From an uncultured virus (IMG/VR IMGVR_UViG_3300024505_000864) (Duplodnaviria; Heunggongvirae; Uroviricota; Caudoviricetes): a stretch of DNA of 20,000 nt. The stretch lies in IMG/VR virus record IMGVR_UViG_3300024505_000864; one strand, 5' to 3'. A model generated the notes under the pieces. That model was given only the letters and a program-made list of their open reading frames with translations. It did no database searches and had not been told where the DNA came from. Shown one piece after another: positions 1 through 20,000 of the stretch. Made by a program: the position numbers and the translations under genes. Numbering within the stretch: the first letter of the stretch is position 1; the number at the start of each line of letters is the position of its first letter.

Positions 1-277
1 GCATCGCAACGTTATGGACATACCCAGAGACCGAAACGGTAATGCCAGGGTGCTCCAGAGGTCCCCAGTGACCCTTATCATTCGATAGGAGACGTTCTAC
101 AATCCATTTGCCACACCCAGATGAATTTGGAATGTCTTGAGTATGAATAGGTGTCTCAGAGTAATCACACTTTGCTGCCTGATAAATGACTTGTTCTGGA
201 ATTGGATAGCATTGTAGCATTACTACTTCCAAATTTTTATCAAGTTCAAGAAGATCTTTTGCTTTAATTGGTTTCAT
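1..277 (-). CDS. thyX: FAD-dependent thymidylate synthase ThyX, 5' part (runs off the window)
   Basis: Manual translation from ATG 277: MKPIKAKDLLELDKNLEVVMLQCYPIPEQVIYQAAKCDYSE...RLLSNDKGHWGPLEHPGITVSVSGYVHNVAM. GHxGPLEH is typical of cyanobacterial and cyanophage ThyX. Not in the ORF track. Confidence 0.85.
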   Translation of the reverse strand, partial: MKPIKAKDLLELDKNLEVVMLQCYPIPEQVIYQAAKCDYSETPIHTQDIPNSSGCGKWIVERLLSNDKGHWGPLEHPGITVSVSGYVHNVAM

Positions 278-435
278 TTTGTTCCAAATCCTTTACTAGT
301 TTTTTTCTTATTTTCTTTCAGAAGACTTTCAATATTAATCATTTCCTTTTTCATGTACGAAAGTTCTTCATCACTATAAAGATGATCTTGCTTCAATGCT
401 TTTTTGATCATCTTCAATATTGCCTTTTCTCTCAT
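274..435 (-). CDS. Small hypothetical protein, 53 aa (MREKAILKMIKKALKQDHLYSDEEL...SKGFGTK)
   Basis: Manual translation. ATGA stop/start overlap with thyX. C-terminal KGFG ending is common in small cyanophage ORFs. Confidence 0.75.
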   Translation of the reverse strand: MREKAILKMIKKALKQDHLYSDEELSYMKKEMINIESLLKENKKKTSKGFGTK

Positions 436-441
436 TTTTAA

Positions 442-594
442 TTACTCATCGAAGATTTCATCATAGTCCATAATAGAAGAATCTACAACATAATTATCTT
501 TTACAGTTGTTTTATCTTCAATCATTTCAAGTTTTAATTGGTTAAGTAACAACTCCATATTTTTTATAATGAGTTTTATACGTTCTTTATCCAT
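442..594 (-). CDS. Small hypothetical protein, 50 aa (MDKERIKLIIKNMELLL...DYDEIFDE)
   Basis: Manual translation. Tight operon packing directly downstream of a promoter. Confidence 0.7.
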   Translation of the reverse strand: MDKERIKLIIKNMELLLNQLKLEMIEDKTTVKDNYVVDSSIMDYDEIFDE

Positions 595-611
595 AAATAA
601 ATGTTTTTTTA

Positions 612-640
612 ATTTTACATAAAAAAAGGGGGGAAGTCAA
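612..640 (-). promoter_or_regulatory. Sigma70-like (early) promoter overlapping the terminator
   Basis: TTGACT (640-635), 17-nt spacer, TAAAAT (617-612). Confidence 0.6.
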
Positions 641-650
641 GTCCCCCTTC
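621..650 (-). terminator. Rho-independent terminator ending the riboswitch/DUF4278 unit
   Basis: GAAGGGGGA-CTTGACT-TCCCCCC followed by T7 on the minus strand, just after the stop at 654. Confidence 0.8.
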
Positions 651-653
651 ATA

Positions 654-755
654 TTATTTTGCTGCTAACAAAGTAGCAAGAGATGCTTGATGACGACGTT
701 CTTCTTTTTGTTTTTGTTCTTTAATCAATTGAAGTACATTAATAGTTTTAATCAT
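654..755 (-). CDS. 33-aa basic helical peptide (MIKTINVLQLIKEQKQKEERRHQASLATLLAAK)
   Basis: Manual translation. ATGA overlap with the DUF4278 ORF and a GGAGG RBS upstream. Confidence 0.7.
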   Translation of the reverse strand: MIKTINVLQLIKEQKQKEERRHQASLATLLAAK

Positions 756-889
756 TTATGTCCCTCCTTTACAAACTTAACCCCACGATAGGTCTCGTTG
801 TATTGTTGAGGTTGTTGCATCATTTGTTGTTGATACTCAAGACGTTTTTGGGTATCATACTCGACACCACGATAAACTACTTTAGACAT
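752..889 (-). CDS. DUF4278-family peptide, 45 aa (MSKVVYRGVEYDTQKRLEYQQQMMQQPQQYNETYRGVKFVKEGHK)
   Basis: Two YRGV motifs characteristic of DUF4278. AAAGGAG RBS at 904-898. Lies downstream of glutamine-riboswitch-like motifs. Confidence 0.85.
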   Translation of the reverse strand: MSKVVYRGVEYDTQKRLEYQQQMMQQPQQYNETYRGVKFVKEGHK

Positions 890-923
890 TAGGGTTGCTC
901 CTTTACTTTTTAAGGTTAGGTGG

Positions 924-965
924 CGTTCCTTCCGTCGGCTTTTGCGTCCCTTAGTAGGATGAACG
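924..965 (-). ncRNA. Glutamine riboswitch-like aptamer 2 (glnA / Downstream-peptide family)
   Basis: CGTTC-A-TCCT-ACTA-AGGG-ACGCAAAAGCCGACGGAAG-GAACG. P1 is CGUUC/GAACG with a short P2. It sits directly upstream of DUF4278, the usual context for these motifs. Confidence 0.8.
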
Positions 966-1009
966 ACCTACTCTTTTTCCACAATAGGTATAGAAAAACA
1001 TAGGCATTC

Positions 1010-1261
1010 CGTTCCGAGTCGGCGTACTTCCGTCCTATTTAATTTTAGCACTTTTGAATAAAATCCTTTCGGAGTTCTAATAGCAATCGGTCTTCTGTTC
1101 TTTGATTAACTACATCGTCGTTTTTAACGATGTCCATTAGTTCCCACACAGTATCACAACTAAGTTTAACTGCATATTCAGTTGCAGTTAGTTGTGAAGT
1201 AGAAAAAGAAAGAAATGGAACCCATGCTAAAAGCAAAAGTGCTTTAGCCATAGGATGAACG
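1010..1261 (-). ncRNA. Glutamine riboswitch-like aptamer 1 with a ~210-nt ORF-containing P2 loop
   Basis: 5' half CGTTCA-TCCTAT (1261-1250). 3' half ATAGGA-CGGAAGTACGCCGACTCG-GAACG (1038-1010). Contains the GGAAGUA junction of glnA aptamers and shares GCCGAC with aptamer 2. Confidence 0.7.
1045..1251 (-). CDS. 68-aa hypothetical protein with signal-peptide-like N-terminus, nested in aptamer 1
   Basis: ORF track. Hydrophobic MAKALLLLAWVPFLSFS start and two Cys. Nearly leaderless relative to the predicted promoter. Confidence 0.6.
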   Translation of the reverse strand: MAKALLLLAWVPFLSFSTSQLTATEYAVKLSCDTVWELMDIVKNDDVVNQRTEDRLLLELRKDFIQKC

Positions 1262-1269
1262 ATAATTGC

Positions 1270-1298
1270 AGTATACTACCTACAATATATCTAGTCAA
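1270..1298 (-). promoter_or_regulatory. Sigma70-like promoter for the riboswitch leader
   Basis: TTGACT (1298-1293), 17 nt, TATACT (1275-1270). Predicted TSS at about 1263, at the aptamer 5' end. Confidence 0.75.
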
Positions 1299-1314
1299 TT
1301 ATTTTGTAACAAAT

Positions 1315-1569
1315 TTATTTTTTCTTTTTATTTTCTTTTACTTGATATCCGTATGTTTTAGGATTTACCGTACCAGAAGTCCAATCAATGCTTTTTACAT
1401 TTCTATAATTATCATAATAATAATCAAAAATTTCTACTCTAGATCCAGATTGCACAATATCATAAACAGGATGTTGAGCATCATCTAGATATGAAACTAA
1501 GTATGAATTTCTAGGTAACTCTTTATTTTTTGCGTAGGTTGGATCGCAATCTCTGTGAATAATGTTCAT
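1315..1569 (-). CDS. Cyanophage-type hypothetical protein, 84 aa
   Basis: ORF track, same strand as neighbours and tightly packed. Confidence 0.75.
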   Translation of the reverse strand: MNIIHRDCDPTYAKNKELPRNSYLVSYLDDAQHPVYDIVQSGSRVEIFDYYYDNYRNVKSIDWTSGTVNPKTYGYQVKENKKKK

Positions 1570-1576
1570 TTAAATT

Positions 1577-2194
1577 TTATCTATTAACTTCCCATGTAAT
1601 ATCAGGATAGGCTTCAGATACAATTTCTTTTGTAATGTTATACTTAGATTGTAATTTTTTATCTTTAACTAGACACATGATCTCTGCATCCAATGGATGT
1701 AAACCTTCTAGCATTTGAATAAACATACTTTCACGACGAAGTTTAGGAACTCCTGCATTTCCAGGAACACCATTCTTAGACATTACAAAATTAATTAGTT
1801 TTTCATATTCAGTTCTTAATGTTGTATGTCCTGTTCTAATTTTTTCAGTATAGCTTACAGAAGAACTTTTTTCTACTTCCATTTTTTCAACTTCTTTTCC
1901 AATCCTTTCTGAAATTGATCCAGTTTTTACTAGATCATCAGAAACTGTTCCATATGGAACTTCACCTTCAGGTAACATGGAAATTACATTATCATCAAAA
2001 TTCCAAATAAAAATAGCCTTCAATGAAGGATGTTCATGTTCTTTAAGAATTTGAACTTTTTTTGCATTCGTTCTTTGCTTACTTACCAATTGAAAAACTT
2101 CAAAAACAAAAGGATTATTTGGAAGTTTTTCAATTTTATCTACTGTTGCTTTTGTAGTAGTACTAGTTTTTTTTCTAGTTGTTGTAGAAGTCAT
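1577..2194 (-). CDS. Conserved T4-like phage protein (DUF6433-like)
   Basis: Motifs LPEGEVPY and RRESMFIQMLEGLHPLDAEI..VKDKKL recalled from this family. Confidence 0.75.
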   Translation of the reverse strand: MTSTTTRKKTSTTTKATVDKIEKLPNNPFVFEVFQLVSKQRTNAKKVQILKEHEHPSLKAIFIWNFDDNVISMLPEGEVPYGTVSDDLVKTGSISERIGKEVEKMEVEKSSSVSYTEKIRTGHTTLRTEYEKLINFVMSKNGVPGNAGVPKLRRESMFIQMLEGLHPLDAEIMCLVKDKKLQSKYNITKEIVSEAYPDITWEVNR

Positions 2195-2229
2195 AATTGT
2201 TTCAATTCATTTGTACTATCTAGTCTAAC

Positions 2230-2463
2230 TCAATCGTCATCATCGTCATCATCTTCATTCTCAAAATATCCATTTTCAAATCTTACTGCAAGTATTTCAT
2301 CTGGCATGACGTTTCCATTTTCATCAAACATCTCAGGGTGCATGAAAATTCTTTGAGGTTGCGTCTCGTAGGAGTGTGTCTTTGCTAACCAGCCAATTAC
2401 CGACCCTACACATAAAAACAAAATACTAATTAAACAAAAAATAGTGAGTTCTGCTGCTAACAT
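2230..2463 (-). CDS. Hypothetical single-pass membrane protein with acidic tail
   Basis: N-terminal hydrophobic helix, HPEMFDENGN...ILAVRFEN, poly-Asp end. Confidence 0.75.
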   Translation of the reverse strand: MLAAELTIFCLISILFLCVGSVIGWLAKTHSYETQPQRIFMHPEMFDENGNVMPDEILAVRFENGYFENEDDDDDDD

Positions 2464-2663
2464 CTTTTTTCTCCTGAGATGTTGGTTTTTCTTTTAATAA
2501 AGAATTCTATTTGAAAATTAAATTCCCATCTTAAAATAGAAAATTTTTTTTTCAAACTAAATTTCTTACTTTTATTTTGTTCCCTTTTAGTTTTCTCCCT
2601 ATGAAGCAGTAGTTCGACTCCACGATTTCTTTCGTGAATACTATTATTTAGATCTATCATCAA
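2457..2663 (-). CDS. Hypothetical basic protein, 68 aa
   Basis: ORF track. Overlaps both neighbours in operon fashion. Confidence 0.65.
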   Translation of the reverse strand: MMIDLNNSIHERNRGVELLLHREKTKREQNKSKKFSLKKKFSILRWEFNFQIEFFIKRKTNISGEKRC

Positions 2664-2911
2664 AGAAGATTATTTTCTTGCAGATATTTAACCGTATCTA
2701 CACATCCACCAAGATGCTCAGTATCGTTCATAATAATTTGTGGGAAAGTAGATCCTTGTCCAAATTCTGCATAAAACTCTTCTGCAGTAAAATCTGTACC
2801 CAATTCATAACAAATTACAGGAGTTCCTCTCTTAATACTTAAATCTCCAAGAACCATTTTAATTTTGTCACAGAATGGACATCCAAGTTTTGAATAAATT
2901 GTAAAATTCAT
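2660..2911 (-). CDS. nrdC: Glutaredoxin (T4 NrdC-like)
   Basis: CPFC active site, TFPQI cis-Pro motif and LGGC. Confidence 0.9.
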   Translation of the reverse strand: MNFTIYSKLGCPFCDKIKMVLGDLSIKRGTPVICYELGTDFTAEEFYAEFGQGSTFPQIIMNDTEHLGGCVDTVKYLQENNLL

Positions 2912-2918
2912 AGTAATT

Positions 2919-3293
2919 TTAAATTGCTGTATTGTTTTTACGTGGTCTATAAACTCTCAATTCTTGTTTAGAAAGTTGAGTCCTCCATTCTACTATATCA
3001 CTGTATCTTTGCAATGTAAAGAACTCCTGTCTGCGAAACCAAGTTTCCCAATTTTCATGTGCTTTAGATCGATTACACTTTTCACATGCACATATAACAT
3101 TCGTTAAATGATCAGTTCCACCTTTAGATTGTGGAATTATATGATCCATTGTTAAATTTTCATCAGATTTACAATAAGCACATTTGTACTCCCATTTTTC
3201 TTTAATTGAATTTTTCCATAATCTTCTAGATTCAGATGTTGAAGAAGTTTCAAGATTATACAAATAATCTTCTGAAGAATTGTAGAGTTGCAT
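2919..3293 (-). CDS. HNH endonuclease (Zn-binding, McrA-like)
   Basis: CAYC...LTMDHIIPQSKGG...NVICACEKCNRSK. Confidence 0.9.
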   Translation of the reverse strand: MQLYNSSEDYLYNLETSSTSESRRLWKNSIKEKWEYKCAYCKSDENLTMDHIIPQSKGGTDHLTNVICACEKCNRSKAHENWETWFRRQEFFTLQRYSDIVEWRTQLSKQELRVYRPRKNNTAI

Positions 3294-3317
3294 TCTTTAT
3301 TATAGAACTTGTAATAT

Positions 3318-3521
3318 CTAGTGAGATTTTTTAGTAGTATTTTTCCTTTTACATGCATCTCTTGCCCAAGCACGAGAAAGACTATTCACATACGAACAGG
3401 ATGTATTATCTTTCCCACAATATGGACATTTAGAATCTGGTGGATCTGAAAGATATCCTTCAGGTGTATACATCCTTTTCTTCTTTTGATTCTCTGCTTG
3501 TTTTTTCTTTCTGTGATTCAT
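3318..3521 (-). CDS. Small basic Cys-rich hypothetical protein
   Basis: CPYC plus two more Cys. Overlaps the upstream ORF. Confidence 0.65.
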   Translation of the reverse strand: MNHRKKKQAENQKKKRMYTPEGYLSDPPDSKCPYCGKDNTSCSYVNSLSRAWARDACKRKNTTKKSH

Positions 3522-3835
3522 ATAATCACAGGTTCCCCTTGACCTTCGGGAAGTTTGATCTGAGATAATTGCCTTCCAAATGCCATAGATTCTTCTATTT
3601 CCAGAGATCCACCAAAACCACTAGTCTTGTTTACTACAATTTCTGTTGTTGGAAGTGCTTTTGGAATTTCAATATCAATAACATCACTCATCAACATTTT
3701 ATTTACTCTATACTCACGATTTTGTGGATCCATGGAGATCAACATCCTTGCATCTTCCCTAGTACCACAATCTGCAATTTTTTTTCCAGTTCTTTTGTGA
3801 AATACTGAAAAATACTCTTCGTTATACTTTTTCAT
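3518..3835 (-). CDS. Hypothetical protein, 105 aa
   Basis: ORF track and operon packing. Confidence 0.7.
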   Translation of the reverse strand: MKKYNEEYFSVFHKRTGKKIADCGTREDARMLISMDPQNREYRVNKMLMSDVIDIEIPKALPTTEIVVNKTSGFGGSLEIEESMAFGRQLSQIKLPEGQGEPVII

Positions 3836-3944
3836 TTTTTAAAATCTTTTGATTACTATAGGTTTTTATGGGAATCCTGTAAAGTCCAGGCCAAGTATCA
3901 CGGATAATTTCTGAAAGTTTATTCGGTGTAGTAGATGATATCAT
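3822..3944 (-). CDS. Small hypothetical protein, 40 aa (MISSTTPNKLSEIIRDTWPGLYR...)
   Basis: Manual translation. ATGA overlap with the 3941..4495 ORF and fills the gap to the next gene. Confidence 0.6.
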   Translation of the reverse strand: MISSTTPNKLSEIIRDTWPGLYRIPIKTYSNQKILKNEKV

Positions 3945-4495
3945 ACTAATATAAAATTAGACTTACGTTGTTGAGATAATAGCATTAGAATTTTAGGATC
4001 TTTTGCACTCTTTTTTACAGATTCATAATAATCATAATATCCATTATGGAGAATAATTGCATCTTTCAATGATCCAGTTTGGTTTTGCAAACGTCGAAGT
4101 TTACTTGACAATAACCAAACTGTTACTTCATCGTCATCCAATAGTTCTTTTTTTGGAGGAAGTCCTTGTATTACCAATTCATTTATCCCCAATTGTGCAA
4201 CTCCAAAAGTTTTTAAATCTACTGGTTTGCGGTGAATAATCTCTTCATAAAGAATTGCAGAAATTACATTTTCTGGAATATTAAATTGTTTACTAGAAAC
4301 TTTAATGTATGGAATTAGAGTTTCTAGTTTCCTATAAGCAAATTCTCTAGTCACAGGGACATTTGATACAACCTTACTAATCACTGTTGGAGTGATTGTT
4401 CGGTCTTTTACTCCATAATTACTAAGAGTTTTATTTTGACTCTTAATTGGAATAAAAGAAAAAATTATAATACTCAATAAAAAAAGTCTTTTCAT
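3941..4495 (-). CDS. Putative exported lysozyme-like / lytic transglycosylase-fold protein
   Basis: Signal-peptide-like start. IKVSSKQFNIPENVISAILYEE, FGVAQL and AIILHNG resemble SLT motifs I, II and III. Confidence 0.5.
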   Translation of the reverse strand: MKRLFLLSIIIFSFIPIKSQNKTLSNYGVKDRTITPTVISKVVSNVPVTREFAYRKLETLIPYIKVSSKQFNIPENVISAILYEEIIHRKPVDLKTFGVAQLGINELVIQGLPPKKELLDDDEVTVWLLSSKLRRLQNQTGSLKDAIILHNGYYDYYESVKKSAKDPKILMLLSQQRKSNFILV

Positions 4496-4566
4496 AAATC
4501 TTGAAGTATGGACAGTATGAACATAAAAATTCCGAAGAGTTGAAATAGGACTAAGATGAGTAACAT
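4492..4566 (-). CDS. 24-aa hydrophobic peptide (MLLILVLFQLFGIFMFILSILQDL)
   Basis: Manual translation. ATGA overlap with the downstream ORF. One predicted TM helix. Confidence 0.5.
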   Translation of the reverse strand: MLLILVLFQLFGIFMFILSILQDL

Positions 4567-4592
4567 TTTAATCTTTTACTAGTAATTTGAAT

Positions 4593-5627
4593 TTATCTAA
4601 CGTGATGTCCACCGAACATATATCTCATACCATTAAGGATTTTAGATCCGAATGAACCGAGATTTCGAGAGTTAAATCTTTCAAATAGTGCCGTGGTAAT
4701 AACAGGAGCAGGAACTCCAAGATCGACAGCAGCAGAAACAGTCCAACGTCCCTCACCACTATCAGATACCCCACCAGAGAACTTTTTAAGATCACCATCC
4801 TTGCGTAGTACATCCGCAGTAAGATCAAGTAACCAAGAACCAACTACACTACCACGACGCCATAATTCAGCAACCTCTGCAACATTGATATCATAACAGT
4901 AACTTTCAGGATCTGCCATAGGTGCAACTTCAGCATCACCTTCTTTAATGTATTGAGATCCATTATTTGCATTCTTGAGAATATTGAATCCTTCGGCATA
5001 TGCCTGCATCATTCCATATTCAATACCATTATGCACCATCTTCACAAAATGACCTGCACCAGGTCCACCACAATGCAACCAACCATATTCTGCAGAAGTT
5101 AGATCAGATGTTGGATCTGTTCTATGGCAGGAGTGAATGTCTGGGGAGAGTGCAGAGAATATTTTTGAACAAGTGGAGACCGCAGTATTTCCACCACCAA
5201 CCATAAGACAGTATCCACGATCCAAACCGTAAACACCACCGCTAGTACCACAATCAATATATTGGATGCCCAGTTTTGCCAGACGTTCTGCTCTTTTCCG
5301 ACTGTCTTTAAAATTGCTATTGCCATGATCAATAATAATATCTCCTTCACTACAATATCGTAGTAACTCATTGATCGTCTCCTCTACAGTTTCAGCAGGC
5401 ACAACCATCATAAAAATTCCTGGTTGAGTTTCACCCTTTTTATTTTGTTTAACTACTTTAACAAGGTTTTCAATATCATCTACAATTCCATTAACATATC
5501 CTTTTTCAAATGCTTCTTGTGCTTTTTCATAATTCCTACGATAACCCCAGACTTCGATATCTGCTTTCATCATACGACGGGACATTCCTTCCCCCATCCG
5601 ACCAAGACCAATTAATCCTACTTTCAT
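4593..5627 (-). CDS. gnd: 6-phosphogluconate dehydrogenase (short, decarboxylating type); auxiliary metabolic gene
   Basis: GLIGLGRMG dinucleotide-binding motif, IDHGNS, DCGTSGG, GHFVKMVHNGIEYG, SDSGEGRWT. Confidence 0.97.
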   Translation of the reverse strand: MKVGLIGLGRMGEGMSRRMMKADIEVWGYRRNYEKAQEAFEKGYVNGIVDDIENLVKVVKQNKKGETQPGIFMMVVPAETVEETINELLRYCSEGDIIIDHGNSNFKDSRKRAERLAKLGIQYIDCGTSGGVYGLDRGYCLMVGGGNTAVSTCSKIFSALSPDIHSCHRTDPTSDLTSAEYGWLHCGGPGAGHFVKMVHNGIEYGMMQAYAEGFNILKNANNGSQYIKEGDAEVAPMADPESYCYDINVAEVAELWRRGSVVGSWLLDLTADVLRKDGDLKKFSGGVSDSGEGRWTVSAAVDLGVPAPVITTALFERFNSRNLGSFGSKILNGMRYMFGGHHVR

Positions 5628-5834
5628 TTAATCCTCCCAAGTTTCGTATTGTTCTTTAAAATAAGCATCAACTTTTTTTAAATCGTCTAAATGAATATTA
5701 CAAACATAATCATTCTCATCGCACCATTCTAATGCAAATGCATGTATTCTTTCATCACTTTTTGTTTTATTAACACCATAAATTCTAGAGAAAGATGACA
5801 TTACAAAATGCCAACATTGATGTTTCTCTTTCAT
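5628..5834 (-). CDS. Hypothetical protein, 68 aa
   Basis: ORF track. Abuts gnd and talC. Confidence 0.7.
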   Translation of the reverse strand: MKEKHQCWHFVMSSFSRIYGVNKTKSDERIHAFALEWCDENDYVCNIHLDDLKKVDAYFKEQYETWED

Positions 5835-5843
5835 TTTTCCTTT

Positions 5844-6503
5844 TTACTTTTTACTTTTAAGAACTTTTTCCCAATCATTCTGGAAAAGTTCCAGACCCTT
5901 ATCAGTCATAATGTTCTTATACATTCCCCAGAATACAACTGGTGGAATAGTAACTACATCAGCACCAGAAAGAGCAGATTGTTCTACTTGCCTTACGTCA
6001 CGAAGAGATGCAGCAAGGATTTGTGTTGATGTACCTGAATAATCAAATGCATTACGAATATTTTTAATCAACTCAATCCCATCAATTGAATTATCCATCC
6101 AACGACCTACGAAAGGTGAGATGAATGTTGCCCCTGCTTTAGACGCAAGAATTGCCTGAGCAACTGAGAATACTAATGTTACGTTAGTTTGAATTCCCTT
6201 ATCAGAAAGGAATTTACAAGCTTTAAGACCCTCTACTGTGCAAGGAACTTTAATTGTAACTGCAGGTGCAATTGTGTAATATTTTTGTGCCTCAGAAAGC
6301 ATTTCTTCTGCAGTATCTGCGACAACTTCTGCGGAAATGCTCTGTAAGTTTGAAAAGTCTGTTGCAATCTCGTGGATGACCTGTAAAAGTTGTCTTCCAC
6401 TTTTAAGAATTAATGATGGATTTGTGGTAACACCATCTAATAATCCTGTTTCATATGCAGGTTTAATTAAGGAAACATCTGCAGTATCTAAAAATATCTT
6501 CAT
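5844..6503 (-). CDS. talC: Transaldolase (TalC / FSA family); auxiliary metabolic gene
   Basis: FLDTAD, GVTTNPSL, IKVP Schiff-base Lys, TNVTLVFS, SPFVGR, ILAASLR. Confidence 0.97.
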   Translation of the reverse strand: MKIFLDTADVSLIKPAYETGLLDGVTTNPSLILKSGRQLLQVIHEIATDFSNLQSISAEVVADTAEEMLSEAQKYYTIAPAVTIKVPCTVEGLKACKFLSDKGIQTNVTLVFSVAQAILASKAGATFISPFVGRWMDNSIDGIELIKNIRNAFDYSGTSTQILAASLRDVRQVEQSALSGADVVTIPPVVFWGMYKNIMTDKGLELFQNDWEKVLKSKK

Positions 6504-6578
6504 AAAAAAAGAAAGAACTTATAACTAATTATAATAAATTTTATCTAGGTTTTTATGAATTGTTATGAATTAAATATA

Positions 6579-7139
6579 TTACAATCTTTTTAGATTTTCT
6601 ACTAACAATTCCAGTTCTTGTAGAGATGCGTCGTTTTTAAGTGTGTTTGCTCTATTACTGATGACCCATACATTGCCTTTTATGTATCCCTTTTCTGGAA
6701 TGATTTTATCCAATGAAGGACTATTTGGATGATATCCTTTCTTTGGTTGTATCTCAATAGGAATACCAAGCAAAGGGCAAGTTTCTGGAATGACTATATC
6801 AGTAAGTTCAAGATTAAATGGAATATTATTTTGTTTTGCCCTACTCTTTGCTCTTGTTAACATCCTATATTCAACTGACTTTGATACTGCGTTTGGGTCA
6901 AATCTTTTTTTATTTGTCTCAACAGATCTTTCAGTTCTTAAACATCCACAAGATTGAGTTTTACCACTCAATAAACACTCCCTTCTTGTAGATTTGGTTT
7001 TACCACCACAAGAACAAGAACACTCACATAAAATATATTTTGGACCAGAACGATATTCATTTTCAACAGTCAATCTTCCAAAAGTTTTTCCAATTAAACC
7101 ACCACACGGAATTGATTTTTTATTTAAAGTCATACTCAT
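6579..7139 (-). CDS. Free-standing HNH-like homing endonuclease downstream of psbD
   Basis: N-terminal GKTFGRLTV...CECSCG...SCGC domain. C-terminal CPLLG...SLDKIIPEKGYIKGNVWVISNRANTLKN. Late promoter upstream. Confidence 0.75.
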   Translation of the reverse strand: MSMTLNKKSIPCGGLIGKTFGRLTVENEYRSGPKYILCECSCSCGGKTKSTRRECLLSGKTQSCGCLRTERSVETNKKRFDPNAVSKSVEYRMLTRAKSRAKQNNIPFNLELTDIVIPETCPLLGIPIEIQPKKGYHPNSPSLDKIIPEKGYIKGNVWVISNRANTLKNDASLQELELLVENLKRL

Positions 7140-7190
7140 TAACTACTCTATTATTATTTATATAATACCATAGTTAGGGTCATAAGTCAA
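7140..7190 (-). promoter_or_regulatory. T4-type late promoter inside a hairpin, plus a sigma70-like promoter
   Basis: TATAAATA at 7162-7155. TAACTA/TAGTTA arms at 7176-7171 and 7145-7140. TTGACT (7190-7185), 17 nt, TATTAT. Confidence 0.65.
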
Positions 7191-7191
7191 T

Positions 7192-7214
7192 AAAAAAGAC
7201 CCCGAAGGGTCTTT
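7192..7214 (-). terminator. Rho-independent terminator of psbD
   Basis: AAAGACCC-TTCG-GGGTCTTT-TTT, a cUUCGg tetraloop hairpin. Confidence 0.85.
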
Positions 7215-7241
7215 GCGTTTCCGCAGGGTATTATATTTTTA

Positions 7242-8303
7242 TCACAAGGCATTGCCTCGTGGTAATACCTCTTCGGGTAGCACAAAATTTTCATGTGGTT
7301 GGTCTACTGGAGCCATCCAGGCACGCAAGCCTTCGTTTAATAATATATTTTTTGTGTAAAATGTCTCAAATTCGGGATCTTCAGCAGCACGAATCTCCTG
7401 AGAGACAAAATCGTAAGCACGAAGGTTAAGGGCAAGACCAATAATACCGATACTGGAGGTCCAGAGACCCATAACAGGCACAAACAACATAAAGAAATGA
7501 AGCCAACGCTTGTTACTAAAAGCAATACCAAAAATCTGAGACCAGAATCTATTAGCAGTGACCATCGAGTAGGTCTCTTCTTCCTGTGTAGGTTCAAATG
7601 CTTTGAATGTATTTGATTGATCACTGTCTTCATAAAGTGTATTTTCTACTGTTGCTCCATGAATTGCACAGAGCAGTGCTCCACCAAGAATACCAGCAAC
7701 TCCCATCATATGGAAAGGGTTGAGGGTCCAGTTATGGAAACCTTGAAGGAACAAAAGGAACCTGAAGATTGCTGCCACCCCAAATGATGGAGCAAAGAAC
7801 CAACTGGATTGACCCAGTGGGTACATCAGAAACACAGAAACGAATACTGCAATAGGACCAGAGAATGCGATTGCATTATAAGGACGGATACCCACTAGAC
7901 GGGAAATCTCAAACTGACGAAGCATGAAACCGATCAGACTAAAGGCCCCGTGGAGTGCCACAAAAGTCCAGAGTCCCCCAAGTTGGAACCACCTGACGAT
8001 ATCCCCTTGAGCCTCAGGACCCCAAAGTAGAAGAAGAGAATGACCCATAGAATCTGCAGGCGTTGACACAGCTGCTGTTAGCACATTACAACCTTCTAAA
8101 AAACTTGAAGCAATACCGTGTGTATACCACGATGTCGTAAATGTAATGCCAGTCAACCAACCACCAAGAGCAAGATAGGCACAAGGTATAAAAAGTAATC
8201 CAGACCATCCAATAAACACAAACCTATCTCGTTTCAACCAATCATCAACTAGGTCAAATAAACCTCGTCGTTGATTTTGTAAAGAAATTGTAGATGAAAC
8301 CAT
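7242..8303 (-). CDS. psbD: Photosystem II D2 protein (353 aa; true start MVSSTIS at 8303)
   Basis: [16 protein letters not shown] ... [18 protein letters not shown] at 8312-8308. Confidence 0.98.
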
Positions 8304-8331
8304 CAAACCTCCGTAATGATTTGTAATATTT

Positions 8332-8360
8332 ATTTTATCACTTCTTAACAAAAGGGGCAA
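8332..8360 (-). promoter_or_regulatory. Sigma70-like promoter of psbD
   Basis: TTGCCC (8360-8355), 17 nt, TAAAAT (8337-8332). Similar to the promoter at 10430-10458. Confidence 0.6.
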
Positions 8361-8369
8361 TAGAGATTT

Positions 8370-9008
8370 CTACTTACTCTTCTTTTTCATAGGAGTATCT
8401 GGGTCAAGTCCTCTTTCTATTCTATATTGTCTCCATCTTTCCTTTGCTCTTTCACTACATTTATTTTTACCTTCTTCTGTTTTAGGTCCTTGGACTTCTG
8501 GTTTTTTTCTATTTCCTTCATCCCAAGATTTCTTACAACCTTCACTTAATTTTTTCTTATGTTCTTCTGTTTTTGGAGCATAAGAAGCACCAGGAATAAA
8601 TGTCCCTTCTTGGAACTTTCTTTTTAGAGTTTCACTTCTTTTCTTATTACTTTCTTCTGTTTGAGGAACACCAGTTTTTGTTTTCCTCATCTTTTCAACT
8701 GCTTCTGGTTTTTTAGGTTTTCCTAAATGAAGCAATCTTAATTTTTCCTTACTTTCTTCACTCATAGGTCCTCTATTTTCTCTTCCCCTTTCTTGTCCCA
8801 ACTTCATAAGAAGAGAAATAACTTCTTCTTTACCTATCATACCAGATAGACCCATCCAAGCAATTCTATCCTCCTCCTTTCCATATTGTTCCCACAATTT
8901 TTTATGTGCCTCTGCGTGTTCCTCAATAGTCATTTCAACAAGATTAGAAGGGTCATCAGTTCCTCCCATATGTCTTGGAATAATATGATGCTTGTGAGTA
9001 AGGGTCAT
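8370..9008 (-). CDS. Free-standing HNH homing endonuclease with NUMOD3-like DNA-binding repeats
   Basis: HKHHIIPRHMGGTDDPSNLVEMTIEEHAEAH followed by repeated (S/T)EExKxK(L/R)S motifs. Late promoter at 9038-9031. Confidence 0.88.
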   Translation of the reverse strand: MTLTHKHHIIPRHMGGTDDPSNLVEMTIEEHAEAHKKLWEQYGKEEDRIAWMGLSGMIGKEEVISLLMKLGQERGRENRGPMSEESKEKLRLLHLGKPKKPEAVEKMRKTKTGVPQTEESNKKRSETLKRKFQEGTFIPGASYAPKTEEHKKKLSEGCKKSWDEGNRKKPEVQGPKTEEGKNKCSERAKERWRQYRIERGLDPDTPMKKKSK

Positions 9009-9030
9009 ATCAAGTATGTTTAACTAATAC

Positions 9031-9038
9031 TATTTATA
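9031..9038 (-). promoter_or_regulatory. T4-type late promoter
   Basis: Exact TATAAATA 23 nt upstream of the endonuclease ATG. Confidence 0.7.
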
Positions 9039-9083
9039 CCAGTAGGTATACTAACAGGTATAAATGTTAAGAAATGCTGATAC

Positions 9084-9107
9084 AAAAAAGAGACCTTCAC
9101 AGGTCTC
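9084..9107 (-). terminator. Rho-independent terminator of the small-ORF cassette
   Basis: GAGACCT-GTGA-AGGTCTC-TTTTTT (GNRA loop). Confidence 0.8.
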
Positions 9108-9115
9108 CTCTTTAC

Positions 9116-9322
9116 TCATTTTCTAAAAAGTCGTTCAAGTTTTTCTTTGTTCTTGAAGAGTTCATAAGATTTGATTTGCTCTCCATAATACTTGCTGATA
9201 TGCCTACACAAATCTTCTTCTTGTTTAGTAATATCCAGATTATGTTTGTCTTTCAAGATAAGGATAGTTTCAATATCTTTGAGAGTACTATATGGAATAT
9301 TCAAAAATTCTTCGTAAGTCAT
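9116..9322 (-). CDS. Hypothetical protein, 68 aa
   Basis: ORF track. ATGA overlap with the upstream ORF. Confidence 0.7.
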   Translation of the reverse strand: MTYEEFLNIPYSTLKDIETILILKDKHNLDITKQEEDLCRHISKYYGEQIKSYELFKNKEKLERLFRK

Positions 9323-9465
9323 TTTCTAATCACAGCAATTACTTTACGGTTTGGATACTTCTCTACAATTATATCACGAGCACTCTCATAATCAATAGCA
9401 TCCTTTACGGTTTCATAATACACAGTTTTATCTGCGTCATCCCAAGTTTGAACTTCGTAAGTCAT
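9319..9465 (-). CDS. Hypothetical protein, 48 aa (MTYEVQTWDDADKTVYYETV...VIAVIRK)
   Basis: Manual translation. Fills the gap between neighbours with an ATGA overlap. Confidence 0.7.
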   Translation of the reverse strand: MTYEVQTWDDADKTVYYETVKDAIDYESARDIIVEKYPNRKVIAVIRK

Positions 9466-9468
9466 TCT

Positions 9469-9669
9469 TTATTCACCATCAAGAGTTCCTCTATCGTATC
9501 CAATATCTTCACCAACATCATATCCGTCACTATAACCTTCTTCGTAAAGTGCTCGGGCAAACTTCACAAAGGCATCAAAGTTTCCAGAATACTCCCAACC
9601 ATCATTCTCATCCCAATCTTCTTCAAAGTGTTCTTTTACAAGTTTGAGGATTTCTTCATCTAAAATCAT
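9469..9669 (-). CDS. Acidic hypothetical protein with GYxxG repeats
   Basis: ORF track. TAATG coupling to the upstream ORF. Confidence 0.7.
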   Translation of the reverse strand: MILDEEILKLVKEHFEEDWDENDGWEYSGNFDAFVKFARALYEEGYSDGYDVGEDIGYDRGTLDGE

Positions 9670-9908
9670 TAGAGTGCCTCCAGTTCAGTAGCAATACTCA
9701 AAATTGCCTCACGAATTTCGTCATTACGACCTTCCATTCCTGCGTCGTATTCTTTGTCCCCATAAAAACACCTATAATCGTCGGGGGCAACATTATCAGC
9801 AAGAACACGAAGGGCAGAGGCAAATCCATCACGAATTCTTCCTCCGTGAGAAAATACTTCATCAGCAGCATCTATGATTGCTTGTGCTTTGGGAGAAAGG
9901 TCAGTCAT
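9669..9908 (-). CDS. Hypothetical protein, 79 aa (MTDLSPKAQAIIDAA...)
   Basis: ORF track. TGATG coupling. Confidence 0.7.
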   Translation of the reverse strand: MTDLSPKAQAIIDAADEVFSHGGRIRDGFASALRVLADNVAPDDYRCFYGDKEYDAGMEGRNDEIREAILSIATELEAL

Positions 9909-10117
9909 CAGGCATCCTCCAAACGAATGTACTTTTCAAATAATCCTCTCATATCATAAAAATACGATCGTGCCCTATCAAGAACAGCAGTATCATAATC
10001 TTCTTGTGTGGGTTCCTCTTCCATTTCCATATCCTTCCAAACTTCCAAGAAATCTTCAACAGACATATGGTATTCCAGAGGAATGTATGCGATTTTGGGA
10101 ATGATTGAGTTAGTCAT
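9908..10117 (-). CDS. Acidic hypothetical protein, 69 aa
   Basis: ORF track. First gene after the stem-loop promoter. Confidence 0.7.
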   Translation of the reverse strand: MTNSIIPKIAYIPLEYHMSVEDFLEVWKDMEMEEEPTQEDYDTAVLDRARSYFYDMRGLFEKYIRLEDA

Positions 10118-10139
10118 CGGTTTGGTTGCTTATGAGAGT

Positions 10140-10196
10140 ATTATACCACCAAAAAGGGCACCTGCGAAGTGCCCTTGTTCCAGTTTAGAAAGTGTC
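10140..10196 (-). promoter_or_regulatory. Early promoter with stem-loop (PeSL-like cassette)
   Basis: GACACTT..AACTGG, then hairpin AAGGGCAC/GTGCCCTT (10176-10154), T-run, and extended -10 TGGTATAAT (TATAAT at 10145-10140). Confidence 0.65.
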
Positions 10197-10206
10197 TTTT
10201 ATATTT

Positions 10207-10299
10207 TTACCTATTATCAGTTTGTTCTCTGTATCTCTGTAAATCTCTAAACAATCCATTCACACCAATAAAGATTAGATACAATCCCAAAAAGGTCAT
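10207..10299 (-). CDS. 30-aa hydrophobic-start peptide (MTFLGLYLIFIGVNGLFRDLQRYREQTDNR)
   Basis: Manual translation. ATGA overlap with the psbD-remnant ORF. Confidence 0.4.
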   Translation of the reverse strand: MTFLGLYLIFIGVNGLFRDLQRYREQTDNR

Positions 10300-10403
10300 A
10301 CAGAAGTCCTCACGGAATCTAAGAGGTTTTGTTTAAGCCAGTCATCAAGGACATCGAACCAACCTCTCTGTGAAATGGGCGGTGAAAGAGTAGAAGAAGT
10401 CAT
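10296..10403 (-). pseudogene. psbD: Truncated psbD 5' remnant (first 24 codons of D2 plus 11 unrelated codons)
   Basis: Translates MTSSTLSPPISQRGWFDVLDDWLK|QNLLDSVRTSV*. RGWFDVLDDWLK is the canonical D2 N-terminus. GGAGG RBS at 10410-10406. Confidence 0.88.
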
Positions 10404-10429
10404 AGCCTCCTTTGTTATTTCTCATATTT

Positions 10430-10458
10430 ATCTTAACATTCCTTAACAAAGAAGTCAA
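10430..10458 (-). promoter_or_regulatory. Sigma70-like promoter of the psbD remnant with a direct repeat
   Basis: TTGACT (10458-10453), 17 nt, TAAGAT (10435-10430). TGTTAAG repeated with a 10-nt period. Confidence 0.6.
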
Positions 10459-10577
10459 CCCCAATAGATGACTCCAAGAGTGAAGAAAAGGAATATAAGA
10501 ATAGTGAAACCCATCATACCTACACCTGCCCAGATAATCCAGGGTTCCATAGGATGATGCTGATTATTATGAGACAT
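10455..10577 (-). CDS. 40-aa single-pass membrane peptide (MSHNNQHHPMEPWIIWAGVGMMGFTILIFLFFTLGVIYWG)
   Basis: Manual translation. Long hydrophobic helix, overlapping the end of the upstream endonuclease gene. Confidence 0.65.
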   Translation of the reverse strand: MSHNNQHHPMEPWIIWAGVGMMGFTILIFLFFTLGVIYWG

Positions 10578-11274
10578 TTTCTATAAATGAAATTACTTCT
10601 TGAACTGGTAAAGTATCTATAAAATGTTCAGTCATTCCACGACCCATACTCATTTCAGTTAATGGTGCTTTATATTGAGAAAACTCTTTTAAAACTTTCT
10701 TTTCTAAGTTCCATATGTCTATGGATTTTCCAGACCATTCTCCAATAAGTTCTGCCGTTTCTTTTTTGCGATACAACCAACCTTTATAAGACCTACCAAC
10801 TTTATACTTACCATTATGGAGTTTTATAAAATAAAGTTTATCTGGTCTTTCTGGTTCTTTACAAATCCATCCAACTGATTGTGGAAAAGGTTTTCCCTTT
10901 CTAGAACTTGGTTTTCCAATATTTGCCTTTTTAGTTGCTTCTATTGCTTTCTGAGAGCAAGACTTTCCATAATTTGGATTATTTTCACCAATATAACTTC
11001 TTCTTTTACTTAGAACTCTTTCGGCAAAATCTGGTGCTTGTGCTGGGTTCCCATAGTCATTACGAATACGAAGTTTTATATTATTTTCAGTTAGACATTT
11101 TCTTATCCACACTAACCCACATCCAAGAATATTTTTAATCTCTTTCATAGTTTTACCTTCTTGATAAAGAGATATTATTTTTTCTGGCGGAAAATTTTCT
11201 ATAAGTTTTTGAGTTCTTTCTTCATTCAATTTAGAAAGAGCATCCATACATTTTTTACTTGTTCCTCTTCCCAT
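10567..11274 (-). CDS. Putative free-standing homing endonuclease downstream of psbA (HTH, NUMOD3-like, C-terminal GIY-YIG-like)
   Basis: IISLYQEGKTMKEIKNILGC HTH-like segment, GENNPNYGK NUMOD3-like motif, KLYFIK...YKVGRS...LEKKV..TEHF. Late promoter at 11312-11305. Confidence 0.7.
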   Translation of the reverse strand: MGRGTSKKCMDALSKLNEERTQKLIENFPPEKIISLYQEGKTMKEIKNILGCGLVWIRKCLTENNIKLRIRNDYGNPAQAPDFAERVLSKRRSYIGENNPNYGKSCSQKAIEATKKANIGKPSSRKGKPFPQSVGWICKEPERPDKLYFIKLHNGKYKVGRSYKGWLYRKKETAELIGEWSGKSIDIWNLEKKVLKEFSQYKAPLTEMSMGRGMTEHFIDTLPVQEVISFIENVS

Positions 11275-11304
11275 TTACAATAACCTCTATACCAAACTCA
11301 TTAC

Positions 11305-11312
11305 TATTTATA
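11305..11312 (-). promoter_or_regulatory. T4-type late promoter
   Basis: TATAAATA starting in the U-tract of the psbA terminator. Confidence 0.7.
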
Positions 11313-11339
11313 AAAAAAGAGACCTTTGCAGGTCTCTTA
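11312..11339 (-). terminator. Rho-independent terminator of psbA
   Basis: AAGAGACCT-GCAA-AGGTCTCTT-TTTTT. Confidence 0.85.
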
Positions 11340-11364
11340 ATTATACCACTATTTGGTTTTTATA

Positions 11365-11452
11365 TCAACCAATTGAAGGTGCTTTGAGTGCGACTTCAAT
11401 AGATGAAGAAGCAGCAAGGTCAAGTGGGAAGTTGTGGGCATTCCTTTCATGC
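11365..11452 (-). CDS. psbA: Photosystem II D1 protein, exon 2 (..[29 protein letters not shown])
   Basis: Manual translation gives the conserved D1 C-terminus. Joining it to exon 1 restores MEVMHERNAH and a 360-aa protein. Confidence 0.95.
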
Positions 11453-11706
11453 CGTTGTTGTTATCGTAAAGGCTCTTTATCCTTTACTTCTCTATGTCGC
11501 CATAGAGTCCAGACTATCTCTTCATCCGTTCTGGATGCTGGGCATTCGTGGGTAGATTATTGTTGGGACTCACTACCTAGTCGTTAGACCTGCCGAAGAA
11601 CTTAAACCCTCTTCGGATTGGTACGGGATTGTCTACTTGAGAGTTTCCCCGTTTAACCCAGTTTCGTCAAGGAATATTCCTATTCCAGGGTGACTACATT
11701 TAGGAA
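11453..11706 (-). mobile_element. Group I self-splicing intron, 254 nt, no ORF
   Basis: Exon ends in U (GUGAU) and pairs with IGS GUCAC (11694-11690) through a U-G wobble. P10 AUGU pairs with exon-2 GCAU. P/Q elements AAACGGGGAA and AAUCCCGU. P7 GACUA (11582-11578) / UAGUC (11516-11512). P9 hairpins. Terminal G at 11453. Confidence 0.93.
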
Positions 11707-12701
11707 ATCACTTCCATTCCAAGTCCAGCACGGTTGAGGACATCAGCCCAAGTGTTAATCACTTTACCTTGACTATCAACGATTGACTGATTGAAATTAA
11801 AGCCATTCAAATTGAAAGCCATAGTGCTTACACCCAGAGCGGTAAACCAGATGCCGACCACAGGCCAGCTGGCGAGGAAGAAGTGAAGTGAACGAGAGTT
11901 GTTGAACGAAGCATATTGGAAGATAAGACGACCAAAGTAACCATGAGCAGCAACGATGTTATAAGTCTCTTCTTCTTGACCAAACTTGTAACCATAGTTC
12001 TGTGACTCGTTCTCAGTGGTTTCACGAACCAGTGAGGAAGTAACCAGAGAACCGTGCATAGCACTGAACAGAGAACCACCGAAGACACCAGCAACTCCAA
12101 GCATGTGGAAGGGGTGCATCAGGATGTTGTGCTCTGCTTGGAACACAAGCATGTAGTTGAAAGTACCAGAGATACCCAGAGGCATCGCATCAGAGAAAGA
12201 ACCTTGACCGAAAGGATAGACCAGGAACACTGCAGAAGCAGCAGCAACAGGTGCAGAGTAAGCAACACAGATCCAAGGACGCATACCTAGACGGTAAGAA
12301 AGTTCCCATTCACGACCCATGTAAGCATAGATACCGATGAGGAAGTGGAAGACAACGAGTTGGAAAGGACCACCGTTGTAAAGCCACTCATCTAGGGAAG
12401 CAGCTTCCCAGATGGGGTAAAAGTGCAGTCCAATTGCGTTGGAAGATGGAATTACAGCACCTGAAATGATGTTGTTTCCGTACATGAGTGAACCAGCAAC
12501 GGGTTCACGGATTCCATCAATGTCCACTGGGGGAGCACCGATGAATGCGATGATGAAGCAAGTGGTTGCAGCAAGCAGGCAAGGAATCATGAGAACTCCA
12601 AACCAACCGACATAAAGACGGTTATCGGTTGATGTAACCCAATTGCAGAATTGTTGCCAAATATTCGATTGTGATTGTTGACGTGAAATTGTAGCAGTCA
12701 T
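11707..12701 (-). CDS. psbA: Photosystem II D1 protein, exon 1
   Basis: Unmistakable D1 sequence ([30 protein letters not shown]) up to GLGMEV-AT. Confidence 0.98.
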
Positions 12702-12719
12702 TGTTTTAAGAAAGTTAAG

Positions 12720-12812
12720 TAGTCCATCAGGGAAATGGTGGAGTTACTTATTTCTCTATCACCCTCAGATAGAGACATGAGAGACGTAATTTATACACCC
12801 ATAGGTCTCGGT
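12720..12812 (-). ncRNA. Structured psbA 5' leader, PhotoRC-II-like RNA motif
   Basis: GAGAC/GTCTC, TCTCTATC/GATAGAGA with a TGAGGGT loop, and CCAT-TTCCCTG-ATGG hairpins. Matches my recollection of the cyanophage psbA leader motif; not confirmed by covariance search. Confidence 0.7.
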
Positions 12813-12867
12813 TAACGGGTGTTAAAAAATGTTTCAAATTGTGAGGAATTCGAAACATTTGCTTACC

Positions 12868-12901
12868 TATTTATAGTAGCACTGGGTCCAGTCTCTGTCA
12901 A
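12868..12901 (-). promoter_or_regulatory. psbA promoter: sigma70-like overlapped by a T4-type late promoter
   Basis: TTGACA (12901-12896), 17 nt, TACTAT (12878-12873). TATAAATA at 12875-12868. Confidence 0.75.
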
Positions 12902-12938
12902 GAGGTCCAATTGCTCAGATAACCCAATGGCAATTAAA

Positions 12939-13742
12939 TTATATTGCCCACTTATTTGTTATGTATTGTTCTATGGATAAAACTTCTGATGTATTCAAAG
13001 CTCTTGTCCAAATCAAACATTCGGCAATGTCACCAATAAAAAATCCAGTGCTTCCATCAATATCGCATCCACCATAAAATGTAGATGCCGAAGCACTAGT
13101 TGCAGCATTAACAGTGCCAGTGAATGTTAGTGCAACATCAATACCATCTAAACGTGCTTTAAATCTATTTGCATTGCCAGTTTGACTACCATCAAATACA
13201 AAAGTTATATGATGAAAATTAGTATCAACAGTTTGAGAATCTATAGTAAATGTAGCACCTGAATGTCCACCAACATACTGAGTTCCATTTTGTCCAAACT
13301 GGAAACCAGAAGTATTCGTTGTTGTAATAATTCTTCTACCAGCAGCAGTGCTTAGACTTCTATAAACCAAAACCAATGTAGTTGCAGACAAACTTTGCAA
13401 ATATGCAATAGGGTTAATTGAAAGTATTTCGTTATTATCAGCATCTTCTCCTGTTGGAGTTGCACCAGTATTGTTAAAACGAACTACACCATAACCATTC
13501 TGTATATTATTGAACCATTCTGGTCTTCTACCTCCAGTTGAGTTCCAATCGTGTGAACCTAAACCTCCAGCATTATGCCAAGATGATACTTCAGTTCCAG
13601 ATGCAATTATGCCAGAGTTAAAAGTTGATGCTAAAGACTGAGATGCATCATACCAAACTTCAAGGTTAGGTAATTGAGAAGCAGATGTAATAACAAGGGG
13701 TCTCATTCCAGAACGAAAACTTTGAGATGCTAAACCAAACAT
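12939..13742 (-). CDS. LamG / concanavalin-A-like domain virion protein
   Basis: LEVWYDAS, FHHITFVFDG...RLDG, FFIGDIAECLIWTRAL...IEQYITNKW. Confidence 0.75.
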   Translation of the reverse strand: MFGLASQSFRSGMRPLVITSASQLPNLEVWYDASQSLASTFNSGIIASGTEVSSWHNAGGLGSHDWNSTGGRRPEWFNNIQNGYGVVRFNNTGATPTGEDADNNEILSINPIAYLQSLSATTLVLVYRSLSTAAGRRIITTTNTSGFQFGQNGTQYVGGHSGATFTIDSQTVDTNFHHITFVFDGSQTGNANRFKARLDGIDVALTFTGTVNAATSASASTFYGGCDIDGSTGFFIGDIAECLIWTRALNTSEVLSIEQYITNKWAI

Positions 13743-13746
13743 AGGA

Positions 13747-16700
13747 TTATCCGAAGGTGACTAACTGACCAAAGACATTATATACACTTCCTGTATAGAA
13801 AATAGTAAATGCAATTGCGTCTTTTTTAGATGCATTTCCTGTTGGAACTGAACCACCCTGCCAGTTGATTGTTTGTGCTGAACCACCAATTTGGAGTGCA
13901 GTTGGAACATAAGGAGTTACACCTTGAGTAATCATCAAAGTAACGTTAGTTAAACAGTTTGCACTTAAATTTAGATTTGTAAGATTTGCAGTCCAATTAC
14001 CATTAACTGTTGAAGTGATGTAGAAAGTATTTCCAGTAGAACAATCGAGAGCAACTACTGCAGCAGAAGCAATAGTTGTACTGTAAGAATTATAAGTTTC
14101 TTCTACTTGCTGAACTTGTAATCCTGCAGTTGTGAATACATTTCCATTAAATGTTGTGATACCAGTAAATGAATTATTTGATCCAGAAGTTATTCCAGTT
14201 CCCGTAATTGTTACATTACCAGTATTTTGACTAACTGAAATGCCAGAACCTGCTGTAATGAAGGTTACAATACCAGTTAAATTGGAACCAGAACCCCTGA
14301 AAGAAGATGCAGTAACGATTCCAGAAGAATTTACTGAAGAAACAGTAATGTTTGGAGATCCTGTAAGATTCTGTGCAACTGTTGCAATACCCGAAGTTGT
14401 TGCATATCCAGAAATTGTAGATACTCCTGCAGTATTGGAATAAGTTGCAATACCAGAAGTTGATGAGTAAGTAGATACTCCTGCAGTATTGGAATAAGTT
14501 GCAATACCAGAAGTTGATGAGTAAGTAGATACTCCTGCAGTATTGGAATAAGTTGCAATACCAGAAGTTGATGAGTAAGTACTTATTCCACTAAAATCAG
14601 AATAAGTAGCAATACCTGAAGTTTCAACGTAAGTTTGAGGTACAACCGTAATAGTCGATGCGGTTCCAGATGCAGTTGCGGTTATGTTATTTCCAACAAA
14701 ATTGAGAGAGAATACACTCCCTGCAGTACCTACAGTTACACTTTCATCTTTTATTGTTAATCCTACAGAATTTCCACCACCTCCACCGAGAGCAGTGATT
14801 GTAACCTTTCCAGTATTTTGGTCTACAAGAATTCCAGATCCTGCTTCAATATAAGTAACAATACCAGTTAAGTTTGAACCAGAATCACCAGAAGTTATAA
14901 ATCCTACTAAAGATTCAGTAGTTGCATATCCAACTAAAGAATTAGTAACATATCCTTCAGTAGCATAACCACTTAAAGCACCAGAAGTTATAAATCCTAC
15001 TAAAGATTCAGTAGTTGCATAACCAGTTAGATCTGGTGGAGTATAATTAAATACACCACTTGTATTATTATACGTAAGTGTGGAAATACCAGGAGAAGAT
15101 ATAGTTACTGATAAATCAGTGAGAGCAATTCCTCCTCCACCTCCTCCACCAGTAGCAGTGATTGTTACATTACCTGTCGATTGGTCAATGGAAATTCCAG
15201 AACCAGCAGTGATATAAGTCACAATACCAGTTAAATTAGAACCAGATGCACCTGAAGTAATAAATCCAACTAAAGAATTAGTGACATAACCTTCAGTTGC
15301 ATAACCACTTAAAGCACCAGAAGTAATAAATCCAACACTATTAGTAAGATCTCCAGTATCAGAAGGAATAAATGGTTTATTAATTAGATCATTATAATCT
15401 CCAGAGAATGTGGATAGTCCAGAGATAGCATTAGTAACATAACCTTCAGTTGCATAACCACTTAAAGCACCAGAAGTAATAAATCCAACTAAAGAATTAG
15501 TAACATAACCTTCAGTTGCATAACCACTTAAAGCACCAGAAGTAATAAATCCAACACTATTAGTTAAATCACCTGTATCAGAGGGAATAAACGGTGTATT
15601 TGTTAAATCATTATAATCTCCAGAGAATGTGGAGAATCCAGAGATAGCATTATTAACATAACCTTCAGTTGCATAACCAACTAAAGAATTAGTGACATAA
15701 CCTTCAGTTGCATAACCACTTAAAGCACTAGAAGTAATAAATCCAACACTATTAGTTAAGTCCCCTGTGTCTGAGGGAATAAATGGTTTATTAATTAGAT
15801 CATTATAATCTCCAGAGAATGTAGATAGTCCAGATAAAGCACCTGAAGTAATAAATCCAACACTATTAGTAAGATCTCCAGTATCAGAAGGAATAGATGG
15901 AGTATTAGTTAAATTATTATAATCTAAGTAATAAGATCCAGGTTGATTATCCAAATAATATGATGTAGTTGCAGTTCCAATAAGGTCCCCATTAAAATTA
16001 ATGGCAGTAACTACTCCTGTAAAATTAGATCCACTTAAATTTGCTTTTTGTGACAAAGCATTAGTTATTGTTGTAGCAAAATTAGCATCATCATTTAATG
16101 CTGCTGCCAATTCATTCAATGTATCCAATGATTCTGGAGCAGAATCTATTAAATTAGTAATTTGTTGGTTTACATAACCTTCAGTTGCATATCCTATTAA
16201 ATTTGGAGGAGTGTAATTAAAAACTCCAGTTGAATTATCATAATTAAGTGTAGAAATTCCAGAAGGAGATACCGTTACCGATAAATCAGCAAGTGAGATT
16301 CCCCCACCACCAGAAACAGTTTCAAATACAAAATTACCTAAAGAGTGATCATACTTAAGAAACTTTCCATCATAAACACTTGGATTCGTTGCGATACCAA
16401 CAATATCATCAAGATATTTTAAACGTGTTTCTCCTCCACCACCAATTGTAGCAATTTGTTGTTGAATACGATTTATGAATAATCTATAATGCTGTTGAAG
16501 TTGATCTAGTGTTACAAAATTTTGATTCAGTGGGGTTAATGGATCACTATTTTTAACTTCAGGTGGTTCTGCAAATGATCCTTCTTTAAGAACTTCTTCA
16601 ACAATAATTTCAGGTTCAATTTTAGAATAAGTTTCTTTAATAAAATCAATCTTTTTTTCAAGTCTTTCAATATTTTCTTGAAAATTTCCTAATGAAATTT

Positions 16701-17400
16701 TTTCAATTTCTACAAAAACTTCTTCTTTAAGATCAACCAATTGTTTATGATGTTCTTGTAAATAGTTGTCTATATTTTTAATATGTTGCTCATTAATCGC
16801 AACATCTGCTTTTACATCAGCAAGTCCTTTATAATAATCATCTTTTGTTTTATTTACTTCTGAAAAAGTCTCATGTAATTGTTGATTAAAATATTCTACA
16901 TTACTATCAACAACATTAACTATATCATCAAATTTTGATTCAATATCTTCTCTGATATCTAAAATATTTTCTTCTACAACTTTTTTAAGACTATCTATTC
17001 GGTCTTCAATAAAAAGTTCATTCTTTGTAAATTGTTTTTTATATTTCGGAATCTCATTTTGTACAAGATCCTCTACAATACCAGTAAGATCTAATAGACT
17101 ACTTTTAAATTCTTTTAAATCCTTTTTATTTAATCCTTTAACTTGATTTTGAATTGTTTTAAAATTTTCATCAAGAATCATCAATTGAGAAAGCATTGCA
17201 TTCTCAAGATCAGTCCTGCTTAATTTTTCAGAAAGTTGTTGTGATAAATCTTCAACTTTTTCAGAAATCTGATTTATTTTCTCAAAAGTATTTAAAAATT
17301 TATCATAACTTTCAGAAATATTTGAAGAGATCTCTGGAGTTTCAAAAACTCCAGAAATTTCTTTTTTATTAAATAACTCTGATGGTTTTTTTAGTGCCAC
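13747..17400 (-). CDS. Large tail-fibre-like structural protein (1217 aa)
   Basis: About 300-aa N-terminal coiled coil, fibre motif APESLDTLNELAAALNDDANFATT, G/S/T-rich repeats and a beta-rich C-terminal domain. Confidence 0.75.
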   Translation of the reverse strand: MALKKPSELFNKKEISGVFETPEISSNISESYDKFLNTFEKINQISEKVEDLSQQLSEKLSRTDLENAMLSQLMILDENFKTIQNQVKGLNKKDLKEFKSSLLDLTGIVEDLVQNEIPKYKKQFTKNELFIEDRIDSLKKVVEENILDIREDIESKFDDIVNVVDSNVEYFNQQLHETFSEVNKTKDDYYKGLADVKADVAINEQHIKNIDNYLQEHHKQLVDLKEEVFVEIEKISLGNFQENIERLEKKIDFIKETYSKIEPEIIVEEVLKEGSFAEPPEVKNSDPLTPLNQNFVTLDQLQQHYRLFINRIQQQIATIGGGGETRLKYLDDIVGIATNPSVYDGKFLKYDHSLGNFVFETVSGGGGISLADLSVTVSPSGISTLNYDNSTGVFNYTPPNLIGYATEGYVNQQITNLIDSAPESLDTLNELAAALNDDANFATTITNALSQKANLSGSNFTGVVTAINFNGDLIGTATTSYYLDNQPGSYYLDYNNLTNTPSIPSDTGDLTNSVGFITSGALSGLSTFSGDYNDLINKPFIPSDTGDLTNSVGFITSSALSGYATEGYVTNSLVGYATEGYVNNAISGFSTFSGDYNDLTNTPFIPSDTGDLTNSVGFITSGALSGYATEGYVTNSLVGFITSGALSGYATEGYVTNAISGLSTFSGDYNDLINKPFIPSDTGDLTNSVGFITSGALSGYATEGYVTNSLVGFITSGASGSNLTGIVTYITAGSGISIDQSTGNVTITATGGGGGGGIALTDLSVTISSPGISTLTYNNTSGVFNYTPPDLTGYATTESLVGFITSGALSGYATEGYVTNSLVGYATTESLVGFITSGDSGSNLTGIVTYIEAGSGILVDQNTGKVTITALGGGGGNSVGLTIKDESVTVGTAGSVFSLNFVGNNITATASGTASTITVVPQTYVETSGIATYSDFSGISTYSSTSGIATYSNTAGVSTYSSTSGIATYSNTAGVSTYSSTSGIATYSNTAGVSTISGYATTSGIATVAQNLTGSPNITVSSVNSSGIVTASSFRGSGSNLTGIVTFITAGSGISVSQNTGNVTITGTGITSGSNNSFTGITTFNGNVFTTAGLQVQQVEETYNSYSTTIASAAVVALDCSTGNTFYITSTVNGNWTANLTNLNLSANCLTNVTLMITQGVTPYVPTALQIGGSAQTINWQGGSVPTGNASKKDAIAFTIFYTGSVYNVFGQLVTFG
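14417..14578. repeat. Three perfect 54-bp tandem repeats (18 aa, YSSTSGIATYSNTAGVST)
   Basis: Identical units start at 14417, 14471 and 14525. Confidence 0.95.
14860..15900. repeat. Mosaic of near-identical coding repeats in the fibre gene (boundaries approximate)
   Basis: IPSDTGDLTNSVGFITS occurs four times. GYATEGYV, TFSGDYNDL and VGFITSG recur in changing order with high nucleotide identity. Confidence 0.85.
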
Positions 17401-17482
17401 TTATATTCTTCAAATTTTCGTTAGAAATATTTATTATACCATCATCTACTAAATATTTAAAGTGTTCACCTACACAAGAAAA

Positions 17483-17944
17483 ATGAAAAGACTATTATTT
17501 GCCTTTTCGTTATTCTTTACCATTCCCGTCAGTGCTGCTGAAATCACCTCAAGAATCACCGATTCTGTTCAACTAAAAGTTGATGGTGCTGCTGTTCAAT
17601 CAACCAGAATAGGTGCATCATACTCTACATCAGGAACCAATGTCCAAGCAACATCCTTTGGTGGTGTTGGTGGTGCTGGAACCTATGATATCAATACTCC
17701 AGGTCAGGCATTTACTTTCTCCGAAAGTTTTAATGCTGCTGATACTCCCGTAACTACCCAAACAGTAACAAATGGTGTTATTGGAACTCCCAATCTTTAT
17801 GGAGATAGTGTAACTCAAGTTGGTGGTGAAAAAGGGACCCTTGCAGGTACTCTTTCTCCAACTGGTGTTCCTACTGTTACTGCTGGTGGTGCAGGAACAA
17901 GTGGTATTGCCCAAAGAACAATCGAACTGAGTGTATTCAAATGA
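17483..17944 (+). CDS. Hypothetical exported or virion protein (G/T-rich, signal-peptide-like start MKRLLFAF)
   Basis: ORF track 17462..17944. ATG at 17483 gives a typical signal peptide. Late-promoter-like CTAAATA at about 17449-17455. Confidence 0.75.
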   Translation: MKRLLFAFSLFFTIPVSAAEITSRITDSVQLKVDGAAVQSTRIGASYSTSGTNVQATSFGGVGGAGTYDINTPGQAFTFSESFNAADTPVTTQTVTNGVIGTPNLYGDSVTQVGGEKGTLAGTLSPTGVPTVTAGGAGTSGIAQRTIELSVFK

Positions 17945-18306
17945 GACATTTAACTCCCGTTTTGCTTTTAGCAACGGGAGTCATCTGTACTCCCGTTTAC
18001 GCTGAGAGTGTTGTGCCTAATTTCACAAGAGGCACAATCAATGCAACCACAGAATCTACTACAAAGATTATAGAATCTATTCGTCAAGTTGAATATACTA
18101 CTGGCGAATCATACACTGTAACTGGAACGAACATCAATATTCCTGGAAATCCAAATAAGGACTCGGAATATAGTATTATAACTCCTGGTGCTCCATTCCA
18201 GTTCAGTGAAACCTATCTCGGACCTGGAGTGGCAAAAGAAACATGGATAGATCGCACAACAGAAACTCAATCAACCACTACATCAATCTCTGTCTTTACG
18301 CAATAA
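17941..18306 (+). CDS. Hypothetical protein with signal-peptide-like N-terminus
   Basis: ATGA overlap. VVPNF and GAPFQFSETYLGPG motifs. Confidence 0.75.
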   Translation: MRHLTPVLLLATGVICTPVYAESVVPNFTRGTINATTESTTKIIESIRQVEYTTGESYTVTGTNINIPGNPNKDSEYSIITPGAPFQFSETYLGPGVAKETWIDRTTETQSTTTSISVFTQ

Positions 18307-18839
18307 TCTCAACAGGGACTGCATTTGCTCAAAGCACTCCTGCACCTAGCAATACAAACATTGCTGGACCAAGTGCAAGTGCTACAGGAAACGTAACAAA
18401 CCAAGCAGTACAAGTTCTTCAAGGACCATATGCACTCAATACTTATGGTGGTGGAGTAAGTTGTCAAGGTGCAACTTTTTCAATCTCACCATTTGCTATG
18501 AGTAGCAACAACAATAGTGATGATCCAGAATCCTTTGCATCACGCAATGGAAACTGGGGTATCTCTGCTGGTCTTAATATTCCATTAGATAACAATCTAA
18601 TGAACTTATGTAAGAGAAGAGCAGAGACTGAAATTGCTAGACAACAAAGTGAAGTAGAAAAAAGTCGTTTAGATTTTGAATTAGTAAGAGGAAAACTTTG
18701 CCTTGAAATGATTAAAAATGGAGGTTTCTTTCACCCAGAAAGTCCCTATGGGAAAGTGTGCGCCGATATAGTTGGACCATCTCCGAATGGATATTTAATG
18801 ACTGGAAATGGACAAGTTGTTTCTAAAATAACAAAATAG
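18243..18839 (+). CDS. Hypothetical protein (start uncertain)
   Basis: ORF track. GGGVSCQG, LDFELVR..C and FHPESPY..C motifs. Confidence 0.7.
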   Translation: MDRSHNRNSINHYINLCLYAIISTGTAFAQSTPAPSNTNIAGPSASATGNVTNQAVQVLQGPYALNTYGGGVSCQGATFSISPFAMSSNNNSDDPESFASRNGNWGISAGLNIPLDNNLMNLCKRRAETEIARQQSEVEKSRLDFELVRGKLCLEMIKNGGFFHPESPYGKVCADIVGPSPNGYLMTGNGQVVSKITK

Positions 18840-18896
18840 GTTAGACTTTGAACTTCTTAATTTGTATAAATAATAATATAAGTTCAAAGTCTAACC
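18839..18896 (+). promoter_or_regulatory. 17-bp perfect inverted repeat enclosing a late promoter
   Basis: GGTTAGACTTTGAACTT (18839-18855) / AAGTTCAAAGTCTAACC (18880-18896). TATAAATA at 18865-18872. ATG at 18899. Confidence 0.85.
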
Positions 18897-18898
18897 AT

Positions 18899-19525
18899 AT
18901 GGGAAAAATCTATTTAATTAGAAATACAATCAATAATAAAGTATATGTAGGACAAACAAAATTAACTCTTGAACAAAGATTTAAAGAACACCAACAACAT
19001 AGTAAAAAAACGGCAATATCACACGCCATTCAAAAATATGGAAAGGAAAACTTTATAATAGAACTTTTAGAAGAATGTAATATTACAAATCTTGACAAAA
19101 AAGAAACTTTCTATATTAAAAAATATAACTCATACGAACAAGGATATAATAATACAATAGGTGGAGGAAGTCAGTACATTTCACACACACCAGAAGTAAA
19201 ACAGAAATTAAGTGAGGCAGCAAAAGGAAAATTAGTTGGTGAAAAAAATCCAGCAAAAAGACCAGAGGTTAGACAAAAAATTAGTGAGGCGGCAAAGAGA
19301 AGAGTTGAAAGTGGGGAGTGGGTTAGTCCAACAACAGGCGGGCATACCCCAGAAGCATTAGAAAAAATGAGAGCAAATCAACCAGATAGAAGTGGAAAAA
19401 ATAATTCTCGTTATGGCGTAAAGATGAGTGAAGAAACTAAACAAAAAATTAGAGAGAAGCAATTAGCCGCTCAACAAAGAAAAAGAGAAGAAAGGTTGAA
19501 AAATGGAACCAATACAACTAATTGA
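18899..19525 (+). CDS. GIY-YIG homing endonuclease (Seg / I-TevI-like) with NUMOD3 repeats
   Basis: GKIYLIRNTINNKVYVGQT..RFKEH..E..GYN, then HTPEVKQKLS, GKNNSRYG and MSEETKQKI. Confidence 0.92.
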   Translation: MGKIYLIRNTINNKVYVGQTKLTLEQRFKEHQQHSKKTAISHAIQKYGKENFIIELLEECNITNLDKKETFYIKKYNSYEQGYNNTIGGGSQYISHTPEVKQKLSEAAKGKLVGEKNPAKRPEVRQKISEAAKRRVESGEWVSPTTGGHTPEALEKMRANQPDRSGKNNSRYGVKMSEETKQKIREKQLAAQQRKREERLKNGTNTTN

Positions 19526-20000
19526 TAATCCAAATCTAAGACCAATAATCGGAAATAATCCGATTAACATACCAAGTGCAAACATCAATCGAATATCTGG
19601 TCCATCTGTAATCTCGACTATAGATAGACCAAATGTTCGTAGTGTAGAAACACCTGTTGTTCGTGGATTAGAAGTTCCTATTGTTGATGTTCCAAATACT
19701 GCAATCAAGTATCCAATTATTAATGTTCCCACTCAAGCAGAGTTTGATGCTGCAGTAAATGCAGAACGTCAAAAACAAGCATCAGAAAAAGAAGAAAAAA
19801 CAAGGGGGTTACCAGATACTACCCCCCCTCCTCAACTGCCTCAGGTTGTTCAAACCCCCCCTACTCAAACTCCTACTCCAGTTGCAGAAGTTCCAGCAGA
19901 TAAACCACAACCAACATTTTCTGTTTATGGTGTCGATATTAATTTACCTGACCCTTCTCTTGTTGCTACGGCTGGTGCTGTCGCAGTAGTCACAACTGCT
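19503..20000 (+). CDS. Pro-rich hypothetical protein, 5' part (MEPIQLIDNPNLRPIIG...)
   Basis: Open from ATG 19503 to the window end (166 codons), so it is absent from the ORF track. Confidence 0.75.
   Translation, partial: MEPIQLIDNPNLRPIIGNNPINIPSANINRISGPSVISTIDRPNVRSVETPVVRGLEVPIVDVPNTAIKYPIINVPTQAEFDAAVNAERQKQASEKEEKTRGLPDTTPPPQLPQVVQTPPTQTPTPVAEVPADKPQPTFSVYGVDINLPDPSLVATAGAVAVVTTA

Follow-up and report, generated by a model that had tools for sequence, protein, structure and literature searches.

The glutamine riboswitch type 1 (glnA RNA, RF01739), its tandem forms and its place in the leader of Synechocystis gifB (IF17) are covered in two reports (PMC2864571, PMC6212724), and the gifB switch, as presented in the second, provides a precedent for an ON-switch (PMC6212724). 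In phages, surveys have recorded glutamine riboswitches in two cyanophage genomes (PMC5473149) and in two isolates (PMC9004378); examples may be so few because covariance models cannot span inserts such as those considered below, and phage glutamine riboswitches are probably undercounted. Two other systems place a reading frame inside a structured RNA: uMetE2, a short translated uORF at +123 to +170 of the Mycobacterium tuberculosis metE cobalamin riboswitch (bioRxiv 10.1101/2023.04.25.538288), and the group I introns of T4-like phages, which carry homing-endonuclease ORFs in peripheral loops (PMC3984707).

Riboswitches are described as acting on downstream genes; at the locus presented here the sensor encloses a gene. 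The locus lies in a 20,000-nt stretch of DNA from an uncultured virus of the Caudoviricetes (IMG/VR IMGVR_UViG_3300024505_000864), referred to as the window, and all features discussed are on its minus strand. Positions 1261-1010 are likely to form the first of two side-by-side glnA-type aptamers in the leader of a DUF4278 gene, the tip of P2 being replaced by a 68-codon gene, and folding of the aptamer competing with translation of that gene. The glutamine riboswitch class is known, and a gene enclosed in P2 appears to be a new layout; a literature search found no description of a gene nested in the P2 of a riboswitch.

Anatomy of the nested unit

An earlier note on this DNA had placed a whole ORF within P2 of a glutamine-riboswitch-type aptamer, behind a promoter at 1298-1270 and ahead of a DUF4278 gene, and every one of these elements was recovered on the minus strand where it had been put. 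The order is promoter, AUCGUUCA-UCCUAUG, ORF68, AUAGGA-CGGAAGUACGCCGACUCG-GAACG, the two halves being P1 and P2 of a glnA-type aptamer (aptamer A) that encloses ORF68. The sigma-70-like promoter (TTGACT 1298-1293, TATACT 1275-1270, 17-nt spacer) matches the consensus at 10 of 12 positions, and its placement is typical: 74 of 108 distinct upstream regions have a promoter of this kind whose end lies 7-10 nt ahead of CGTTCA, compared with 4.8% of shuffles. The transcript is predicted to start 0-3 nt before P1. The 5' strand of P1, CGUUC (1261-1257), pairs in the minimum-energy fold with GAACG (1014-1010) and is followed by a single unpaired A (1256), as glutamine riboswitch type 1 requires. The 5' strand of P2, UCCUAU (1255-1250), which holds the A and U of the ORF68 start codon, pairs with AUAGGA (1038-1033), and the latter is unchanged in 41 of 41 ORF68-type units. 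ORF68 itself (1251-1045) runs from an AUG at 1251-1249, within the 5' strand of P2 and 10 nt from the start of P1, through 68 codons to a UAA stop at 1047-1045. Beyond P2 the helix continues as an extended stem, also in the minimum-energy fold, between AGCACUUUUG (1243-1234, codons 3-6) and CAAAAGUGCU (1056-1047, the final codons plus the first stop-codon base), and a conserved hairpin, ACAUCGUU/GACGAUGU (1133-1112, alignment columns 131-152), lies inside the coding sequence. An alternative local 5' hairpin (1254-1221; CCUAUG/CAUGGG plus AAAGCA/UGCUUU) competes with P2 and likewise holds the AUG; in this region of ORF68 only 4 of the first 10 codons vary at their third position, as against 47 of 52 interior ones. 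The 3' core of aptamer A, CGGAAGUACGCCGACUCGGAACG (1032-1010), includes the 3' strand of P1, and the junction after P2, ACGGAAGUA at 1033-1025, is identical to the consensus string of Rfam RF01739. Within the 20 kb of the window the pattern TCGTTCATCC has two matches, one at the 5' end of each aptamer; its chance expectation is 0.03 and two matches occurred in 0 of 200 shuffles, which excludes a chance origin.

A linker of 44 nt with a hairpin of its own (1009-966) separates the aptamers, an unusual length given the 3-5 nt seen in 104 of 106 distinct leaders. Aptamer B (965-924; CGUUC-A-UCCU-ACUAA-GGGA-CGCAAAAGCCGACGGAAGGAACG) has an ordinary short P2 and matches RF01739 at 27.8 bits (E = 8e-4), which falls short of the 35-bit gathering score. 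It is followed by a Shine-Dalgarno motif, AAGGAG (903-898), an arrangement (SD-N4-10-ATG) found after 106 of 109 distinct B cores, and by the gene for a 45-aa DUF4278 protein (IF17-like 'downstream peptide'; 889-752), which matches phrog_5049 (E = 1e-10) and reaches E = 0.0017, below the cut-off, against PF14105. The leader position upstream of such an ORF fits glutamine riboswitch type 1. A further ORF of 33 codons (755-654) precedes a terminator-like hairpin with a T run (647-629) that probably ends the unit. In metatranscriptomes the stretch is present in 20 runs from 19 studies, as assembled contigs, which give neither start nor strand nor level of expression. Divergence between contig variants sets in precisely upstream of 1261, and one contig skips 949-1007. 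The nearest record, a 40-kb fragment (G001), has the same two hits.

Folded alone, the 259-nt unit 1263-1005 reaches -71.4 kcal/mol (z = -4.5; 0 of 200 shuffles as stable), and its minimum-energy structure includes P1, P2 and the extended stem; the pairings CGUUC/GAACG and UCCUAU/AUAGGA proposed earlier are thus borne out for the isolated unit. When aptamer B is added, the minimum-energy fold pairs the CGUUC of A with the GAACG of B and P1 of A is lost. The local hairpin in the first 50 nt, with the AUG inside it, has -13.5 kcal/mol (z = -2.7). RNAalifold on the 41 ORF68-type units returned as consensus this local 5' hairpin and a CGUUC/GGACG pairing, a result that says nothing for or against P1 and P2, since both are invariant in the ORF68 subfamily. 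A topology in which the 5' half of A pairs with the 3' half of B ('outer/inner') was also considered and rejected on the register of P2. Across 106 leaders a 5' half makes on average 6.0 pairs with its own 3' half and 2.3 with that of the other aptamer, the own partner being better in 97.

Recurrence and covariation among cyanophages

The layout is common in T4-like cyanophages. A search for long P2 inserts in cyanophages, as the earlier note proposed, was made on a sample of 229 distinct aptamer units from cyanophage contigs, in which P1 was set by the search patterns, so that its conservation is not independent evidence. P2 carries an insert of 120-240 nt in 138 of these units and one of less than 40 nt in the other 91, with none between. 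In every one of the 138 inserts an ORF begins 9-12 nt after the C of CGTTCA, and in 137 the ORF reaches the core or ends within 17 nt of it, with the frame intact in 137; the nested genes span 49-73 codons across the family. Retrieval by protein alone gave a concordant picture, with CGTTCA-N3-6-ATG in 44 of 45 distinct versions and an aptamer half on either side of the ORF in 41 of the 43 that could be evaluated. A scan of genome contigs with a loose 16-nt pattern returned 120 loci, nearly all chance matches in unrelated bacteria, the sole real match (L386) being probably a phage contig in a bin, and the three nested 5' halves seen most often are absent from the Weinberg 2010 alignment file. 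The gene is carried by either tandem aptamer or by both, as in P-SSM4, Syn9 and P-HM2, each with two. P-SSM4, Syn9, P-HM1/2 and S-TIM4 are cultured model phages whose hosts are tractable, and since they have the layout it is directly testable.

Judged from the alignments, P2 is kept across the nested genes by compensatory changes in the wider family. In 107 distinct ORF-bearing rows, with kinship ignored, P2 position 3 is paired in 100% (C-G 66, U-A 36, U-G 4, A-U 1) against 77% on average and 84% at most when partners are shuffled. On the same rows, and again with kinship ignored, position 4 is paired in 87% (shuffled 43%, maximum 53%) and position 5 in 94% (shuffled 48%, maximum 64%). Positions 3-5 covary also in 68 short type-A aptamers. 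The minimum-energy fold keeps at least four of the five P2 pairs in 121 of the 138 units, and P1 in only 103. Of the covariation that the earlier note had asked after, the part concerning P2 is therefore found in the wider family, whereas the 10-bp stem at 1243-1234/1056-1047, which does exist and is in the fold, shows no compensation in its own subfamily: 7-10 bp are kept in relatives read by eye, without double-sided changes, and the record is one of invariance and G-U-compatible changes only. Within the internal hairpin of ORF68, by comparison, 38 sequences have C-G and 3 have U-A at the pair of columns 132-151.

These data bear on the reading that the ORF is a passenger in a permissive P2 loop, translated co-transcriptionally and without any effect of glutamine, which the aptamer would sense for DUF4278 only. 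Each of the four ways to combine empty and occupied aptamers is represented (60, 21, 14 and 11 of 106 distinct leaders), a near-identical protein lies in aptamer A of one leader (L008) and in aptamer B of another (L120), a short hairpin is joined at the same junction in contig variants of this locus, the P2 tips of short aptamers are freely variable, and in two of the 43 evaluable versions (L270, L289) the gene persists without usable cores, so that it is not strictly dependent on the aptamer. Yet the AUG lies inside or adjoining the 5' strand of P2 in 138 of 138 units, and the nested ORFs are devoid of a Shine-Dalgarno motif (an SD-like sequence precedes 1 of 138, compared with 106 of 109 downstream genes). 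Several nested subfamilies, moreover, borrow their stops from the aptamer consensus, namely the UGA of GACUGAAGG or the UAA of CGCAAGUAAG. The terminal codons are also shaped for mutual pairing: ORF ends form a mean of 13.1 pairs beyond P2 against 3.7 for shuffled interiors (higher in 117 of 138 units). Such integration exceeds what mere tolerance of an insert would give, and no ribosome can sit on the AUG without physically opening P1 and P2; we regard a pure passenger as unlikely.

Membership of the glutamine riboswitch class

At the gathering threshold, a search of the window with Rfam matched only PhotoRC-II and no RF01739. Aptamer A is not alignable to RF01739 across its 223-nt insert. 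The P3 hairpin and the GAAGGAACG 3' segment of the RF01739 consensus are absent from it; it has instead CGCCGACUCGGAACG, without a P3 hairpin and with CUCGG where GAAGG is expected. This 'type A' core is common to 74 short units, several of which pass the Rfam threshold, and an ORF68-type relative (L265) has a classical P3 with GAAGGAAC. Against RF01739, versions of either core with a short P2 reach 35.4-40.1 bits, among them a natural short-P2 analogue with the P2 base of the window (L059) at 38.1 bits; the exact core of aptamer A with another short P2 (L002; phage S-SRM01) has 28.9 bits. A model built from the 68 short type-A aptamers matches 1032-1010 at 27.1 bits (E = 5e-5); on sub-stretches cut inside P2 it gives 17.5 bits for the 3' half and nothing useful for the 5' half, and on the whole window it finds the two true 3' cores only, with a pseudo 5' strand borrowed inside the ORF. 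Membership of the Glutamine-II class (Downstream-peptide, RF01704; gathering threshold 33 bits) was considered and rejected, the threshold being missed both by the window (best match 15.2 bits, on aptamer B) and by its relatives (best 32.7 bits).

That the core of the window has CUCGGAACG in place of the classical GAAGGAACG and scores below the Rfam threshold might suggest that occupied halves no longer sense glutamine, and serve as a panhandle that protects or processes a small mRNA or are recombination scars of cassette shuffling. End-to-end pairing exceeds the needs of an aptamer, reaching 20 contiguous pairs at most, and the repeated CGTTCATC and GGAACG, 3-5 nt apart, are plausible recombination sites. 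However, occupied and empty units have equally well preserved cores, those of the units retrieved by protein alone are far better kept than synonymous sites or the spacer between stop and P2, and the same type-A core with a hairpin passes RF01739; scars would moreover decay and not maintain P2 complementarity through A-U, U-A, C-G and U-G pairs. A loss of sensing in occupied halves is accordingly very improbable.

The nested protein families

The nested genes are real and coding. ORF68 has a hydrophobic N-terminus, with cysteines at positions 32 and 68, and at least 250 homologues of 66-69 aa; 35 columns are invariant in an alignment of 41 sequences, and the dN/dS comparison suggested in the earlier note marks it as coding (median 0.385). 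The two cysteines are invariant across very divergent nested-protein sequences. ORF68 belongs to no Pfam family and has no PHROG match, a tblastn search with it against 50,697 isolate phage records gave no match, and a Pfam search of the nested proteins matched 0 of 116; nested small-protein families are present in PHROG as phrog_504 / phrog_6471. The families nested in aptamer A and in aptamer B are homologous (hhalign probability 96.7%, E = 4.7e-10). ORF68 is related to them weakly at most, at 13% (E = 0.002) and 2% (E = 0.023) respectively, the latter alignment having both cysteines in register with the same 36-residue spacing. The structure model of the B-nested family is confident (pLDDT 87.5, pTM 0.65); the AlphaFold2 model of ORF68 is poor (pLDDT 57.7) and not usable as a query for structure searches. 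Foldseek with the model of the B-nested family returned nothing from the PDB at E <= 0.001, and a search of the ESM Atlas matched only the protein's own viral cluster.

That the insert is a structured non-coding RNA domain with an incidental ORF is hardly credible, for although the RNA structure is strong (z = -4.5), compensatory changes occur in the internal hairpin, codons 1-10 are depleted of synonymous change and the ORF68 model is poor, the frames are intact in 137 of 138 units with the position of the AUG fixed, indels are multiples of three and dN/dS is low (median 0.385), the two cysteines persist through great divergence, a related nested family folds with confidence, and gene callers or annotators of P-SSM4, Syn9 and P-HM2 list the nested ORFs as genes.

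A predicted competition between folding and translation

In the reading that we prefer, nitrogen sensing and translation of the nested gene probably compete on one RNA. We infer glutamine binding, the transcription start and the competition of folding with translation from the arrangement described above. Since the start codon sits within the 5' strand of P2, only 10 nt from where P1 begins, loading of a ribosome would require P1 and P2 to be open. The loading window of ORF68 would then be the nascent RNA, before the 3' core is made some 220 nt later, or an aptamer that is unfolded. Once the unit is complete, aptamer A could close, glutamine would stabilise the closed form, and ORF68 would be turned off; a ribosome on ORF68, conversely, would keep aptamer A open. 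If the Synechocystis gifB switch is a guide, DUF4278 would be translated more readily when the aptamers are bound. A full reciprocal translational switch, in which folding on glutamine silences the inner gene, which has no Shine-Dalgarno motif, and turns on DUF4278, with ribosomes on the inner gene resetting the sensor, is a tentative proposal, somewhat less probable than not in our estimation.

If the competition holds, the locus offers a compact route to opposite responses of two genes to one metabolite, and a natural case of translation and ligand sensing on the same helix. If the reciprocal switch holds, the nested genes would belong to a nitrogen-poor programme and the downstream gene to a nitrogen-rich one, on a single early phage transcript. 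Host nitrogen metabolism may itself be a target of the small, Cys-stapled helical proteins. On a bold reading, the nested genes would be cassettes that travel from one P2 loop to another, the repeated halves of the aptamers being the sites of recombination. The layout gives a context to three PHROG families of unknown function and a link to the manipulation of host nitrogen status by phages.

Comparison with known systems

Like RF01739, the window has the conserved 5' AUCGUUCA, P2, CGGAAGUA and a closing GGAACG, and like RF01739 and the gifB leader it has its aptamers in tandem, where they immediately follow a promoter and precede a DUF4278 gene. Unlike RF01739, P2 closes on a whole gene instead of a hairpin loop and contains the start codon, the stop codon falls within the 3' core in other nested subfamilies, and CUCGGAACG in the core of the window replaces the P3 hairpin plus GAAGGAACG. 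The start, the terminal codons and, in several subfamilies, the stop of the nested gene are parts of the helices of the sensor. uMetE2 shares with the nested genes a translated frame within an aptamer extension (P9-P10 there), the translation of which interferes with the switch. In its description, however, it is a regulatory uORF that is not described as a conserved protein family, candidate uORFs are credited with a Shine-Dalgarno sequence, it replaces no hairpin built of its own first and last codons, and the riboswitch is of a different class.

As in the group I introns of T4-like phages, a structured functional RNA accommodates a complete gene in one of its peripheral stems and must fold around it, with occupied and empty versions existing side by side. 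The nested proteins, in contrast to the intron-borne endonucleases, carry no evidence of a nuclease nature or of self-spread, the host RNA is a ligand sensor and not a ribozyme, and the start and stop of the nested ORF are built into the host helices. SgrS/SgrT and RNAIII/hld are dual-function RNAs, which both regulate and encode a small protein, and here too one RNA is at once a regulatory structure and the mRNA of a small protein. Those RNAs, however, act in trans by base-pairing, whereas in the present layout a cis metabolite aptamer encloses the ORF.

Results

Anatomy of the leader

The leader, which lies on the minus strand, opens with a sigma-70-like promoter (TTGACT, 1298-1293; TATACT, 1275-1270) directly followed by AUCGUUCA-UCCUAUG, the AUG of which (1251-1249) starts the 68-codon ORF68, ending with UAA at 1047-1045. 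Eight bases past this stop begins AUAGGA-CGGAAGUACGCCGACUCG-GAACG, giving P1 (CGUUC/GAACG, 1261-1257 with 1014-1010) and P2 (UCCUAU/AUAGGA, 1255-1250 with 1038-1033) of aptamer A, the first of two tandem glutamine-riboswitch-type aptamers. The earlier note had placed a whole ORF within the P2 of such an aptamer, and this observation is confirmed; the structural interpretation is supported. P1, P2 and a 10-bp extended stem (AGCACUUUUG/CAAAAGUGCU, 1243-1234 with 1056-1047) make up the minimum-energy fold of the isolated 259-nt unit (-71.4 kcal/mol, z = -4.5). The 5' motif TCGTTCATCC has exactly two copies in 20 kb, both at aptamer starts, where 0.03 would be expected.

Aptamer A is followed by a linker of 44 nt (966-1009) and by aptamer B (965-924), which has an ordinary hairpin P2 and matches RF01739, the Rfam Glutamine riboswitch, at 27.8 bits (E = 8e-4), below the gathering score of 35. 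A Shine-Dalgarno sequence (AAGGAG) separates aptamer B from a DUF4278-like gene of 45 codons (889-752), directly 3' of which a 33-codon ORF (654-755) precedes a terminator-like hairpin (647-629); a counterpart of this ORF is annotated at the same place in phage S-SRM01 (L002 1391-1492). The linker is an outlier, since 104 of the 106 distinct leaders listed have one of just 3-5 nt; it forms its own hairpin, and its GGAAUG can also pair with the next CGUUC. Metatranscriptome data, which are assembled contigs, show natural variants: in one, a short hairpin is attached at the junction shared with the window (1033), another lacks the 59 nt at 949-1007, and a third carries a different sequence upstream of 1261. 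The sole Rfam match of the window at gathering threshold is a PhotoRC-II RNA (12740-12834, minus strand; 80.5 bits, E = 7e-13), which identifies the window as cyanophage; the phage is T4-like, and its closest named relatives are Kyanoviridae phages.

Probable membership of the glutamine riboswitch family

The insert of aptamer A cannot be spanned in scoring against RF01739, and its type-A core has neither the P3 hairpin nor the GAAGG motif found in the RF01739 consensus. Relatives carry short-P2 versions of both cores, with 14 matches to RF01739 at 35.4-40.1 bits and two more at 34.2 and 33.3 bits. One of the 14, L059, shares the P2 base UCCUAU/AUAGGA with the window, and, insert aside, the two cores differ by a single position. 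L059 amounts to a naturally 'collapsed' construct, of the kind that the earlier note proposed to score against Rfam, and it reaches 38.1 bits; S-SRM01, in which a core identical to the window's carries a different short P2, scores only 28.9 bits. That the lineage is a glutamine riboswitch, with glutamine as predicted ligand, is well supported by these comparisons; by score, the window's own copy is a candidate member.

Recurrence of the nested layout

A related arrangement occurs in three named relatives, DSL-LC02, S-SRM01 and DSL-LC03, where a short aptamer having the 3' core of the window's aptamer A comes after the promoter, then ATCGTTCATCTATGG, which starts an ORF of 50-55 codons ending inside ...AAAAUAGACGCAAAAGCCGACUGAAGGAACG, and then the DUF4278 gene; the gene-holding aptamer is here the second. 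IMG/VR was scanned with two 3' cores, type A (CGSAAGUANGCCGACUCGGAACG) and type B (GACGCAAAAGYYGACNGAAGGAACG), each returning at least 120 loci, which pooled with the window gave 229 distinct units among the matches listed. The long P2 inserts for which the earlier note proposed to search cyanophage genomes were found in 138 of these units, 39 of type A (with 74 short) and 99 of type B (with 17 short). Insert length among the 229 is bimodal, below 40 nt or 120-240 nt with none between, and in all 138 long inserts among the matches listed the ORF starts 9-12 nt after the C of CGTTCA.

The UGA of GACUGAAGG is the stop of 93 of the 99 type-B ORFs, which consequently have the C-terminus DAKAD, and the UAA of CGCAAGUAAG that of 21 of the 39 type-A ORFs, whose C-terminus is thus GRK. 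These stops are part of the aptamer consensus, found in short and occupied units alike; in the ORF68 subfamily the stop lies 13-17 nt ahead of the core. Among the 106 distinct two-aptamer leaders listed, only B is occupied in 60, both are occupied in 21, both are empty in 14, and only A is occupied, as in the window, in 11. Both are occupied in the model phages P-SSM4, Syn9 and P-HM2, and in Syn9 a promoter (TTGACT-17-TATAAT) lies 6 nt ahead of ATCGTTCA.

Several marine contigs carry a manA RNA (168-175 bits) a few hundred bases 3' of the leader (L037:175-372; L072:159-360; L074:868-1065, with a tRNA beside it). A B-type nested unit (...CKFIDAKAD) also occurs in L386, a 3.8-kb contig in a bacterial MAG bin labelled Acetobacteraceae, which is probably a mis-binned cyanophage fragment.

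A search with the ORF68 protein only, free of any aptamer pattern, retrieved 80 loci with 45 distinct versions. CGTTCA-N3-6-ATG is present in 44 of the 45 and the type-A core in 40; in one, L265, the core is of the classical glnA kind, with P3 hairpin and GAAGGAAC. Contig ends truncate two versions, and two have lost the aptamer. Of the latter, L270 (389-800) has a degenerate leader from which both cores and the DUF4278 gene are gone, leaving one gene of the ORF68 type and one small gene of the B type back to back ahead of a terminator. L289 carries the mutated 5' half CAGTTCA, with a terminator immediately 3' of its ORF. The ORF68 gene can thus exist without an aptamer, though rarely. In an alignment of 41 units the core and P2 strands are invariant or nearly so, and the post-stop spacer and most third codon positions are variable.

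The nested proteins

Homologues of ORF68 number at least 250, at lengths of 66-69 aa, and an alignment of 41 sequences has 35 invariant columns. The coding check by dN/dS proposed beforehand gave a median of 0.385 against 31 distinct relatives, and length differences come in threes. Such patterns identify the nested ORFs as genes. No Pfam or PHROG family was found for ORF68, nor any match in isolate phages. The type-B proteins are homologous to the other type-A subfamily (hhalign 96.7% probability, E = 4.7e-10), only two cysteines being invariant throughout, and both match phrog_504, phrog_6471 and phrog_13397, families without assigned function. They give a confident two-helix hairpin model (pLDDT 87.5, pTM 0.65) with a poorly ordered, RNA-dictated tail; the hairpin had no significant match in the PDB. 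Profile probabilities of ORF68 against the type-B and other type-A families are weak (13% and 2%) and its model is poor (pLDDT 57.7); in alignment with the other type-A subfamily both cysteines coincide, with the same 36-residue spacing. A nearly identical protein (MP.LLYLSLLASHEPVHWTIKCDQWSEL...) lies in aptamer A at one locus and in B at another (L008:662-856 and L120:308-505, both minus strand), its C-terminal tail being GRK in the former and DAKVD in the latter, as the respective core requires; this points to transfer of genes from one aptamer to the other.

Selection on the RNA

Covariation across the long-range P2 helix, which the earlier note proposed to test, was evaluated in 107 distinct rows anchored at the junction, with 3' partners redealt among rows as control. 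Position 3 is paired in 100% (C-G 66, U-A 36, U-G 4, A-U 1; shuffled mean 77%, maximum 84%), position 4 in 87% (43%, 53%) and position 5 in 94% (48%, 64%), and a run of five or more contiguous pairs starts at the junction in 91 of the 107 own pairings, compared with 21% of cross pairings; all these counts are uncorrected for shared ancestry. P1 was fixed by the search patterns, and its constancy is therefore no independent evidence. Of the 138 units, 121 have at least four of the five P2 pairs in their minimum-energy fold, and 103 have the whole of P1. Beyond P2, the two ends of the insert, 40 nt each, share on average 13.1 pairs against 3.7 with a dinucleotide-shuffled interior; 117 of the 138 units exceed the shuffled value (Wilcoxon p = 3e-20, again uncorrected for shared ancestry), and in some lineages the opening and closing codons are connected by 14-20 contiguous pairs. 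A 5' half forms 6.0 pairs with its own 3' half and 2.3 with that of the other aptamer, the own match being better in 97 of 106 leaders; the two aptamers thus lie side by side. These pairing patterns indicate that the helix across the nested gene is under selection.

The RNA of ORF68 is under constraint as well: the third position varies in 47 of 52 interior codons but in only four of the initial 10. In a conserved internal hairpin (1133-1112, minus strand; codons for DIVKNDDV), 3 of the 41 sequences have a compensatory replacement of C-G by U-A; one side of the double change alters the protein (V to I), and a 36-nt stretch around it is a very high-depth k-mer contig in metatranscriptomes.

Discussion

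The ORF68 AUG lies inside P2, adjoining the junction. An SD-like motif precedes only one of 138 nested ORFs compared with 106 of 109 downstream genes, and the promoter ends 7-10 nt ahead of CGTTCA in 74 of 108 distinct upstream regions (4.8% of shuffles), leaving aptamer A a leader of only about 10-13 nt. With a ribosome positioned on this AUG, P1 and P2 would both be covered, which would make ribosome loading and closure of the aptamer mutually exclusive. Ribosomes might load on the nascent RNA until the 3' core is synthesised, the inner gene later being repressed by glutamine-stabilised closure; a predicted local 5' hairpin (-13.5 kcal/mol) may represent a further competing state. As known glutamine riboswitches switch gifB/DUF4278 translation on, according to the available text of PMC6212724, the inner gene and the downstream DUF4278 gene could respond oppositely to glutamine. 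In-core stops 30-45 nt ahead of the next AUG would also permit coupling along the chain. Judged from sequence, this regulatory logic is plausible.

In the available portions of the literature (PMC2864571, PMC6212724, PMC5473149, PMC9964418, PMC12379486, PMC9004378, PMC9602691, PMC10907184, PMC10043782) we found no account of a glutamine aptamer that holds a gene. None of the three nested 5' halves that are most common occurs in the glnA alignment file of Weinberg 2010, of which 27 rows were inspected; in the rest of the file, gap columns leave room for loops of up to about 130 nt. Surveys, as far as their available text goes, record no more than two glutamine aptamers for cyanophage genomes (PMC5473149) and a pair of isolates carrying one (PMC9004378), which is consistent with models unable to span the insert. 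The nested units represent a known riboswitch class in a new form that is widespread, overlooked and testable in cultured phages. The nearest precedent is the B12 aptamer of M. tuberculosis metE, which, in the available text (bioRxiv 10.1101/2023.04.25.538288), holds a short translated uORF (+123 to +170) inside its P9-P10 extension.
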